Origin: a bacterium
GTDB taxonomy: Bacteria > UBA8248
Length of the DNA stretch: 64,000 nt
Assembly (NCBI GenBank): GCA_965213685.1
Contig: CBDBZY010000045.1
Location: 1 to 64,000, forward strand
Reading direction: 5' to 3'
In this document: piece after piece, positions 1 to 64,000 of the stretch
How positions within the stretch are numbered: position 1 is the first letter of the stretch
Layout of the letters: every line of letters starts with the position of its first letter
Program-made: the position numbers and the translations under genes
Notes under the pieces: model-generated
The model's input: the letters and a program-made list of their open reading frames with translations, nothing else
What the model was told of the DNA's origin: nothing
The model's database searches: none

Positions 1-57
1 GTGGTCCAGTAATTTTCAGGTGGGTGGAGTGGAGCCGCCTGTCCGAAGGAGAGCTTC

Positions 58-1608
58 ATGAGGGGTGCGGGTTGGCGGGCGGGTTTGATAGGGATCGTCA
101 TAGCCGCCTCCGCGTTTTATTTGACGCCCCCGGGTGAGCGCATTAACCTCGGCCTCGACTTGCAGGGCGGGATTCACCTGGTTCTCGAGGTGCAGTCGGA
201 AAAAGCGGTGGACGCGAAGATGGGCCGCTATTTCACGGAGTTGAGAAACCGCCTTTCCACAGACGACATACGCACCCGGGACCTCAAGCGCGACGGGCTG
301 CGAATCACCGTGGCGCTTCATCGCGCGTCCGACAGGGTGCGCCTGCTCCGGATGATGCAGAATTATCCGGACCTCGTCCTCGAGAGGGAGGAGGGCGCCC
401 CCCCGAGGTTTGCGTATTTCCTCCCGCAACAACAGGTGGATCAGACGAAGGAGCAGGCCGTCGCGCAGGCACTCGAGACGATCCGCAATCGCATCGATCA
501 GTTTGGCGTGCGCGAACCCACCCTCCAGCGTCAGGGAGAGAGGCGCATCATCATTCAGCTTCCCGGCGTGGAGGACCCTGCGCGGGCGAAGTCCCTGATA
601 GGGAAGACGGCGCTTCTGGAGTTCAAGATGGTGGACAGCGAGGCCAACGCCGCGAGGGCGCAGGAAAGCGGCCGCGCCCCCGAGGGGCTGGAGCTTTTGT
701 ATGAGACGCCCAGGGACAGTCGGACCGGCGAGGTGAACGAGCGGGTTCCCCTGCTGGTGAAAGAAGAGGCCGCCTTGACCGGGGACAACCTCACCGACGC
801 GCGCGTGGAAATCGGGGATCGCTTCAACGAGCCCTACGTGTCCATCGCGTTTGATTCCGTAGGGGCGGATTCGTTTGATCGCCTGACGGCGGCGAACGTG
901 GGCAGGCGCCTCGCCATCGTGCTGGATGGCGTCGTGTACAGCGCGCCCGTCATTCAGGAGCGCATCAGCCAGGGCAGGGCGCAGATAACGGGGAGCTTCA
1001 CGCTGGAGGAGGCGAGGGATTTGGCGATAGCCCTGCGGGCGGGGGCGCTCCCCGCTCCGGTGGAGGTCCTGGAGGAGAGGAACGTCGGGCCGTCGCTGGG
1101 CGCGGACTCCGTGCGCCAGGGTCTGGTGAGCATCATCGTCGGGTTCCTCCTCGTTTTGATATTCATGGCCATCTACTACAAACTGAGCGGCGCCGTGGCC
1201 GTCATGGCGCTCCTGTTGAACCTGCTGATACTCATGGGAGCGCTCGGCTTCTTCGGCGCCACGCTCACCCTGCCGGGAATCGCCGGCATCGTCCTGACGG
1301 TGGGCATGGCGGTGGACGCCAACGTTCTCGTTTTCGAGCGCATCCGCGAGGAGTTGCGCCTGGGGAAAACCATTCGCTCCGCGATTGATTCGGGATACGG
1401 GAAGGCCTTCCTCACGATTCTGGACGCGAACGTGACCACGCTCATCGCCGCGCTGGTGCTCCTGCAATTCGGGACGGGGCCGATCAAGGGATTTGCCGTC
1501 ACCCTCAGCATCGGCATCGTGGCGAGCATGTTCACCGCCATTTTCGTCACCCGATTCGTGTATGATTTCTTCCTGTCCCGAACTGACGCGAGGAGTTTGA
1601 GCATATAA
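58..1608 (+). CDS. secD: Protein translocase subunit SecD
   Basis: INLGLDLQGG, IRNRIDQFGVREP, LRAGALP, VGPSLG, GMAVDANVLVFERIREE motifs. Confidence 0.97.
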   Translation: MRGAGWRAGLIGIVIAASAFYLTPPGERINLGLDLQGGIHLVLEVQSEKAVDAKMGRYFTELRNRLSTDDIRTRDLKRDGLRITVALHRASDRVRLLRMMQNYPDLVLEREEGAPPRFAYFLPQQQVDQTKEQAVAQALETIRNRIDQFGVREPTLQRQGERRIIIQLPGVEDPARAKSLIGKTALLEFKMVDSEANAARAQESGRAPEGLELLYETPRDSRTGEVNERVPLLVKEEAALTGDNLTDARVEIGDRFNEPYVSIAFDSVGADSFDRLTAANVGRRLAIVLDGVVYSAPVIQERISQGRAQITGSFTLEEARDLAIALRAGALPAPVEVLEERNVGPSLGADSVRQGLVSIIVGFLLVLIFMAIYYKLSGAVAVMALLLNLLILMGALGFFGATLTLPGIAGIVLTVGMAVDANVLVFERIREELRLGKTIRSAIDSGYGKAFLTILDANVTTLIAALVLLQFGTGPIKGFAVTLSIGIVASMFTAIFVTRFVYDFFLSRTDARSLSI

Positions 1609-2540
1609 TGGAGATCATCCGGCCCGGCGCGTCATTCGACATCATTGGCAAGATCAGGATATTCGTCGGCGTCTCGAGTGCGGTTGTCGCCATATCCCTC
1701 CTCCTTCTTCTCTTCAAAGGGATCAACTACGGCATCGATTTCACCGGAGGCACCCTGGTGCAGGCGCAGTTCAAGACGGCCAGGCCGATTGGAGAGATAC
1801 GCAAGGCCGTCTCCGCACTCTCCCTGGGCGATACCGTCATTCAGAATTTTGGCTCGGACAGGGAATTCCTGATTCGCGTGGAGAGGAGTTCGGGCGACAT
1901 CAAGGGCGTTGAATCCGTGGTAAAAGACGCGCTCGTGAAGCAGTTCGGCAAAGGGGCGTTTCTGATGCGGCGCACCGAGATGGTGGGGCCGAAAGTCGGT
2001 GCGGACTTGCGCCAGAAGGCGCTCAGCAGCATGGTGTTCGCCCTCATCGGCATCTTGGCGTACGTCAGTTTTCGCTTCCAGTTTCGCCAGGCGGTCGCGT
2101 CCGTCGTGGCCCTGCTGCACGACGTCGTCATCACCCTTGGCGTTTTTTCCTTATCCGGCAAGGAGTTCTCCCTCCCGATAGTCGCGGCACTTCTCACGAT
2201 CGTCGGCTATTCGCTGAATGACACCATCGTCGTGTTCGACCGCATTCGGGAGAATACGCGCGCCTCGAGGCGCACCGAGCTTCCCGCGCTCGTCAATCGC
2301 TCCATCAATCAGACCCTCTCTCGCACGCTGCTCACCTCCGGGACGACCTTCGTCGCTGTCATGGCGTTCCTGTTTCTGGGGGGCGACGTGATTTCCGACG
2401 TGGCGTTCGCTCTGGCGGTCGGCATCGTGGCGGGCACGTACTCCTCCATATACGTGGCCAGCCCGATTCTTCTGGCGTGGCCGGAAGCGGCGCGCGGAGG
2501 CTCCAGAAGACGGAAGAAAGGCTCCGCAGCCAAGGCCTGA
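1608..2540 (+). CDS. secF: Protein translocase subunit SecF
   Basis: GIDFTGGT, VGPKVG, HDVVIT, GYSLNDTIVVFDRIRE; coupled to secD. Confidence 0.97.
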   Translation: MEIIRPGASFDIIGKIRIFVGVSSAVVAISLLLLLFKGINYGIDFTGGTLVQAQFKTARPIGEIRKAVSALSLGDTVIQNFGSDREFLIRVERSSGDIKGVESVVKDALVKQFGKGAFLMRRTEMVGPKVGADLRQKALSSMVFALIGILAYVSFRFQFRQAVASVVALLHDVVITLGVFSLSGKEFSLPIVAALLTIVGYSLNDTIVVFDRIRENTRASRRTELPALVNRSINQTLSRTLLTSGTTFVAVMAFLFLGGDVISDVAFALAVGIVAGTYSSIYVASPILLAWPEAARGGSRRRKKGSAAKA

Positions 2541-2702
2541 AGCCTCGCCCGGGCGGGCGCGTTCGGCTCCGTGGACGGAAAAAAGGCCCCCGCCCCCCGG
2601 TGAGAGGCGGGTGCGCGGTGCTCCGGCGGGGTCATGTCACCCCCGCGCGGGAATCCCGCCCGCTTCCGAGAAGAAAATTCTCCATCGTTTCAGGGGCGGC
2701 GG

Positions 2703-2815
2703 CGGACAGTCCTCACCGAGAGGTTTTTGGGGTGGGCCTCTGGTGGAGGGAGCGGAAGCCCTCCGTGGCGACCACGCCTCGGACAGTCCTCATCGAGAAG
2801 TTGTTGGGGTGGGCC
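2703..2815. repeat. 36-bp direct repeat, two copies (2703-2738, 2780-2815), 41-bp spacer
   Basis: cggacagtcctcaYcgagaRgttKttggggtgggcc, 3 mismatches; second copy overlaps the argG stop. Confidence 0.8.
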
Positions 2816-4028
2816 GGGCTTCCTTTCGTTGCGCGCGTATCCGCAGCCGCAGAGCGTTCAGGCGAATGAACCCTTCCGCGTCCTTTTGGGAATACACCGC
2901 ATCCTCTTCAAAAGTGGCGAGCTCCGGACGATACAGCGTCCTGCTCTCCGGCGCTTTTCTCCCCACGACGCAGCAAGCCCCTTTGTAGAGCTTCACCCTG
3001 GCGACGCCGCAGACCGATTGCGACGCCAGGTCTATGGCGGATTGCAGGAATTCGCGCTCCGGCGCAAACCAGAAGCCGTTGTAGACGAGCTGCGCGTATT
3101 TGGGGATGAGGGAGTCGCGCAATTGCATGACCTCCCGATCCATCGTGAGGGATTCCACGGCGCGCCGCGCCGCGTGCAGAACCGTGCCCGCTGGCGTTTC
3201 ATACACCCCTCTGCTCTTCATGCCCACAAAGCGGTTTTCCACCAAATCCACCCGGCCCACGCCGTGGGCGCCCGCCAGGGCGTTGAGTCGCTCCATCAAG
3301 GCGACCGGCGGGAGGCTCGCCCCGTTCAGCGCCACGGGGTCTCCCCCGTCGAATTCGACCTCCACGTATTCGGGCGCCTCGGGCGCTTTCTCTGGCGATG
3401 CGCTGAGGACATACATATCCTCCGGCGGCTCCGCCCACGGGTCCTCCAGGATTCCCCCCTCGAAGCTGATGTGGAGAAGGTTTCTGTCCATGGAGTATGG
3501 CTTTTCCGCCGTGACGGGTATCGGGATGCCGTGCCGTTCGGCGTAGGCGATGAGCTGGGAGCGCCCCCCGAAGTCCCAGTCGCGCCAGGGCGCGATGATG
3601 GCGACCTCCGGGTCGATGGAGGCATACGCCAACTCAAAGCGGACCTGGTCGTTTCCCTTGCCCGTCGCGCCGTGGGCGACGGCGTCGGCTCCCGTCTTGT
3701 GGAGAACGTCCATATGGCCTTTGGCGATGAGGGGCCTGGCGATGGACGTCCCCAGCAAATACGCACCCTCATACACGGCACCAGCGCGGAGCATGGGGAA
3801 GATGTAATCGCGCGCGAACTCCTCGCGCAGATCCAGAATATGGCAAGACTCGGCGCCCGTGGCCAACGCCTTCTCCTCCAGACCATCGAGCTCGCCGGCG
3901 CCCTGCCCGACATCCGCCGCGTAGGCCACGACAGGGCAATCATACCTCTCTTGAATCCACTGGAGCATGACGGAGGTGTCCAGCCCGCCGGAGTAGGCGA
4001 GGACCACCTTATTTGGCCTGGGCGTCAT
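2790..4028 (-). CDS. argG: Argininosuccinate synthase
   Basis: [37 protein letters not shown]. Confidence 0.98.
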
Positions 4029-4956
4029 CTCTTCCTCCCGCGAGGACTTGAAGGAGAACCTTCTGGGCGTGGAGCCGATTCCCGGCTTGCGTGAAAACGA
4101 CGCTCCGGGGGCCGTCGATAACGTCTTTCGTCACCTCTTCTCCCCTGTGAGCGGGCAGGCAGTGCATGAAGATGGCCTCTTTGCGCGTATAGCGAAACAA
4201 TTTTTCATTCACCTGATAGGGTGCCAGTATTCTCTGGCGGCGTTCGTTCTCGTCTTCCTGTCCCATCGAAGTCCATACGTCCGCATAAACGGCGTCGGCC
4301 CCCGCGCACGCTTCTTCCACGCTCTCCGTGATCTCGATTTTTGCGTTGGATTTTTGCGCGAGCCTCCGGGCGCGCTCCAGGATGCGGGAATCCGGCCAAT
4401 AGTCTTCGGGACACGCTGCGCTGATGCGGGCTCCGATGAGCGCGCCCAGGATCAGCAGGGAGTGCAGCACGTTGTTGCCGTCGCCCAGGTAGGTGAGTTT
4501 CAGGTTCTCCAGCGTGCCGTAGTGCTCCCGCAGCGTGAGGAAATCGGCAAGCGCCTGGCATGGGTGGTGCATGTCCGTCAGGCCGTTGATGACGGGGACG
4601 CTGGCGTTGGAGGCGATTTCCTCCACGCGCGCGTGTTCGTATGTTCTGACGATGATGCCATCCACATACTCGCTCAGCACCCGGGCGCTGTCCGCCGGCG
4701 ATTCTCCCCGGGCGATTTGCGTGTCCCCCGTCGACAGGAAAATCGCGTTGGCGCCCAGTTGAGAGAGGCCCGCCTCGAAGGAAACCCTCGTCCTGGTGGA
4801 GTGCTTCTCGAAAATGAGCGCGAAATTCTTTCCCGCCAGGGCGGGGCGAAGTTTCCCCCGGGCCGCTTCCTTTTTCCCGACGAGGGCTTCTTCGATGAGA
4901 TGGCGCGTCTCGTCCGCCGTCAGTTCATCGCCGATGAGATAGTCAATCTTGTTCAC
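4009..4956 (-). CDS. argF: Ornithine carbamoyltransferase
   Basis: [29 protein letters not shown]; GTG start. Confidence 0.97.
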
Positions 4957-6147
4957 TTGGCCAAATCCGCGAGGGCTTCATCCAGAAAACCCATCAACTT
5001 GTCGATCATCTCTTTTTCCACGATCAGGGGCGGGATGAGGCGAATGACCTTCTGGACGGCCACGTTGAGCAAAAAAACCGGCTTCCAGCCCCTTGGCGAC
5101 GATGGGCGTGGCGTCCGCGTCCACCTCGCAGCCGAGGATCAGGCCTTTGCCCCGGATATCCCGGATGATGGCGTGGCGCGCGGCCAAATCCTCGAGGGCG
5201 GCGGTGGCGTATGCGCCCATCTGTTCTACGTGCTCGAGGAACCCGGGCGCCGTGATGGCGTCCACCGCTGCGCATCCCGCTGCGGTGGCCAGGGGGTTGC
5301 CCCCGAACGTCGCCGCGTGGTCTCCGGGCTCGAACGCCATGGCCTTGTCCGAGGCGACCAGCGCGCCGATGGCGGCCCCTCCCGCCAGTGCCTTGGCCAG
5401 ACTCATGGCGTCCGGCTCCACGCCCTCGTGTTCGTGTGCCCAGAGCCTTCCCGTCCTCCCCAGCCCGACCTGCACTTCGTCAAAGAGCAGGAGCAGGTCG
5501 TTCGCGTCGCATATCTCGCGCAGCCCCCGCAGATAGCCCTCGGGCGGCACGTTGACCCCCCCCTCGCCCTGTATGGGCTCGACCAGGATGGCGCAGGTCT
5601 TCTCCGTGACCGCACCGGCCGCGGACTCCAGGTCGCCAAAGGGCAAATACCGGAAGCCGGGTAGCAGCGGCTTGAACGCCCCGTGAAATTTCGTTTGGCC
5701 CGTCGCGGTGAGGGAAGCCATGGTGCGGCCGTGAAAACTCATGTCGAAACTGAGTATTTCATGACGGCCGTCCCCGTATTTTTGGTGGGAGTATTTCCTG
5801 GCGAGTTTCAGGGCCGCTTCGACGGCCTCCGTTCCGCTGTTGCAGAAAAACGCCTTCTCGCCGAAAGAGAGCCGGTTGAGTCTTTTCGCCAACTCGATTT
5901 GGGGCGCGATGTGGTAAAGGTTCGAGACGTGCATCAGTTTTCCGGCCTGCTCCCGTATGGCGGCCACGACGTCCGGGTGGCAGTGTCCGAGGTTGCATAC
6001 CGCGAGGCCGGACACGAAATCCAGATACTCCTTCCCGTCCGCATCCCAGACGCGGCAGCCCTCGCCGCGGGTCAGAGCGATGGGATAGCGCCCGTATGTG
6101 GGGGCCACGTGTCGTTCGGCATCCGCGATCAGTGTGGAGTTGTCCAT
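4953..6147 (-). CDS. argD: Acetylornithine aminotransferase, apparent +1 frameshift at the A7 run 5071-5077
   Basis: FHGRT, EPIQGEGG, DEVQVGLGRTG, TFGGNPLA; removing one base restores C-terminal LLNVAVQKVIRLIPPL..LAK* ending at 4953 on the argF start. Confidence 0.92.
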
Positions 6148-6170
6148 GTTTTTCCTCTGGAGTCGGAGGA

Positions 6171-7046
6171 CTAGGTGAGGAGTTGCGTGCCCACGCCCTC
6201 TTTCGTGAATATCTCCAGCAAAACGGCATGGGGAACCCTGCCGTCCACGATGTGGGTTTTCGTGACGCCGGATGAGAGCGCAGCCAGGCAGGCGTCCACC
6301 TTGGGAATCATTCCGCCGCTGAGCACGCCGGCGTCTCTCAGCTTTTGGGCCTCCCCGCGCTGAAGGGTGCTGATGAGTTTCCGATCTGCTCCCAGAACGC
6401 CGGGCACGTCCGTGAGGAGGATGAATTTTTCCGCGCGAAGCGCCCCTGCGATGGCACCCGCCGCCGAGTCGGCGTTGATGTTGTAGACGTTGCCGTCTTC
6501 TCCCACGCCCAGGGGAGCGATGACGGGGATGAACCCGCCCGCGGTGAGGTGATGGATGATCGCGGGCTGTATGGCCAGGACTTCGCCGACGCGCCCCAGG
6601 TCATATTCCGTATCCCGTCCGTCTGCGCTTTTTCTGCTCATCGTCAGCTTGCGCGCCCTGGTGAGGCCGGCGTCCGAGCCGGAAAGACCCACGGCGTTTC
6701 CCCCGTGCTGGTTGATGAGCCGGACGATGCCCTTGTTCGTGGAGCCGGAGAGCACCATCTCCACGATGCCGACGGTCTCCTCGTCCGTTACCCGGAGGCC
6801 TTCGATGAACTCGCTGGTTTTGCCGATTTTCTGGAGGGTCTCCCCAATCTGCGGGCCTCCCCCGTGGACGACGACCACGTTGATCCCCACGTACTTGAGG
6901 AGCACGATATCCTGGGCGAACGGGGCGTGGAGCTCCGGTTGCACCTGGGCGGCGCCGCCGTATTTGATGACAATAGTCTTTCCCGCGAACTCCTGGATGT
7001 AGGGCAGCGCCTCTACCAGCGTCGCCGCCCTGTCTTTCGCTTCCAT
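6171..7046 (-). CDS. argB: Acetylglutamate kinase
   Basis: IKYGG, VHGGGPQI, GLRVTD, YNINAD, GGMIPK. Confidence 0.97.
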   Translation of the reverse strand: MEAKDRAATLVEALPYIQEFAGKTIVIKYGGAAQVQPELHAPFAQDIVLLKYVGINVVVVHGGGPQIGETLQKIGKTSEFIEGLRVTDEETVGIVEMVLSGSTNKGIVRLINQHGGNAVGLSGSDAGLTRARKLTMSRKSADGRDTEYDLGRVGEVLAIQPAIIHHLTAGGFIPVIAPLGVGEDGNVYNINADSAAGAIAGALRAEKFILLTDVPGVLGADRKLISTLQRGEAQKLRDAGVLSGGMIPKVDACLAALSSGVTKTHIVDGRVPHAVLLEIFTKEGVGTQLLT

Positions 7047-7148
7047 CTGTGCGCCTTCCGAAACAGTGGGCATCATCCGGGTTTTTCGTCATAAGGCGAG
7101 AAATATACACCCCCCGGCGGAGCGAGGCCAACGGGGGAGGGGCAGGAT

Positions 7149-8510
7149 TTACAGAATGTAGCGGCTGAGGTCGAGGTCTGCGGCGATGTCGGCGAGGCGG
7201 TCGCGCACATAGGCCGCGTTGATGTCCATGCTGTGGCCCGACAGCTCCGGTGCATCGAAAGAGATGTCCTCCAGCAGCCGCTCCATGATGGTGTGGAGCC
7301 TTCTGGCGCCGATGTTCTCGGTCTGCTCGTTTATCCGGCAGGCGAAGTCCGCCACCGCTTCCACGGCGTCCTTCTCGAAGCGGATGGTGACCCCCTCCGT
7401 CGCGAGAAGTGCCGGGTATTGCCGCACCAGCGCGTTTTCCGGCTCCTGCAGTATGCGGATGAAATCATCGCGGTCCAGAGGGTTCAGCTCCACGCGAATG
7501 GGAAATCGTCCCTGCAGCTCGGGCAGAAGGTCGGACGGCTTGGCGATGTGGAACGCTCCGGCCGCGATGAACAGGATGTGGTCCGTTTTTACGGGGCCAT
7601 GCTTGGTTTGAACGGTGGAGCCCTCCACGATCGGAAGAAGGTCGCGCTGGACGCCCTCGCGCGAGACGTCGGGGCCGCTTCCCCCGTTGCTTTGAGAGGC
7701 GACCTTGTCGATCTCATCGAGAAAGACGATGCCGGATTGTTCCGTCCGCTCGATGGCCTCGGCGTTGAGGCTGTCCGCGTCGATGAGCTTGTCCGCCTCC
7801 TCCTCGGCCAGAAACGCGAAGGCCTCCGGCACTTTCATTCGCCTGGTCCTGGAGCCCTGGGGCATGAAATTTCCCATGATTTCCTTCATGTTGAGGCCGA
7901 TTTGCTCCAGGTCGCTCCCGCCCATGAAGTGAATCTCGGGCCCCTTGTCCGCCACTTCTATTTCCACTTCCCTCTCGTCGAGCTTTCCCTCGATCAGCAG
8001 GGCGCGAAACTTCTCCCGCGTCCGGTGGTAGCTTTCCTCGCCGAGCGGGTCCTTCGACTGTCCCCGGTCGTCCATGGCGCCGAACCCCGGGGGCTGCGGC
8101 AAAAGCAGGTCCAGAAGGCGCTCCTCGGCCAACTCCTGTCCCTTGCTCCTGTTGACGCCGCGCTGTTCTTCCTGAACCATGTTGCGGGCCAGTTCGACGA
8201 GGTCCCGAATCATGCTCTCCACATCCCGCCCGACATAGCCCACCTCGGTGAATTTGCTGGCTTCGACCTTGATGAACGGGCTTTTCGCGAGCTTGGCGAG
8301 GCGCCTGGCGATCTCGGTTTTCCCCACGCCGGTGGGGCCTATCATGATGATGTTCTTGGGCGCGACGTCCTCCGCCATCTCCGGGGGCAGTTGCTGTCTG
8401 CGCCAGCGGTTTCTCAGCGCGATAGCCACCGCTCTTTTGGCGTCTTGCTGGCCGATGACGTAGCGGTCGAGTTCCTCGACGATTCGCGCGGGCGTCAGGT
8501 TTTCCATCAC
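7149..8510 (-). CDS. hslU: ATP-dependent protease ATPase subunit HslU
   Basis: [41 protein letters not shown]-terminus. Confidence 0.98.
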
Positions 8511-9058
8511 GAAAGCGTTTCCACGGAAATGTTCTTGTTGGTGTAGACGCAGATGTCCGCCGCGATTTCGAGGGATTGCCGGACGATTGTCGCGGCGCTC
8601 AGCTCGGGCTTCAAGCGCAGCGCGGCGCGGGCCGCGGCGATGGCCATCGGCCCGCCGCTGCCGATTCCGACCACTCCGTCGTCGGGCTCGATGATGTCGC
8701 CCGTCCCCGAGAGGATGAGAGAGGTTTGTGCGTCCGCCACCGCCAGAAGCGCCTCCAGACGGCGCAACACCCTGTCCGTTCTCCAGTCCTTGCCCATCTC
8801 CACGGCGGCGCGCGACAGATTTCCCCGGTATTCCTCGAGCTTCCCCTCGAACCGCTCGAACAGGGAGATGGCGTCCGAGGCGGAACCGGCGAAGCCTGCG
8901 AGCACCTTTCCGTCGCCGAGCCTGCGAACCTTCACGGCCCCGTGCTTGACCGCCGCCTCCCCCATGGTGACCTGGCCGTCCCCGCCCAGGGCCGTCTGTC
9001 CCCTGTAGCGCAGCCCCAGGATGGTGGTGGAGCGAATCATCTCACCTGGCGTCGTCAT
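8507..9058 (-). CDS. hslV: ATP-dependent protease subunit HslV
   Basis: STTIL N-terminal Thr nucleophile, [29 protein letters not shown]. Confidence 0.97.
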
Positions 9059-10001
9059 CGCTCATCCTTGTTCTCGTCCCCGTCTTCGCCCTGGGGTGCG
9101 CGTCGTCGTATACGGCGCGCAGATGGGAGAAATCCACCTGCGTATATCTTTGCGTCGTGGATAGGCTCGCATGCCCCAGCAGCTCCTGAATGGAGCGCAG
9201 GTCGGCCTCCTTGCTCTCCAGCAGATGCGTGGCCGCCGTGTGGCGCAGGGAATGCGGGGTGAAATGATAGCCGAACCCCCCCGTTTTTTCATACTTGCGG
9301 AAGATGGAGCGCACGAAGGCCGGGGAGATTCTGCTGCCTTGCGCGTTGGCGAAAAGGGGAGTGCTCTCGTCCGGGTCCCGTTCCGTTTGCGCCTGATGGC
9401 CCAGGACGGCCTTGGCTGCCTCTTTCGTGATGGGAACGATTCGCTCCTTTCTCCCCTTTCCGCGAACGCGGATGAGCCGCTCCCGCACGTTCAAATCCCC
9501 ATGGTTCAGCCCCGTCAATTCGCTGACCCGCAGGCCCGATCCGTACAGTATCTCGAAAATCGCCTTGTCCCGGACGCCTTCGGGGGTCGTCGTGTCCGGC
9601 ATTTCCATGAGGCGAACGGCGTCGTCCACGGGCAGAAATGTCGGCAAGGGCCGTTTTTCCTTGGGAGAGGGCACCTCCCCCGCCGGGTCGGCGAGGGGGC
9701 ATCCCTCCAGTCGCAGGAAGCGAAACAGGCTTCGAATGCTCGAGAGGTGCCGGTTCACGGTCGTTGGGGAGGCGCCTCTGCGGTAGAGAAATCCGAGATA
9801 GCCGCGAACGGCCAGGGAGTCGATTTGATCCGGCCGAACCGGCCCCTGTGCCCAGTCGGCGAGAAACGCGTCGAAACTGCGCAGGTCCGCCGCGTACGCG
9901 CGAATCGTGTGCTCTGAGCTGTCGCGCTCGTCGCGCAGATGCGCCGCAAACCATTCCCGAGCCTCGCTCAGGCTGTGGGGGAGGCGAGTTTGTTTCGCCA
10001 T
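9042..10001 (-). CDS. xerC: Tyrosine recombinase XerC
   Basis: [32 protein letters not shown]; trmFO-xerC-hslVU context. Confidence 0.9.
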
Positions 10002-11302
10002 TGCTCCATATCCCTGACGGCGCGGTGGATGACGTGTTTTTTCCGGTATTTTTTGGGGAGGCGCTTCTCCAGGGGCGGGAAGAGGCCGAAGTTGATGTTC
10101 ATGGGCTGGAAGTTTTTCGGGTTGGCTTCGACGACGTATCGGTTCAGCGCGCCGAGGGCCGTCGTCGGGGGAGGGGGAAGGGGGGATTCCCCCTCGATGA
10201 TGGCGGCCGCGTGGATTCCCGCGAGAAGGCCGATGGCGGCCGACTCGAGGTAGCCCTCGACGCCGGTGAGCTGGCCCGCCACGAAAATGTTCGGGTGCCG
10301 CTTGAGCTGCAAGGTGATCCGCAGCAGGCGCGGCGCGTTGATGTAGGTGTTGCGGTGCAGGCTTCCGTAGCGCAGGAAGCGCGCGTCTTGCAACGCCGGG
10401 AGGGTGGAGAATACGCGCTTTTGCTCCGGGTAGCGCAGCCGTGTCTGAAAGCCCACCATGGAGAAGTAATCTCCCGTCAAATCCTCGCGCCTCAGCTGCG
10501 CGACCGCAGCATATGTTTCTCCCGTCTCCGGATGCTCCAGCCCCACCGGCTTCATGGGACCAAAGGCCAGCGTGTCCTTTCCGCGCGCTGCCATCTCCTC
10601 GAGAGGGAGACATCCCTCGAAATAGATCGCGCGTTCGAATTCACGAAGGGGGATTTTCTCGGCGGCGAGGAGGTCCTGGACGAATTGATAGTACTGCGAC
10701 TCGTTCAGTCCCAGGTTGAGATAGTCTCCCTCGCCGCCCTCTTCGATGCCCTTTCCGTAGCGCGATCCCATGAACGCCACCGACATGTCGACGCTGTCCG
10801 CGTGAAGAATGGGGGAGATGGCGTCGTAGAAATACAGATATTTCCCCTGCGTCAGGCGGGCGATTTCGGCGGAGAGCGCGTCGCTCGTCAATGGGCCGGT
10901 GGCGACGATGGTGGGAGCGCCGTCATCCAAATCCCTGACTTCCTCCCGATGCACGGTGATTCGCGCGTCGTTCTCCAGCGTCTGCGTGATCGATTTGCTG
11001 AACGATGCGCGATCCACGGCCAGTGCCATGCCGGCGGGAACCCGGCAGGAGTCGGCGCTTCGCAGGATGAGGGAATCGAGGTTTCGCATTTCCTCCTTCA
11101 GCAGTCCCGATGCGTTTTCCGGAGAGTTGGAGCGCAGGGAGTTCGAGCAGACGAGTTCCGCCAGGTCGCTGGTTTCATGGGCGGGCGTTTTGACGCGGGG
11201 ACGCATTTCGTAGAGGTCGACCGCAACGCCTCGCCGCGCCGCCTGCCAGGCGGCTTCACAGCCGGCGAGGCCGCCGCCGATTATCCGCAGCTTCTGGCTC
11301 AA
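9968..11302 (-). CDS. trmFO: Methylenetetrahydrofolate--tRNA-(uracil-5)-methyltransferase TrmFO
   Basis: IIGGGLAGCEAAWQ, ELVCSNSL, FYDAISPI, GQLTGVEGYLES, FQPMNINFGL; TTG start overlaps topA stop. Confidence 0.96.
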   Translation of the reverse strand: MSQKLRIIGGGLAGCEAAWQAARRGVAVDLYEMRPRVKTPAHETSDLAELVCSNSLRSNSPENASGLLKEEMRNLDSLILRSADSCRVPAGMALAVDRASFSKSITQTLENDARITVHREEVRDLDDGAPTIVATGPLTSDALSAEIARLTQGKYLYFYDAISPILHADSVDMSVAFMGSRYGKGIEEGGEGDYLNLGLNESQYYQFVQDLLAAEKIPLREFERAIYFEGCLPLEEMAARGKDTLAFGPMKPVGLEHPETGETYAAVAQLRREDLTGDYFSMVGFQTRLRYPEQKRVFSTLPALQDARFLRYGSLHRNTYINAPRLLRITLQLKRHPNIFVAGQLTGVEGYLESAAIGLLAGIHAAAIIEGESPLPPPPTTALGALNRYVVEANPKNFQPMNINFGLFPPLEKRLPKKYRKKHVIHRAVRDMEQWRNKLASPTA

Positions 11303-13842
11303 GCGGAGTTCTCCTGGTCTGCAGAGGATTCTGACGCTTTCGCCTGATCGGCGAGATCGGGGGGACATGCCGCCGCGTGGCCGCAATCTTTCCGGGGGCA
11401 AACGAGTTGGCGGCCATGCTTTTTGGTTGTCTTGATGGTGAGGACGGGATGCCCGCAGGAAGGGCATGGCCGGGCAACGGGCCAATCCCACAGCCGCGTC
11501 TCGCAATTCAGGTCCCGGAAACGGCTGCACCCGTAAAACGGCTTTCCGGTCCGGCGAGAGCGCAGCTCCATCAATTCCCCGTCGCAGCCATCTCGGGGAC
11601 AGCCCACGCCGGTTGGTTTCGGGGGCGGGGCCAGTTGTCCGTTGTCGAGCACTTTTATTGTTGGATGCTCCTTCGGGAAGGCGGTACAGGACAGATACTT
11701 TCCATACCGCCCGCTCTGCGCGCGCATGGGCGCGCCGCATTCGCCACAGGGCGGGGCTATCTCCTCGATGCGGGCCATTTCCTCATCAGGCTCAGGCTCG
11801 CCCTCCTCGGGAACGCTCTCCGAATGCTTGCAGTCCGGGTATCCCGGACAGGCGATGAACCAGCCGTTTTTGCTGAACTTCTTCACCAGCCCGCGCCCGC
11901 ATTCCGGGCAGTCTCTGCCGATGGGTAGTGTCTTCCTCTTCAAATCGGGCAGCGCTGTTATCGCCTTCTGCATTTTCTGGTCGAAATCCGCATAAAAATC
12001 CCGGAGGACGGGGAGCCACGGCTTCGTCCCGTTTTCTACGTTGTCCAGGAATTCTTCCATTCTCGCGGTAAAGCCCACGTCAATGTGATCGGGAAATCCC
12101 TGGATGAGGAGGCGATGCACCTCCCGACCGAGCGAGGAGGGCGTGAACTGTCTCCCCTTTTTTTCTACGGCGACATATTTGTGCTTCTCCTCCAGCGTGC
12201 TCAGGATGCTCGCGTAGGTGCTCGGCCGGCCAACGCCGTTTTCTTCCAGCTCCTTCACCAGGGAGGCTTCCGTGTAGCGCGGCGGGGGCTTTGTGAAATG
12301 CTGCTCCGCCGCAACGCCCGAAGGAGCGGACTCCGAGCGCACGAGCGAGAGGAGGTCGCCATCCTCCAGCGGAGGGAGGAGCCTGTCCCGCTCGGAATGC
12401 GGCGGCCTGGATTCCCCGGCGCTCCCATCGCTTCGGGACGCGGCGTTGTCTTGATAGACCTGGAGAAATCCCGCGAATCTGAGGACGGAGCCGCTCGCCC
12501 GCAAGAGGAGTTTCTCCTCCTCTTCTTTCGCGCCGCCCTCCTTTGCCTGATCGAGGGAAATGTCCACGCTGGTCTGGTCGTAGATGGCCGACTTCATCTG
12601 GCTGGCGAGGAAGCGTTGCCAGATGAGGGTATAGACGGATAGCTGGTCGGGTTTCAGAACGTCTCTCAGACGCTCGGGCGTGCGGCGAACGTCGGTGGGA
12701 CGGATGGCCTCGTGTGCGTCCTGCGCCATTTTTCCCGTCCGGAAGACGTTGGGTTTTTCGGGGACGTAGCCCTTCCCGTATTTTGTCCCGATATACGCGC
12801 GGGCGGCGGCGACCGCCTCGGGCGCCAGCCGCGTGGAGTCCGTCCGCATGTAGGTGATGAGGCCGACGTTCCCCTCCCCCCGGCCCAGGTTCACCCCCTC
12901 GTACAATGACTGCGCGATGTCCATGGTCCTCTTGGCACCATAACGCAATTTGCCCGAACTCTCCTGCTGCAGGGTGCTGGTGATGAAGGGGGCGGGCGGT
13001 TTGCGCCGGCGCTCTTTTCGCTCCACCCTGGAGACTCTCAAGACGCCAGCCGCTATTTTTTCCGCCAGCGCCGTCGCCCTCGCTTCGTCGGCGATCGCCG
13101 CTTTTCCTCCGACTTCCGTTTTTTCTCCGTTGATTCGGTGCAGTTTGGCTTCAAACCCGGGCGTTGCGCCGGCCTTCTCCAGATGCGCCGTGACGCTCCA
13201 GTATTCTTTTGGTTCAAAGGCCTCTATCGCGTCTTCGCGCTCGCATATCAGCCGCAGGGCGACGGACTGCACCCGGCCCGCACCGAGACGAGGCGCGACT
13301 TTGCGCCAAAGAATTTCGCCCGAAAGCTTGAATCCCACGATTCGGTCCAGCTTTCTGCGGGTTTCCTGGGCGTCCACCTTCCGCTGATCGATCCGTCCGG
13401 GGCTGGCGAGTGCCTCCTGAACCGCCCTGTGCGTAATTTCGTTGAAGCTCACCCGGTAGAATTTGTTGTCGGCCCTGGAGTTTCTCAGAATCTCCTGGAT
13501 GTGCCAGGCGATGGCCTCCCCCTCGCGGTCCGGGTCCGGGGCCAGGTAAATCTCATTCGCATTCGTGGCGGCTTTGCGCAGCTGGGCTATCGCTTTCGCT
13601 TTTTTGGGGATGACGCCGTAATCGGCTTTAAAGTCGTTATGCACGTCTATTCCCATCTTGCGCTCGCCCGTTTTTTTCAAATCCCGCACGTGCCCCATCG
13701 ATGCGAGAACGTCGAACTCCGGGCCCAGAAACTTCCGGATGGTGCGCACCTTCGTCGGCGATTCCACGATGAGGATCTTGGATGCGGGTTTTCCGCCCTG
13801 CACGCGGCGAGGGGCGCGTTTCGTTCCTTTTCTTTCAGCCAT
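11299..13842 (-). CDS. topA: DNA topoisomerase I
   Basis: IVESPTK, DPDREGEAI, GRVQS, ITYMRTDS, AHEAIRPT, C-terminal C4 zinc ribbons. Confidence 0.98.
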   Translation of the reverse strand: MAERKGTKRAPRRVQGGKPASKILIVESPTKVRTIRKFLGPEFDVLASMGHVRDLKKTGERKMGIDVHNDFKADYGVIPKKAKAIAQLRKAATNANEIYLAPDPDREGEAIAWHIQEILRNSRADNKFYRVSFNEITHRAVQEALASPGRIDQRKVDAQETRRKLDRIVGFKLSGEILWRKVAPRLGAGRVQSVALRLICEREDAIEAFEPKEYWSVTAHLEKAGATPGFEAKLHRINGEKTEVGGKAAIADEARATALAEKIAAGVLRVSRVERKERRRKPPAPFITSTLQQESSGKLRYGAKRTMDIAQSLYEGVNLGRGEGNVGLITYMRTDSTRLAPEAVAAARAYIGTKYGKGYVPEKPNVFRTGKMAQDAHEAIRPTDVRRTPERLRDVLKPDQLSVYTLIWQRFLASQMKSAIYDQTSVDISLDQAKEGGAKEEEEKLLLRASGSVLRFAGFLQVYQDNAASRSDGSAGESRPPHSERDRLLPPLEDGDLLSLVRSESAPSGVAAEQHFTKPPPRYTEASLVKELEENGVGRPSTYASILSTLEEKHKYVAVEKKGRQFTPSSLGREVHRLLIQGFPDHIDVGFTARMEEFLDNVENGTKPWLPVLRDFYADFDQKMQKAITALPDLKRKTLPIGRDCPECGRGLVKKFSKNGWFIACPGYPDCKHSESVPEEGEPEPDEEMARIEEIAPPCGECGAPMRAQSGRYGKYLSCTAFPKEHPTIKVLDNGQLAPPPKPTGVGCPRDGCDGELMELRSRRTGKPFYGCSRFRDLNCETRLWDWPVARPCPSCGHPVLTIKTTKKHGRQLVCPRKDCGHAAACPPDLADQAKASESSADQENSA

Positions 13843-14138
13843 TTATGCACTCACGCTCACGAGTTGAGCGGCGGCTCCCCGGGCCGAACTCCAGCCGGAA
13901 GCCCGCTACTCTTGCAATAACAATGTCGAATGTCGGGTTCGTCCCCCCATCATCCGGCGCGCCCGGGCGGATGCGTCTGGCGCACAAAAACGATGGGCGG
14001 GAAGAGGGGGAGGTGCGGCCGCCGGCCTCCGCGACGACGCTTCCGCCTTCCGATGGGGACGACGCACGAGGTTTCGTCGTCGAATGCCTTGTATCGCGCA
14101 AATCGCACTTCCCTTATCCGCAGGCGCGTCCCCTCCCG

Positions 14139-15344
14139 CTAGGAGGAAACCCGTTCGTACATGCCCGCGTTTGTTTGCCGGACGAGGCCTTCCAGCTCCA
14201 GGCGTAGCAAAGTGGACGAAACTTCCTGGGCTGGCAAGCCCCGCGCCTGGGTAAGTCCCTCTATGGTCTTGTCCCCGTTTTCCAGCAGGCGCAAGAGCGC
14301 GCTTTCATCATCCGTGAGGCTCGGCGTCGTGGCTTCAGGGACATCTTCATCTTCATCCGCCGGATTCGGCCCGGGCGTCCCGGCTTCGGGAACGCTTTCG
14401 GGAGGGCGGAACCCTCCGACCCGAATCTGCTCCGGATAGTATAGCATATTTCGGGCGTATTCTGGCAGGGCGTCGATGATGTCATCGACATTTTCCACCA
14501 GGTGCGCCCCTTGTTTCAGTAGATGATGACAGCCGGCGCTTCTCTGGGTGTGAACGGGCCCCGGGACGGCCATCACCTCGCGTCCTTGCTCCATCGCCAG
14601 GCGGGCGGTCAGCAGCGCGCCGCTGCGCTGGGCCGCCTCGACGACGAGCGTCGCCAGGGACAGGCCGCTGATGATGCGATTTCTTCTGGGAAAATTCTCT
14701 TTCCGGGGATGGGCGCCAAAATGGAATTCGGAGAGCACGGCGCCGTTCTCGGCGATTTGTCTCCGGAGCGCCGCGTGTTCGGCGGGATAGTTCCGGGACA
14801 GGCCGCACCCGAGGATCGCTATGGTTCTGCCGCCCGAGTCGAGCGCGGCCTGATGGGCTTCCGCGTCGATGCCGTACGCCATGCCGCTGATGATGGTGAC
14901 GCCCCTTCTGGAGAGCCCGGCGGCGAACTCCCTCGCCATGCGCCGTCCGTAGTCTGTGGGGCGCCGCATGCCGACGATGGCGACGGCGAGGCGGTCGGCG
15001 GCCCGCATCTCCCCCTCGACGAACAATGCGCCCGGCGGAGCGTAAATCTCGCGGAGTGCCTCGGGGTACGCATCGGAATCGCGCGTGAGCACCGCAGCCC
15101 CCGCTTTCGCCGCCTCCTGGCGGACTCGACCGGCCAGGTCGTATGGAGAATCCTTTTCGAGCGCCCCACGCGCCCGGCGGCCGCAAAGACGGGCGAATAC
15201 GTCGGGCGGTGCGCCGAGGGCTTCCGTCGGGTGCGGAAACGCCTCCGCCAACCGATGTAGCCGCTCGGGGGTCATGCCGGGCAGCGTCTGCAGGACGAGC
15301 CAGGCGTCGGATGCGTTGAGATGGCCCGGACCCTGAGCGCGCAT
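14139..15344 (-). CDS. dprA: DNA-processing protein DprA
   Basis: SGMAYGIDAEAH, FPRRNRIISGLS, VVEAAQRSGALLTA, C-terminal winged helix; start inferred. Confidence 0.95.
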   Translation of the reverse strand: MRAQGPGHLNASDAWLVLQTLPGMTPERLHRLAEAFPHPTEALGAPPDVFARLCGRRARGALEKDSPYDLAGRVRQEAAKAGAAVLTRDSDAYPEALREIYAPPGALFVEGEMRAADRLAVAIVGMRRPTDYGRRMAREFAAGLSRRGVTIISGMAYGIDAEAHQAALDSGGRTIAILGCGLSRNYPAEHAALRRQIAENGAVLSEFHFGAHPRKENFPRRNRIISGLSLATLVVEAAQRSGALLTARLAMEQGREVMAVPGPVHTQRSAGCHHLLKQGAHLVENVDDIIDALPEYARNMLYYPEQIRVGGFRPPESVPEAGTPGPNPADEDEDVPEATTPSLTDDESALLRLLENGDKTIEGLTQARGLPAQEVSSTLLRLELEGLVRQTNAGMYERVSS

Positions 15345-15432
15345 GGCGGGGCTCCAAAGGTGTGTCGGTATCCGTATCGGCGGCCTCCGGCTTCGATCAC
15401 CCCTGAATCCATAACATGGAGTCCGCATCTCA

Positions 15433-15519
15433 TGTCAAGACAGGAAAAAGTTTTCCGGAGGGCGGAGGCTCGGGGCGCGTGCGGATGAAGGGCTTCCGGA
15501 AGGCGTGTCAAGACAGGAA
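15433..15519 (-). promoter_or_regulatory. Duplicated 14-bp element containing TTGACA upstream of dprA
   Basis: tgtcaagacaggaa at 15433-15446 and 15506-15519 (TTCCTGTCTTGACA on minus). Confidence 0.55.
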
Positions 15520-15555
15520 GAAAATTTTCGGCGAGGAGCGAAGGGGAGGGCGGTT

Positions 15556-16356
15556 TCACGGATTTCCGGCGGGGCCCGGGCCCGCCGGGCTGGCGTGGCG
15601 GATGTTTTGCAGCTGCATCCTCGCTTTTCGGGATGCGGGATGGCGGGGGAATGACTTTATCAGTTTTTCAAACTCCAGGGCCGCGTTGAGGGTATGTTTC
15701 TGGCGAACGTAGGCGACTCCGCGCTTGTAATGGGCGTCCGGGACTTTCCGGCTTTTGGGATATCTTTGGATGACGCGATGGAACGCAGCCAGCGCCGCCG
15801 GAAATTGCCGGAGGGCGTAGTGGGCCTCCCCGAGCCAATACTGGGCGCTGGGCGCCAGCCGACTGGCGGGGAAAAGGCGCAGGAAACGGCGAAATCCGCG
15901 AATGGCCTCCTCGTTCCTTCCGTCGCGGACGGCGCGATACGCCTCGTTGTAGAGTTTGCGCGGGGTCGTCGTCCGCACCTCCCGCCTTCGTTTTGGGGGC
16001 GGCGTCCTTCTCCTCGCCCGGGGCCTGGCCCTGGACGCGGGTTCTCGTGCCTCCCTCCTCCTCGGGGGCGCCGGCGAGAAACTCTTTCGCATGAACCCCT
16101 CCCGCTCGAGCCGCTCGACGGTGGCTTCCAACTCCTTGTTCTTCTTTTGCAAATCACGAATGGCGGAGAGGAGCGTCCCGGTTTTTCGGGCGAATGCGGA
16201 AGCCTGGGCCTCCAGGTGCGCGTTTCGCTTTTTGAGGGATGACAACTCTTGTCGGAGTGATTCGACGGGGGGAGTGGCCTGTGAGCCGGGCGGGGACAAG
16301 TGGGCACACCCCATCGCCAGGGCCGCAAGCGCCAAGGCGCATGGACCACGCCACAT
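15556..16356 (-). CDS. CpoB/YbgF-like tol-pal TPR lipoprotein
   Basis: lipobox-like LAMGC, coiled coil, TPRs (AQYWLGEAHY, YPKSRKVPDA). Confidence 0.85.
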   Translation of the reverse strand: MWRGPCALALAALAMGCAHLSPPGSQATPPVESLRQELSSLKKRNAHLEAQASAFARKTGTLLSAIRDLQKKNKELEATVERLEREGFMRKSFSPAPPRRREAREPASRARPRARRRTPPPKRRREVRTTTPRKLYNEAYRAVRDGRNEEAIRGFRRFLRLFPASRLAPSAQYWLGEAHYALRQFPAALAAFHRVIQRYPKSRKVPDAHYKRGVAYVRQKHTLNAALEFEKLIKSFPRHPASRKARMQLQNIRHASPAGPGPAGNP

Positions 16357-16402
16357 ATCGGCTATCCCCGACGGCGGCAGGAGCGCGGACGAGGGAGATT
16401 CC

Positions 16403-18007
16403 TCACGGAAGACGAACGACCTCGAACCTTTCTCGATGGAGTTCGCTGTCGTCTTTGATGACGAGCTGAACCTTGAGCCGGCTCTCCAGGTCTTCCACAT
16501 GCTTTCGTTCCTCGTCGAGGAGGATGTCGACGACCTCGGGGTGGGCGTTGATGAGGAGTTTCGTCGCATCCTTGTGCGCTCTTCTCATCCGACGCACTTC
16601 CCGCATGGCTTCATAGCTCACCGAGATGGCGGATTTTACCTGGCCGCGTCCCTCGCAGTAGGGACACGTGGTGCAAAGCGTCCTCTGGATGCTGTCCCGG
16701 ACCCGTTTGCGGGTCATCTCGACGAGCCCCAGTTCGCTGATCTTCAGGATGTTGGTGCGCGAGCGATCCTTTCGGAGCTCCTCCTTGAAAGAGTTGAACA
16801 CCTTCTCCTTGTTGTTCTCTCTCTCCATGTCGATGAAGTCGACGATGATGATTCCGCCGAGGTTGCGAAGGCGCAGCTGGGACACGATTTCGCGCACTGC
16901 CTCCAGGTTGGTCTGGAGGATGGTTTCCTCCGGGTTTCTCTTGCCGACGAAGCGCCCGGTGTTGACGTCGATGGTGGTGAGCGCCTCCGTCTGATCGATC
17001 ACGATATAGCCGCCGTTGCGGAGCCACACGCGCTGCCCGAGTGCGCGCTCGAGTTCGAGTTCGACGCCGAAATGGTCGAATATCGGCTCATCGCCGTCAT
17101 AGTGCTGGAGTTTGGGAACCAGGTGCGGGTAGTAGTTTTGCAGGAAATCCCTGGTCTTGGCGTATTGCTCCGCGTCGTCGATGATCATTCTGTCCACGCT
17201 GGAATTGAACAAATCCCGCACGGTGCGCTGTATGATGTTCAGGTTCAAATGAATCCGGGAGGGCGCGGAGGCCGACTCGTTCCGGACCAGGATGTCTTCC
17301 CACAGGGCGTGCAGGAAGTTCACGTTCGCCTCGATGTCCTGGGCGGGCATCGCTTCGCTCGCCGTGCGCACGATGTATCCGGCTCCTGGCTGACGATTCT
17401 TGCGCACCAGTTTTTTGAGTCTTTTTCTTTCCCCTTCGTTTTCGATGCGCCGGCTGATGCCAATCTGCTTGATCGTGGGCATGTAGACGACATACCGGCC
17501 GGGCAGGGTGATGTAGCTCGTCAGCCTGGAGCCCTTGGTGCCCAGAGGCTCCTTGCTGACCTGGACGATGACGCTCTGGCCGTCTTTCAGCAGGTCCTGG
17601 ATGTGCCGCTTCTTCTCGCCTCGGCGCGAACGCCTTCCGACGACGTTCTTGTGCGATCCGTTCGTGGGCTCCTCCTCGCCATTGTCCGCGTCGTCTCCGT
17701 TACCGTCGAAGTCGAGAGCATCGTCGTCTTCCCCGTCCGCCTGCTCTGCCGCGAGTTTTCCGTAGTTCTCGATGGACTCGATGGTGTCCACATCGCTCAC
17801 GTAGAGAAATCCCGCCTTCTCCAGCCCGATGTCCACGAACGCCGCCTGCATCCCCGGCAGGACTTTTGTCACTTTTCCCTTGTATACGTTGCCGACGATG
17901 CTTTTTCCGCTCTCGCGCTCGATGTACAACTCGGCCGCCACGCCGTTTTCGAGCAAGGCGACGCGCGTTTCAAACGTTTCGGCGTTGACGACGATCTCAG
18001 ATGACAT
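16403..18007 (-). CDS. rng: Ribonuclease G (Rne/Rng family)
   Basis: VGNVYKGKVTKVLPGMQAAFVDIG, IDVNTG, RLRNLGGIIIVDFIDM, CPYCEGRG. Confidence 0.95.
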   Translation of the reverse strand: MSSEIVVNAETFETRVALLENGVAAELYIERESGKSIVGNVYKGKVTKVLPGMQAAFVDIGLEKAGFLYVSDVDTIESIENYGKLAAEQADGEDDDALDFDGNGDDADNGEEEPTNGSHKNVVGRRSRRGEKKRHIQDLLKDGQSVIVQVSKEPLGTKGSRLTSYITLPGRYVVYMPTIKQIGISRRIENEGERKRLKKLVRKNRQPGAGYIVRTASEAMPAQDIEANVNFLHALWEDILVRNESASAPSRIHLNLNIIQRTVRDLFNSSVDRMIIDDAEQYAKTRDFLQNYYPHLVPKLQHYDGDEPIFDHFGVELELERALGQRVWLRNGGYIVIDQTEALTTIDVNTGRFVGKRNPEETILQTNLEAVREIVSQLRLRNLGGIIIVDFIDMERENNKEKVFNSFKEELRKDRSRTNILKISELGLVEMTRKRVRDSIQRTLCTTCPYCEGRGQVKSAISVSYEAMREVRRMRRAHKDATKLLINAHPEVVDILLDEERKHVEDLESRLKVQLVIKDDSELHRERFEVVRLP

Positions 18008-20822
18008 TTTCTGTGGCCCGGGAAGCAGCCCGCGGCTTCCATTGAACGGCGATCTTTCGAATCCGCGCCCTGAGGCATCCCTCGGGAGACAGCCCGAGGC
18101 ACCGGGCGAGTATTTCCGCGACCCTCGGTTTCGTGCCCTCGCCATAGCCCAGGGTGATGTGCAGGCGAATCATGGCCTCCGTGGACGAGCGGAGCGAAAA
18201 GCGGAGGATGGCTGGCCGCCCGTCGAAACGCTTTGTTCTCCCTTTGTGCTCGCGGGATATTTCGACTCTCTCCTCGCCCATCAAACGCTCGATGGCGGTG
18301 CGCACCCGGGAGTCGGGCGCGCCCGGCGGGTTCAAGTCCTCTCGGAGCAGGGAGACCTCATACGTCGCGGCGCGCAGCGCGTTGGCCGACGAGGGCGCCT
18401 TTCCCTCTATGCGCCACCCCGCGCGGGGCTTGAGGCCCCCGGGCAGTGCCTGCTTGAGGTTTCGGAACACCTCGCCCACCCGGATGGGCCCGTCGCTCTC
18501 CAAAAGGGAGAAATCGACTACCTCCGCCCGGCTTTCCACGCCGACGGGAAGGGCCTGGGAGAAAACGATTTTCGGGTGCGGGTTGAACCCCCTGGAGTGT
18601 TCGAGGCGGTAGCCCGCGCGCTGAATCGCGCGGATGAAGGTTCTCAAAATCTCCAGATGACTCAAAAAGCGCAAGTCTCCGGATTTCTCGTAGAGAAACC
18701 GGAATTTGCGGACGGGCGCTTCCGGCTGCGCCTCGGCGAGGCCAGGGTTGTCATCGTGGGAATCCTGGAAGCCCACCGGCACGGGGCCGGATTCGCGGAC
18801 GGCGTTTTTGCGGCGTTTTGAGCCGGGGCGCCTGAGGCGTCCCTGCGCTTTGGCGATGGCGAGTTCTGCGGGCTCTGTGGGAGCGACGTCCTGGCCGGGA
18901 GCGAGGTCCGCCGCCCGGGGCGCATCGCCACTCCGCGCCGGCCCGTTGACGAGGGGGAGGGCGGCGGCCGGCGGCGGCATGGCTTTCTCGTAATGGTATT
19001 TGATGCCCTTGTACTTGTCCAGAATGCCGCATTGGCCGCAGGATTCGTAGCGGCAATCGCCGATGGTGACCTCGCGCAGCGCCCGCTTCCAGTCTGCGAG
19101 CTGGTATTCCTTGGTCACCCCGCAGTCGAGGTGGTCCCAGGGCAGCGGCGCATCCTCGGGTATTTCGCGGTAGGCGTACCATTCCGGGTCGAGTCCGTGG
19201 GTCCGGAAGGCGGACATCCATTTTTCGTAATCGAAAAACTCCATCCAGCCGTCGAATTTGCATCCCATGTCAACCGCCGTCTCGATGACGTCCGCCTGGC
19301 GTCGGTCGCCTTTCGAGATGACCGCCTCGAGGAAGCTGTGTCGGGGGTTGGACCAATGCAGCTTGATGCGCCGGTCGGGCACCGCCCGCTTGATATAATC
19401 GAGCTTCTCGCCGATCTCCTCCTGGCTGTTCTGGGGAAACCACTGGAACGGCGTGTGCGGCTTTGGCACGAAGGTGGAGAGGCTGACGTTCACGAATCGG
19501 AACGGCTCGCCCGTCTCGCGCGAGCGCATCCTCATGCAGGCCATGAGCATGTCCGCCATCTCTTGCAGATCTGCGAAAGTCTCGGTGGGGAGCCCGAGCA
19601 TGAAGTAGAATTTGACGCCGGGCCAGCCCGTATCGAGGATATCCTGCAGGTTTCGCTTCAGGTCGGCTTCCGTCAACACCTTGTTGATGACGTTGCGCAG
19701 GCGCTCGCTGCCCGCCTCCGGCACCAGGGTGAAGCCGGTGCGGCGCACGCGCGCGATTTGTGCCAGCAAGTCCGGGCTCATCGCCCCCACCCGCAAGGAG
19801 GGCAGGGAAATGGACGTCTGCATGGGAGCGAGGCGCTCCATCATGCGGGGGACGAGCCCCTTCAGGGGCTGATAGTCGGCGATGCAGAGCGATGAGAGGC
19901 TGATTTCCTCATAGCCCGTTTTGCGGAGCGATTCCTCCGCGAGCTCCAGCACCCGATGCGGATCCCGATCCCGGACGGGCCGATAGACCATGCCCGCGTG
20001 ACAGAAGCGGCACCCCCGCGTGCACCCGCGCTGCACCTCGAGCGTCACGCGATCATGCACCACCTGGGTGTAGGGGATGATGGGCTGCGTGGGGTGCGGC
20101 GAATCGTTCAAATCCTCCAGGACGCGCGCCAGCACAGGCTCCCGGTGTCCGGTGACGTGGCGAAACTCCTTCACCTCGCCGTCCGGCGCGTGCTCGACGG
20201 CGTAGCGGCTCGGAACGTAGATGCCGCGAATCCTCTCGAGCCTATCGAGCAGCGCCTCTCTCGGCTCGCTGGTTTTTCGCCATCTCTCGTGTGCCCGGAT
20301 AACCTCGGGAAAAACCTCCTCCCCATCGCCCAGGGCGACGGCGTCAAAAAAAGGCGCCATCGGCTCGACGTTGAACGTAACGGGACCGCCCGCGATGACG
20401 AGCGGGTCTTCCCTTCGCCTCTGCGCGGCGCGGCGGGGGATGCGCGCCAAATCGAGCAGCAGGACGACGTTGCTGGCGGCGAGCTCATATAGAAGGGATA
20501 TGCCGAGAATGTGGAACTCCCGGACGGGCGTTCGGCTCTCCAGCGTGGTCAGCAGCGCATTTCTGCTTTTGAGGATGGCCTCGAAATCGCTCCACGGGAG
20601 AAAGACGCGCTCCGCCGCGACGCCCGCGTCCTCGTTCAGGAGGTGATACAGCAGGCGGATGCCATTGTGCGACATGCCGACCTCATAGGCGTCCGGGAAG
20701 GCGAGCACCACCCGGGTCCTGACTCCGGCGAGGTCTTTATGGATCGCGTTGACTTCGTTTCCCAGATAACGCGAAGGTTTTTGGACGAAGGGGAAAACGT
20801 CCCGTGCGTAGTCTAGATTCAT
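17997..20822 (-). CDS. B12-binding radical SAM protein (TIGR03960-like) fused to DUF2344 (TIGR03936-like) domain
   Basis: KPSRYLGNE, FPDAYEVGMS, RGCTRGCRFC, FVPKPHTPFQW; C-terminal RFLSHLE..GFNPHPK. Confidence 0.88.
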   Translation of the reverse strand: MNLDYARDVFPFVQKPSRYLGNEVNAIHKDLAGVRTRVVLAFPDAYEVGMSHNGIRLLYHLLNEDAGVAAERVFLPWSDFEAILKSRNALLTTLESRTPVREFHILGISLLYELAASNVVLLLDLARIPRRAAQRRREDPLVIAGGPVTFNVEPMAPFFDAVALGDGEEVFPEVIRAHERWRKTSEPREALLDRLERIRGIYVPSRYAVEHAPDGEVKEFRHVTGHREPVLARVLEDLNDSPHPTQPIIPYTQVVHDRVTLEVQRGCTRGCRFCHAGMVYRPVRDRDPHRVLELAEESLRKTGYEEISLSSLCIADYQPLKGLVPRMMERLAPMQTSISLPSLRVGAMSPDLLAQIARVRRTGFTLVPEAGSERLRNVINKVLTEADLKRNLQDILDTGWPGVKFYFMLGLPTETFADLQEMADMLMACMRMRSRETGEPFRFVNVSLSTFVPKPHTPFQWFPQNSQEEIGEKLDYIKRAVPDRRIKLHWSNPRHSFLEAVISKGDRRQADVIETAVDMGCKFDGWMEFFDYEKWMSAFRTHGLDPEWYAYREIPEDAPLPWDHLDCGVTKEYQLADWKRALREVTIGDCRYESCGQCGILDKYKGIKYHYEKAMPPPAAALPLVNGPARSGDAPRAADLAPGQDVAPTEPAELAIAKAQGRLRRPGSKRRKNAVRESGPVPVGFQDSHDDNPGLAEAQPEAPVRKFRFLYEKSGDLRFLSHLEILRTFIRAIQRAGYRLEHSRGFNPHPKIVFSQALPVGVESRAEVVDFSLLESDGPIRVGEVFRNLKQALPGGLKPRAGWRIEGKAPSSANALRAATYEVSLLREDLNPPGAPDSRVRTAIERLMGEERVEISREHKGRTKRFDGRPAILRFSLRSSTEAMIRLHITLGYGEGTKPRVAEILARCLGLSPEGCLRARIRKIAVQWKPRAASRATENVI

Positions 20823-21189
20823 CGCGGGGAACCTGTGCAAGCCTCTCGCCACATGCGGGGGCTGTATCCGTTCTGCTCTGCGCTTCCCGGCCTGCGCCTC
20901 TGCGGGGCCCGGGCGAACTCCTTTTCGTATAGTGGAGCATACGGGCGGAATTGGCAAGCGCGTGGCGCATGGGGGGAGGAGCGGTTCATCTCCCTCCATA
21001 TCTCGTTGTATGGTCGTTCTTGAAAGCGCAGGGGGTTTTTGACCGTGATGCGCGATATGAAAGAAAGCGTCTTCGAACGGACTTGGAGGAGGCGTCCTTG
21101 CGCTATCTCGGTTTTCGCCGCGATGCGCGAGACGAGAAAAGCGTCCCCGGATTTTTGGCATGTTTCCCCACGTGTGAGGAGTTTTGCGG

Positions 21190-22644
21190 ATGAAGCCGAT
21201 GAATTTTTTGCTCTTGATGGACGATGAGCATACCCAGAAAATGCTGGGCTGCTACGGCCACCCCCTCGTCCAGACGCCCCATCTCGACGCGCTCGCGGCA
21301 TCGGGCACCCGGTTCGAGAGCGCCTATACGAACTGCCCCATCTGCGCGCCGGCCCGCGCCAGCTTCGCCACGGGCAAATATGTGCACGAGATCGGCGCCT
21401 GGGACAACGCGCATCCCTATGAGGGGGAGCCGCCGGGCTGGGGCCACCGCCTCCAGGAGAACGGCGTGAGAACCACTTCGGTCGGCAAGCTCCATTATCG
21501 AAACGTCGATCTGCCCACCGGCTTTGACGAGCAGCTCATTCCGATGCACGTGCCCAAGGGGGGGCGGGGCGACGTGTTCAGCGCCATCCGTGATGAAAGG
21601 GGTTTGCCGCCCAGAGACCATCCGGAGTGGATGGCCGAGCGCATCGGGCCGGGAGATTCGCAATACATCGCGTATGACGGGCAGGTGACGGATTTGGCGT
21701 GCGAGTGGCTGGCGCGGGAGGCGCCCAAGCGCGGCGAACGCCCCTGGGCGTTGTTCGTCTCCCTCACGTGCCCGCATTTTCCCTTCATCGCCCCGCCCGG
21801 GTTTTATGACCTCTACCCGTTGGAGGACATCCCGCTTCCGAGGCCGCATCCCTCGGGCGGGTATGACTGGCACCCCTGGATCGCGGCGCTTCACGAATGC
21901 GCGCCCTATGACGCCTACTTTGACGAGCGCAAGCGCCGCGTCGCCCTGGCGTCGTATTTCGCCATGGTCAGCTACGTGGATGCGAACGTCGGCAAGATTC
22001 TGCGCGTCCTGGAGGAGTCCGGCTTGCGGGAGAACACGCGCGTGGTCTTCGCCAGCGACCACGGAGACAACCTCGGGGAGCGCGGCCTTTGGGGGAAATC
22101 CACCATGTATGAGGAATCGGTCGCCGTGCCGCTCATCGTTTCCGGCCCCGACGTCCCCAGCGGGAAGACGTCGAAAACGCCGGTCTCGCTCATTGATTTG
22201 TATCCGACCGCACTCGATGGCGCAGGCCTTCTGGAGAGCGGGGAGGAGGAGCGGCTGCATGGCGCCTCGCTGTTTCGCACCGCGAACGAGCCGGATGCGC
22301 CCGAGCGTGAAATTTTCAGCGAATTCCACGCGCTTGGCGCCAAGACGGGCTTGTTCATGATTCGCCGCGGGCGCTACAAGTACATCCATTACGTGGGACA
22401 CGCGCCCGAGTTGTTCGACCTGGAGGACGACCCGGACGAGCGCCGCGACATCTCCCGGAATCCCGCCCATCAATCCGTTCTCGCCGAACTCAGGGCGCGC
22501 CTCTTGCGCGTTGTGGACCCGGATGCCGTGGATCGGAGGGCGAAGGCGGACCAGGCGGCGCTGATCGAGCGGCACGGAGGGCGCGACGCCGTCATCAGGG
22601 TCGGCATCAGTTTCGCCTCCCCGCCTCCGGGGGATAGGGGATAG
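21190..22644 (+). CDS. Sulfatase (choline-sulfatase-like)
   Basis: MDDEH, TPHLD, CAPAR (CxPxR), GKLH, SDHGD, WGKSTMYEES. Confidence 0.92.
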   Translation: MKPMNFLLLMDDEHTQKMLGCYGHPLVQTPHLDALAASGTRFESAYTNCPICAPARASFATGKYVHEIGAWDNAHPYEGEPPGWGHRLQENGVRTTSVGKLHYRNVDLPTGFDEQLIPMHVPKGGRGDVFSAIRDERGLPPRDHPEWMAERIGPGDSQYIAYDGQVTDLACEWLAREAPKRGERPWALFVSLTCPHFPFIAPPGFYDLYPLEDIPLPRPHPSGGYDWHPWIAALHECAPYDAYFDERKRRVALASYFAMVSYVDANVGKILRVLEESGLRENTRVVFASDHGDNLGERGLWGKSTMYEESVAVPLIVSGPDVPSGKTSKTPVSLIDLYPTALDGAGLLESGEEERLHGASLFRTANEPDAPEREIFSEFHALGAKTGLFMIRRGRYKYIHYVGHAPELFDLEDDPDERRDISRNPAHQSVLAELRARLLRVVDPDAVDRRAKADQAALIERHGGRDAVIRVGISFASPPPGDRG

Positions 22645-22668
22645 GGAGCTCGGGGAGCGGGGGAGAGG

Positions 22669-23811
22669 CTAGCCGAATGGCGAAACGAGACTCTTTCTTC
22701 TCATATAGACGTTCAATACCAGGGCGATGGCGATGAAAGACGAGATGGCGGCGCTCCCCCCGTAGCTGAGCATGGGGAGCGGGATTCCGACGATGGGGAG
22801 CAGGCCGAGCGTCATGCCGATGTTGAAGACGGTGTAGAAGAAAAACGCCGTGGCGATTCCTGCGGCAAGCAGCGCGCCCTCCTTGTCGGCGGCCGCGCGC
22901 GCCGCGTTGAGGCAGCGCTGAATGAAAGTGAAAAACAGGACCAGCACGACGGTGCTGCCGAGAAATCCGAATTCCTCGCTCAGGACGGAGAAAATGAAAT
23001 CGGTATGTTTCTCCGGCAGGAAATGCAGCCTGCTCTGGGTTCCCTGGAGAAGCCCCTTGCCCCAAATCTCCCCGCTGCCCACGGCGATGATGCTTTGTAT
23101 GCTCTGGTATCCTGCGCCGAGTGGGTCGTTCTCGGGATAGAAAAGTGTCAGGATGCGGCGGCGCTGATAGTCCTTGAGGAGAAACCAGCCGAGGGGGGCG
23201 CACGCCACGCCCACGCCTCCCAGGACGATGATGACCCTTCTCTTGACGCCGGCGACCAGAAGCATGACGACCGATATGAGGAGAACCGTAAGTCCGGTGC
23301 CCAAATCGGGCTGCTGGATGATCAGCAGGCCGGGGGCGATCGCCAGGAGCCCCGGGAGGAGGAGCTCCCGGAAGCCCATGGGATTTTCCTGATTCCGGGA
23401 GCCGAGATATTTCGCCAGCACGAGGATGACCGCCAGGCGCGCGAACTCGGAGGGCTGCAGGCGTATGGGGCCAAGGGCGAGCCAGCGTTGCGCGCCGTAG
23501 GACTCCTGGCCCCAAAACTGGACGGCGACGAGCAGAACGGCCACGAGGGCGTAAAACAGATAGGCCCATTGCGTGAAGGTGTGGTAGTCGCAAAAAAGAA
23601 TGCAGAGTAGCACGCCCAGGCCGAGGCATGCCCACACCACCTGTTTGAGGTGCAAGGAATTTTGCGACAAGCCGGGGTTGGAGTGCGTCGCGCTGTAAAT
23701 CATGAAAACGCCCGTCAGGCAAAGCGCGATGGTCGCGAAAACGAGTAGCCAGTCCATCTGCGCGACGGCGTTGCGGAGAGGGGATGAGGAGGAGGCCGTC
23801 AGGGTTTTCAT
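22669..23811 (-). CDS. rodA: Rod shape-determining protein RodA
   Basis: GAQRW, QPSEFA, QPDLGT, PEKHTDFIF, SYGGS. Confidence 0.96.
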   Translation of the reverse strand: MKTLTASSSSPLRNAVAQMDWLLVFATIALCLTGVFMIYSATHSNPGLSQNSLHLKQVVWACLGLGVLLCILFCDYHTFTQWAYLFYALVAVLLVAVQFWGQESYGAQRWLALGPIRLQPSEFARLAVILVLAKYLGSRNQENPMGFRELLLPGLLAIAPGLLIIQQPDLGTGLTVLLISVVMLLVAGVKRRVIIVLGGVGVACAPLGWFLLKDYQRRRILTLFYPENDPLGAGYQSIQSIIAVGSGEIWGKGLLQGTQSRLHFLPEKHTDFIFSVLSEEFGFLGSTVVLVLFFTFIQRCLNAARAAADKEGALLAAGIATAFFFYTVFNIGMTLGLLPIVGIPLPMLSYGGSAAISSFIAIALVLNVYMRRKSLVSPFG

Positions 23812-25718
23812 CTCCGCTCCCCCGGTGCCCGCGCGGCTGTGCGATTCGCTTCTTTTCGCTTCTGCGGGTTCGTCGCCAGAATCTTTTTCTCCCCCTCCCA
23901 GTTTCCCTGGAGGTAAAAGGAAATCAGCTTCCGGGCGTAGGGTGCGAAAAAAGACCCTGGCCGACCGGCGTGTTCTCCCAGGATGGCGAGTGCGATGGCG
24001 GGCTTCTCGTAGGGGGCGAAGGCGACGAACCAGCTGTGGTCCCGATACTTTCGCGGCAGCTTTTCTGGGGCTGTCTTGCGGCCCGTATGCCGCAGGTGAA
24101 CCGCCTGGGCGGTGCCCGTCTTGCCTGCCACGATGAGGCCGGGCACCTGCGCTTTCTTCGCCGTGCCCTTTTTGCCGTGGACAGCCTCTTTGAGGCCCTC
24201 CCGGACTTTGCGGAAAATTCCTTGTCGTATCGGAATCTTGCGAATGCGTCGGGGCTTGGCCCGGAAGAGCACCGCGCCGGCGGGACTCACCACCTTTCTG
24301 ACGACATAGGGTTTCCAGAGGTGGCCGCCGTTCGCCACGGCGGCGGTCATGTTGGCCGCCTGCATGGGCGTCATGAGGTTAAAGCCCTGGCCGATGGATA
24401 CGCTGATCGTCTCGCCAGCATACCATTTCTCGTCGAAGCGGCGGCGCTTCCACGCATCCGATGGCACCAGCCCCCCCTTCTCGTCCGTGGCGAAGCCGGT
24501 GGGCGCGCCCAGCCCGAACAGGCGCGAATAGTGCGCAATGTTCTTGATGCCCAGCTTGTGGCCGACGGTGTAGTAGTAGACGTCGCAGCTTTGGGCGAGA
24601 GACTGGATGAGGTCCATATGGCCGTGCCCCCCCCGCTTCCAGTCCCGGAAGACTCCTCTTCCCAGCCGGAAGGACCCGGTGCAGTGTATGGTTTCATGGG
24701 AGCGGAGAATCTTTCTGTCCAGCGTGGCGAAGGCCATCACGATTTTGAAGATCGAGCCGGGCGGATATTGGCCCCGCGTCGCCCGGTTCTCCAGCGGCCT
24801 GAGCGGGTCCCGCGTGAGGTTTTTCCAGGTTTTGGCGTTGATGCCGGCGGCGAACAGGTTCGGGTTGAAGGACGGATTGCTGACCATCGCCAGGATGGCC
24901 CCGTCCGCCGGGTCGAGGATGACGATGCTTCCCTCGTGTTCGGCGAACAACTCCTCCGCTTTTCTCTGGAGCTCCATGTCGATCGTCAGGTGGACGTCGT
25001 TTCCCGGTTTTTCCCGAAACGGACGGACGACGCGCAACTCTCTTCCGTAGGCGTCTATCTCCACTTGCCGGAAGCCGCTCGCACCGCGCAGGAATTTTTC
25101 CTGGGCCCGCTCGATTCCGTATTTGCCGAGCAAATCCCCCCGGCGGTAGTTCTGCTTTTTCAAGCGGTTCAGCTGATGGCCGTTGACCTCGCCGAGATAG
25201 CCGAGGAGGTGCCCCGTCCGATCCAGCGCCGGGTATTTCCTGAGCGGCGTCACCTGGATGAATACGCCGGGGAAGTCGGGCTTGTTCTCCTCCAGGAAGG
25301 CCATCGTTTTCCGGCTGATGTCCGCTTTGATGAGAAACGGCCGGAAGGGGTTCGCGCGCTGGACTTTCTCGTAGAGCTCCTGATAGGGCTGTTCCGTGAG
25401 TTGCGCCAGCGTCTGAATGGTCGGCCGCAGCTTCTTCGCGTTCTCCTTGGTCATGTAGATGTTGAACGACGCGCGATTGTCCGCCAGGATCTCGCCCCGG
25501 GAGTCAAATACCAGTCCCCTGGGGCTTTTCACGAGGCGGTAGGCGATTCGGTTCTCCTCCGAGAGTTTTCGGAATTTTGGGCCTTGCAGCACCTGCAGGC
25601 CCCAGAGCCTGGCGAACAGGCCAAGCAGAACGACCCCGAAGCAAACGCCCAGTATGTAAATGTTGCGCTGGAGCGCGTCGTTCGTCTCGGGTTTTCGGTT
25701 GGCTTGCCACTCTTTCAT
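23808..25718 (-). CDS. mrdA: Penicillin-binding protein 2
   Basis: PGSIFK (SxxK), SCDVYYY, GKTGTAQ; mre operon. Confidence 0.96.
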   Translation of the reverse strand: MKEWQANRKPETNDALQRNIYILGVCFGVVLLGLFARLWGLQVLQGPKFRKLSEENRIAYRLVKSPRGLVFDSRGEILADNRASFNIYMTKENAKKLRPTIQTLAQLTEQPYQELYEKVQRANPFRPFLIKADISRKTMAFLEENKPDFPGVFIQVTPLRKYPALDRTGHLLGYLGEVNGHQLNRLKKQNYRRGDLLGKYGIERAQEKFLRGASGFRQVEIDAYGRELRVVRPFREKPGNDVHLTIDMELQRKAEELFAEHEGSIVILDPADGAILAMVSNPSFNPNLFAAGINAKTWKNLTRDPLRPLENRATRGQYPPGSIFKIVMAFATLDRKILRSHETIHCTGSFRLGRGVFRDWKRGGHGHMDLIQSLAQSCDVYYYTVGHKLGIKNIAHYSRLFGLGAPTGFATDEKGGLVPSDAWKRRRFDEKWYAGETISVSIGQGFNLMTPMQAANMTAAVANGGHLWKPYVVRKVVSPAGAVLFRAKPRRIRKIPIRQGIFRKVREGLKEAVHGKKGTAKKAQVPGLIVAGKTGTAQAVHLRHTGRKTAPEKLPRKYRDHSWFVAFAPYEKPAIALAILGEHAGRPGSFFAPYARKLISFYLQGNWEGEKKILATNPQKRKEANRTAARAPGERR

Positions 25719-25719
25719 C

Positions 25720-26238
25720 TTACGCCCGCTCCGTATAGGGAGCGCCCGTGGAGGACGGCAGGATTTTTCTTTCTATCATGGAGAGGAGTCCGATGAACAC
25801 CGGCGCCAGGAGGACGTTCAGCCCCACGGTCCGGATTCCCTCCGTCCAGTATCCCGCCGGCAGGGTTTGGTCGGGCAGAAATATTTTCACGAGCGCGGCG
25901 GAAAACAATATGTGGATGATCGATGCCAGGAGCGCCAGCGTGCATTGAAACAGGGTGGCGTGCGCCGAGGCGTTGCGTTGGCCTCCCGCGTAATGGCCGA
26001 TCAGCCCTTTCAGCAGGGCGTTGAGGCCCAGCAGCCCCCCCGAGAGCACATCCTGAAAAAGCCCCAGGACGAATCCGCCGATGAGGCCCGTCGCCCGGTC
26101 CCGACGCAGTCCCAGGAAGACCGCGGCGAGGAGTATGGCGTCCGGCTTGGCGCCAACCCAGTCCAAGGCGTACATGCCCACTTGCGTATCAAAGGCGATC
26201 GCGGTGATGGCGAGTATGCAGTAGAACAGAACAATCAT
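25720..26238 (-). CDS. mreD: Rod shape-determining protein MreD
   Basis: hydrophobic; KPD, GFVLGLFQDVLSG; between mreC and mrdA. Confidence 0.88.
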   Translation of the reverse strand: MIVLFYCILAITAIAFDTQVGMYALDWVGAKPDAILLAAVFLGLRRDRATGLIGGFVLGLFQDVLSGGLLGLNALLKGLIGHYAGGQRNASAHATLFQCTLALLASIIHILFSAALVKIFLPDQTLPAGYWTEGIRTVGLNVLLAPVFIGLLSMIERKILPSSTGAPYTERA

Positions 26239-26240
26239 TC

Positions 26241-27074
26241 TCAGGGGTTTTCCTTTGGTTTGGTCATCAGGATCATGACTTCCTCCAGGCTGGAGAAGTT
26301 CACGACCGGCTTCGCCTTGATTTTCGGGAACAGCCCCCTCCTGTCGGAGATGTCGGTGATATGGGCCACGGGAAACCCTTTGGGGAAAATTCCGCCCAGG
26401 CCGGAGGAGACGAGCATGTCCCCCACCTTGATGTCGATTTCTCCGTCCGTCTCCATATAGCGCACCTCGCGCTCTCCCGTGGAGGAGATGGCGAAGACCC
26501 CCTGCGCGCGCGAGGGCTGCGCGATGACGTTGACCGCGCTTCTCGAATCAAGCAGGAGCAACACCTGGCTCACGCTGGACCCCACGCGGAAAATTCTTCC
26601 CACCAGTCCCGCATGGTGAACGACCGGCATATTCTTGCGCACGCCATCTGCGGCGCCCAGGTCCACTATCAGCGATTTTCCATAAATGTTTCTGTCGTGC
26701 GCCAGGATGCGGGCGAGGCGAACGGGCGCCGGCATGTTCCTGGAGGCTTGGAGCAATTTCTCCAGGCGCGCGATTTTCGATTTCATCTCCTGTATCTGCG
26801 CGTGGTGCACGCTGAGCGATTGCATCTTCTTCCTCAGTGCGGCGTTTTCTTCCCGGGCGTCCCGGAGTTCCCGGTATTCTCGCCAGGCGTCGCTCGACCA
26901 TTTTCCGGGGACGGCGGCGATCCGGACGACCTGCCCCGTAAGGGAGAAAAGAATTCTGTCTATCAAGGTGGAGCGCCCCCGGAGGCGCACGCTGGACGTC
27001 ATGAGCGCGAAACAGACGACAAACAGGGCGATGAGAAGGGTGGCGTTGCGGCGTTGGAGCAGGAACTGAACCAT
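26241..27074 (-). CDS. mreC: Rod shape-determining protein MreC
   Basis: N-terminal TM, coiled coil (EENAALR), GLVGRI, SGLGGIFPKGFPV. Confidence 0.94.
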   Translation of the reverse strand: MVQFLLQRRNATLLIALFVVCFALMTSSVRLRGRSTLIDRILFSLTGQVVRIAAVPGKWSSDAWREYRELRDAREENAALRKKMQSLSVHHAQIQEMKSKIARLEKLLQASRNMPAPVRLARILAHDRNIYGKSLIVDLGAADGVRKNMPVVHHAGLVGRIFRVGSSVSQVLLLLDSRSAVNVIAQPSRAQGVFAISSTGEREVRYMETDGEIDIKVGDMLVSSGLGGIFPKGFPVAHITDISDRRGLFPKIKAKPVVNFSSLEEVMILMTKPKENP

Positions 27075-27153
27075 CGTATTCGGGATTCGCTTTCAGCGCG
27101 AGCGGAAAATGTCATGCCGGAATTGCCGAAGCGCATGAAGAAGAGTGTTTCGG

Positions 27154-28359
<1,206 letters not shown>

Positions 28360-28472
28360 TCAGCCGTCTCCGTTTGCGATGCGGGGAGAGGTGGGCTATT
28401 TTCTGTTGCGTGGTCCGCCGCCATCGCGTTTGCGCGCGATGGGCCATCCATTTGGAAGGAGCCAGGATACGC

Positions 28473-30374
28473 ATGCTTCGCTTTTTGCGCAACAAGGGAA
28501 AGAGCTGGGTTCTGAAGGCGTTGCTGGGGTTTGTCGCGCTCACATTCGTCTCCTTCGGGGGGTTTGCCCTCACGGATGGGCCCAGTCATTCCGGAGGCGC
28601 GCGGGTGGCGGCATGGGTCGATGAGGCTCCCATATCGGTGCGCGAATTCGAGCAGCGCTATTATCAGCAGGCCGAGGCGATCAGGCGGCAGGTGGGCGAC
28701 GCCTATAACGAGGAGCTGGCGCGCCGCCTGCGCCTGCGGCCCCGGGTGCTGGACGCCCTCGTTCTGGAGAAGCTGCAGCTGCGCGAGGCGCGGCGCCTCG
28801 GCGTTCAGGTCACCGATGCGGAGGTCGCGCTTCAGATACAGTCGGTTTCCGCCTTCCAGGAAGAGGGAAAATTCAGCCCCGAGCGCTACCGCGCCGTCCT
28901 GGAGTCGAACGGCCTTACCCCCCGCCAGTTCGAGGAGGAACAGAGGCGCGCCGTCTTGCTCGCGCAGCTTCGCGATTACGTGGGCATGGGGGTGTCGCTC
29001 GGCGAGCAGGAGGCACGCGACGCCTATGCGTGGAGAAACGCGGAGGTGAGGTTGGCCGCGATCCGGCTGCGCCCGGAGACGTTCGCCGGGGAAGTGCCGA
29101 TCCTCGAAGATGACCTGAAGTCCCATTATGAAAAAAACAAGGAAACCTTCCGGACCGCTCCGCAAAGGAAGGTGTCCTGGTGGTATCTCCCGGTTTCCTC
29201 GGTTGCGCAAGGAATCGAGCTGGGCGATGCGGACTTGCGGGCACACTATGGCCGAACGCGCGCCAGGTATGCGAGAGAGGAGAGCGTCTCGATCAACCAG
29301 ATCTTGCTGAAACTTCCTCCCGACGCGAAAAAAGAGGAGGTGGAGGCCAAAAGGAAAAAACTCGAAGCCCTGCGCGAGCGCGTCGTCAAGGGGGAGAAGT
29401 TCACCGAGTTGGCCCAGGCCCACTCCGAGGGTCCGGGGGCGAAGCGGGGGGGCGACCTCGGCACCTTCGGCAGAGGCCAGATGCTGCCCGAGTTGGAGAG
29501 TGCGGCGTATGCCCTCCGAAAGGGAGAGGTGAGCAAACCGGTGAAGACTTCTTTCGGGATGCACCTGTTGTGGGCGAGGGACAGGGTGCCGCCGGGCCAC
29601 AAGCCGTTCGACGAGGCGCGGGAAGACGTGGAAAAAGACTTGCGGGGCTTACGGGCCAGGCAGCGGGCCAAGAGCGCGTTGCGGAAAATCCGCTACGCTG
29701 TGGAGGACAACAAGGCGGAGCCCCGCGTCGCCGGCCTGGAGAAGGGGGAAACGGATTTCTTTGAGGAAGGGCGCCTTTCCGCGCCGCATGTGCGCGCACC
29801 CGACCTGGTGAACGCGCTCGCCTTCGGTCTGAGCGGGGAGGAAAAAATCTCCAGGGAGGAGGAGGATGCGAACGGCGTCGCCTTCGTGCGGCTCGAGGCG
29901 AAAAGAGCGCCCTTTGTCCCCGAGTTCCCGGACGTGCGGAAGCGGGTGGAGACCGCGTTTCTGCATGCCAGGGGCGGTGAGATCGCCAAGCGAAAGGCTG
30001 CGCTCTGGCTTCAGGAGTTGCGGGACAAAAAACGCACCCTCCGGGCCATCGCCGGGGCGCTCAAGTTGCAGGTGCTTGCGCCGGAGGCGTTCAGGCGCGG
30101 GGACGTTCCCGTCGCGCTGGGGTCGTCACGGGACGTCTCCGAGGCGGCATTCGCCCGGAGGAGCGGAGAATTCGGGATGGCCGAATCCGCCGGCGGGGTG
30201 ATTCTGTTCGAAGTGCTGGAGGGGCCCGTGGCGGACATGAAACCGTTCGACTCCGAGAAGGAGAACTTCCGGCGAGAGGCGTTGCGCGTGAAGAGGGCGA
30301 TGGCCTTCGGCCGGTATTTGGAAAAACTCCGGGAGACGGCCAACGTGCGCTTTGCGGAGGGATTCAGCATGTAG
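28473..30374 (+). CDS. ppiD: PpiD-like periplasmic chaperone / peptidyl-prolyl isomerase
   Basis: N-terminal anchor, SurA-N domain, rotamase FTELAQAHSE..GGDLG..KPVKTSFGMH. Confidence 0.85.
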   Translation: MLRFLRNKGKSWVLKALLGFVALTFVSFGGFALTDGPSHSGGARVAAWVDEAPISVREFEQRYYQQAEAIRRQVGDAYNEELARRLRLRPRVLDALVLEKLQLREARRLGVQVTDAEVALQIQSVSAFQEEGKFSPERYRAVLESNGLTPRQFEEEQRRAVLLAQLRDYVGMGVSLGEQEARDAYAWRNAEVRLAAIRLRPETFAGEVPILEDDLKSHYEKNKETFRTAPQRKVSWWYLPVSSVAQGIELGDADLRAHYGRTRARYAREESVSINQILLKLPPDAKKEEVEAKRKKLEALRERVVKGEKFTELAQAHSEGPGAKRGGDLGTFGRGQMLPELESAAYALRKGEVSKPVKTSFGMHLLWARDRVPPGHKPFDEAREDVEKDLRGLRARQRAKSALRKIRYAVEDNKAEPRVAGLEKGETDFFEEGRLSAPHVRAPDLVNALAFGLSGEEKISREEEDANGVAFVRLEAKRAPFVPEFPDVRKRVETAFLHARGGEIAKRKAALWLQELRDKKRTLRAIAGALKLQVLAPEAFRRGDVPVALGSSRDVSEAAFARRSGEFGMAESAGGVILFEVLEGPVADMKPFDSEKENFRREALRVKRAMAFGRYLEKLRETANVRFAEGFSM

Positions 30375-30436
30375 GGGGATTTTCGGGACTTTCTTCGCCG
30401 TTTTTCGCTGCGCGCAGACGCGCGCCTGTTTCGCCG

Positions 30437-30751
30437 TTATCGCCAGAAATCCTCCCGGTCCTCGGGCCTGATCACGTGTTTCTCCTGCATCCCTTTCTCG
30501 AAGAGATCGGCCGCCTCTTTTTTCCTGGCCGCTTGCTGATGCATCAACTCCCGGATGTCGGGAGTCTTCTTCCTGGCCGCCTCGGCAAACGGGTCCTTGA
30601 CCTGGTGGCGCAGAATCCGAACCGAATCCCCCTCCACCTCGAACCGGAGCTGGTTGCCGGGCACGGCGCCGATGGATTTCATGATCTCCTTCGGGAGGTG
30701 GATTCTCCCCCCGTGTCCGATTTCGACGATGTGCGGTTTCTTGCTGTTCAT
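30437..30751 (-). CDS. AbrB/MazE/SpoVT-family DNA-binding protein
   Basis: GRIHLPKEIMKSIGAVPGNQLRFEV swapped-hairpin motif; AAGGAGG RBS. Confidence 0.75.
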   Translation of the reverse strand: MNSKKPHIVEIGHGGRIHLPKEIMKSIGAVPGNQLRFEVEGDSVRILRHQVKDPFAEAARKKTPDIRELMHQQAARKKEAADLFEKGMQEKHVIRPEDREDFWR

Positions 30752-30854
30752 GCGACGCCCCCTCCTTCGCGCGCGGCGCCCTCGGCGCCTTCGGGGGGCA
30801 GACTACCAGCAGACGGGGAAAACAGGAAGCGCCCCTCCTCCGCGCGCGCCAGCG

Positions 30855-33410
30855 CTAGTCCCAGGAGCATAGGTGCGGGCTGAAGGGGTGGATGAGGTAT
30901 GGGTGATGCGGCACCGCGCGAACCGACAGGCCATGCGCGCCTGTTTTGCGGCACTCGACCTCGCCATGAAAGCGGTAGGCGCCGTTCCCCAGATTCTCCG
31001 CGAGCCTCATGGGGGAGGCGACTCCGTTGGTCAACTGCTTCTCCTCCTTCATGGCACTCTCGTATATCTCGAGACGCACCTCCTCGGGCGAGAGCCTCCC
31101 GAGAGAGACCTCTGCCTCGACCCGTATTTTGGAGCCCAGCGGAACGACGCTGTTTTGCGGGGTCGAGATGTGGGTGATCTGTATCCGGATGCCGGTCCAC
31201 GCGCCGCGCGTCCGCTCCTTCCATTCGGAGAGGGCCTTCGCGGGCGTTCTCTCGTCCGCCATGAGGCGCGCGTGATGCGCTCCCAGGGGCATATAAAATT
31301 TTTCGGCGTATTCGCGCACCATGCGGGTCGTGTTGAAGTATGGGCAGAGCGATTCCAAGGAACGCTTGACCATCTCCATCCAGCGGCGGGGAACGCCCGC
31401 CTCGTCGCGCTCATAGAAGAGGGGAACCACGGTCTGCTCGAGAATGTTGAACAGGCTCTCGCACTCTATCTCGTCCTGGTAGTCGAGGTCGCCCTCCGCC
31501 TCCACGCTGCCGATGGCCCACCCGAGATGGTCGGCGTACCCCTCCGCCCACCAGCCGTCCAGTATGCTGAGGTTCAGGGCGCCGTTGGCGGCGGCCTTCA
31601 TGCCGCTGGTTCCGCTCGCCTCCTGCGGGCGGCGGGGGTTGTTGAGCCATAAATCCACTCCTTGCACGAGTTGCCGCGCAACGTGGATGTCGTAGTCCTC
31701 TATGAATACGAGCTTGTCCCGCACGTTTTCCCTTCGGGCGAAATGGATGATCTCGCGGATAAAATTCTTGCCCTCCATGTCCCGGGGATGCGCCTTGCCG
31801 GCGAATATGATTTGGACGGGTTTTTCCTTGTTCGTGAGGAGCGCAACGAGTCGTTCGGGTTTTTTGAGCAAGAGGATGGCGCGCTTGTAGGTGGCGAAGC
31901 GCCGCGCGAATCCGATCGTCAGCGCCTGGGGGTTGGGGAGCATGGTCGCGTTGGAGCGGCTGACGCTCCCCGGTGGGCGCCTGGAGGCGTGCTTGCGGCA
32001 AAATTCGATGAGGCGCTCGCGGTTTTTCTCCTTCACCCTCCAGATATCCTCCGCCGGGATGGAGGCGGCCCCCTCCCATATCTCGGGATTGTCCGTCTCG
32101 TCCATCCAGCCGCCCCCCAGGTGGCGGGCGAACACTCCCTTCATCTCCGTGGACACCCATGTGGGGAAATGCACCCCGTTCGTGATGGAGTCGATGGGAA
32201 TATCCCAGCTGGGGACTTCCGGCCACATGGATTGCCACATCTTCCGAGAGACCTCCCCATGCAGCTTGCTGACGCCGTTTGCCGCCGAGGAGAGGCGAAG
32301 CGCGAGGATGGCCATGTTGAAGGGCTCGCTCTCCTGCTTCGGGTGTACCCGGCCCAGGCCCATGAACTCGTCCCAGCCCATCGAGAGGGATTCCGCGTAG
32401 GAGCGAAAATATTTTTCCATCATGGCGGGCGGGAAGATGTCGATGCCCGCCGGAACGGGCGTGTGCGTCGTGAAGATGTTGCCGGCGGAGGTCAGCTCCC
32501 GGGCGGTGCCGGCGTCGATGCCGAATTTCCGCATCGAGAACCGGATTCTCTCGATCGCCAGGAAGGCGGAGTGCCCCTCGTTCATGTGGCACACGACGGG
32601 CGGGAGATTCAGCTTGTGGAGGAGCCGGACGCCGCCGATGCCGAGCAATATCTCCTGGCGAATCCGCGTCTCCATGTCCCCGCCGTAAAGTGCCAGGGTA
32701 ATTTCGCGCAGCGAGGGCGCGTTTTCCGGAATGTTGGCGTCCAGGAGGTAGATGGAGTTCCGCCCCACCTGGACGCGCCATATTTGCGCGGTGAGGAGGC
32801 CGTCGGGGTAGTCGATTTCCACCGTGGTGGGCGCGCCGCTCTCGTCGCACTCCAGGTGGATGGGCATGTGGTGAAACTCGTTGTCCGGGTAATGCTCTTG
32901 CTGCCAGCCGTCGGGGCCGATGTGCTGTCGAAAATATCCCTGGCTGTACAAGAGGCCGACGCCGATGAGGGGAAGCCCCAGGTCGCTTGCGGACTTCATG
33001 TGGTCGCCGGCGAGAATGCCCAAGCCGCCCGAGTAGTTGGGGAGGGATTCCGTCAGCCCGAACTCCATGCTGAAATACGCGATGCGGAGAGCGGCGTCTT
33101 TCTCGCCCTCGGGCAGGTTCTGGTACCAGGTGGGTTTTTCGCAATACGCGCGCAGCTCCTGCCGGACGCCCTTCATCTCGCTGAGGAAGCGCGGGTCGCC
33201 CGCCGCCTCGTTCAGCCGCTCCTGGGAGACGGAGCGCAGCATCTTCACGGGATTTTGATGGCACTCCTCCCATTCCGTTTTGTCGAGCCGACGGAACAGC
33301 GCGCGCGCCCGATGGTTCCAGTCGAAGGCGACGTTGTGGGCGATTTCTTCGATCTCCCCCAGCGCGGGGGGAATGCTGGGCACTACCTGAAACGAGAGCA
33401 CATGGGTCAT
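30855..33410 (-). CDS. glgP: Alpha-glucan (glycogen) phosphorylase
   Basis: AYFSMEFG, YSGGLG, NEGHS, GFARRFATYKR, EASGTSGMK; alternative start 33470. Confidence 0.95.
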   Translation of the reverse strand: MTHVLSFQVVPSIPPALGEIEEIAHNVAFDWNHRARALFRRLDKTEWEECHQNPVKMLRSVSQERLNEAAGDPRFLSEMKGVRQELRAYCEKPTWYQNLPEGEKDAALRIAYFSMEFGLTESLPNYSGGLGILAGDHMKSASDLGLPLIGVGLLYSQGYFRQHIGPDGWQQEHYPDNEFHHMPIHLECDESGAPTTVEIDYPDGLLTAQIWRVQVGRNSIYLLDANIPENAPSLREITLALYGGDMETRIRQEILLGIGGVRLLHKLNLPPVVCHMNEGHSAFLAIERIRFSMRKFGIDAGTARELTSAGNIFTTHTPVPAGIDIFPPAMMEKYFRSYAESLSMGWDEFMGLGRVHPKQESEPFNMAILALRLSSAANGVSKLHGEVSRKMWQSMWPEVPSWDIPIDSITNGVHFPTWVSTEMKGVFARHLGGGWMDETDNPEIWEGAASIPAEDIWRVKEKNRERLIEFCRKHASRRPPGSVSRSNATMLPNPQALTIGFARRFATYKRAILLLKKPERLVALLTNKEKPVQIIFAGKAHPRDMEGKNFIREIIHFARRENVRDKLVFIEDYDIHVARQLVQGVDLWLNNPRRPQEASGTSGMKAAANGALNLSILDGWWAEGYADHLGWAIGSVEAEGDLDYQDEIECESLFNILEQTVVPLFYERDEAGVPRRWMEMVKRSLESLCPYFNTTRMVREYAEKFYMPLGAHHARLMADERTPAKALSEWKERTRGAWTGIRIQITHISTPQNSVVPLGSKIRVEAEVSLGRLSPEEVRLEIYESAMKEEKQLTNGVASPMRLAENLGNGAYRFHGEVECRKTGAHGLSVRAVPHHPYLIHPFSPHLCSWD

Positions 33411-33466
33411 GTCGTATTTCCGATAAGGGTTCGGGTTTTGCGCATGGGGCGGAGGCGCGCGCAGAA

Positions 33467-33877
33467 TCATTCCGCGAGTCCGTAGGCGCCCTTGTTCCGG
33501 AGCGCCACGTTGGGCCCTGGCGGAGCGTATAAAACCATATACTTGAACAGCGCGTCCCCCGTACTGGAGATTTGGTGCGTCTTGCCCGGAGGCACAAAAA
33601 CCGCGTCTCCCGGCGCCACGGATATTTTCTCCCCCTCGATGTCCACGATTCCCGTCCCGCTGATGATGTAGAAAGCGTGCTCCTCGGCGTCGTGCTTGTG
33701 GGGGGTGGAGGTGAGTCCCGGGTCGAATTCGTTGATGAGCAGGGCGAACCGCCTGGCGCCCACGCTTTCCTCGTCCAGCAGAATCCGGAACATGCTCCTG
33801 CCTCCGGGGACGGGCAGCTCCCCGCTCGCAGCTTCGCTCTCCCGCACGCGCAAGGGCTTGCTGGGCGTATCGCTCAT
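33467..33877 (-). CDS. Cupin-domain protein
   Basis: [29 protein letters not shown]; GAAGGAG RBS. Confidence 0.85.
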
Positions 33878-33950
33878 GGACGACTCCTTCTGGCAGCGGA
33901 GCCCCGGCCGGCCATGGAAAAGCCCCGGGGCCCGCGTGGGCGGGCGTGGG

Positions 33951-34772
33951 TCATGATCGCTCCTCTTCGCGCTGGCGGTACATGTGGTGGAGGGGGCCCC
34001 GGCCGTTTCCGATGGCCAGGGAGTTCTCGATGGCGCCCTGGATGAAGCGTTTCGCGCGCCTTGCCGCCTCGATGGCCGTCTCTCCGAGGGCGAGCCCCGC
34101 CGCGATGGCCGAGGACAGCGTGCATCCCGTGCCGTGGGTGTGCGGCGTGTCGATGCGTCTGCCCTCCAGGATATACTCGTTCTTGCCGTCAAAAAAAACG
34201 TCCGCCGCCCCCTCGGTGATGTGTCCGCCTTTCAGCAAAACGCATCGCCCCCCCAGCGCGTGGAGGGCCCGGGCGGCGCCTTTCATGCCCGCAAGGTCCT
34301 GTATCTCCGCGCCCCCCAGAATATCCCGCGCCTCCTCCGTGTTCGGGGTGATGACTTCGGCCAGCGGGAAAAGCCTTTCGACGAGCGCGTCTCTGGCGTC
34401 GGGCACCAGAAGGCGGTCTCCGCTTTTGGCGACCATCACCGGATCCAGCACGACGCGCGCGATGGCGTGCGCCTTCACCCGCTCGGCGACGACCTCGATG
34501 ATGTCGGCCGTGGCCAGCATGCCGATTTTGGCGCTTGCGACCTCCAGGTCGGAACACACCGAGTCGAACTGCGCCCCCACGAAATCAGGCGGCACGCCGT
34601 GCACTCCTTGCACGCCCACGGTGTTTTGCGCCGTCAGCGCGGTGACGACCGAGGCGCCGTATACGCCAAGGGCGCCGAAAGTCTTGAGGTCGGCCTGGAT
34701 TCCCGCGCCCCCGCCGGAGTCCGACCCCGCGATTGTCAGGGCGATGGGGGGGATCGCCCGAGGCTCTCTCAT
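33951..34772 (-). CDS. thiD: Hydroxymethylpyrimidine/phosphomethylpyrimidine kinase
   Basis: [40 protein letters not shown]. Confidence 0.96.
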
Positions 34773-34904
34773 GTCCAGCCCTCATATCCTCGCCGCATTA
34801 TAGTAAAATGACGCCGCATGAGAATGTAGCACACGGAGGGTATATCGGGAGTGCGCCAGAAGCGCATCGAGAAGCGGGGAGATGGCGAACCCCGTCATGC
34901 GGGA

Positions 34905-34937
34905 ATTCTTGACAATTTTATTTGGGAATTATAGTCT
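34905..34937 (+). promoter_or_regulatory. Sigma70 promoter of cysK operon overlapped by an IscR/Rrf2-type operator
   Basis: TTGACA (34909)-17 nt-TAGTCT (34932); imperfect 25-bp palindrome ATTCTTGACAATTTTATTTGGGAAT. Confidence 0.7.
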
Positions 34938-34996
34938 CCCGTTGGCCGGGTGGGAGCGAGGAAGAAGGGATTCGGAGGAACGGGAAGGGTATTCTC

Positions 34997-35956
34997 ATGG
35001 CATTGGGCGCCCGAGGCCGTCCGCCCCAGATTTTGAGGGCGCTGCCCTCGCTGATTGATCGCATCGGGGGGACGAGCCTGGTTCAGCTGCAGCGCCTGCC
35101 CCGCTCCTCCGGCGCGCGCGTGTTCGCCAAGCTGGAGCAATACAACCCCGGCGGAAGCGTCAAGGATCGCATCGCGCTCAGCATGGTGCTGGACGCCGAG
35201 CGGCGTGGACTCCTCCAGCCCGGGGGCACTATCGTCGAGCCTACGAGCGGCAACACGGGCATCGGCTTGGCGCTCATCGGCGCCATTCGCGGCTATCGAA
35301 CGATCATCGTGCTGAGCAGGAGCATGAGCCACGAGCGGCACTCCCTGCTCAAGGGCTACGGGGCGGAGGTGGTCTTCAGCTCCTGCGAGGGCGGCATGTA
35401 CGGCTCGGTGCTGAAGGCGGAGTCCCTTCTGGCGGACAATCCGGATTACTTCATGCCCCAGCAGTTCAACAACCCGGCCAATCCGGAGATTCACCGCAGG
35501 ACGACGGCGCGGGAGATTTTGCGGGACATGGGGGCGGAATCGATAGACGCCTTCGTGGCGGGCGTGGGGACGGGAGGCACCATCACCGGCGTGGGGGAGG
35601 TTTTGAAGCAAAGAAGGCCCGAAACCCGCATCGTCGGGGTGGAGCCGGCGGCTTCTCCCGTCCTCTCCGGCGGGGAGCCGGGCCCGCACCAGATACAGGG
35701 GATCGGCGCCGGCTTCATCCCCGAGGTTTTGAACCGCTCGATCATGGACGAGGTGGTCCAGGTAACCGATGCGGACGCCTACGACATGAGCAAGGCACTG
35801 AGCCGGGAGGAGGGCATGGCCGCGGGCATTTCGGCCGGCGCGGCCGTTTGCGCGGCCCTGCGCGTGGCCGGGCGGATGGGTCCGCAGGAGAACGTGGTGG
35901 TCGTCATCCCCGATGGATGGGAGAGGTATTATAGTCTGGAGCGGCAGTTTCATTAG
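34997..35956 (+). CDS. cysK: Cysteine synthase A
   Basis: NPGGSVKDRIA, EPTSGNTG, QQFNNPANP, GVGTGGT, HQIQGIGAG. Confidence 0.92.
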   Translation: MALGARGRPPQILRALPSLIDRIGGTSLVQLQRLPRSSGARVFAKLEQYNPGGSVKDRIALSMVLDAERRGLLQPGGTIVEPTSGNTGIGLALIGAIRGYRTIIVLSRSMSHERHSLLKGYGAEVVFSSCEGGMYGSVLKAESLLADNPDYFMPQQFNNPANPEIHRRTTAREILRDMGAESIDAFVAGVGTGGTITGVGEVLKQRRPETRIVGVEPAASPVLSGGEPGPHQIQGIGAGFIPEVLNRSIMDEVVQVTDADAYDMSKALSREEGMAAGISAGAAVCAALRVAGRMGPQENVVVVIPDGWERYYSLERQFH

Positions 35957-36022
35957 AATGAGAGACGCGAAATCGCATTTCGCCACCCCCCGAAGAGGGA
36001 TTTTCAAGATCAGGAGGCAGAG

Positions 36023-36331
36023 ATGGCGGTAACGGTTCATATCCCGACACCCTTGCAGGAGTTCACCCAGCAGCAGGACGCCGTGGAGGTCGAGGGCGAA
36101 AACGTCCGGGAAGTGCTCGCAACCCTCGACGAGCGGTTCACGGGCATTCGCCAGCGCCTCTATGACGAGGAGGGCAGGCTGCGCCGCTTTGTGAACATCT
36201 ATGTGAACCAGGAGGATATTCGCTTCCTGCAAGGCGAGGGGACGGAGTTGAGCGATGGCGACGAGCTCTCCATCGTGCCGGCCATCGCGGGGGGTGCGCA
36301 TCGCTCGCGTCCGGAATCCGCATCCCTTTGA
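36023..36331 (+). CDS. MoaD/ThiS/CysO-like ubiquitin-fold sulfur carrier with 11-aa extension after GG
   Basis: VHIPTPL, FVNIYVNQEDIR, IVPAIAGG-AHRSRPESASL. Confidence 0.9.
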   Translation: MAVTVHIPTPLQEFTQQQDAVEVEGENVREVLATLDERFTGIRQRLYDEEGRLRRFVNIYVNQEDIRFLQGEGTELSDGDELSIVPAIAGGAHRSRPESASL

Positions 36332-36352
36332 TGATGAGAGGAGCGCCTCTCC

Positions 36353-37009
36353 ATGAGTCTGGGGGAGGAGCAGATACAGCGCTACAGTCGGCACATCCTT
36401 CTGCCCGGAGTGGGAGGGATCGGGCAGGAGCGTCTGCTGGCGTCGTCCGCCCTCATCGCGTTTTCGGCGAGGGAGGAGGGCGCCGCCGTCGTGGCCCTGA
36501 CGTATCTGGCCGCGGCGGGCTTGGGCCGCATCGGGTGGTGTCCGCTGGAAGGCGCCCGCGGGGGAGGCGGACTTCGGGACGAATCGCCGTTTCTCTCGTT
36601 TCTGGGCGCCTGTGCGGAAGATGGCGTCCGAAGCCTCAATCCGGATGCGGAGCTGATTCCCTGTCGCCCGGACGAGGCGGCGGCGGAGGTTTTTGACGCC
36701 CTCGTCTGGCTGGGCGACGCATCGGGTTTCGCGGGGCGCAAGCCTGCGGCCAGGATCACCCTGCGGGGCGCCGCCGGCGATGAGGCGGGCGAGATTCTCG
36801 AGGGGAGCGGCGGCCCCTTCGGGGATTTGGCCTCCCGGAGCCGGGGCGAAGGCGCGCCGATGGCGGCGACCCAGGGCGTCCTCGGTGCGTGGCTGGCGGC
36901 CAGGTGCTTGCGGCGTCTGTTGGATGGGGAGGATACGGTGGGGTCGACTGCGCAGGCCCGTTTTGATCTTTCGCGTGGCTTCCTGGAAGCGAATGCGAAT
37001 GTTTCCTGA
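36353..37009 (+). CDS. Degenerate ThiF/MoeB-family (E1-like) protein
   Basis: RYSRHILLPGVGGIGQERL and YLAAAGLGRIG present; GxGGxG loop, SNLxRQ and CxxC motifs absent. Confidence 0.8.
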   Translation: MSLGEEQIQRYSRHILLPGVGGIGQERLLASSALIAFSAREEGAAVVALTYLAAAGLGRIGWCPLEGARGGGGLRDESPFLSFLGACAEDGVRSLNPDAELIPCRPDEAAAEVFDALVWLGDASGFAGRKPAARITLRGAAGDEAGEILEGSGGPFGDLASRSRGEGAPMAATQGVLGAWLAARCLRRLLDGEDTVGSTAQARFDLSRGFLEANANVS

Positions 37010-37044
37010 AAATGTTTCTGCGTCACAGAACGAGGGCCGGACCG

Positions 37045-37992
37045 ATGGTCGAACCAGCGGTGGAGAACCCGAGGAGCGCGTTTAGGGCCATAGAGGATTC
37101 CGCAATCATCCGGTGCATCGGCAAGACCCCCCTGTTGCGGATCCGTGCGTTCGAGAGCGAATTTCCAGAAGTGGAGGTCTATGCCAAGGCGGAGTGGTTC
37201 AATCCGGGCGGATCGGTGAAGGACAGGCCCGCACTCTATATGATGAAGGAGGGGCTGGAATCGGGAGCGTTGCGGCCGGGCAAGATTCTTCTCGATTCCA
37301 CCAGCGGGAATACGGGCATCGCCTACGCCATGATCGGAGCGGCGCTGGGGATTCCCGTCCGCCTAGTTCTTCCGGCGAACGCGAGTGAGGAGCGCAAGGC
37401 GACGTTGCGGGCCTATGGCGCCGACGTCGTGTATTCGGACCCGATGGAGGGCTCCGACGGCGCGCAGCGGCTCGCGGCGGCTATGTTCCGGGAGGAGCCG
37501 GAGAAGTATTTCCTGCCGTGCCAGTATGATAACCCGGCCAACCCGCTCGCCCATGTGGAAACCACGGCGGTGGAGATTCTGGAGCAAACCGACGGGCGCG
37601 TGGCGCATTTCGTCGCCGGCCTGGGCACGACGGGCACCCTGGTGGGCACGGGGCGCGGCTTGAAGATGCGAAAGGCGGATGTCGCGGTGCATGCGGTCAT
37701 GCCGTCCGACTCCTTTCACGGCCTCGAGGGGATGAAGCACATTCCCACGGCCATTCGCCCGGGGATTTACGACGAGGGCGTGCACGACCGGCTGATTCTG
37801 GCGGGCACCGAGGAGAGCTATCACCTCGCCGAGAGGGTCGCGCGGGAGGAGGGCGTCTTTATCGGCCACTCCGCCGGCGCCGCGCTCGTGGGCGTCCGCG
37901 AGGTGGCGAAGCGGGTAGGGGAGGGCGTCGTCGTCACCGTGTTTCCCGACGGCGGAGACCGGTATTTGAGCGAGGCGCGCCAGGGAGGCTGA
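37045..37992 (+). CDS. cysM: Cysteine synthase B / CysM-like PLP enzyme
   Basis: NPGGSVKDRPA, STSGNTG, QYDNPANP, GLGTTGT, HGLEGMKH. Confidence 0.85.
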   Translation: MVEPAVENPRSAFRAIEDSAIIRCIGKTPLLRIRAFESEFPEVEVYAKAEWFNPGGSVKDRPALYMMKEGLESGALRPGKILLDSTSGNTGIAYAMIGAALGIPVRLVLPANASEERKATLRAYGADVVYSDPMEGSDGAQRLAAAMFREEPEKYFLPCQYDNPANPLAHVETTAVEILEQTDGRVAHFVAGLGTTGTLVGTGRGLKMRKADVAVHAVMPSDSFHGLEGMKHIPTAIRPGIYDEGVHDRLILAGTEESYHLAERVAREEGVFIGHSAGAALVGVREVAKRVGEGVVVTVFPDGGDRYLSEARQGG

Positions 37993-37997
37993 ATGAT

Positions 37998-38495
37998 TTG
38001 CGATTGAACCGCGAACAGGTGGAGGCGATGTACCGGCACGCGCGCGCGGCCTATCCCGATGAGTGTTGCGGCCTCATCACCGGCCCGCCGCCTGCGGAGG
38101 ATGGGGGGCCGGACGCGCCCCTGCGCCTTTTCCCCTGCAGGAACGTCCAGGACGAGATGCGCGCGAAAGACCCGCAGGCCTATCCCCGAACGGGGCGGCG
38201 CGCCTTTTTGATCGATCCGTTCGAATTCGAGCGCATCCTCCGGGAGGCGGAGGAGGCGGGCGAGGTGATTCGCGGGATATTCCACAGCCACCCGGATGAG
38301 GACGCCTATTTCTCCCGGGAGGACAAGGATGCGGCGCTTCCCTTCGGGGACATCCCCTCGTTTCCGCATGCCGGACACATCGTCATGAGCGTGCGCGGAG
38401 GGGTGGTTTGCGGCGAGAAGGTGTTTTTTTGGGACGCGGGGCAGAAAGATTTCGTCCCGGGCGACCTGGAGGTGACGGAGGAAGCGGGCGGGTGA
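37998..38495 (+). CDS. JAB/MPN+ (Mec-like) metalloprotease
   Basis: YPDECCG and FHSHPDEDAYFSRED JAMM motif. Confidence 0.92.
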   Translation: MRLNREQVEAMYRHARAAYPDECCGLITGPPPAEDGGPDAPLRLFPCRNVQDEMRAKDPQAYPRTGRRAFLIDPFEFERILREAEEAGEVIRGIFHSHPDEDAYFSREDKDAALPFGDIPSFPHAGHIVMSVRGGVVCGEKVFFWDAGQKDFVPGDLEVTEEAGG

Positions 38496-39343
38496 GCCGC
38501 GAGAGCGACCTCGCGCGTTCGCCGGATGAGGAGCAGGCCGCGCCCGCGGGCCCGTCCGGGGGCCGCGTGTCCGATGCGCAGTCTCTCGCGCGTTCATCGG
38601 CCCTTGTCCTGGGAGTCGGCGGCATCGGCTCGCCCGCGGCGCTGGCGCTCGCGGCATCCGGCGTGGGGCGGATCGGCGTGGTCGATCATGACAGGGTGGA
38701 CCTCGGCAACCTGGCGCGTCAGATTCTCCACCGGACGGAGGACTTGGGCCGCGAGAAGGTGGATTCGGGCGCGGATTCCATCCGCAGGCTCTCCGCCCGG
38801 ACGGCGGTGGACGCCATTCCCCGCAGGCTCACGCCCGCGAACGCCGCCGAAATCATCGCCCCCTACGATGTCGTCGTGGACGGCAGCGACAACCTGCTCT
38901 CGAAGCTCGCCCTCAACGACGCCTGCGCCGCATCCGGCAAGCCCTGGGTGATGGGGGGCGTGCTGCGGTTTTTCGGGCAGGCGATGACCATTCTGCCGGG
39001 CAGGAGCGCATGTCTGCGGTGCCTGGTGGGCGAGGAGGGCGCGGGGGCGCGGGGGCTGGACTGCGGGGATGCGGGCGTCTTCGGCGCCGTGGCCGGTTTT
39101 GTGGGCATGGCGCAGGCGGCCGATGCGATCCGGGTTCTTCTGGGGCTGGAGCCGGCCTGGTCGAACAGGTTGATGACGGCTGATTTTTGGAAAAATGCCT
39201 TCGGCGGCCTGCGGGTGGCGCGGAATGCGGATTGTCCCGCCTGCGCGCTTGCGAGGCGCCGGAGCGTGGAGGCCCCGATGGTCCGGGAAGCGTCCGGGGA
39301 AGGGATGCTGCAGGGACGCCTCATGGGAGGATGCCGCCGATGA
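38492..39343 (+). CDS. ThiF/MoeB-family adenylyltransferase (E1-like), lacking N-terminal RYSR helix
   Basis: GVGGIG, DHDRVDLGNLARQ, DGSDN, CLRC, LDCGDAGV, CPAC; GTG start overlaps previous stop. Confidence 0.9.
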   Translation: MSRESDLARSPDEEQAAPAGPSGGRVSDAQSLARSSALVLGVGGIGSPAALALAASGVGRIGVVDHDRVDLGNLARQILHRTEDLGREKVDSGADSIRRLSARTAVDAIPRRLTPANAAEIIAPYDVVVDGSDNLLSKLALNDACAASGKPWVMGGVLRFFGQAMTILPGRSACLRCLVGEEGAGARGLDCGDAGVFGAVAGFVGMAQAADAIRVLLGLEPAWSNRLMTADFWKNAFGGLRVARNADCPACALARRRSVEAPMVREASGEGMLQGRLMGGCRR

Positions 39344-39798
39344 AGATATCGACCAAGGGACGATACGCCGTGCTCGCCATGATAGAGCTGGCGCGGCACT
39401 CGCAAACGCACCCGGTTCCCTTGCCCCAGATAGCCGGCAAGCTGGAAATCAGCCAGCACTACCTGGAGCAGCTGTTCGTGAAGATGCGCCGGGCCTCGCT
39501 GGTGCGCAGCACGAGGGGGCCGGGAGGCGGCTACATCCTGGCGCGGCCCCCCTCCCGAATCAACATGCGCGACGTTCTGTTCGCGGTGGAGGAAACCGTC
39601 CAGCCGGTGGATTGCGGAGAGGCGCCGCCTTCCGTTCCGTGCCCGAACATCCGGGCGTGCGGAAGCCGCATTCTGTGGAAGAGGCTCGAGGATGCGATAG
39701 ACAAGACGTTGCGGGAGACCACGCTGGAGGAGTTGAGCGCGCGCCCGGCCGGGGAGGGAGAGGGCGTCCGCCTGCCGAGTTTCCAGGTGAGCATCTAG
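39340..39798 (+). CDS. Rrf2-family regulator (IscR-like, three Cys)
   Basis: MKISTKGRYAV, YLEQLF, RGPGGGY, C-x8-C-x5-C. Confidence 0.92.
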   Translation: MKISTKGRYAVLAMIELARHSQTHPVPLPQIAGKLEISQHYLEQLFVKMRRASLVRSTRGPGGGYILARPPSRINMRDVLFAVEETVQPVDCGEAPPSVPCPNIRACGSRILWKRLEDAIDKTLRETTLEELSARPAGEGEGVRLPSFQVSI

Positions 39799-39827
39799 CG
39801 AACGGATCGTCGTCGGGGAGGAAGGAC

Positions 39828-40904
39828 ATGTCGTTTGAACCTGTGCGCGTCGCCTCGATGGGCCTGGGGCGATGGGCCAACGTGCTCGCCGACGCCGCGT
39901 TGCGCGGAGGAAAGATTCGGATCGTCTCCTGCTTCAGCCGAACGGCCGGGAAGCGGCGCGACTTCACGGAGCGCTACGGGACGCGGGAGGCGGAGAGTTT
40001 CGATGCGCTGTTGCGAGACGAGGAAATCGAGGCCGTCATCCTCACGACGCCGAACCACGCCCACAAAGAGCACATCGAGGCGCTGGCCGCCGCCGGCAAG
40101 CATGTCTATTGCGAAAAGCCCATCGCCCACTCCATGGAGCATGCGCGCGCCATCGTCCATGCGGTCGAGGCCGCCGGCGTCAGGCTCGCGGTAGGCCATA
40201 GCGCGCGCCGCCTCGCCGTCTCGAGGCGCATGAAGGCGCTGATCGACGAGGGGGCGATCGGGCGCGTCTCGATGAGCGAGAGCAATTTCTGCACCGAGCG
40301 CGGCCTGGAGCTGACGCCCGAGAAATGGCGTTCGAGCCGCGCGCTGAACCCCACGGGCGTGGTCATTCAGCTGTCCATCCACCACGTCGACACGTTTCGC
40401 TACCTGCATGGCCCGGTGAAGACCGTCACCGCCAGGCTCAAGCGCATGTATGCGACCGAGGACGTGGAGGACGCCTCGATGATGATTCTCGAGCATGAAA
40501 GCGGGGCACTCTCCTATGTGGGCGGCGGCTGGGCGTGTCCCTGGGCGTTTCACATGAACGTTCATGGCACGAAGGGAATCGCGCATTTTCGCATTACCGG
40601 CCAGCAGTGGCGGGACCCCTCGAAGGCACCCGATCCGATTCGCCTCCGGCTGGACAGGGAGCCGCTGGGCGCGGACGCCGTCTACGACATGCCGGAGGGC
40701 GATATGTTCCGGGACGCACTCGATGATTTTGCCGACAGCGTCCGCACGGGCCGCACCCCCGAGGTGGACGGCAGGGTGGCCGAGGAGAACCTGGCCATCG
40801 TCTATGCGGCTGCTGAGAGCTCGCGCCTAGGCAGGACGGTGGAGTTGCGGGATCATCTCCAGGAAACGCTGAGATTGACCCCCGGGGGGAGGCGCGTCCG
40901 CTAG
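39828..40904 (+). CDS. Gfo/Idh/MocA oxidoreductase
   Basis: GLGRWA, TPNHAH, GKHVYCEKP. Confidence 0.9.
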   Translation: MSFEPVRVASMGLGRWANVLADAALRGGKIRIVSCFSRTAGKRRDFTERYGTREAESFDALLRDEEIEAVILTTPNHAHKEHIEALAAAGKHVYCEKPIAHSMEHARAIVHAVEAAGVRLAVGHSARRLAVSRRMKALIDEGAIGRVSMSESNFCTERGLELTPEKWRSSRALNPTGVVIQLSIHHVDTFRYLHGPVKTVTARLKRMYATEDVEDASMMILEHESGALSYVGGGWACPWAFHMNVHGTKGIAHFRITGQQWRDPSKAPDPIRLRLDREPLGADAVYDMPEGDMFRDALDDFADSVRTGRTPEVDGRVAEENLAIVYAAAESSRLGRTVELRDHLQETLRLTPGGRRVR

Positions 40905-41584
40905 TCGTCCGGGTTGGGCTCCGGGAAATCATCCGGCCAGTTCTCGAGCAGCGATTGCAGGTACGCCTTCATCTTGTCGGGGTTTCCCCGCACCGATTTT
41001 TTGATCTTCTCCACCTCGCCCTCGTTTTCAATGGGTATCCGGAACGAGTCCATGAACCGGTTCATCATCCCCTGCTTGCCGCTCATCAGGGACATCTCGA
41101 CAATCTCGCCGTCGGTGAAATGCTCTTTCACCGCATCGAGCACGTCGGGATTCTCGCGCGCGGTGTTTTTCGTGAAATGCTCCGCCCAAAGGCAGGCGGC
41201 GCGCTCCCGGGGGTTCAGGAGGGGGGACGTCATGTATGCGTCAGAGGCGATCGCCTCGATTTGCGCATCGGTGATTCCCGTCGCTTGACCAAGCGCCGTG
41301 TTGTGCGCGATTCAGTAGGCGCAGGCGTTCACGAAGCTCGTCTTGAGGACGACGATCTCCTTGATCCTGCAGGTCAGAAGCCCGCCCATGCCCTCGCGCT
41401 GGAGCGTGGCGTTGAAGGGCAGGTAGAACCTGGCGACGTAGGGCGTGTTCGCCATCGCGCGCGCCGAGTTGGGAATGCGGCCCAGAAACTCGCGCGTCGC
41501 CTCGAAGAACAGGGCCGTGTCGCCCGCCGCCTCCTGCGGGTCGAGCAGCCGGATTCCGCTTGTCTGGCTCGTCTGGTCTGGCAT
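40901..41584 (-). CDS. AhpD/carboxymuconolactone-decarboxylase-like selenoprotein (CxxU, Sec at 41312-41314)
   Basis: two in-frame ORFs joined by one TGA in NACAY*IAHN; SECIS-like hairpin downstream; 227 aa on read-through. Confidence 0.85.
41282..41314 (-). promoter_or_regulatory. Bacterial SECIS-like element
   Basis: UGA, 16 nt, then stem CGCUU-loop GGUC-AAGCG. Confidence 0.7.
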
Positions 41585-41790
41585 GAATGTCCTCATTCTG
41601 GGGGGTAGGGGATTTTTTATGGTCCATGATGATAGGGGATTATAGGGCAACCTCGCCTCTGCGGGGAGTGCGTTCCGGGGAGTGGGGGACGCGCCGCTCG
41701 CCGTCCGCACCCCCGCCCGCCGTTTTTGATACAATGCCCTCCCTTTTGCAGGAAAACAGGCGAAACAGGCACCCGTAAGGAGCGCGCGGC

Positions 41791-42435
41791 ATGGCGGATT
41801 TTCCCCTCGAGATAACCGACAAGCTTTTGTCCACGACCCGCTCGGTGCGGAGGCGCCTGGATTTTCAACGCGCGGTGTCGCCCGAAGTCGTGATGGATTG
41901 CCTCCGGCTCGCCATTCAGGCGCCCACGGGCTCCAACCGGCAGGGTTGGCGCTGGCTGGTGGTGACGGATGAGGAGCTCCGCCGAGAACTCGGGCGATTG
42001 TATCGCAAGGGGGCCGGAGACTACCTGGAGCAGGGGCTGGCGCAGGCGCGAAAAGACGGCGCCGCCCAAAACGAGCGGGTCTTCGATTCCGCCGTGTATC
42101 TGGCGGAGAACCTCGAGCGCGCTCCCGTTCACGTGATTCCCTGCATCGAGGCCAACCTGCCCGATGATCCGCCCAGGTTCATGTGGGCCGGCCTCCTCGG
42201 CTCCATCCTCCCGGCGGTGTGGAGCTTTCAGCTGGCGCTCAGGTCGCGCGGCCTCGGTTCCGTCTTCACCACCCTGCACCTGCGCTGCGAATCCGAGGCG
42301 GCGGCCCTCTTGGGCGTGCCGGACGGGTTTATGCAGGCGGCGCTCATTCCGGTGGCCCATACGCTGGGAAGCAGATTCCGGCCCGCCGAGCGTCGCCCGC
42401 TCGAGGAGGTTGTGCACACCAACACCTGGGGGTGA
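41791..42435 (+). CDS. Nitroreductase-family protein
   Basis: TTRSVRR, APTGSNRQGW, LALRSRGLGS. Confidence 0.92.
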   Translation: MADFPLEITDKLLSTTRSVRRRLDFQRAVSPEVVMDCLRLAIQAPTGSNRQGWRWLVVTDEELRRELGRLYRKGAGDYLEQGLAQARKDGAAQNERVFDSAVYLAENLERAPVHVIPCIEANLPDDPPRFMWAGLLGSILPAVWSFQLALRSRGLGSVFTTLHLRCESEAAALLGVPDGFMQAALIPVAHTLGSRFRPAERRPLEEVVHTNTWG

Positions 42436-43022
42436 TTTTCCGGGCGCCCATTCGGAGCGCGCCCCTGCGTGCGCAAGACGCCGACGCCGTTCGCCGAACC
42501 TCCCGGCCCGCCGCGCCCGGGAGCGTCCAGCCCCCCGCTGTTTCCCGCGCCCCGCGCCCCGGGCCTCCCTCCGTCGCGCATCCGCCTCGTCCGGTCGCGC
42601 AGACTCCTCCCTCCGCCAGTCGCCAAGCGGCATGACGGGCCTCCCCCACTTGTCCGCACCGCTCGGCCGCGCGAGCTATGCACGAGAGGCGGACCTCGTG
42701 AAACAGCTCCGGCCGGGCGGGGGCAGGGGCTGCCCGACCGGGGGTGCGGCTACGGGCGGATGTCCCGTTTGCCGGAGCACCGGGGGTTCGAGGGCGTCCC
42801 CTGCAGCGTCGAGGCGGAGGCGCCCTCTCTCCGGAACCTCTTCCTCCGCCGGGCAAAAAAAGCATGGACGTCGTCTATTATGGCGAAGACCCCGTCGCCC
42901 TCCCGTTCGGGGAGGAGTCGTCGCATGCGAGGCGCTATCGCGCGCGGGGGGAATGTCCGTTTGCTTTCGCGAAGGGCACGCGGGAAAGCGCGAGAAACCG
43001 GAGGCGTCCCGCGCGCGCGTCT

Positions 43023-43097
43023 TGGTGACCCCTAGGGGACTCGAACCCCTGTTCCCGGCGTGAGAGGCCGGTGTCCTGACCGCTAGACGAAGGGGCC
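43023..43097 (-). tRNA. tRNA-Glu(CTC)
   Basis: GGCCCCT..AGGGGTCACCA cloverleaf, anticodon arm CCGGC-CTCTCAC-GCCGG, GGTTCGAGTCC, encoded CCA. Confidence 0.97.
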
Positions 43098-43229
43098 ATG
43101 AAGCGGCGCTGCCCCCCATATCGCGCACGTGCGGCGCGCATACGGGACGCAATGGCGAAAGGGTAGCCCCTATCGGGGTTTCCCGTCAAGCGGGCGGGCG
43201 CGCCTCCTCCGCGCATGGCGGTTTCCGCC

Positions 43230-44456
43230 TCAGCGAAACGAGCAGGGGGGCAGCGTGCGCTTCGAGGCTGCGGCGCGCCGTTTTCGCCTGGCTTGCAGGC
43301 CGAGCGTCAGCTGCGTGGCGAGAGTCGGTTTTGGCCCCAGGCGCTTGCCGCGCAGCGCGAGCCAGCCCGCCGCCGACTTGCGGATGCGGCCCAGGCGCGT
43401 CAGGTCCCGAAAATCGCGGATGTGCGCCCTTCTCCTGAGGTGGACGAGGCGCCTCGCCCACACAGGGCCGACCCCCGGCACGCGCATCAGGGTCTGCAGG
43501 TCGGCGTCCATGATTTCCACCGGAAACGTCGAGGGGTTTCGCTTGGCCCACGCCATTTTGGGGTCCTCGTCGAGGGGCAGATTTCCTTGGGATGCGGGAA
43601 TCTCCTCGAGTGCGAACGCATATTCGCGCAGCAGGCGCTCCGCCTGGTAGAGGCGGTGCTCGCGCCTTTTGGAGACCGGAGGGAGGCCGTCCATCGGCGT
43701 GTCTTCCACCGGCCGGAAGGCGCTGAAGTGCGTGTGGTGGAGGAGTCCCTCCCTCTGGAGTGCGTGGGACGCCGAGAGGACGTCCATGTCGCTCTCCCCG
43801 CTGGCGCCCACGATGAACTGCGTCGTCACGCCGGCGGGGATGAGTCCGGTTTTCTCCCGAGACGATTCGCGCGCCGTTTCTCCCAGGTACGCGAGGGCGG
43901 GCCTGAGGTCTGCCTCCAGGTTCTTCTCGGGCGCCATGACGCGAAGTCCCTCCTCGGTGGCGGCCTCGAGGTTCACCGAAAGCCTCGTGGCCACTTGGGC
44001 GGCGCGGCGGAGCTGGGCGTCCTCCACCCCGGGAAGCATCTTGAGGTGAATGTAGCCGCCAAAGCGATGCCGGAAGCGCAGGAGCTCGGCCACCGCTATC
44101 ATCCTGTCCACGCCGGTGACGCCGCTGCCCGGAATCCCGCTGGTGAGAAAAAGACCCTGGGCGCGGTTTCTTCTCCGGAGCGCCATGAAGACGTCGGCCA
44201 GCTCCTCCGGGCCGAAGGCGAAGCGCGGCATGTCGCGCGAGGCGCGCATCGGGCAGTAGCGGCAATCGTAGCTGCAGGCGTTGGTCATCATGGTGGAGAG
44301 AAGCGGCATGACGCGCCCGCCGGAGAAGGGGACGGGGAAAACCCCCGGCGTGTCCGAGCCCGGAAATTTTCGCCGGGCGCGGGGCGGGCCCTCCCTGTCG
44401 TCGAAGGATTGGCCGCCGAGGATGGTGAGTTTCTGGAGGGTTTTTTCTGTCGCCAT
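43230..44456 (-). CDS. Putative DNA modification/repair radical SAM protein with HhH domain (TIGR03916-like)
   Basis: NACSYDCRYC, GYIHLK, TQFIVGA, REHRLYQA, DPK, LMRVPGVG. Confidence 0.88.
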   Translation of the reverse strand: MATEKTLQKLTILGGQSFDDREGPPRARRKFPGSDTPGVFPVPFSGGRVMPLLSTMMTNACSYDCRYCPMRASRDMPRFAFGPEELADVFMALRRRNRAQGLFLTSGIPGSGVTGVDRMIAVAELLRFRHRFGGYIHLKMLPGVEDAQLRRAAQVATRLSVNLEAATEEGLRVMAPEKNLEADLRPALAYLGETARESSREKTGLIPAGVTTQFIVGASGESDMDVLSASHALQREGLLHHTHFSAFRPVEDTPMDGLPPVSKRREHRLYQAERLLREYAFALEEIPASQGNLPLDEDPKMAWAKRNPSTFPVEIMDADLQTLMRVPGVGPVWARRLVHLRRRAHIRDFRDLTRLGRIRKSAAGWLALRGKRLGPKPTLATQLTLGLQARRKRRAAASKRTLPPCSFR

Positions 44457-44493
44457 CGCCATTCTCCCTGTAGTTGTGGAGGCAATGAGGAGA

Positions 44494-44540
44494 ATGGTAA
44501 GCGAAAATAAAACGAAAATCAATGCGTTTTTGTAAAACGC
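44494..44540 (-). promoter_or_regulatory. Sigma70 promoter of the repair radical SAM gene with operator-like repeats
   Basis: TTGATT-17-TACCAT; ATTTTCG repeated at 11-bp period; palindrome GCGTTTT-tgt-AAAACGC at 44524-44540. Confidence 0.55.
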
Positions 44541-44677
44541 CCGCACGTGGTGATGCGGATGATCGCATCCACATATGAAAGCGATGTATCGACATGTGGG
44601 GTGGATTCTCTGGGAACGGGCACCGGAGAAGGGCGCGTCCGCCGGATGTTGCCGAGGCGCGCGCCAGCGCGCCTCCG

Positions 44678-45976
44678 CTAGGGCGTTTCCGGCGTGGCCG
44701 AGGTTTCCGGATCCGGAGCCGGCACCGGCGAATGGTTCTCTCGCCAGGATGCGAGCGCGCTCCGGAAGGCGTCCATGTCTGGCGGAATCCGCCCCGGCCT
44801 CCCCAGGGCCGCACCCGCCACTTCCGCCGCGTTTTTGCCCGTGCCCGTGCCGATGCAGACGATGGTCTCATCCGCCCCGGGCCTCTCCGGTCGCTCGGCA
44901 CCCTCCATCAGGCTGGCCACGGAGGCCGCCGAGGCGGGCTGTAAAAACAGCCCCTCGCTCCTGGCGATCAGGAATTCCGCCGCCAGGTTGAGCGCATCGC
45001 TCACCAGCGCGCCTTGTCCCTCCGAAGCGCGCACGACATCGGCCACGCGGTCGCCCGCACCCGGGGACGGACTCGTGAGACCGGCCGACTTCGTCCGCAC
45101 CGCACCCCAGGGCGCCACCTTTCCGCCGGAGCGCAGGGCGCGGACGATGGGCGCGCAGCCATCGGGCTGGACGACGTCTATCGCCGGCATCCTGTCTATC
45201 CATCCCAGAGCCAGCAGCTCCCGGAAGCCCTGGTCCATCGCGAGTGCCATGGTGCCGCCGGCGGTGGGGCAGATGGCGCGGTCGGGCGCGCGCCAGCCGA
45301 GCTTCTCCGCCACCTCGTAGGCCGCCGTCTTCTTCCCCTCGATTCTGTATAAGTTTCGGGGCAGGGCGGCGTGCAGACAGCCCAACTCTCGGGACGCCTC
45401 CTCGGCGAAGCGCGCCCCCACGCCCTGGTCGCCCTCGACGATGAGCGTGAACGCCCCGTAGGCGCCCACCTGGAGGCAGTGAACGGACGAGCTGTCCTCG
45501 CGCACGAAGCCGATGAACTCCACCCCGCCCCGCGCGCAGTAGGCGCTGAAGGAGGCGGCCGCGTTGCCGGAGGAGGGCAGCACGATGCGCCGGACGCCCA
45601 CCTCCCGGCATTTGCTGACGGTGACCGAGCCGCCGCGGTCCTTGAACGAGCCGGTGGGGTTGCGCGACTCGTCCAGAATGTAGAGGTTCCTGAACCCGAG
45701 CGCCTTGCCCAGCCTCTCCGCGCGGATGAGGGGGGTGTCCCCCTCGACGAGCGAGACCACGTTTTTCGCATCCCGCACGGGCAGCAGTTCGTGCCAGCGC
45801 CAGATGCCCCGGGGCCGACGAGCCACCTCGTCCCTGTCGAGATTGCTCCGGAGCCATTCGACGTCGTAGCTGCCCCGCAGGTTCCCGCCGGTATCGGGGC
45901 AGGTGAAGGGGTGCTGGAGGTCGTCCACGATTTTTCCGGAGTCCAGGCTCAAAAGGCCTTTCAGCGCGCTATACAA
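44678..45976 (-). CDS. Threonine synthase-like PLP enzyme
   Basis: GIWRW, EGDTPL, NPTGSFKDRG, SSGNAAAS, EGKKT. Confidence 0.85.
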   Translation of the reverse strand: MYSALKGLLSLDSGKIVDDLQHPFTCPDTGGNLRGSYDVEWLRSNLDRDEVARRPRGIWRWHELLPVRDAKNVVSLVEGDTPLIRAERLGKALGFRNLYILDESRNPTGSFKDRGGSVTVSKCREVGVRRIVLPSSGNAAASFSAYCARGGVEFIGFVREDSSSVHCLQVGAYGAFTLIVEGDQGVGARFAEEASRELGCLHAALPRNLYRIEGKKTAAYEVAEKLGWRAPDRAICPTAGGTMALAMDQGFRELLALGWIDRMPAIDVVQPDGCAPIVRALRSGGKVAPWGAVRTKSAGLTSPSPGAGDRVADVVRASEGQGALVSDALNLAAEFLIARSEGLFLQPASAASVASLMEGAERPERPGADETIVCIGTGTGKNAAEVAGAALGRPGRIPPDMDAFRSALASWRENHSPVPAPDPETSATPETP

Positions 45977-46067
45977 GTGCGGTTCTCCTCGGTTGGCGGC
46001 GTTATTTGGCGGCAGGGGGGGAGCGGCCCCCGCGTTTCGGACCTCCGCCCGGATTCCCCCGGCTGGC

Positions 46068-47438
46068 CTAGGCGACGCCCTCTTCCTTCATGGCCCGCAC
46101 CCCCGCGCGGAAGGCGGCGAGCGTCTCCTCGATCACGTCGTCCGTGTGGCAGGTGCCCACGAGGGCGCGCGCGCCGTTGAAGTCCACCCCGTGGAGGATC
46201 AGCGCCTGCCGCAGGGCGCGGCTCCTCCGGGCGTCCTTGGAATCCAGGCGCCTCCATTCCACGCCGTCCACCTTCTGGTCCGCCCCGTCGCGCGGCGGGG
46301 CGTCGGCGCCGAAGAAGATTTTCCAGTCGCTGTAGGCGCCATACGCCCTCCACGCCACCGCCTCCTGCGCCAGAATCTCGTTCATCCCGTATCGCAGCTT
46401 CTCCGCCTGCGCGTTCGCCAGTCTCGTGGCCTCCCCGTCGGCCAGCGAGGAGAGCATGGCGACGCCTGCTGCCGCCGAGACGGGGTTGGCGTTGAAGGTG
46501 CCGTGGTGGGCGATTTTCGCGTGGCGCACAGCCTTCGGATCCGCCGGGGTGGCGAGATGCTCCAGGATGTCCGCCCGCCCGGCGACGGCGCCGCCCGGCA
46601 AGCCCCCCGCGAGTATCTTGGCCAGGCTGGTGAGGTCCGGCGTCACGCCGAAGTGCGCCTGCGCACCGCCCGGGGAGACGCGGAAGCCGCTCACCACCTC
46701 GTCGAAGACGAGCAGGGAGCCCGTCTCCAGGGCGGCTTCTCGGAGCCGGGCCACGAAGTCCCGTCCCATGGGGACGGTGCCGAAATGCCCGCCGGTCGGC
46801 TCGAGGATGACCGCGGCGACCTGCCTCGGCGCCAACGCTGCGCGGACGGCGTCGATGTCGTTGGGCGGGCATACGGTGACGAGGCTGGCCGCCTCCTCGA
46901 GCTGCCCAGCCTCCGGCGCGTTCGTGTAGGGGGGGCGAACGCCGACCTCCAGCCCCTCGTGCCAGCCGTGGAAGTGGCCCGCGAACTTCACCACGCGCTT
47001 TCTGCCCGTGGCGGCGCGCGCGAGCCTGAGCGCCATGTGCGTGGCCTCGGTGCCCGAGGCGGTGAAGCGCACGCGCTCGGCGCTCGGCACCAGGCGGCGC
47101 ACCCATTCCCCCCACTCCACCTCTCGCCTGTGGCCGGCGCCGTGGTGGGAGCCCTGGCGCACGGCCTCGAGGGCGGCGGCCTCGACGTGGGGCGGGTTGT
47201 GCCCGAACAAGAGGGCGCCGTGGCCCATCCAGTAGTCCACATAGCGGTTGCCGTCCACGTCCCACTTGTAGGCGCCGCGGGCGCGCTCGACGTAGATGGG
47301 AAACGGGCGCATCCTGCGATTGTCGTGCGTCACCCCGTCGGGAAAAATTTCCTTCGCCCGCTCGAACAGGGCGCGCGAGGCGGGCAGCGATTCGGCGTAG
47401 GCGTCGGCGAGTCTGGGCGTGTCCGTTGGCTGCTGCAT
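46068..47438 (-). CDS. Class III aminotransferase (glutamate-1-semialdehyde aminomutase-like)
   Basis: WDVDGNRYVD, SGTEAT, FHGWH, FDEVVSGFR, LAKILAGG, GTFNANP. Confidence 0.88.
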   Translation of the reverse strand: MQQPTDTPRLADAYAESLPASRALFERAKEIFPDGVTHDNRRMRPFPIYVERARGAYKWDVDGNRYVDYWMGHGALLFGHNPPHVEAAALEAVRQGSHHGAGHRREVEWGEWVRRLVPSAERVRFTASGTEATHMALRLARAATGRKRVVKFAGHFHGWHEGLEVGVRPPYTNAPEAGQLEEAASLVTVCPPNDIDAVRAALAPRQVAAVILEPTGGHFGTVPMGRDFVARLREAALETGSLLVFDEVVSGFRVSPGGAQAHFGVTPDLTSLAKILAGGLPGGAVAGRADILEHLATPADPKAVRHAKIAHHGTFNANPVSAAAGVAMLSSLADGEATRLANAQAEKLRYGMNEILAQEAVAWRAYGAYSDWKIFFGADAPPRDGADQKVDGVEWRRLDSKDARRSRALRQALILHGVDFNGARALVGTCHTDDVIEETLAAFRAGVRAMKEEGVA

Positions 47439-47739
47439 GGAGAAATCTCCCGTGGGAGCGGGTCTCGAAGCCTGAAGTCTCATATGGCGGCACCACGCTA
47501 CGCCCAACCCGCGGCCGGCGTCAAGGGAAGCGCCCCTCCTCGAGGCAGGGGAGGGAAAAGCCTTGCGACGCTTCTCCTCCTCCCTCGTCAGCCTCGAAGC
47601 GTGCGAGGACCGCACTGCGCGCGTCCGGGAGAAAAGCCTCGTGGCGCCGCCTCTCCTCCCTTGTCAACCTGCCCCCGAATGTTCATGATCCCGTGTGTCT
47701 GCTGGATGCATTACTCTTCCGCTCGTCCTGGAGGTTTCC

Positions 47740-48678
47740 ATGCCCGGCTACGATCACGCGAAAGTATGGCTCAACGGCAAGGTGGTGCCGCCCGAGGAGG
47801 CGAAGATCAGCGTTTTCAGCCAGGCCGTTCTCAGGGGTTCGAGCGTGTATGAGGGGATTCGCGCCTATTGGAGCGCGGAGCGCGAGAACCTGTTTCTCTG
47901 GAAGATGGCCCCCCACATCCGGCGGCTTTTCGATTCGATGAAGGTGATGCGGATGACCCCGCCCTATACGGCGGAGGAGTTTCAGGAGGCCGTCATCGAA
48001 TGGATACGGGCGAATGGCTTCCGCGAGGACATCCACTTTCGGCTCAACGTGTATTTTGACGATGCGGGGCCTCTGGACATGAAGGGCTATGCGGCCGAGG
48101 AGGTGGACACCTGCGTCTTCATCAGCGGGGGGCCGAACAGCAATCGCAGGCGCCAGGAGCGCGGCGTGAACCTGTGCGTGAGCAGCTGGCGCCGGATTTC
48201 GGACGATTCCGTGCCCCCGCGCGTCAAGGCGTCGGCCAACTATCAGAACAGCCGGCTCGCGGGGGTCGAGGCCCGGGTGAACGGATATGACGACGCCATC
48301 CTGCTGAACCACAACGGCAAGGTGGCCGAGGGCACGGGCACGTGCGTGATGATCGTCCGCGAGGGGAAGCTCATCACGCCGCCGGTGACCGACTCCATCC
48401 TGGAGAGCATCACGCGCGACAGCGCACTCGAGATGTTTGCCCGGCACCTGGGCCCGGCGCCGGTGGAGCGCTCTGTGGATCGCACGGAAATCTACGTGGC
48501 CGATGAGGCGATGGTATGCGGATCGGCAGCCGAGGTGGCGCCGGTTCTCTCGCTCGACCGCATCCCGATCGGAGACGGAAAACCCGGAAAAATCACGCGC
48601 CGGCTGCAGGAGATTTTCTACGCCGCCGCCCGGGGCGCGGATGAAGCCTACGAAAAGGACATTTCGCCCGTCTATTGA
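47740..48678 (+). CDS. Class IV (branched-chain amino acid-like) aminotransferase
   Basis: YEGIRAY, KASANYQNS, EGTG, LESITR, GSAAEV. Confidence 0.9.
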   Translation: MPGYDHAKVWLNGKVVPPEEAKISVFSQAVLRGSSVYEGIRAYWSAERENLFLWKMAPHIRRLFDSMKVMRMTPPYTAEEFQEAVIEWIRANGFREDIHFRLNVYFDDAGPLDMKGYAAEEVDTCVFISGGPNSNRRRQERGVNLCVSSWRRISDDSVPPRVKASANYQNSRLAGVEARVNGYDDAILLNHNGKVAEGTGTCVMIVREGKLITPPVTDSILESITRDSALEMFARHLGPAPVERSVDRTEIYVADEAMVCGSAAEVAPVLSLDRIPIGDGKPGKITRRLQEIFYAAARGADEAYEKDISPVY

Positions 48679-48774
48679 TGATGGGGAGAGGGCCGCTCCC
48701 CCGCAGGCGCGGGCGACCCTCTTTTCGCTGTCGCCCAGCGCACGCCTTCCTTCCCGTGAAAAGGTGCCGGCGCG

Positions 48775-49923
48775 TCAACCTAGGTGGCGGAATACCTCGC
48801 CCACAATCCGCATCCCCTTCTCGATCGCCTCCTCCTCCACCGAATAGGTGAAGCGCAGGTGGCCCTCTCCCGCGTCGCCGAACTCCGAGCCGCTGCGGAT
48901 CGCGGCCCCGGCCTCCCAGATGCGCTTTCGCACCTCGACGGAGGGAATCGGGTATTCATACCGGCAGTATTGATAGAAGCCGCCCTGGGGCTGGATGGGA
49001 ATCAGTCCGGGGATGGCCTGCGTCATCTCATGGATGAGGCGGCCCCGCCTGTGGTATTCGCGTCCCATTTGCGCCACGCATTCCTGGGAGCCTCTCAGGG
49101 CGGCGGCGCCCGCGCGCTGGACGAAGGTGTTGATCGGCCCGTTGATCGCGCGGTGAACGCCGAACATCGTCCGGGCCAAATCCTCCGGAACGGCCATGTA
49201 GCCCAGACGCCAGCCGGTCATCGAATAGGTCTTGGAAAAGGTGTCGAGGAGGACGAGGCGCGCCCTGTGTCCGGTGAACGAGAGGAGGGGGACGTGCTGG
49301 AAGCCGGGCTGGAGGATTTTCGCGTACGCCTCATCCGATACGACCATGAGGTCGCGCTCCGCCGCGAGTTCGACCAGCCCCTCCAGCTCCTCGCGCCGAT
49401 AGACCACGCCCGTGGGGTTGTTCGGGTTGTTCATGAAAATCAGGCGCGTCCTCGGGGTGATGGCGCGGCGAACGGCCTCGACGTCGATATGATAGTCCGC
49501 GTCGTGCGGCACCTCCACCGGGACGGCGCCTATCTGCCGCGCGACGTGGGAGTAGAGGGAAAAGGTGGGGTCCATCAGTATCGCCTCATCCCCCGGGTCG
49601 AGGAACGTCGTCATGACGGCGTATATGCCGGAGCTCGCCCCGTTCGTGGCGATGATGGACGCGGGCGCATACTCCGCCCCCGCCTCGCGCGCGATGTGCT
49701 CGCACACGGCCTCGAGGAACTGCGGATCCCCCTGGCCCGGGGCATAGCCCGTCAGTCCCTGGTCGAGCGCCTCCTTGGCGGCGGAGCGGATGTGCTCGGG
49801 CGTGGGGAAGTCGGGCGTTCCCGAATCCAGACGCACCATGCCCGGCGGCCTTCGGGCCGTCATGTGGGCGGCGCGCTCCCCGCCCGAGGTTTCGGCGACG
49901 TTTCTGGCGATGCGTCTTTTCAT
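48775..49923 (-). CDS. Class I/II aminotransferase
   Basis: GTPDF, NNPNNPTG, SDEAY, FSKTYSMTGWRLG. Confidence 0.92.
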   Translation of the reverse strand: MKRRIARNVAETSGGERAAHMTARRPPGMVRLDSGTPDFPTPEHIRSAAKEALDQGLTGYAPGQGDPQFLEAVCEHIAREAGAEYAPASIIATNGASSGIYAVMTTFLDPGDEAILMDPTFSLYSHVARQIGAVPVEVPHDADYHIDVEAVRRAITPRTRLIFMNNPNNPTGVVYRREELEGLVELAAERDLMVVSDEAYAKILQPGFQHVPLLSFTGHRARLVLLDTFSKTYSMTGWRLGYMAVPEDLARTMFGVHRAINGPINTFVQRAGAAALRGSQECVAQMGREYHRRGRLIHEMTQAIPGLIPIQPQGGFYQYCRYEYPIPSVEVRKRIWEAGAAIRSGSEFGDAGEGHLRFTYSVEEEAIEKGMRIVGEVFRHLG

Positions 49924-50053
49924 GTTCTCTCCTGGAGTGAGCGGGTCATGCGGCTGTGAGCGGCGCGCGGGCCCGCCCCTGGTTCGTGATGCGCGCCATT
50001 TCGCCGGTTTGCCTCCGGGAATATCCCCGGAACCCGCGGTGCGCGGGAAAATT

Positions 50054-50854
50054 TCACCCCTCCCCGGGCGCCCAGGCGGGCGGGCGCCCCTCGCGCGCCG
50101 CAGCCATGCCCTCCTGCGGCTCGCCGGTTCGGTAGGAAGCCTCGAAGGCGTCGATGGAGGGCGGAACGGCCGCCTCCAGATAGCCTTGCGTCCACCGCCA
50201 CAGCAGCTTCTTCTGGGCGCGCAGCGCCTCCGGGGCAGCCCGGAGAAGCTGCGCGGCGACTTGCTCCGTCGTCTCCTGCAGAGCCTCGGACGGACATATC
50301 CGCTGGACGAGTCCTGCGCGATGCGCCTCCGGTGCGCCGAACGTCCTGCCGGTGAGCAGCAAGTCCTGCGCTGTGCCGAGACCGCAAAAAGGCAGAAACA
50401 GCGCCGCCTCGATGACGGAGGGCACGCCCACCCGCACCTCAGGCATCCCGAAGCGCGCGTCGTTCGCCGCGATGCGCAAATCGCTCCCCAGCGCCAGCTC
50501 CAGCGCACCGCCGAGGACGTGGCCGTGGCATTTGCAGACCACGGGGAACGGAAATTCGCGGAGGCGGCGGATGAGGCCATGGACGTTCGAGATGAAGCCC
50601 CGCGCGGTTTTCTGCGTGAGCGCGCCCATTTCGGCCACGTCGGCCCCGGCGGAGAAGGCGGTCCCCGCCCCCTCGAGGATCAGGACGCGCAGGGAGTCCT
50701 CTCCCTCCATCGCCGCCATCGCCGCCATCGCCTGACGGATCATCGCCGCGTTGATGGCGTTTCTCTTCTCGGGACGGTTCAGCGTGAGGGTGGCGATCGG
50801 ACCCTCCCGCTTCAAGAGAACCAGGGGGTTTGTGGCTGTTGTCGTTGGCGGCAT
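50054..50854 (-). CDS. Enoyl-CoA hydratase/isomerase family protein
   Basis: LNRPEKRNA, FSAGAD, GGALEL, FGMPE. Confidence 0.9.
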   Translation of the reverse strand: MPPTTTATNPLVLLKREGPIATLTLNRPEKRNAINAAMIRQAMAAMAAMEGEDSLRVLILEGAGTAFSAGADVAEMGALTQKTARGFISNVHGLIRRLREFPFPVVCKCHGHVLGGALELALGSDLRIAANDARFGMPEVRVGVPSVIEAALFLPFCGLGTAQDLLLTGRTFGAPEAHRAGLVQRICPSEALQETTEQVAAQLLRAAPEALRAQKKLLWRWTQGYLEAAVPPSIDAFEASYRTGEPQEGMAAAREGRPPAWAPGEG

Positions 50855-51196
50855 TTTTTTGCGACATCCTCCCCGAAAGCCGGTCCGACGCGCGATGCGG
50901 GCCTGGAGGGAACGATAAGGGTAAGGGGGGCATGACCCCGCGCGCCCGCATGATGGATATGATACGTTTTTGCGTCCGGAAAAACGAGGCGGACGCCGCT
51001 TCAGGGAAGGGGAGGCGTCCATCCGCAGAGAGGGCGCGCGCGCGCCCATCGCCCGAAGTCCGGGGGGTTCGCCGCCGTCTTTTCGCGGGAATCTTGACGC
51101 TCCGGGTCCGAAGTGCTAGCAATTTTCCACCGTCCGCCTCGCCGCTTCCCGCGCGAAAACGAACGGAACGAATCTCTCCTGGACCGGAGGTGGCGC

Positions 51197-52417
51197 TTGG
51201 CCCGCCTGCTCGAAAACGATTCCCTGACGCTACTGAAACAAGGCGGCGTTCCCGTGCCGGACTTCGAGGTTTGCGCCAGTGCGGACGAGGCGGCCCGCGC
51301 CCTCGCGCGCCTGGGCGGGCGCGTCGTCATCAAGGCGCTCGTGCCGGTCGGGAAGCGGGGCAGGGCGGGCGCGGTGAAGTTCGCCGCCTCGGCGGATGCG
51401 GCCCGCGCGCGCGCCGGCGCCATTCTGGGGATGGAGGTGCGGCGCTTCCCCGTGCGCCGTCTCATCGTGATGGAGGCGCTCGACATCCGGCGCGAGATAT
51501 TCTGCTCCATCTCCTTCGACGCGGGGAGGAAATGCCCGCTCATCCTCTTCAGCGCCGAGGGGGGCGTGGACGTCGAGGAGCTGGCCGAGAAGCAGCCTGA
51601 CAAGCTTCTGGAATGGCCCGTGAACATCATGGAGGGGCTGGACGCCGGGGACGCCGTCCGTCTGGCGCAGAGCGCAGGACTCCCGGACGACCTCGCCGAA
51701 CGGGTCGGGCGCGCCGTTCTGGCGATGTATCAGGTGTTCTGCGCCCGCGACTGCGAGATGGTGGAGGTGAACCCGCTGGCGGAGCTGGCCGATGGCCGCG
51801 TGGTGGCGGCGGCGGGCGTGGCGCAGATTGACGAGCAGGCGCTTTTTCGTCATCCGGACCTGGCGGCCATGCTGGGTGAGGAGGGGGGAAACGGCTGGCG
51901 ACCGCTGACCCCGCTCGAGCGGCGGATGCGCGCCATCGACGCCATCGACCCCCACGTGGGCGCCATTCGCTTCAGCGAGCTCGACGGCGACATCGGCTTC
52001 ATGGTCACCGGCGGCGGCTATGGCCTCTCCAGCCTGGAGGCTCTCCTGGACCTCGGAGGAAGACCGGCCACCACGTTCGACATCACGCCCGGCCGCTATG
52101 AGGAGAAGATGTGCGAGGCGGTCAAGGCGGTGCTCTCCAAGCCCGGCATCCGGGGGCTCGTGCTGGCGGGGAACGTGAGCAACTTCACGCGGGTGGACGT
52201 CAAGGTGGCGGGAGTGGTTCGCGCCCTCCGGGAGGCGGGGCTGGATTACAACAAGTTTCCCGTCGTCGTCCGCTACGCCGGCCCGGGGGCCGAGGAGGCG
52301 CGGCGGCTCATCGCCCAGGTTCCGGGCGTGGAATGGCACGAGGAGGAGGCGTCGATAGAGGACGTCGCCTGTCGCATCGTGGCGCGCGCGTACGGGAGGA
52401 GGGGGGCCGCGAATTGA
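51197..52417 (+). CDS. Succinyl-CoA/citryl-CoA synthetase beta-like ATP-grasp subunit
   Basis: GKRGRAGAVK, SAEGGVDVEE, VEVNPL, ALFRHP, GNVSNFTRVD; GGAGG RBS, TTG start. Confidence 0.85.
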   Translation: MARLLENDSLTLLKQGGVPVPDFEVCASADEAARALARLGGRVVIKALVPVGKRGRAGAVKFAASADAARARAGAILGMEVRRFPVRRLIVMEALDIRREIFCSISFDAGRKCPLILFSAEGGVDVEELAEKQPDKLLEWPVNIMEGLDAGDAVRLAQSAGLPDDLAERVGRAVLAMYQVFCARDCEMVEVNPLAELADGRVVAAAGVAQIDEQALFRHPDLAAMLGEEGGNGWRPLTPLERRMRAIDAIDPHVGAIRFSELDGDIGFMVTGGGYGLSSLEALLDLGGRPATTFDITPGRYEEKMCEAVKAVLSKPGIRGLVLAGNVSNFTRVDVKVAGVVRALREAGLDYNKFPVVVRYAGPGAEEARRLIAQVPGVEWHEEEASIEDVACRIVARAYGRRGAAN

Positions 52418-53349
52418 GCATTTTGCTGGACTCGGCGACGCGGGTGCTCGTGCAGGGGGTGACGGGGGCGGAAGCGCGGAGGCTACTGCCCACCATGACC
52501 TCCTATGGCACCCGCGTGGTGGCGGGCGTGTCTCCCGGCAAGGGGGGAGAGGCGGTGGACGGCGTGCCGGTGTATGACGCGGTGGAGGACGCGGTGCGCG
52601 CCCACGAGGCGGACCTCTCCGTGCTGTTCGTGCCGGCGCGCTTCGTGCGCGACGCCGCCCTGGAGGCGATAGAGGCGGGCGTGCCCACCATCCACATTCT
52701 GGCGGAGGGCGTGCCCCACCATGACGCTTGCGCACTGCTGGCGCGCGCGGCGGAGAGGGGCACCTTCGTCATCGGCCCCAACAGCCAGGGCATGGTGAGT
52801 CCGGGGAAGGCGAAGGTCGGCGGCACGGGGGGCGAGGTGCCGGACCTCATGTTCCGCCCGGGACCTGTGGGCGTGGTGAGCAGAAGCGGGGGGATGGGCG
52901 CCGAGATTTGCCTGTTTCTGACGCGCGCGGGCATCGGCCAGAGCACCTATGTGGCCCTGGGCGGCGACCTGCTCATCGGCGCCTCTTTTGTCGAAATGCT
53001 CGCCTTGTTCGAGAACGACCCCGAGACCCGGGCCGTTGTCCTGTTCGGAGAACCCGGCACGGACAGGGAGGAGGCGGCGGCCCGCTTCATCGCCTCGGGC
53101 GGGTTCACCAAGCCTGCCGTGGCCATGATACCCGGCGAGTTTTGGGAGACGTCCCCCACGCCGGCGAGCGTGAGCCATACCGGCGCGCTCATCGAGCGGG
53201 GCCGGGGCGCGCCCTCCCGGAAGAAGAAGATGCTGCGGGAGGCCGGCGTCTCGGTGGCCGAGAAATTCTCCGACATCGTGCCCCTGGTCGAACGGGCGCT
53301 GCGGGAAGCGCCGGGCAAAGCGGCCGAACCGGACCCTGCGCCGATTTGA
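52414..53349 (+). CDS. Succinyl-CoA/citryl-CoA synthetase alpha-like subunit
   Basis: VQGVTG, GVSPGKGG, IGPNSQG, VSRSGG, phospho-His motif SHTGA. Confidence 0.88.
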   Translation: MSILLDSATRVLVQGVTGAEARRLLPTMTSYGTRVVAGVSPGKGGEAVDGVPVYDAVEDAVRAHEADLSVLFVPARFVRDAALEAIEAGVPTIHILAEGVPHHDACALLARAAERGTFVIGPNSQGMVSPGKAKVGGTGGEVPDLMFRPGPVGVVSRSGGMGAEICLFLTRAGIGQSTYVALGGDLLIGASFVEMLALFENDPETRAVVLFGEPGTDREEAAARFIASGGFTKPAVAMIPGEFWETSPTPASVSHTGALIERGRGAPSRKKKMLREAGVSVAEKFSDIVPLVERALREAPGKAAEPDPAPI

Positions 53350-53529
53350 CCCCTTGTCGGACGCAAGCGCCGCCGCCGGAAGGGAGGGGATTTATTTGCG
53401 CGCGCGCTCCCGCCGACCTCGCCGGCCCTCCCCGGGCGCGCCTCCCCACGCCGTTTCCGCCTCCCTTGGGGGGATGGCGCGCGGGGCGCATCGCCCGCCC
53501 TGCAGGGCCAGTCCCCGGAATTTTTGGGA

Positions 53530-53558
53530 TTGCCCCGGATATCCCGAAACGATATAAT
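53530..53558 (+). promoter_or_regulatory. Sigma70 promoter of peptide cassette 1
   Basis: TTGCCC-17 nt-TATAAT. Confidence 0.65.
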
Positions 53559-53650
53559 CGGGTTGGTTGCGGGGACGTTGCGTCCGGTTCTTGGCGCGCC
53601 GCACAACGAGGGAATTCACATCTCGTCGTAGCAAACCGGAGGGTGCGAGA

Positions 53651-53818
53651 ATGAATGAATCGGCTGAGAAAGACAAAGTGGTTGCGAAGGAGACCGAAGA
53701 GAAGGATCGGGAGTTGAGCGACAAGGAGGTGGATGAGGCCAAGGTGTCGGGAGGAACGGACAGCTCGATAGCGGATACGGGAAGAGCCCAGGGCCAGAGG
53801 TGGGGTCACAGGATATAG
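53651..53818 (+). CDS. Double-glycine-leader peptide 1 (putative RiPP/bacteriocin precursor, 55 aa)
   Basis: MNESAEKDKVVAKETEEKDRELSDKEVDEAKVSGG|TDSSIADTGRAQGQRWGHRI; GGAGG RBS. Confidence 0.78.
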   Translation: MNESAEKDKVVAKETEEKDRELSDKEVDEAKVSGGTDSSIADTGRAQGQRWGHRI

Positions 53819-54021
53819 CCCGGGGGGAGTGCATCGCCCCGGGAGGGCAGGGCGGACGTTGGACGCACGGGTCGGCGTCTTCATATCATGGTGCCCCCTC
53901 CGTTCGCGTCCAGATGATCGGGCTGGTTGTCGCGGTGATGTGTGCCTGGTTCGTAGGCGCACCGCACACAGGCGGGGAAATGTGAATCCACAGTCGTTGC
54001 AATAAACCGGAGGATGCGAGG

Positions 54022-54201
54022 ATGAATGAATCGGCTGCGAAGGAGACCGAAGGGAAGGATCGGGAGTTGAGCGACGAGGAGATGGAGGAGGCCCAGGTGT
54101 CGGGAGGAACGGGCGACTCGGCGTCGGAGGGAAAACTCCCGGATGAGGATGCGAACAAATTCAATCAGCAGCACTACCTCAACAGGGTCCCTCGGCCGTA
54201 G
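54022..54201 (+). CDS. Double-glycine-leader peptide 2 (59 aa; absent from the ORF track)
   Basis: MNESAAKETEGKDRELSDEEMEEAQVSGG|TGDSASEGKLPDEDANKFNQQHYLNRVPRP; GGAGG RBS. Confidence 0.78.
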   Translation: MNESAAKETEGKDRELSDEEMEEAQVSGGTGDSASEGKLPDEDANKFNQQHYLNRVPRP

Positions 54202-54404
54202 CCCTGGGGGGGGGGGGAGCACCGCTCCTCGGGACGGGCCCTGGCGGGTATTGTGAGGGATCGCCCTGTAGCCCTCCCGAAACGCGCGATATAGCGATAC
54301 GGAGAGGCTGGTTGCGGGGACGCGCGGAGTCCGCTTCGTGTTGTGCCGCGCACAGCACGGGGAAATGAATCCGGAGTCGTCGCGGCAAACCGGAGGATGC
54401 GGGA

Positions 54405-54587
54405 ATGAATGAATCGGCTACGAAGGAGACCGGGGGGAAGGATCGGGAGTTGAGCGACGAGGAGATGGATGAGGCCCAGGTGTCGGGAGGAACGGGCAAC
54501 TCGGCGTCGGAGGGAAAACTCTCGGCGGAGGAGGCGGAAAGACTCCGGAACCATGGCTGGCGCAACGAGGTTTGGGGGACGGAATGA
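54405..54587 (+). CDS. Double-glycine-leader peptide 3 (60 aa)
   Basis: MNESATKETGGKDRELSDEEMDEAQVSGG|TGNSASEGKLSAEEAERLRNHGWRNEVWGTE; GGAGG RBS. Confidence 0.78.
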   Translation: MNESATKETGGKDRELSDEEMDEAQVSGGTGNSASEGKLSAEEAERLRNHGWRNEVWGTE

Positions 54588-54771
54588 CGTTGCGGTAAAA
54601 TTCGCCCCGCGTATCTTCTATCTATCTCCGCGCGTCAAGTTTCGCTCGCATCCGGTGTCCCTCCCGCGCGACCCGGTTTCCCCTTCTTTCTCCTCTCCGG
54701 CCATCGCGCCCGCGTGGGTTTGTTTCACAATCGCCCCGGCGGGGATGCCGCTCCTCAGTTCAGCATCTTCA

Positions 54772-55527
54772 TCAGATCATCGTCGCCCCGCCGTTCACGT
54801 CGAGGGTGACGCCGTTGATGTAGGCCGCTTCCTTCGAGCAAAGAAAGACGACCGCCTCGGCAATCTCCCGGGGTTCCGAAAGCCTGCCCGCCGGAGTGGA
54901 TTGTTGGATGTAGGCGATGCGCTCGGGCGTTCGGATGCCAATCGTTCTCGGCGTTCGCACGTTGGCCGGCGCCACAGCGTTGACGGTGATCCCGTGCGGC
55001 CCCAGTTCGCGCGCCGCCTGGCGGGTGAGGCCCAGCACCCCTGCCTTGGCGGCCGTGTAGTGCGGCGGGTTCGGGTTCACGCCGCTGCGCGCGGCCATGC
55101 TCGAGAGGGTGACGACGCGCCCGTACCGCGCCGCCACCATCAGGGGAGCGACGGCCTTGAGGAGGTAGAACATCGACTTCAGGTTCGAGTCCACCACGCC
55201 GTCCCAGGCTTCGACCGGGCAGTCGAGAAGGCTCACGTAGCGGGGGAATCCGCCCGCGCTGTGCACGAGGGCGTCCACCCGCCCCGCCTGCGCATGCGCT
55301 TCCCGCACGGCGGCGCTGGTCGCCTCCCAGTCGGTGAGGTCGACGACGGCGCAGCGGGCGCGGCTGCCGCTCTCGTTGATGGATTGCGCGACCGCCGCCG
55401 CACCCTCCCCGTTCACGTCCATCACGGTGACCGCCGCTCCCTCCCGCGCGAGAATTCTGGCGGTGGCCTCCCCGATGCCCGTCGCAGCGCCCGTGACGAT
55501 GGCGCTTTGCCCCTCAAAGCCGCTCAT
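54772..55527 (-). CDS. SDR-family oxidoreductase (FabG-like)
   Basis: TGAATGIG, YTAAK, VNAVAP, INGVTLDVNGG. Confidence 0.93.
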   Translation of the reverse strand: MSGFEGQSAIVTGAATGIGEATARILAREGAAVTVMDVNGEGAAAVAQSINESGSRARCAVVDLTDWEATSAAVREAHAQAGRVDALVHSAGGFPRYVSLLDCPVEAWDGVVDSNLKSMFYLLKAVAPLMVAARYGRVVTLSSMAARSGVNPNPPHYTAAKAGVLGLTRQAARELGPHGITVNAVAPANVRTPRTIGIRTPERIAYIQQSTPAGRLSEPREIAEAVVFLCSKEAAYINGVTLDVNGGATMI

Positions 55528-55610
55528 GCGCGCCTCCTATTGCGGAAAGGCTGCGCGCGCGCGCGACGACCCCGGCAGGGGACCGCCGCCGCGCCCGCGC
55601 GCGTCGGATT

Positions 55611-56624
55611 CTATCCCTCCTGCATCTTCAGGATGCGGTTGATGAGGTCGATGCCGCCCACCTGGTCGGCGAATTTCCGGTGAACGGGCTTCACCGCCGC
55701 GCGGAAGGGCTTGAGGTCGGGCGTCGCGATTTTGAGGCCTTTTTCGGCGAACCCCTTCATGATGTCCTTCTCGTTCTCCTCCGCATAGGCGTTCGCCCAG
55801 GCTATCGTGTCCCGGGCGGCGGAGAGGACTGCCTTTTGCATGCCCTTGGGCAGCTTGGCGTAGTATTTGTCGTTGATGATGAGCGCACCCGCCACGAGCT
55901 GGTGCCGCGTGATGGAGAGGTATTTCTGCACTTCGTAGAGTTTCATCGCCCACGCCCAGCTCGAGCCGCCGTCGTGGCCGTCCACCGTCCTGGTGCTCAG
56001 CGCGCTGAACAGCTCGGTCGGCGCCATGCCGATGGTGCTGCCGCCCAGGGACTTGTATGTCTGGACCATGATGGGGTTTTTGGCGATCCGCATCCGCAGG
56101 TCCCCCAGGTCGGCGGGCTTCGTGATGGGGTGCTTGCTGTTCATCATGTTGCGGAAGCCCGTGGCGACGAAGCCGAGGATGCGGATGCCCGATTTCTTGC
56201 GAAAGTTCTCGGCGATGCTCCGGCCGATGTCGCTGTCGAACACCTTGACGGCGCCTTTGAAGCTGCCGAACATGAAGGGCAGGGTGAAGATGTCCAGCCG
56301 TCTGTCGAAGGCCGTGATGTTGTTCGAGGCCACCAGCTGCATCTGCACCGATCCGAGCTGCACCTTCTTCGCGGCGACGCGGTCCTTGCCGAGCTGGGAG
56401 GAGGGGAATATCTGGATGTCGATCTCCCCCTTGGAGTAGACCTGCAGGTTCTTGCGCATGGTCAGGGCCGAGGCCTGGTAGAGGAGCTCCGGCTTGGGCG
56501 GGTTGTTGTGGGCGAACTTCATGACGTATTTGGCGGCCTCGGCCCGGGGAGCCGCGAGGCTGATCAGACCGGCGGCGAGGATGATGCCCGCCAGTGCCCG
56601 GAAACGCCTTTTCCAGTGTCGCAT
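55611..56624 (-). CDS. dctP: TRAP transporter substrate-binding protein DctP
   Basis: signal peptide, IFPSSQLG, LPFMF, GFRNM, PADLGDLRMR. Confidence 0.9.
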   Translation of the reverse strand: MRHWKRRFRALAGIILAAGLISLAAPRAEAAKYVMKFAHNNPPKPELLYQASALTMRKNLQVYSKGEIDIQIFPSSQLGKDRVAAKKVQLGSVQMQLVASNNITAFDRRLDIFTLPFMFGSFKGAVKVFDSDIGRSIAENFRKKSGIRILGFVATGFRNMMNSKHPITKPADLGDLRMRIAKNPIMVQTYKSLGGSTIGMAPTELFSALSTRTVDGHDGGSSWAWAMKLYEVQKYLSITRHQLVAGALIINDKYYAKLPKGMQKAVLSAARDTIAWANAYAEENEKDIMKGFAEKGLKIATPDLKPFRAAVKPVHRKFADQVGGIDLINRILKMQEG

Positions 56625-56662
56625 GGGTTGCCTCCTTCTCCGTATAGAGGGTTTTTTGTCCC

Positions 56663-57949
56663 TCACCTGCCGAGTATCAGGTTCGGCAGCACGAGGGAGA
56701 TGCTGGGGAAATACGCCAGAATGAGAATGCACAGGAACATCGTCAGGATGAAGGGCAGGACGGCCTTCGCGATGGCCCCGAGCGTGGTGTCCGCGATGCC
56801 CATCGCCACGAACAGGCTGGTGCCCAGGGGCGGCGTCAGGTATCCGATCTCGCAGTTCACCACGAACACGATCCCGAAGTGGATGGGGTCGATGCCCACC
56901 GCCTTGATGACGGGCAGGAACATCGGCGTGAGGATGATCACCTGCGCCATGGTGTTGAGCCACATGCCCACGAAGGTGAGGAAGAGGCTGATGAGGATGA
57001 GAATGAGGAAGGGGGAGGTCGTAACCCCCTGGATGAACGCGGTCACCAGCTGGGGAATCTGGTGAATGGTGATGAGCTCGCCAAAGGCGAGCGAGGCGCC
57101 CCAGATGATGGCGATGGTCCCGGTGACGAGGGCTGCGATTTCCAGGCATTCGCGCGTCTTGCGCCACGTGAGCTCCCGATAGACGAACATGCCCACCGCC
57201 CAGCCGTATAAGACGGCGATGACGGCGCTCTCCGTCGGCGTGACGAAGCCGCCGTAGATGCCGCCGATGATGACGCCGGGGGCCAGGAGCGCCCAGCGCG
57301 CCGCCCAGATGGTGCGCAGCGTCCGGGAGACGGAGAAGGGCTCCGCGTCGGACTCCACGGTCATGAAGCGCGCCATGATGGAGGCGCAGCCCATCAGCAT
57401 GAGCCCGAGCATGACGCCGGGCAGAAAGCCCGCGATGAACAGGCGGGTGACCGACTGATCGGCGCTGACGCCATAGACGATGAGGGTGATGCTCGGGGGG
57501 ATGAGGATGCCGAGCGTCCCGCCGCAGGCGGAGACGGCGCCCGAGTAGTTCTTGTCGTATTGGCGGCGGAGCATGGTGGGGATCATGAGTCCGCCGACGG
57601 CGGCCGTCGTGGCGGGGCCCGAACCCGAAATCGCCGAGAAGAGCATGCACGCCAGGATGGTGACGTGGGCGAGGCCGCCCTGGACGTTGCCCACGAAGCA
57701 GTCGGCCACCGAGATCAGCCTTTTGCTGATGCCCCCCTTCTCCATCAGCGCGCCGGCGAGCAGGAACATGGGCACGGCGATGAAGGGGAACTTGTCCAGC
57801 CCGTCGTAATAGGAGAGCGCCAGGCTCTCGAAGCGCTCCCCGGTCGCGAAATACACGAGGATGGAGGAGACCCCCAGGGCGACGCCCACGGGCACGCGGA
57901 TGAAGAGGAACAGCGCCAGGGAGCCGAGCAGCAGCAGGGGCATGTTCAT
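56663..57949 (-). CDS. dctM: TRAP transporter large permease DctM
   Basis: AVPMFLLAG, ISGSGPAT, ILIPPS, TPTES, GIDPIHFG, TPPLG. Confidence 0.95.
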   Translation of the reverse strand: MNMPLLLLGSLALFLFIRVPVGVALGVSSILVYFATGERFESLALSYYDGLDKFPFIAVPMFLLAGALMEKGGISKRLISVADCFVGNVQGGLAHVTILACMLFSAISGSGPATTAAVGGLMIPTMLRRQYDKNYSGAVSACGGTLGILIPPSITLIVYGVSADQSVTRLFIAGFLPGVMLGLMLMGCASIMARFMTVESDAEPFSVSRTLRTIWAARWALLAPGVIIGGIYGGFVTPTESAVIAVLYGWAVGMFVYRELTWRKTRECLEIAALVTGTIAIIWGASLAFGELITIHQIPQLVTAFIQGVTTSPFLILILISLFLTFVGMWLNTMAQVIILTPMFLPVIKAVGIDPIHFGIVFVVNCEIGYLTPPLGTSLFVAMGIADTTLGAIAKAVLPFILTMFLCILILAYFPSISLVLPNLILGR

Positions 57950-58455
57950 CGTTCTTCTTCCTGTTTTTGCACTTCGTAGAGCACCTCGGGCTCGCCCCGG
58001 ACGTAGACGCGATACATGTATTGGGCGAGACGCAGGCTCATCAGCCCGAAGCCGATGGGGATGATCGAGTGAACGGCGGCTTCGGGTATTTGCAGGATGT
58101 CCGTCTCCGACCAGACTTCAATCTCGCTACGCACGAAAAGATAGCCGAAATACGTCATCAGGATGTTGAAGGCCATCCACAGGGAGTCCGCCAGCAGGGC
58201 GATCGGGCGCGCCCAGGAGGCGGGGGCGACCATCTCGATGGCGTTGACGCGGATGTGCCTCCCCTGGAGGATGATCCAGCTGATGGTCAGGTAGATGAAC
58301 CAGATGAAGACGATGCGGGAGAACTCCTCGATCCAGCCGATAGAGGTGAAGAATATGTAGCGCGCGATGACCTGGGTCGTGAGCATCAGGGTGAGCGCAA
58401 GAAGAAGTATCCAGGAGAGGTTTCTTTCGATATTTCGCACGATGGGCTTTTCCAT
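57946..58455 (-). CDS. dctQ: TRAP transporter small permease DctQ
   Basis: four TM segments, QVIARY, WIEEFSR, HIRV. Confidence 0.9.
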   Translation of the reverse strand: MEKPIVRNIERNLSWILLLALTLMLTTQVIARYIFFTSIGWIEEFSRIVFIWFIYLTISWIILQGRHIRVNAIEMVAPASWARPIALLADSLWMAFNILMTYFGYLFVRSEIEVWSETDILQIPEAAVHSIIPIGFGLMSLRLAQYMYRVYVRGEPEVLYEVQKQEEER

Positions 58456-58510
58456 TCTGTCCGTGGAGCGAAGCCGATCTCTTCTTGTCGTCGTCTGGCG
58501 GATAGGGAGC

Positions 58511-58539
58511 AGTCTAGCTTGCCTCGCGCGGATCGTCAA
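58511..58539 (-). promoter_or_regulatory. Sigma70 promoter of the TRAP-SDR operon
   Basis: TTGACG-17 nt-TAGACT. Confidence 0.65.
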
Positions 58540-58559
58540 ACGCAAAGCGCACCCGGATG

Positions 58560-59357
58560 CTACAAGTCCCCGGTTTCGCGGGAAATCCCCCTGTGGGCGA
58601 GTTCGGCGTAGAAGCGGGCGACGACCTTCAGCAGGCGCGCGTCGAGGTATTCGAGTGTTCTCGCGCGGATGCTCTCCGGGATGCCGAAACGGGCCTCGGC
58701 GATGCTCCCGGCAATCGCCCCGAGGGTGTCCGCATCCCCGCCGAGAGAGACGGCGAGGCGGATCGCATCCTCGAAATCCTCGGCTTCCAGTGCCGCCGTG
58801 AACGCCTGGGGGCAGGTTCCCTGGCAGGATTCATCGAAGGCGTAGTCCGGACGGATTTCGTCGCAGGTGCGGGAGAGGTCATACCCGTATCGGCGGGCGA
58901 TTCCCTCCCGCAGAACCTTTGCGGACGCACCCGTGCGCGCACCCCAGATCGCCCATGCGGTCGCCTCCGCGCCCCGGATTCCCTCGGGGTGATCGTGGGT
59001 CGGCGCGGCGCTCGCCCTGGCGAACGCCACGCACTGCGCCTCGCTTTCCGCCAGCCATCCGGCGGGTGAGGCACGCATGGCGGAGCCGTTCCCGTAGCTG
59101 CCGTAGGGCTGGGGGTCCTCGCTGTGCAGCCACCGCAGGAAGAAGCCCCCGTATCCCTTGCCGGGGTATGCGCGTCCCCATTCCTGCATCTTGCACTCGA
59201 TGTCCCCGCCGTCCAGCATGGCGTCGGCGACGGCCACGGTCATCACCGTGTCGTCGGTGAAGAAGTTGTCCGGCCCGAACAGCTCGAAGTCCTTCGTCTT
59301 GATGCCTTCGAACTCATGGATGCTGCCGGCAACGTCGCCTGCTATCGCTCCCATCAT
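58560..59357 (-). CDS. ADP-ribosylglycohydrolase (DraG/ARH family), copy 1
   Basis: GAIAGD, TDDT, GNGSAMR, TH, GGDADT. Confidence 0.92.
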   Translation of the reverse strand: MMGAIAGDVAGSIHEFEGIKTKDFELFGPDNFFTDDTVMTVAVADAMLDGGDIECKMQEWGRAYPGKGYGGFFLRWLHSEDPQPYGSYGNGSAMRASPAGWLAESEAQCVAFARASAAPTHDHPEGIRGAEATAWAIWGARTGASAKVLREGIARRYGYDLSRTCDEIRPDYAFDESCQGTCPQAFTAALEAEDFEDAIRLAVSLGGDADTLGAIAGSIAEARFGIPESIRARTLEYLDARLLKVVARFYAELAHRGISRETGDL

Positions 59358-59465
59358 CCCCGGAGTCTCCTCTCTTTTTTGTCGTCTTTGGTCGTCGTCT
59401 GGCGGATCGAGGCAGTCTGGTTTGCCTCGCGCGGATCGTCAAACGCAAAGCGCGCTCGAGGCTCG

Positions 59466-60269
59466 TCACAAGTCCCGGGTTTCGCGGGAAATCCCCCTGT
59501 GGGCGAGTTCGGCGTAGAAGCGGGCGATGACCTTCAGCAGGCGCGTGTCGAGGTATCCGAGGGTTGTCGCGCGGATGCTCTCCGGGATGCCGAAGCGGGC
59601 CTCGGCGATGCTCCCGGCAATCGCCGCGAGGGTGTCCGCATCCCCGCCGAGAGAGATGGCCAGGCGGAGCGCATCCTCGAAATCCTCGGCTTCCAGTGCC
59701 GCCGTGAACGCCTGGGGGCAGGTTCCCTGGCAGGTTACGTCGAAGGCGTAGTCCGGGCGGATTTCGTCGCAGGTGCGGGAGAGGTCATACCCGTATCGGC
59801 GGGTGATTCCCTCCCGGAGCGCCTTTGCGGACGCACCCGCGCGCGCACCCCAGATGGCCCATGCGGTCGCCTCCGCGCCCTTGATCCCCTCGGGGTGGCC
59901 GTGGGTCGGCGCGGCGCTCGCCCTGGCGAACGCCACGCACTGCGCCTCGCTTTGCGCCAGCCATCCGGCGGCTGAGACCCGCATGGCGGAGCCGTTCCCG
60001 TAGCTGTTGTAGGGCTGGGGGTCCTCGCTGCGCATCCACCGCCGGAAGTAGCCTCCGTATCCTCTGCGGGGGTATGCGCGCGCCCATTTCCGAATCTTTC
60101 GCCCGATGTCCGCGCCGTCGAGCAGGGCGTCGGCGACGGCCACGGTCATCACCGTGTCGTCGGTGAAGAATTTGGTCGGCTCGAACAGCGCGAAGTCCTT
60201 CGTCTTGATGTTGCGGGACTTCGACTCATAGATGCTGCCGACAACGTCGCCTGCTATCGCTCCCATCAT
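59466..60269 (-). CDS. ADP-ribosylglycohydrolase (DraG/ARH family), copy 2
   Basis: same motifs; highly similar to copy 1 at DNA level. Confidence 0.92.
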   Translation of the reverse strand: MMGAIAGDVVGSIYESKSRNIKTKDFALFEPTKFFTDDTVMTVAVADALLDGADIGRKIRKWARAYPRRGYGGYFRRWMRSEDPQPYNSYGNGSAMRVSAAGWLAQSEAQCVAFARASAAPTHGHPEGIKGAEATAWAIWGARAGASAKALREGITRRYGYDLSRTCDEIRPDYAFDVTCQGTCPQAFTAALEAEDFEDALRLAISLGGDADTLAAIAGSIAEARFGIPESIRATTLGYLDTRLLKVIARFYAELAHRGISRETRDL

Positions 60270-60415
60270 CCCCGGAGTCTCCTCTCTTGTTGTCGCGGCA
60301 TGCGGGCGATCAAGCGGCAGGGAGTATACCACATTTGATTTGCCGGATTCGCCGCCAAAAAGCAGGGTCGGAGGGCACCTTTCCCGCCCCGAGGCCGTTG
60401 CCGTCCGCGCCTCGC

Positions 60416-61645
60416 CTAGGGGTGGGGAATCGCCCTCGGGCGCGGGCCGCCGAGGCTCGCGAGGGCGAAGGGCAGGGTGATCAGCGTGGCGGCGGCGCCC
60501 ACTCCGACGAGCCCCGCCACGTCCACGCAAAAGCCGACGAGGGGGGCGAGACCCATGGCGAGGAGCGATTTGCTTTGCGTCTCGACCGAGAGGATCGTGG
60601 CGCCCGCCCCGGGCGCGCTGTGGGCGTCGATGCGGCTCATCAGCACCGGGCGCCAGATGTTCTGCAGCACGGCCAGGGCGACGAAGCCGGCGATGACGAT
60701 GGATTCCCAGCCCGCCCACAGCCCCCACGCGAGGGCGGCGTAGATGAGGGAGGTCGCCCCCCAGAGGGATTTTGCGGCCCCCTCCTCCGAACCCGCCGCG
60801 CGGACGAGGCGGTGGCCTCCGCGCGAGGCGAAGCTCGACAGCAGGTGCAGGACGAAATAGACGGCGCCGATCAGAATGGCCACGCGCTGCTGCTGCTCCC
60901 ACGCGGCGAGGAGCGCGAGGCCGAGGGCCGCCTGCTGGATCACGGGCTGGATGTAGTCCTTGGCCACCTTGTAGGTGCCCTCGTAGCCCATCGACTCGGC
61001 GAGGATGCCGCGCAGCGGCCTGTCCGTGAACGCCGTGCGCATGGATTCCTTCAAATGTCCCCAGACGCCGGGGATTTTCGCGTCCGCCGCGCGCGCGCCG
61101 TCGAGTGCGCTCGGGTAGCCCATGAAGTTCACGATGTTCATCGCGTAGGGGATGATGGCGAGGAGGAATATGTCGCTGTAGCGCGCCCCGGTGAAGATGA
61201 ACCCGCTGGCGATCACGACCGAGACGGCCGAGCCCATCTTCGACCACGAGCGCGTGAACCCGTAGACGCGGGTGCGCTCGTCCTCTCGTCCCTGGATGCG
61301 CAGCCACTCGAAGATCATCGCCTTGTGGGTTCCGGTGCGGAACGAATCGCCGAGGGCGAAGGCGAACATGGCGAGAAGCAGGGCGGCGAAGGAGGTCGAG
61401 TGGGCGAAGACGAGGAACGAGGCGATGTAGGCGAGGAACGAGAATATCATCGAGCGTCTTCTGCCGTAGAGGTCGGCCACCGCCCCGCTGGGAATTTCAA
61501 AGATGTTGATGCATACCTCGCGGAAGCCGACCAGAAGGCCAATCTGGAAAAAGGAGAGGTCTTTTTCCAAGAAGGCGAGGATGAGGAAAGGCTCGAAGTA
61601 GGTCTGGTTTTTGAGAAAGCCGTACAAGGAGAATCGAAACAGCAT
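60416..61645 (-). CDS. MFS transporter
   Basis: EIPSGAVADLYGRRRS MFS motif A; multiple TM helices. Confidence 0.9.
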   Translation of the reverse strand: MLFRFSLYGFLKNQTYFEPFLILAFLEKDLSFFQIGLLVGFREVCINIFEIPSGAVADLYGRRRSMIFSFLAYIASFLVFAHSTSFAALLLAMFAFALGDSFRTGTHKAMIFEWLRIQGREDERTRVYGFTRSWSKMGSAVSVVIASGFIFTGARYSDIFLLAIIPYAMNIVNFMGYPSALDGARAADAKIPGVWGHLKESMRTAFTDRPLRGILAESMGYEGTYKVAKDYIQPVIQQAALGLALLAAWEQQQRVAILIGAVYFVLHLLSSFASRGGHRLVRAAGSEEGAAKSLWGATSLIYAALAWGLWAGWESIVIAGFVALAVLQNIWRPVLMSRIDAHSAPGAGATILSVETQSKSLLAMGLAPLVGFCVDVAGLVGVGAAATLITLPFALASLGGPRPRAIPHP

Positions 61646-61801
61646 CGAACGCCTCCTTTCGCCGGACTTGGGGCTTCGCCCACCCCTTCCTCCGCCGCCG
61701 CGATGCCGGGACGGACGCGGAGGCGGCGCGCGCACGGCGTTTATTATTGTAGCGGAAATCCGGCCGCTTGCCACGGTGCTTGTTCCGCAGGGAGGCGCGC
61801 C

Positions 61802-62686
61802 CTAGCGAATCCGCCAGCCGATGAGGGCGGCGCCGACCACCATGCAGATTGTGCCGGCGATGATGGGGGGCGTGATGCGCTCCACGCGCCGGAGCATGAA
61901 GAAACTCATGACGAGGCTGAAGATGGGGGCCGTCGACGTGAGCGGGGCCACTATCGAGAGGTCGCCGATGCTGATGGCGGTGAAGTGCAGGAAAAAGCCC
62001 AGCGCGTTGAGCAGCCCGCAGAAGCCGAAGATGAGCCAGGCCCTCGGGCGGCCAAACTGGTTGGGTTTCTGCGCCTCCGGAAAGAGCGGGACGAAGGCGA
62101 GGAGAAAGACGAACCCCGCCAGCGTGGAGAGGGTGGCTCCCATGAGCGGGGCCGAAACGTGGGCGAAGGCGAGCTTCCGGAAGAGGAACGACAGGGCGGC
62201 GGTGATGCTGCTCGCGAACGCGAGCCAGAGGTGCTTGCGCTGCCAGGAGGTGTCCTCCGGCTTCTTGTAGGTGAGGGTGACGCCGCCGCAGATGATGAAG
62301 AGCGTGCCCGCGAGGATGAGTGCTCCCGGCCTCTCGCCCAGGAAGGCGATGGCGAGCGAGGTGGCGAAAAAGGGGGTCAGCGAATTGAAGGGCATGGCGC
62401 GCGCGACGCCGAGATAGGAGATGCTCAGATACAAGAAGACGCGCGACATCGCCGGCCCGACCAGGCCCGCCAGTGCGAAGAAGAAAAATGCGGCCGGGCT
62501 CCACCATTCCGGCTCCCAGTAATACCAGGTGACCCCCAGCATGACCGGCAGGGAGGTGAGCATGCCGATGAAGACGCCCGTCAGCGCGTTGGCGTGCTCG
62601 CTACCCTTGCGGATGAACACGCTGAACGTGGCGAACACCACGGCGGTGGACATGGCGTAGGATGCGGCGATGAGCTGGGGGTTCAT
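61802..62686 (-). CDS. DMT/EamA-family transporter
   Basis: two five-TM repeats; LTPFFATSLAIAFLGE and VAPLTSTAPIFS..ERIT. Confidence 0.88.
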   Translation of the reverse strand: MNPQLIAASYAMSTAVVFATFSVFIRKGSEHANALTGVFIGMLTSLPVMLGVTWYYWEPEWWSPAAFFFFALAGLVGPAMSRVFLYLSISYLGVARAMPFNSLTPFFATSLAIAFLGERPGALILAGTLFIICGGVTLTYKKPEDTSWQRKHLWLAFASSITAALSFLFRKLAFAHVSAPLMGATLSTLAGFVFLLAFVPLFPEAQKPNQFGRPRAWLIFGFCGLLNALGFFLHFTAISIGDLSIVAPLTSTAPIFSLVMSFFMLRRVERITPPIIAGTICMVVGAALIGWRIR

Positions 62687-62942
62687 CTGGCTCTCATGGC
62701 GGGAAGGGAGCGTTCTCCGCGCGGGGCGGGCACGGCGCGCGCGCGACCCGCCTGCCGGGTTCGCACCGGGTGCGCGTCGCTCGGAGGTGGACGGAAGCCC
62801 GCTGCTCCCCCCAATCTACAGGCTGCGCGCGTCCCTGGGAAGGGCGGTCCCGAAAAACGCCCCCCGGACCTTGGAGGCGAAGCGGGATTCCCTGCGCGCC
62901 GCCCGCCTCTCGCGCGAAGCCATGCGGCTAGCCGCCGGATGC

Positions 62943-62998
62943 GTTTCACGGAAGTTTCACCTTTTTGTCATACAAATGCGACGACTCCTCCCTACAAT
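62943..62998 (+). promoter_or_regulatory. Pho box (PhoB-type 11-bp direct repeats) plus -10 element
   Basis: GTTTCAC/GTTTCAC/TTGTCAT/ATGCGAC at 62943, 62954, 62965, 62976; TACAAT at 62993. Confidence 0.8.
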
Positions 62999-63079
62999 CG
63001 GCAATCGGCGTTGCGCGGGGCCATCTCGCGCGTCGATGTTCTGAACTGAACCGCCCAAAAAAGAGGGGAGGAGCGCAAA

Positions 63080-64000
63080 ATGTCGGAGGTGCCCATCGTC
63101 AAGGAGTGCGGGATGGAAGCGGACGAGTTCGACGACCTCGAGGAGGCCGACCATCCGGAGTTGCCGGAAACCGATTTCGGCAGGTTGGCCGAGAATGTTC
63201 TCTCCCGGCGCGGATTTCTGAATGACACCGCCGCGTTCGCCGCGAGTGCGTTCGTCATGAGCGCAGGCGGAATCTCGCCCCTGGCGGCTTTCGCCGCCCC
63301 CAACCGGTTCGGGTTCGACCCCGTCCCCGCCAACGACCTCGACACGATCACCGTCCCCAAGGGGTATCGTTGGCACGTGGTCGCCAAATGGGGAGAGCCG
63401 ATGTGGAAGCACTCGGTCGCGTTCGACCACGCGACGCGCGGCACGGGCGCGAGCCAGGAGTTCGCCTTCGGCGACAACAACGATGGAATGGCGCTGTTCC
63501 TCCACGGAGACCGGAACATCCTCGCTGTCAACAACGAATACGTGAACCTTGACGTCATCTACGGCGGCAAGGGCAGGGGCAGGCCCGAGAACGCCGACGA
63601 CGTGCGCAAGGGCAAGGCCGCGCACGGGGTGTCCATCGTGGAGATCGAGCAGAACAACGGCACCTGGTCCATCGTCAAGGATTCCCCCTACAACCGGAAG
63701 ATCACGCCCGACACCCCGATGGAGATCACCGGGCCCGCCCGCGGGCACGACCTTCTCCGCACGGCCGCCGACCCCGCCGGCGTCAGGAGCCTGGGGACCT
63801 GGAACAACTGCGGCAACGGCGTCACCCCGTGGGGCACCTTCCTCACCTGCGAGGAGAACTTCCACGGCTACTTCTCCTCGAGCGACCCCGATATCGAGGT
63901 CGGCCCCGCGTTCAAGCGATACAGCGTAGGCACCCGGGATCGGGGGTATGCGTGGGTGATGGTGGATGAGCGGTTCGACATCGCCAAGCACCCCAACGAG
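63080..64000 (+). CDS. phoX: PhoX-family alkaline phosphatase (Tat-exported), runs off the window end
   Basis: SRRGFL Tat motif, VPKGY, FGDNNDGM, VNNEY, AHGVSIVE, GTWNNCGNGVTPWGTFLTCEENF, HPNE; AGGAG RBS. Confidence 0.93.
   Translation, partial: MSEVPIVKECGMEADEFDDLEEADHPELPETDFGRLAENVLSRRGFLNDTAAFAASAFVMSAGGISPLAAFAAPNRFGFDPVPANDLDTITVPKGYRWHVVAKWGEPMWKHSVAFDHATRGTGASQEFAFGDNNDGMALFLHGDRNILAVNNEYVNLDVIYGGKGRGRPENADDVRKGKAAHGVSIVEIEQNNGTWSIVKDSPYNRKITPDTPMEITGPARGHDLLRTAADPAGVRSLGTWNNCGNGVTPWGTFLTCEENFHGYFSSSDPDIEVGPAFKRYSVGTRDRGYAWVMVDERFDIAKHPNE

Follow-up and report, generated by a model that had tools for sequence, protein, structure and literature searches.

A possible two-gene E1-like enzyme with inactive and active subunits in a bacterial CysO-type cysteine synthesis operon

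Background

In the eukaryotic heterodimeric E1 enzymes SAE1-SAE2 (UBA2) and NAE1 (APPBP1)-UBA3, two polypeptides of the adenylation fold are combined, one of them active and the other inactive with an N-terminal arginine segment that is kept. The inactive subunit gives its arginine to the active one in SAE1/SAE2 and APPBP1/UBA3. The E1-like enzymes of E. coli MoeB-MoaD and ThiF-ThiS and of fungal Uba4-Urm1 (PDB 1JW9, 1ZUD and 6YUC) are homodimers with two active sites that act on ThiS-fold carriers with GG at their end. According to PMC7527816, the nucleotide site of Uba4 is completed by Arg18, which the partner protomer contributes from its N-terminal helix.

Bacterial sulfur-carrier E1-like enzymes are homodimers according to a preprint of 2023 (PMC10557695) and a review of 2025 (PMC12355090). 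In the account that these sources give, an unequal pair of inactive and active units is characteristic of eukaryotes, the fused BilD being the only case known from bacteria. BilD, of the BilABCD antiviral system, is a pseudo-dimer of inactive and active adenylation domains in which the one active site receives Arg9 from the inactive domain, as reported in PMC10557695. In systems of the MoeZ type and in operon type 4c of Iyer et al. 2006 the E1 is, as characterized in that paper (PMC1779556), a single protein fused to rhodanese. A full-text literature search retrieved no published description of a two-gene bacterial sulfur-carrier E1.

Results and Discussion

Organization of the operon

The locus analyzed here lies in a window of 64,000 nucleotides, the whole stretch of DNA under study, and consists of seven genes forming a tight operon on the + strand in the order cysK, cysO, psiE1, cysM, mec, E1 and rrf2. 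Its features are as follows.

34994..35956, + strand: cysK-type cysteine synthase (PLP enzyme); Pfam PALP 1.9e-79; NCBIfam TIGR01139 (cysK) 403.9 bits, above the cut-off of 350.95
36023..36331, + strand: cysO, ThiS/MoaD-fold sulfur carrier; Pfam ThiS 1.2e-18; NCBIfam MoaD family TIGR01687 50.8 bits, cut-off 49.5
36353..37009, + strand: psiE1, dead ThiF-fold paralogue and proposed inactive E1 subunit; 218 aa; no Pfam match
36380..36394, + strand: RYSRH motif of psiE1, with R13 as the candidate arginine acting in trans; residues 10-14; aligns to ERYSRQ of C. thermophilum Uba4
37012..37992, + strand: cysM-type cysteine synthase, presumed user of CysO-thiocarboxylate; Pfam PALP 1.9e-65
37998..38495, + strand: mec, JAMM/MPN metalloprotease presumed to remove the tail of CysO; Pfam Prok-JAB 2.6e-19
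38492..39343, + strand: E1, active ThiF/MoeB-type adenylyltransferase; 283 aa; Pfam ThiF 3.1e-62
38612..38629, + strand: GVGGIG nucleotide-binding loop of E1; residues 41-46
39062..39076, + strand: CGDAG crossover-loop cysteine of E1; residues 191-195; C191 invariant
39337..39798, + strand: rrf2, Rrf2-family regulator (IscR/CymR-like); Pfam Rrf2 6.2e-37; overlaps the E1 stop

The gene order of this block was identical in all 20 loci compared, which come from five genera, and rrf2 closed the conserved block in each of them. The operon carries the CysO-CysM-Mec pathway set, that is, a ThiS-fold carrier with a C-terminal GG, a JAMM peptidase and a cysteine synthase. The same parts, together with an E1-like enzyme, make up the M. 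tuberculosis CysO/CysM/Mec system with MoeZ, and the parts list of operon type 4c as given in PMC1779556 is also the same. In contrast to both, the operon described here has an E1 without rhodanese domain and helix, a dead paralogue of it, and cysK as a second synthase. The ubiquitin-fold carrier that the original prediction placed next to the E1-like genes is cysO, which has the ThiS fold and belongs to the same operon. The C-terminus of CysO reads AIAGG followed by an 11-residue tail, whereas its relatives end in GG plus 1-2 residues. For the cysM product the top NCBIfam model was TIGR01138 (cysM), with 336 bits, below the cut-off of 394.2. No E2-like gene was found among the seven genes of the block with Pfam and NCBIfam, and a promoter and terminator scan gave sites no more frequent than in shuffled sequence. 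An apparent CysO-psiE1 fusion in one related locus (L056) was rejected, a stop codon being present between both genes. Outside the operon, the genome also encodes a full-length rhodanese-ThiF (rhodanese-MoeB) protein that has a RYSRH motif of its own.

Complementary motifs in psiE1 and E1

The original prediction described two E1-like open reading frames that had lost complementary sets of motifs. Both are present on the + strand, at 36353-37009 and 38492-39343, and the motif content ascribed to each was confirmed. In psiE1 the RYSRH motif and the C-terminal helix (QGVLGAWLAARCLRRLL, residues 173-189) are kept. At the position expected for GxGGxG, after strand beta1, psiE1 reads SAREEG, and no NLxRQ, DxxDN, CxxC or crossover Cys motif was found in it, the ATP, Mg and Zn motifs thus being gone. 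A GVGGIG string at residues 19-24 was rejected as the nucleotide loop, as it aligns to the PEVGxxGQ stretch before beta1. A ribosome-binding site (GAGAGGAG) precedes the ATG. RYSRH was found in 62 of the 63 psiE1 family members covering that region; the exception, RYSHH, is one cluster with 22 member sequences, and the candidate finger arginine is therefore not invariant.

No Pfam family matched psiE1 at E <= 0.01, and the NCBIfam MoeB/UbaA models covered only residues 2-62, with scores far below their cut-offs. The E1-like character proposed for this protein was nevertheless recovered by more sensitive comparisons. Alignment with the E1 family by hhalign gave 88.4% probability (E 2.8e-6, 125 columns), and the psiE1 profile aligned to Uba4 residues 4-71, ERYSRQ included. 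Foldseek, run with an AF2 model (pTM 0.74, pLDDT 70), returned the adenylation fold with best E-values of the order of 1e-8: Uba4 (1.5e-8, TM 0.63), MoeB (5.5e-8) and ThiF (8.3e-8), and also the inactive subunits SAE1 (1y8q_A, 2.5e-5) and APPBP1 (3dbr_E, 5.4e-5). According to its predicted structure psiE1 is a ThiF-fold protein despite the missing Pfam match. Its sequence indicates that it is homologous to the E1 family but cannot be an adenylating enzyme, because the ATP- and Mg-binding motifs are missing. The origin of psiE1 from a single E1 gene split by insertion of cysM-mec was rejected, since psiE1 aligns to E1 residues 30-173 and therefore corresponds to a whole paralogous domain, not to an N-terminal fragment. 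The model has no confident structure past residue 191, which, together with the lack of CxxC pairs, indicates that psiE1 is without the C-terminal subdomain of the active type.

E1, on the other hand, matched Pfam ThiF (PF00899) with 210.3 bits (cut-off 28.1), over profile positions 14-238 only. In addition to GVGGIG and CGDAG it contains NLARQ (residues 73-77), DGSDN (130-134), CLRC (174-177) and CPAC (248-251), and G41/G43/G46, R76, Q77, K89, D133, C174/C177/C248/C251 and C191 were invariant in 21 E1 sequences. Judged by these motifs E1 is a full ThiF-family enzyme, with all in-cis catalytic motifs present. Its alignments begin at residue 22 of ThiF and residue 26 of MoeB, and the RYxRQ helix is therefore absent; no RYxRQ was found upstream of the loop in the E1 open frame or in any of the 21 orthologue frames. 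Translation may start at GTG 38492, where GTGA overlaps the mec stop codon, or at GTG 38567. The latter may be the true start, because several orthologues begin there and residues 1-24 are predicted to be disordered (pLDDT <50, no helix); E1 is without the N-terminal helix whichever start is used. Pfam revealed the ThiF domain only and no rhodanese domain in E1, in contrast to Uba4 and MoeZ, which carry one.

Conservation, joint loss and selection

The original prediction would lead one to find both the reciprocal motif pattern and the gene pair in related genomes, and both were found there. The reciprocal pattern was present in 21/21 aligned orthologous psiE1/E1 pairs from five genera, which is therefore more than chance. 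An intermediate occurs in another family (genome G009), where the psiE1 orthologue still has a glycine-rich loop and CxxC pairs and the E1 is already without RYxRQ. psiE1 was conserved in 31 of the 51 genomes of the phylum; a single psiE1 protein used as query against the genome contigs returned one locus. Presence of psiE1 and E1 was concordant in 32/32 loci, both genes being found in 22 and neither in 10. The ten latter loci retain cysK-cysO-cysM-mec-rrf2.

Remnants of the lost genes were detected in two loci, consisting of the C-terminus of psiE1 in L060 and L061 and of the N-terminus of E1 in L061; read from the sequences, these are two separate deletions, one of psiE1 and one of E1, in one lineage. 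Where lost, psiE1 was reduced to a fragment of about 25-29 codons. Joint loss of psiE1 and E1 took place at least three times. On a tree built from operon genes, not species markers, 3/3 independent contrasts on well-supported branches were concordant (5 on the best tree); a sign test with 3 independent contrasts gives p = 0.25, significance being reached only from six concordant contrasts upwards. The co-loss also fits both genes being simply dispensable, given the full-length rhodanese-MoeB encoded elsewhere.

Purifying selection acts on psiE1, which is no pseudogene. Neutral decay, which would have spoken against the original prediction, was looked for and not seen: the gene was intact in 21/21 orthologues from five genera, with no stop or frameshift at identities down to 39%, and the median dN/dS was 0.34 over 120 pairs (range 0.19-0.48), with 0.14 for residues 1-62 and 0.43 for the middle part. 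psiE1 evolves faster than its neighbours and is the fastest gene of the block, the median dN/dS being 0.24 for E1, 0.12 for Mec and 0.09 for CysO, and the identity within the genus 55-68% compared to 82-90% for CysK and CysM. Among strain variants of psiE1 the sole indel was an in-frame 6-nt deletion, and in one variant 9 of 11 psiE1 substitutions changed the residue (among 40 of 67 differences listed).

Proposed two-subunit enzyme

The two genes encode different polypeptides with the adenylation fold, the ATP-binding residues being found in E1 only and the N-terminal arginine motif in psiE1 only. We consider it fairly likely that psiE1, as inactive subunit, and E1, as active subunit, together form an asymmetric E1-like enzyme encoded by two genes, with the C-terminal glycine of CysO as the site that is adenylated. 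They probably act as an unequal pair like the eukaryotic ubiquitin E1 enzymes; this pairing is proposed because the active E1 has no arginine helix and a conserved dead copy keeps it. The comparisons named in the original prediction all turned out in its favour, and gene content, motif pattern, fold of psiE1, purifying selection on it and the joint occurrence and loss of both genes are observations. The physical heterodimer, arginine donation into the E1 ATP site, the single active site and all chemical steps given below are inferred, as is the "obligate" pairing of the original prediction.

In the proposed reaction Mec would first remove the residues after the GG of CysO, and E1 would bind ATP-Mg and CysO through its own motifs. 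psiE1 would dock on E1 via the usual ThiF dimer interface, setting its RYSRH helix, probably through R13, at the ATP gamma-phosphate of E1, and the heterodimer would have a single active site. The partner protomer fills this role in the MoeB and Uba4 homodimers, as does the inactive domain in eukaryotic E1s and in BilD. Conversion of CysO-AMP to the thiocarboxylate would depend on a sulfur donor outside the enzyme, because E1 has no rhodanese domain, and the invariant crossover Cys191 of E1 may participate in this step. CysM would then turn CysO-COSH into cysteine.

Alternative explanations

The main competitor of the two-subunit enzyme is a self-sufficient E1 homodimer that works without a trans arginine, with psiE1 in an accessory role within that pathway. 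It could serve as a scaffold or chaperone, passing CysO or CysO-AMP on to CysM or the sulfur donor, or it could regulate E1. [quoted passage not shown] An accessory role would also agree with psiE1 being the fastest-evolving gene of the block, and co-loss would be expected too if psiE1 worked solely on the E1 product. However, conservation in psiE1 is strongest precisely in the helix that E1 lacks (dN/dS 0.14; RYSRH in 62/63). The C-terminal subdomain of active E1-like enzymes binds the carrier, and psiE1 ends soon after its C-terminal helix, without that subdomain, which argues against an accessory role. We regard the self-sufficient E1 as unlikely, although it deserves more weight than the two explanations that follow.

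Less probable still is that psiE1 is independent of E1, acting as a homodimer or with another partner such as the housekeeping rhodanese-MoeB, and sits in the operon only through shared regulation. The genome does encode that full-length rhodanese-ThiF with a RYSRH of its own, but having its own helix the housekeeping MoeB has no need of psiE1, and the agreement in presence across 32/32 loci and the separate deletion of both genes in the same lineages also speak against independence. That psiE1 is a decaying duplicate, a pseudogene open by chance, would account for the loss of all catalytic motifs, the lack of a Pfam match and the fairly high share of residue-changing differences in the strain variant. 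This explanation is very improbable in view of the frame open in all 21 orthologues of five genera down to 39% identity, a dN/dS between 0.19 and 0.48 in every one of the 120 pairs, the in-frame strain indel and the ribosome-binding site; true losses, moreover, take the form of deletion to a fragment of about 25-29 codons.

Comparison with known E1 systems

The fold and catalytic motifs of E1 are common to MoeB, ThiF and Uba4, and the presumed substrate is likewise a ThiS-fold carrier with a terminal GG. These enzymes are homodimers, whereas in the operon the helix and the active site are on separate gene products, of which psiE1 is unable to bind ATP. The proposed two-subunit enzyme resembles SAE1-SAE2 and NAE1-UBA3 in having one active adenylation-fold polypeptide and an inactive one with the N-terminal arginine segment. 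Unlike the eukaryotic heterodimeric E1s, it comes with no catalytic-cysteine domain, ubiquitin-fold domain, E2 or E3, and presumably it yields no protein conjugate but a thiocarboxylate used to make cysteine. The likeness of psiE1 to the eukaryotic inactive subunits is one of fold and need not mean specific common descent.

BilD, as described in PMC10557695, is the nearest bacterial precedent, since it combines inactive and active adenylation domains as proposed here. Its domains are fused in one chain, which has a mobile Cys domain and works with an E2 in protein conjugation and defence, whereas psiE1 and E1 are two genes of a metabolic operon, 1.5 kb apart with cysM and mec between them. A fused psiE1-E1 form was not found among 39 longer relatives, which were all MoeB-rhodanese or ThiS-ThiF proteins matching via the N-terminus and are weak evidence of absence.

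Wider occurrence and implications

A psiE1 profile search retrieved many diverse proteins of 200-260 aa with the RYxR[QH] helix and without NLxRQ and DxxDN. This dead-E1 pattern was seen in 52 of the 83 best full-length cluster representatives, 32 of the 52 having kept two CxxC pairs, and suggests that dead E1 copies are widespread. Metagenome contigs searched with the wider-family alignment yielded 79 loci of ordinary MoeB type, in which the motif filter let 3 ORFs through, a dead E1 not being among them. It is possible, though we lean towards doubt, that asymmetric two-gene E1s are common in bacterial sulfur-carrier pathways and not a curiosity of one lineage. If each dead copy pairs with a helix-less active E1, the inactive/active architecture would have arisen, perhaps repeatedly, in bacterial sulfur metabolism and would predate any conjugation machinery. 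The degeneration would then be recorded as a series, from G009 with the Zn site to the genus described here without it.

If the two-subunit enzyme proposed here is real, the split into E1 subunits would need no conjugation cascade, and subfunctionalisation of a ThiF homodimer into a catalytic and a helper subunit would happen in bacteria. The operon would offer a simple study system with one carrier and one reaction.

For annotation, psiE1, having no Pfam match, would be called "hypothetical", and E1 would be named MoeB or ThiF, yet may be inactive alone. By Atlas labels the taxa of the wider dead-E1 family are Binatota and Myxococcota, which are taken as leads.

Operon organization

Seven genes lie closely packed on the + strand of the window (34994-39798), separated by gaps of 2-66 nt or overlapping by 4-7 nt:

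34994-35956, +, cysK-type cysteine synthase (TIGR01139 above cut-off)
36023-36331, +, CysO, carrier of the ThiS/MoaD fold, C-terminus AIAGG followed by 11 residues (Pfam ThiS)
36353-37009, +, psiE1, ORF of 218 aa (no Pfam hit)
37012-37992, +, cysM-type cysteine synthase (Pfam PALP)
37998-38495, +, Mec, JAMM peptidase (Pfam Prok-JAB)
38492-39343, +, E1, ThiF-family enzyme (Pfam ThiF, 3.1e-62)
39337-39798, +, Rrf2 regulator (Pfam Rrf2)

This gene set is the parts list for thiocarboxylate-dependent cysteine synthesis, the same as that of CysO/CysM/Mec in M. tuberculosis and, in the available text of Iyer et al. 2006 (PMC1779556), of their operon type 4c. In those systems, according to the same text, E1 is a single protein fused to rhodanese. 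Eleven residues follow the GG of CysO in the window, against 1-2 in 20 relatives; this tail either needs more trimming by Mec or reflects a moved stop codon.

Complementary motif content of psiE1 and E1

The E1 protein contains GVGGIG (residues 41-46), NLARQ (73-77), DGSDN (130-134), CLRC (174-177), CGDAG (191-195) and CPAC (248-251) and lacks the N-terminal helix. The alignment of its profile (E1 plus 20 orthologues) begins at residue 22 of E. coli ThiF and residue 26 of MoeB, the Pfam match starts at profile position 14, and residues 1-24 are unstructured in the AF2 model (pLDDT <50). The N-terminal tails of the 21 orthologues are variable (10-40 residues), and RYxRQ was found in none of them.

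In psiE1, RYSRH occupies residues 10-14 and the C-terminal helix residues 173-189; ATP, Mg, Zn and crossover-Cys motifs are all missing. All the presences and absences on which the original prediction of an obligate heterodimer was built were confirmed in both proteins. A 'GVGGIG' at psiE1 residues 19-24 was rejected as a nucleotide loop, its position being that of the segment preceding strand beta1. The NCBIfam MoeB/UbaA models matched only residues 2-62, residues 26-153 aligned to E1 30-173 (hhalign 88.4%, E 2.8e-6; profile of 21 psiE1 orthologues against the E1 profile), and MoeB residues 3-212 also aligned to the psiE1 profile. The AF2 model of psiE1 (pLDDT 70, pTM 0.74) gave 102 PDB matches at E <= 0.001 in Foldseek, the best being Uba4 (1.5e-8, TM 0.63), MoeB and ThiF; two inactive subunits of eukaryotic E1s, SAE1 and APPBP1, were also among them. 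Therefore psiE1 is a complete degenerate E1 domain and no fragment, and a single E1 gene split by insertion of cysM-mec was ruled out since the profile and structure matches cover a whole E1 domain.

Conservation and selection

In the phylum, psiE1 occurs in 31 of 51 genomes, among them 20 of the 22 other members of the genus. More than 50 clusters in the protein database have the same length at 55-81% identity, with further ones at 43-46%. No stop or frameshift occurred in 21 orthologues. All but one of the 63 family members spanning the region have RYSRH, the exception being a cluster with RYSHH.

Median pairwise dN/dS within the genus (16 sequences, 120 pairs)
psiE1, whole: 0.34 (range 0.19-0.48)
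psiE1, residues 1-62: 0.14
psiE1, middle: 0.43
psiE1, C-terminal part: 0.31
E1: 0.24
Mec: 0.12
CysO: 0.09

These values argue against neutral decay of psiE1 as a pseudogene; the constraint is real, yet looser than on the neighbouring genes. In a strain variant seen on contigs from other runs, psiE1 has an in-frame 6-nt deletion and the spacer before it a 13-nt insertion; nine of the 11 psiE1 substitutions among the 40 listed of 67 differences are residue-changing. In each of the four runs, one contig (about 4.8-4.9 kb) joins the end of cysO to the start of cysM through 177 other letters, not 906 (window 36291 to 37198), a weak hint, with matching sides of only 25 nt, of co-occurring relatives lacking psiE1.

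Co-occurrence of psiE1 and E1

Across five genera, 20 of 20 loci have the seven genes in one and the same order. The mec loci were also inspected in twelve genomes with no psiE1 match or only a short one (G009, from another family). In ten, cysK-cysO-(cysM)-mec-rrf2 remains and neither psiE1 nor E1 is present; on the short contig L070 E1 is missing and the psiE1 position lies outside the contig; in G009 the two genes are present, divided between two contigs. One of the ten, G038, keeps cysK, cysO, mec and rrf2 but has of cysM only a remnant, which matches residues 254-326 (L065 5473-5646). Two gene-loss genomes of the window's genus preserve the last 22-29 psiE1 codons between cysO and cysM, and one of them also some 15 N-terminal codons of E1 after mec (L060 3912-3998; L061 6484-6566 and 4963-5007); psiE1 and E1 were removed here by two separate deletions. 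The reciprocal motif loss was conserved in 21 of 21 orthologous pairs. Presence of psiE1 and E1 agreed in 32 of 32 loci, with five changes per trait on a tree of the operon genes CysK+CysM+Mec rather than species markers. The independent contrasts all had the same direction, five on the best tree and three on well-supported branches; with three, a sign test cannot go below p = 0.25.

The psiE1 orthologue of G009 (L072 45-230, L069 2598-2969, two short contigs) retains a GLGGVG loop and two CxxC pairs, and looks like a less decayed form from an earlier stage; its E1 already lacks the helix.

A possible two-gene E1

RYSRH of psiE1 aligns to ERYSRQ of C. thermophilum Uba4 in the profile alignment; the equivalent residue of E. 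coli MoeB is Arg14. In the Uba4 homodimer, the nucleotide site of one protomer is completed by Arg18 from the N-terminal helix of the other (PMC7527816). An E1:E1 homodimer would have no such trans arginine, and pairing psiE1 with E1 would give a single complete site; psiE1 is therefore read as the putative inactive subunit of a two-gene E1, which would adenylate Mec-trimmed CysO. The thiocarboxylate sulfur would come from outside E1, because E1 has no rhodanese domain. In the available text of PMC12355090, UBA1 Arg57 sits with Arg515 at the gamma-phosphate site, an interaction also seen in MoeB; its position near the N-terminus suggests an assignment of Arg57 to the inactive domain. Arg9 of the fused bacterial E1 BilD is likewise supplied by an inactive domain in the relevant text of PMC10557695.

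[quoted passage not shown] The co-loss would also be expected if psiE1 and E1 were both dispensable whenever a housekeeping MoeB can serve CysO. On balance a psiE1:E1 heterodimer is the best explanation and a rather probable one, with binding, arginine donation and all chemistry predicted.

Bacterial sulfur-carrier E1-like enzymes are described as homodimers in a 2023 preprint (PMC10557695), and so are MoeB and ThiF in the available text of a 2024 review and a 2025 review (PMC12355090); full-text literature searches found no description of a two-gene bacterial sulfur-carrier E1.

Related proteins and other E1-like genes

A profile search over 1.84 billion representatives was examined for its best 83 matches of at least 190 aa, of which 52 lacked both NLxRQ and DxxDN; RYxR[QH] was retained in 50 of these 52 and two CxxC pairs in 32. 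A large and varied group of ThiF-like proteins, 200-260 aa long (P0165-P0300), has the RYSRQ helix and, in most cases, the Zn cysteines, but no ATP-binding motifs; their look-alikes in the Atlas carry the labels Binatota and Myxococcota.

The window's own genome encodes a housekeeping E1 of 411 aa (L001 1402-2637, contig C3) with a full ThiF domain, its own RYSRH and, judging from its sequence, a probable N-terminal rhodanese-like region. The genome assembly amounts to 7.97 Mb over 71 contigs, against 2.9-4.6 Mb for the 22 other genomes of the genus, with contamination given as 3.7%. A broken ThiF-like gene is suggested on contig C51 of this genome (78703-80005), where several short matches to the ThiF family fall in different frames and contain TGA and TAG stops.

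What the first reader, a model, noticed from the sequence alone, without database searches (positions are those of the whole stretch)
53530..54587. Orphan array of three double-glycine-leader peptides with conserved leader and variable core (candidate new RiPP/bacteriocin family)
Seen: three tandem ~375-bp units, each with a GGAGG RBS and a 55-60 aa ORF (the middle one is missing from the ORF track). They share an acidic leader ending ELSD(K/E)E(V/M)(D/E)EA(K/Q)VSGG. The cores diverge toward the C-terminus: TDSSIADTGRAQGQRWGHRI, TGDSASEGKLPDEDANKFNQQHYLNRVPRP, TGNSASEGKLSAEEAERLRNHGWRNEVWGTE. Known: ELSDEELEAVSGG-type motifs are C39-peptidase (PCAT) cleavage signals in Nif11/NHLP/proteusin and class II bacteriocin precursors, and a fixed leader with a diversifying core is typical of RiPP libraries. 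Inference: the cores have no Cys, so they are not lanthipeptides. Their tails are rich in W/H/Y/N/R, with aromatic-x-x triplets (WGH, WRN, YLN, FNQ) reminiscent of radical-SAM cyclophane substrates. No PCAT or dedicated maturase is adjacent, so processing would have to be in trans.
Basis: partly seen in the sequence, partly recalled or inferred. Interest (0 to 1): 0.82.

Follow-up and report, generated by a model that had tools for sequence, protein, structure and literature searches.

The report
Three orphan double-glycine leader peptide genes
Three tandem, species-specific small genes encode peptides with a secretion-type "double-glycine" leader that most likely feed a peptide-cleaving exporter encoded elsewhere in the same genome: an ordinary kind of system, with an unusual two-residue shift in the leader.

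Summary
There are three tandem units (spacing 371 and 383 bp), each with a GGAGG ribosome-binding site 8 nt before an ATG. The ORFs are 55, 59 and 60 aa, with a conserved acidic leader ending VSGG and diverging Cys-free cores. They look translated: 5 of 6 strain differences inside the ORFs are synonymous, and one strain has 4/483 changes inside the ORFs against 21/548 outside.

The family is an orphan. I found no relative in 5.8 billion proteins, 1.84 billion cluster representatives, 60 related genomes or two contig collections. The array sits in a variable gap between two genes that are syntenic across the genus.

Contig C3 carries the genome's only C39 transporter, within a complete NHLP-type export cassette, and two more GG-leader peptides lie beside it. 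A six-frame motif scan finds only these five in the high-GC organism.

- No RiPP maturase was found, so the rSAM/cyclophane idea has no support.
- The leaders carry two extra residues before GG, which puts Glu at -7 and Asp at -12. This spacing was seen in 0 of 24 GG peptides near related transporters.

Verdict: a new variant of a known kind, of modest interest.

The parts
53350..53529 (.). Spacer between the stop of the CoA-ligase-like gene (ends 53349) and unit 1. It is part of the 1.42-kb species-specific insert.
   Evidence: Synteny comparison with 6 relatives. The flanking gene matches Pfam CoA_binding and Succ_CoA_lig.
53530..53558 (+). Promoter-like site of unit 1: TTGCCC, 17 nt, TATAAT.
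   Evidence: 10 of 12 matches. The region holds 2 such sites, against a mean of 0.2 in shuffles. This is a consensus match only; no transcript data.
53561..53650 (+). Conserved 5' untranslated region of unit 1, with GGAGG at 53638-53642. Its 5' end (GGYUGGUU) can pair with codons 3-5 (AAUCGGCU).
   Evidence: Alignments. The closing helix is predicted in all 3 single folds, but overall stability is no better than shuffles (z = 1.26, -0.27, -2.29).
53651..53818 (+). Peptide gene 1, 55 aa. Leader is residues 1-35 (53651-53755), ending VSGG. Core is 20 aa (53756-53815): TDSSIADTGRAQGQRWGHRI.
   Evidence: Strain differences: 2 synonymous and 1 D37G.
53819..53843 (+). G+C-rich hairpin just after the stop of gene 1 (CCCGGGG...CCCCGGG), with no U tract.
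   Evidence: z = -2.09; 4 of 200 shuffles fold as well. Terminator function is inferred only.
53860..53889 (+). Promoter-like site before unit 2: TGGACG, 18 nt, TATCAT. It is not at the position homologous to the unit 1 promoter.
   Evidence: 9 of 12; alignment.
53920..54021 (+). Conserved 5' untranslated region of unit 2, with GGAGG at 54009-54013.
54022..54201 (+). Peptide gene 2, 59 aa. Leader is residues 1-29 (54022-54108). Core is 30 aa (54109-54198): TGDSASEGKLPDEDANKFNQQHYLNRVPRP.
   Evidence: One synonymous strain difference.
54305..54404 (+). Conserved 5' untranslated region of unit 3, with GGAGG at 54392-54396. The scan found no promoter-like site.
54405..54587 (+). Peptide gene 3, 60 aa. 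Leader is residues 1-29 (54405-54491). Core is 31 aa (54492-54584): TGNSASEGKLSAEEAERLRNHGWRNEVWGTE.
   Evidence: Two synonymous strain differences. DNA just downstream is strongly diverged in the same strain.
54588..54771 (.). Spacer up to the stop of the convergent SDR gene (54772-55527, - strand). It is highly variable between strains.
   Evidence: run X5 piece 54468-54800 has 19 other letters and 25 gaps, and all but 2 of the letters lie after 54587. The SDR matches Pfam adh_short_C2.

Best explanation
The three units are real, translated small genes. They arose by tandem duplication inside a variable intergenic site of one species, probably a Paracoccaceae-like alphaproteobacterium that is one of at least two organisms in this assembly.

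Each gene encodes a precursor of 55-60 aa. The precursor has a short hydrophilic, acidic leader ending in Val-Ser-Gly-Gly, followed by a Cys-free hydrophilic core of 20-31 aa. The leader looks like the last ~18 residues of the NHLP-type leader encoded beside the genome's only C39 transporter.

The most likely mechanism is as follows. The leaders are recognised in trans by the LahT150-like protease domain of that NHLP-type exporter on contig C3 (HlyD-like adaptor, peptidase/permease/ATPase, second permease/ATPase). They are cut after Gly-Gly, and the cores are exported, unmodified or modified by an enzyme of no recognised RiPP family.

Shown: the genes, their conservation pattern, the selection signature, the exporter, and its own neighbouring GG peptides.

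Inferred: recognition, cleavage, export, and any biological activity (a signal or competition peptide).
For: (1) Coding. Of 6 strain differences inside the ORFs, 5 are synonymous third-position changes in the proposed frame and 1 is D37G. The binomial P is 0.002-0.017 for a neutral synonymous share of 0.215-0.33. In run X5 there are 4 changes in 483 covered ORF positions against 21 in 548 covered positions outside, Fisher P = 0.0018. GC3 exceeds GC1, which exceeds GC2, in all three ORFs. Gaps between the paralogs inside the ORFs are multiples of three (18 and 3 nt), while gaps in the upstream region are not.

(2) Exporter. There is one Peptidase_C39 hit in the whole assembly, on a 66% GC contig. 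The cassette scores TIGR03794 244 bits (cut-off 156) and TIGR03796 1021 bits (cut-off 853), with TIGR03797 also present. Its protease domain matches LahT150 (6MPZ) at E = 6e-51. The catalytic Q, C, H and D are invariant in 15 of 15 aligned homologues.

(3) Cognate peptides. Divergent from the cassette lie a 62-aa peptide (leader ...SVSDEELGEVSGG) and a 116-aa NHLP-like peptide (...KDGELSEAELDSVAGG), both with good ribosome-binding sites. They align with the window leaders at K-D-x-E-L-S-x-x-E-[LM] and V-[SA]-G-G.

(4) Specificity. The leader regex hits only these 5 ORFs in the high-GC contigs.

(5) Precedent. The NHLP/Nif11 export cassette serves many scattered paralogous precursors with hypervariable cores (PMC2887384, passages read). 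Short-leader GG peptides lie near related transporters in other phyla: 10 of 24 regex hits across 80 loci.

(6) Complex prediction of the C39 domain with peptide 1 gave weak support: score 0.45, best of 3 controls 0.02. The mark was reached by 58 of 80 solved complexes and 2 of 110 mismatched pairs. At a score of 0.60 or under, however, it was reached by only 7 of those 80 and by both mismatches. The runs agree in at least 75% of contacts, and the partner pLDDT is at least 51. A similar complex is already solved, so the pass may come from memory.
Against: - In the canonical register the window leaders have Glu at -7 and Asp at -12, in 3 of 3. [quoted passage not shown]
- The hydrophobic triad exists (Leu, Met/Val, Ala) with the right internal spacing, but it sits 2 residues further from Gly-Gly. 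This spacing occurred in 0 of 24 GG-leader ORFs found in 80 loci around related transporters.
- The second transporter gene (TIGR03797) reads in three frames in this assembly, with breaks at a T8 run and a G5 run. It is one 1013-aa frame in two close relatives. The cassette may be damaged, or the assembly may have homopolymer errors.
- Between paralogs the leader shows no excess of synonymous change: pN/pS is about 0.7 or higher, on 4-7 changes.
- The indels reported for the strain contigs that cover the ORFs were not all listed (table 4 was cut), so frame conservation in the strains is shown for substitutions only.
- The cores are hydrophilic, with net charge about +1, -1 and -2 (my count). 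That is unlike pore-forming class II bacteriocins.
- There are no expression data.
Confidence: 0.5

Rival explanations
1. The genes are translated, but the peptides are no longer (or never were) transporter substrates. The two-residue shift has uncoupled the recognition helix from the Gly-Gly site, so they stay in the cell as small acidic proteins with another role. They might also bind the C39 domain without being cut and so modulate export of the two cognate peptides.
For: Glu at -7 and Asp at -12 in 3 of 3 leaders, against the LahT150 requirements. The +2 spacing occurs in 0 of 24 GG ORFs near related transporters. Selection acts on the whole ORF, core included. Peptide 3 has a weak, sub-threshold SHOCT-like match in its core: 16.1 bits against a cut-off of 27. 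The cores are hydrophilic and acidic.
Against: The Gly-Gly and Val -4 are invariant in all three paralogs, and the leader is the best conserved part of the unit at 89-90% DNA identity. The leader resembles those of the two peptides beside the transporter. A conserved leader with a diverging core (pN 0.51 against pS 0.24 in core codons 41-59) is what is seen in exported precursor families (PMC2887384).
Confidence: 0.25
2. This is the first reader's reading: a new RiPP family whose W/H/Y/N/R-rich cores are cross-linked or otherwise modified by a maturase encoded elsewhere (radical SAM, P450 or an unknown family), before cleavage by the transporter.
For: Trp-containing, Cys-free cores recur in GG peptides of this genome and genus. 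Examples are RWGH and VWGTE in the window, FWGTG and DRWND or DRWHN beside the transporter, and AQMWQEFANAWNSLNQNS in relatives. In relatives, NHLP peptides sit next to a 342-365-aa protein of no Pfam family that could be a maturase. The assembly is 94% complete, so a gene could be missing.
Against: The single SPASM protein is far below every peptide-maturase cut-off and lies next to an MFS transporter and a glyoxalase-like ORF, with no peptide gene. No YcaO or PqqD/RRE was found. A LanC-like gene was not found either, but the control was blank. The single P450 lies in a low-GC island with no peptide gene seen. The 365-aa neighbour protein of relatives has no match in this genome. No residue or motif is conserved across the three cores beyond the first few positions. 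The flanking genes are syntenic in relatives that lack the array, so they are not dedicated partners.
Confidence: 0.1
3. The units are not protein-coding. They are tandem small RNAs, for example GGA-rich protein-sponge RNAs of the CsrB/RsmX type, or chance ORFs in duplicated DNA.
For: The strand is purine- and GGA-rich (GC skew +0.2 to +0.3). About 90 nt upstream of each ATG is conserved as well. Between paralogs the leader changes are mostly non-synonymous. No protein relatives exist anywhere.
Against: No CsrA gene is found in the assembly, although the control rang in 3 of 14 genomes. No Rfam family comes near its threshold; the best is 19.8 bits against 45. The folds of the upstream regions are not more stable than shuffles in 2 of 3 units. 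Strain differences are 5 of 6 synonymous in the proposed frame and mostly non-synonymous in the other five frames. Each ORF has GGAGG 8 nt before its ATG. In-ORF gaps are multiples of three.
Confidence: 0.05

Closest known systems
NHLP / Nif11-type precursor peptides served by the three-gene export cassette TIGR03794 / TIGR03796 / TIGR03797 (Haft et al. 2010, PMC2887384; passages read)
   Same: The same cassette is present in this genome. Precursors occur in several paralogous copies, some far from the transporter. The leader ends in L-S-x-x-E-L/M ... V-x-G-G, and the core after Gly-Gly is hypervariable.
   Different: The window leaders are 29-35 aa rather than the long nitrile-hydratase-like or Nif11-like domain. 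They match neither TIGR03793 nor TIGR03798. They carry two extra residues between the recognition motif and Gly-Gly. No thiazole/oxazole or lanthionine machinery is present, and the cores have no Cys.
Substrates of the double-glycine protease LahT150 (Bobeica et al. 2019, PMC6363468; passages read; structure 6MPZ)
   Same: The genome's C39 domain is a close relative of LahT150 (E = 6e-51). The leaders share Gly-Gly, Val at -4, and an acidic helical segment with Leu and Met.
   Different: [quoted passage not shown] Here -7 is Glu and -12 is Asp, and the hydrophobic residues sit at -6, -9 and -14.
Short-leader GG peptides next to NHLP-type PCATs in other phyla (loci L106, L112, L127, L138, L156 and L165 from genome contigs)
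   Same: Hydrophilic leaders of about 20-42 aa that start M-S/T-E/K..., end in L-S/T-x-x-E/D-L-x-x-V/A-x-G-G, and often occur as tandem paralogs.
   Different: Those lie within 8 kb of their transporter and have the canonical spacing. Several have Cys-rich cores. There is no sequence relationship to the window peptides beyond the motif.
Prochlorosin-type libraries: many scattered precursors, one conserved leader, one processing system. This is recalled knowledge; for PMC10783134 I saw only the search listing and the start of its abstract.
   Same: A fixed leader with diversifying cores, and processing in trans.
   Different: Prochlorosins have Nif11 leaders, Cys/Ser/Thr-rich cores and a ProcM lanthionine synthetase. 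None of these is present here.
Unmodified class II bacteriocins, colicin V and competence pheromones exported by C39 ABC transporters. This is recalled knowledge; the ComA consensus Leu-12 / Glu-8 / Leu-7 is quoted in PMC6363468.
   Same: A double-glycine leader, no modification enzymes, and small tandem genes.
   Different: The cores here are hydrophilic and near-neutral to acidic. There is no adjacent immunity gene or two-component sensor, and the leader spacing differs.

Membership tests
Double-glycine leader substrates of C39 peptidase-domain ABC transporters (PCAT/AMS) | Gly-Gly (or Gly-Ala / Gly-Ser) at -2/-1, at the end of an N-terminal leader | tested here: met
   VSGG is invariant in 3 of 3 peptides.
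Double-glycine leader substrates of C39 peptidase-domain ABC transporters (PCAT/AMS) | Hydrophobic residue at -4 | tested here: met
   Val at -4 in 3 of 3. The criterion comes from PMC6363468.
Double-glycine leader substrates of C39 peptidase-domain ABC transporters (PCAT/AMS) | Hydrophobic residues at -7 and -12 (Leu-12 x3 Glu-8 Leu-7) | tested here: not met
   -7 is Glu and -12 is Asp in 3 of 3. Leu, Met/Val and Ala sit at -14, -9 and -6, which is the canonical triad shifted by two residues. The two peptides beside the transporter do meet it. The +2 spacing was seen in 0 of 24 GG ORFs in 80 related loci.
Double-glycine leader substrates of C39 peptidase-domain ABC transporters (PCAT/AMS) | A C39 transporter with an intact catalytic set in the same genome | tested here: met
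   One hit, on contig C3: 126 bits for PF03412 and 1021 bits for TIGR03796. Q, C, H and D are conserved. Caveat: the partner gene TIGR03797 is split over three frames.
Double-glycine leader substrates of C39 peptidase-domain ABC transporters (PCAT/AMS) | Cleavage after Gly-Gly, and export | not testable with these tools
   Only a structure-prediction score is available: weak support, 0.45 against a best control of 0.02.
NHLP leader family (TIGR03793) | Match to the family model above its cut-off, with a long nitrile-hydratase-like leader | tested here: not met
   No NCBIfam family matches at E up to 10 for any of the 3 peptides, and the leaders are 29-35 aa. The 116-aa peptide on C3 matches weakly, at 30.5 bits against a cut-off of 50.9.
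Nif11-derived leader family (TIGR03798) | Match to the family model | tested here: not met
   no match for the peptides; no match anywhere in the assembly.
Radical-SAM cyclophane (three-residue cyclophane) RiPP precursors | A cognate radical SAM/SPASM peptide maturase in the genome, normally adjacent | tested here: not met
   There is one SPASM hit in the assembly, on contig C31. Its best family is TIGR04317 at 118 bits against a cut-off of 380, and every peptide-maturase model scores far below its cut-off. No peptide gene lies beside it. Radical SAM enzymes without a SPASM domain were not surveyed.
Radical-SAM cyclophane (three-residue cyclophane) RiPP precursors | Repeated aromatic-x-x motifs conserved in the core | tested here: inconclusive
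   Aromatic residues are present, but no motif is conserved across the three cores. The motif definition is recalled, not taken from a call.
CsrA/RsmA-sequestering small RNAs | A CsrA-family protein in the genome, and GGA motifs displayed in hairpin loops | tested here: not met
   No PF02599 match in the assembly, although the control rang in 3 of 14 genomes. No Rfam match comes near its threshold.

The most novel reading that the evidence does not exclude
The two-residue shift between the recognition helix and Gly-Gly is functional. One possibility is a previously undescribed binding register for a LahT-like C39 domain. The other is that the three peptides are uncleavable, or slowly cleaved, leader mimics that occupy the protease domain and tune export of the two cognate peptides. 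In that case they would be a built-in regulator of a peptide exporter, kept under purifying selection in a single species.
Probability: 0.1. Interest if true: 0.6.

Novelty: new variant of a known kind. Interest (0 to 1): 0.38.

Why it matters
If the peptides are cut and exported, they add an orphan, lineage-specific set of secreted peptides to an alphaproteobacterium that lives in a mixed culture or community. They would also show that a LahT-like protease tolerates a leader with the Gly-Gly site moved two residues from the recognition helix. That matters for people who use such proteases as general leader-removal tools and for motif-based genome mining, because a strict LSxxELxxVxGG pattern would miss these genes. 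If they are not cut, they are a natural example of leader decay, or of leader mimicry. Either way the system belongs to a well-described kind, and no new chemistry is indicated.

Tried and rejected
**Family searches.** NCBIfam found nothing for the three peptides. Pfam found only sub-threshold matches for peptide 3 (SHOCT-like, 16.1 bits against 27; zf-HC2, 11.7 against 22.2).

**Rfam.** Over 52500-55500 at E up to 5 there were three chance-level matches, the best being FinP at 19.8 bits against 45.

**Homologue searches.**
- The word-indexed search of 5.8 billion proteins found only the window's own peptides.
- The exhaustive HMMER search of 1.84 billion representatives found its own peptides plus one 3670-aa repetitive protein, which matched 29 short stretches of the acidic part.
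- A profile search of 60 related genomes gave matches at E up to 1 in 20 of 60. All scored 18.5 bits or less and lay mostly inside long frames, so none is convincing.
- Scans of genome contigs and metagenome contigs produced 187 and 586 pattern matches, and none was confirmed.

**The 62-aa contig-C3 peptide.** It also has no convincing relative in 22 genus genomes: 3 of 22 had matches at E 0.03-0.09.

**CsrA-sponge idea.** Rejected.

**Nitrile-hydratase-like hits on contig C44.** These are a full-length 255-aa enzyme-like protein, not a precursor.

**Upstream RNA structure.** A closing helix is predicted in all three units, but there is no stability signal and too few sequences for covariation: 3 of 32 pairs changed on both sides.

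**Expression.** No RNA holder is listed among the public runs, so nothing can be said about expression. Runs X6 and X8 cover only 4 of 30 bins each, and I draw nothing from them.

**Antisense ORFs.** The 92-128-aa antisense ORFs over the units are rejected. They run through the upstream regions, where the units differ by gaps that are not multiples of three. The strain changes are also mostly non-synonymous in those frames.

Full report
**What is there.** The window at 53,530-54,587 holds three head-to-tail units. Each has a GGAGG 8 nt before an ATG and a short ORF on the + strand:
- ORF1: 53651-53818, 55 aa.
- ORF2: 54022-54201, 59 aa.
- ORF3: 54405-54587, 60 aa.

The repeat finder gives three-copy families over the RBS/start (84-86% identity) and over the leader-coding part (89-90%), spaced 353-383 bp. 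Units 2 and 3 are 88% alike over 180 nt. The protein alignment shows M-N-E-S-A, K-E-T, K-D-R-E-L-S-D, E, E-A, V-S-G-G-T and S invariant. Unit 1 has six extra codons in the leader.

Conservation also covers about 90 nt upstream of each ATG. Unit 1 is preceded by a good sigma-70-like site, TTGCCC-17-TATAAT, at 53530-53558. Unit 2 has a weaker site at a non-homologous position, and unit 3 has none by the scan. G+C-rich hairpins without U tracts follow ORF1 and ORF2. Whether there are three transcripts or one is therefore open.

**Are they genes?** Contigs of public runs that hold this stretch give two strain variants. Inside the ORFs they differ from the window at six positions. Five of these are third-position synonymous changes in the proposed frame, and one is D37G in ORF1. 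In the other five frames most of the six would change the residue. A binomial test gives P = 0.002-0.017, depending on the neutral synonymous share assumed.

In run X5 the ORFs carry 4 changes in 483 covered positions, against 21 in 548 covered positions outside them (Fisher P = 0.0018). The spacer after ORF3 is also full of indels. GC3 is higher than GC1, which is higher than GC2, in all three ORFs, although GC3 (0.69-0.77) is below that of the neighbouring genes (0.88). Gaps between the paralogs are multiples of three inside the ORFs and not upstream.

There are two caveats. The indel table was cut, so I cannot place the few gaps in the contigs that cover the ORFs. Between paralogs the leader shows no synonymous excess, and the distal core has pN 0.51 against pS 0.24, which means either diversification or relaxed constraint.

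**Context.** The assembly is a mixture of roughly 5 Mb of 42-53% GC contigs and roughly 3 Mb of ~65% GC contigs. The window's contig (64% GC) belongs to the latter. The genus assignment fits the high-GC part, because the downstream SDR gene is 79-83% identical in 8 of 8 same-genus genomes.

The array lies between a CoA-binding/succinyl-CoA-ligase-like gene and a convergent SDR gene. In 6 of 6 relatives examined these two genes are also adjacent and convergent. The distance between them is about 12, 60, 100, 240, 780 and 3,180 bp, against 1,422 bp here. The two long gaps hold unrelated low-GC DNA. So the array is a species-specific insert at a variable site, and the flanking genes are not dedicated partners.

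**Relatives.** I found none beyond the species. The searches were:
- Pfam and NCBIfam.
- 5.8 billion proteins.
- 1.84 billion representatives read exhaustively.
- 60 related genomes.
- Genome and metagenome contig collections.

**The exporter.** The assembly has exactly one Peptidase_C39 match, on the 66% GC contig C3. It belongs to a complete NHLP-type export cassette:
- HlyD-like adaptor: TIGR03794, 244 bits against a cut-off of 156.
- Peptidase/permease/ATPase: TIGR03796, 1021 bits against 853.
- Second permease/ATPase: TIGR03797.

The last gene reads in three frames, with breaks at a T8 run and a G5 run, whereas two close relatives have one 1013-aa frame. This is either a real defect or a homopolymer error. 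The protease domain is a close relative of LahT150 (6MPZ, E = 6e-51), and Q, C, H and D are invariant in 15 of 15 aligned homologues.

Two small genes with good ribosome-binding sites run divergently from the cassette. One is a 62-aa peptide with leader ...SVSDEELGEVSGG. The other is a 116-aa NHLP-like peptide ending ...KDGELSEAELDSVAGG, followed by VSWERFWGTGTSTANDRWNDPYA. The window leaders align with both, most closely with the end of the NHLP-like leader (K-D-x-E-L-S-x-x-E-L/M ... V-S/A-G-G). By profile comparison the similarity is only motif-level (hhalign probability 11%).

A six-frame regex for this leader type finds 7 ORFs in the whole 7.97 Mb. Five are in the high-GC organism: the three of the window and the two beside the transporter. 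This is the arrangement described for the NHLP/Nif11 export cassette, with scattered paralogous precursors and hypervariable cores (PMC2887384, passages read). TIGR03796-like transporters occur in 15 of 22 same-genus genomes at E up to 1e-100. NHLP-like peptides with Trp-containing, Cys-free cores occur in 12 of 22.

**The discrepancy.** All three window leaders have two residues more than the canonical motif between the E-M pair and V-S-G-G. Counted from the cleavage site, -4 is Val, but -7 is Glu and -12 is Asp. The Leu, Met/Val and Ala residues sit at -14, -9 and -6.

[quoted passage not shown] Variants with charged residues at -4 or -7, and most Leu-12 mutants, were not processed (PMC6363468, passages). 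The two contig-C3 peptides have the canonical spacing.

Among 80 loci around the closest transporter homologues from many phyla, I found 24 GG-leader ORFs with canonical spacing in 16 loci. Ten of them have short leaders like these, and none has the +2 spacing. The closest of those homologues is a Paracoccaceae MAG with a C39 domain 75% identical.

A complex prediction of the C39 domain with peptide 1 gave weak support: score 0.45 against a best control of 0.02. At scores of 0.60 or under such passes are, by the tool's own calibration, more often wrong than right unless the guess was already likely. A similar complex is also already solved, so the pass may come from memory.

**Maturases.**
- The one SPASM protein (contig C31) scores far below every family cut-off (best 118 against 380) and has no peptide neighbour.
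- No YcaO or PqqD was found.
- No LanC-like gene was found, but the control was blank.
- The one P450 lies about 3 kb from the SPASM gene in a low-GC island that looks like small-molecule metabolism.
- A 342-365-aa protein without a Pfam family accompanies NHLP peptides in relatives, but it has no match in this genome.

The cyclophane/RiPP reading therefore has no support here, although it is not excluded.

**Non-coding reading.** The strand is GGA-rich, but there is no CsrA gene, no Rfam match and no fold stability signal, and the substitution pattern is that of a coding frame.

**Verdict.** These are real, species-specific, tandemly duplicated genes for short double-glycine-leader peptides. 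They are most likely handled in trans by the genome's single NHLP-type, LahT-like transporter (about 0.5). The main rival is that the shifted leader has uncoupled them from it (about 0.25). This is a known kind of system. The new elements are the orphan family and the shifted leader register.

Noticed in passing
whole assembly G000 (71 contigs): The assembly mixes at least two organisms. About 5 Mb of contigs have 42-53% GC (for example C64, 1.6 Mb at 44%), and about 3 Mb have ~65% GC. The quality figures (94% complete, 3.7% contaminated) do not reveal this.
   Followed up: partly
G000 contig C3 57365-60306 (L037 7366-10304): The TIGR03797 transporter gene of the export cassette reads in three frames, with the breaks at a T8 run and a G5 run. 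The orthologue is one 1013-aa frame in G022 and G008. This is either a real pseudogene or a homopolymer error.
   Followed up: partly
relatives' loci L034 (G008) 4380-7620 and L035 (G002) 4590-5430: The same intergenic site between the CoA-ligase-like gene and the SDR gene holds unrelated inserts in other species. G008 has 3.2 kb at 44% GC, with several ORFs and a duplicated 3' fragment of the CoA-ligase-like gene. G002 has 0.8 kb at 49% GC, encoding a 185-aa protein with a hydrophobic N-terminus and a Lys/Arg/Glu-rich tail. The site looks like an insertion hot spot.
   Followed up: partly
L081 (G002) 1411-1761 and 1957-3054; L066 (G002) 2129-2401 and 1086-2114: In relatives, NHLP-like peptides sit next to a 342-365-aa protein with no Pfam family. 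One such peptide (core AQMWQEFANAWNSLNQNS) is conserved in several species. Another has a core of only three residues (IYY) and lies directly beside the HlyD/PCAT cassette. The unknown protein is a candidate new peptide-modifying enzyme. It has no match in G000.
   Followed up: partly
G000 contig C31 about 348000-357000: A lower-GC island (55-60%) holds the assembly's only P450 (350077-351465, - strand) and its only SPASM radical SAM gene (354535-355590, + strand). An MFS transporter and other ORFs lie alongside. The function is unknown, and no peptide gene was seen.
   Followed up: partly
G000 contig C44 about 123300-124070 (L038 997-1764): A 255-aa nitrile-hydratase-alpha-like protein with a CTLCSC motif and a His-rich N-terminus explains the weak TIGR03793 hits. 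It is an enzyme-sized protein, not a precursor.
   Followed up: no
G000 contig C18 59426-59689 and 584712-584879: Two copies of a Cys-rich ORF containing LSQSELRRVHGG lie in a 45% GC contig of the other organism. It is probably a repeated element rather than a leader peptide.
   Followed up: no
window 54207-54219: A run of 12 G follows directly after the stop of gene 2. Contigs of two other runs break or diverge exactly there (loose ends at 54214).
   Followed up: no
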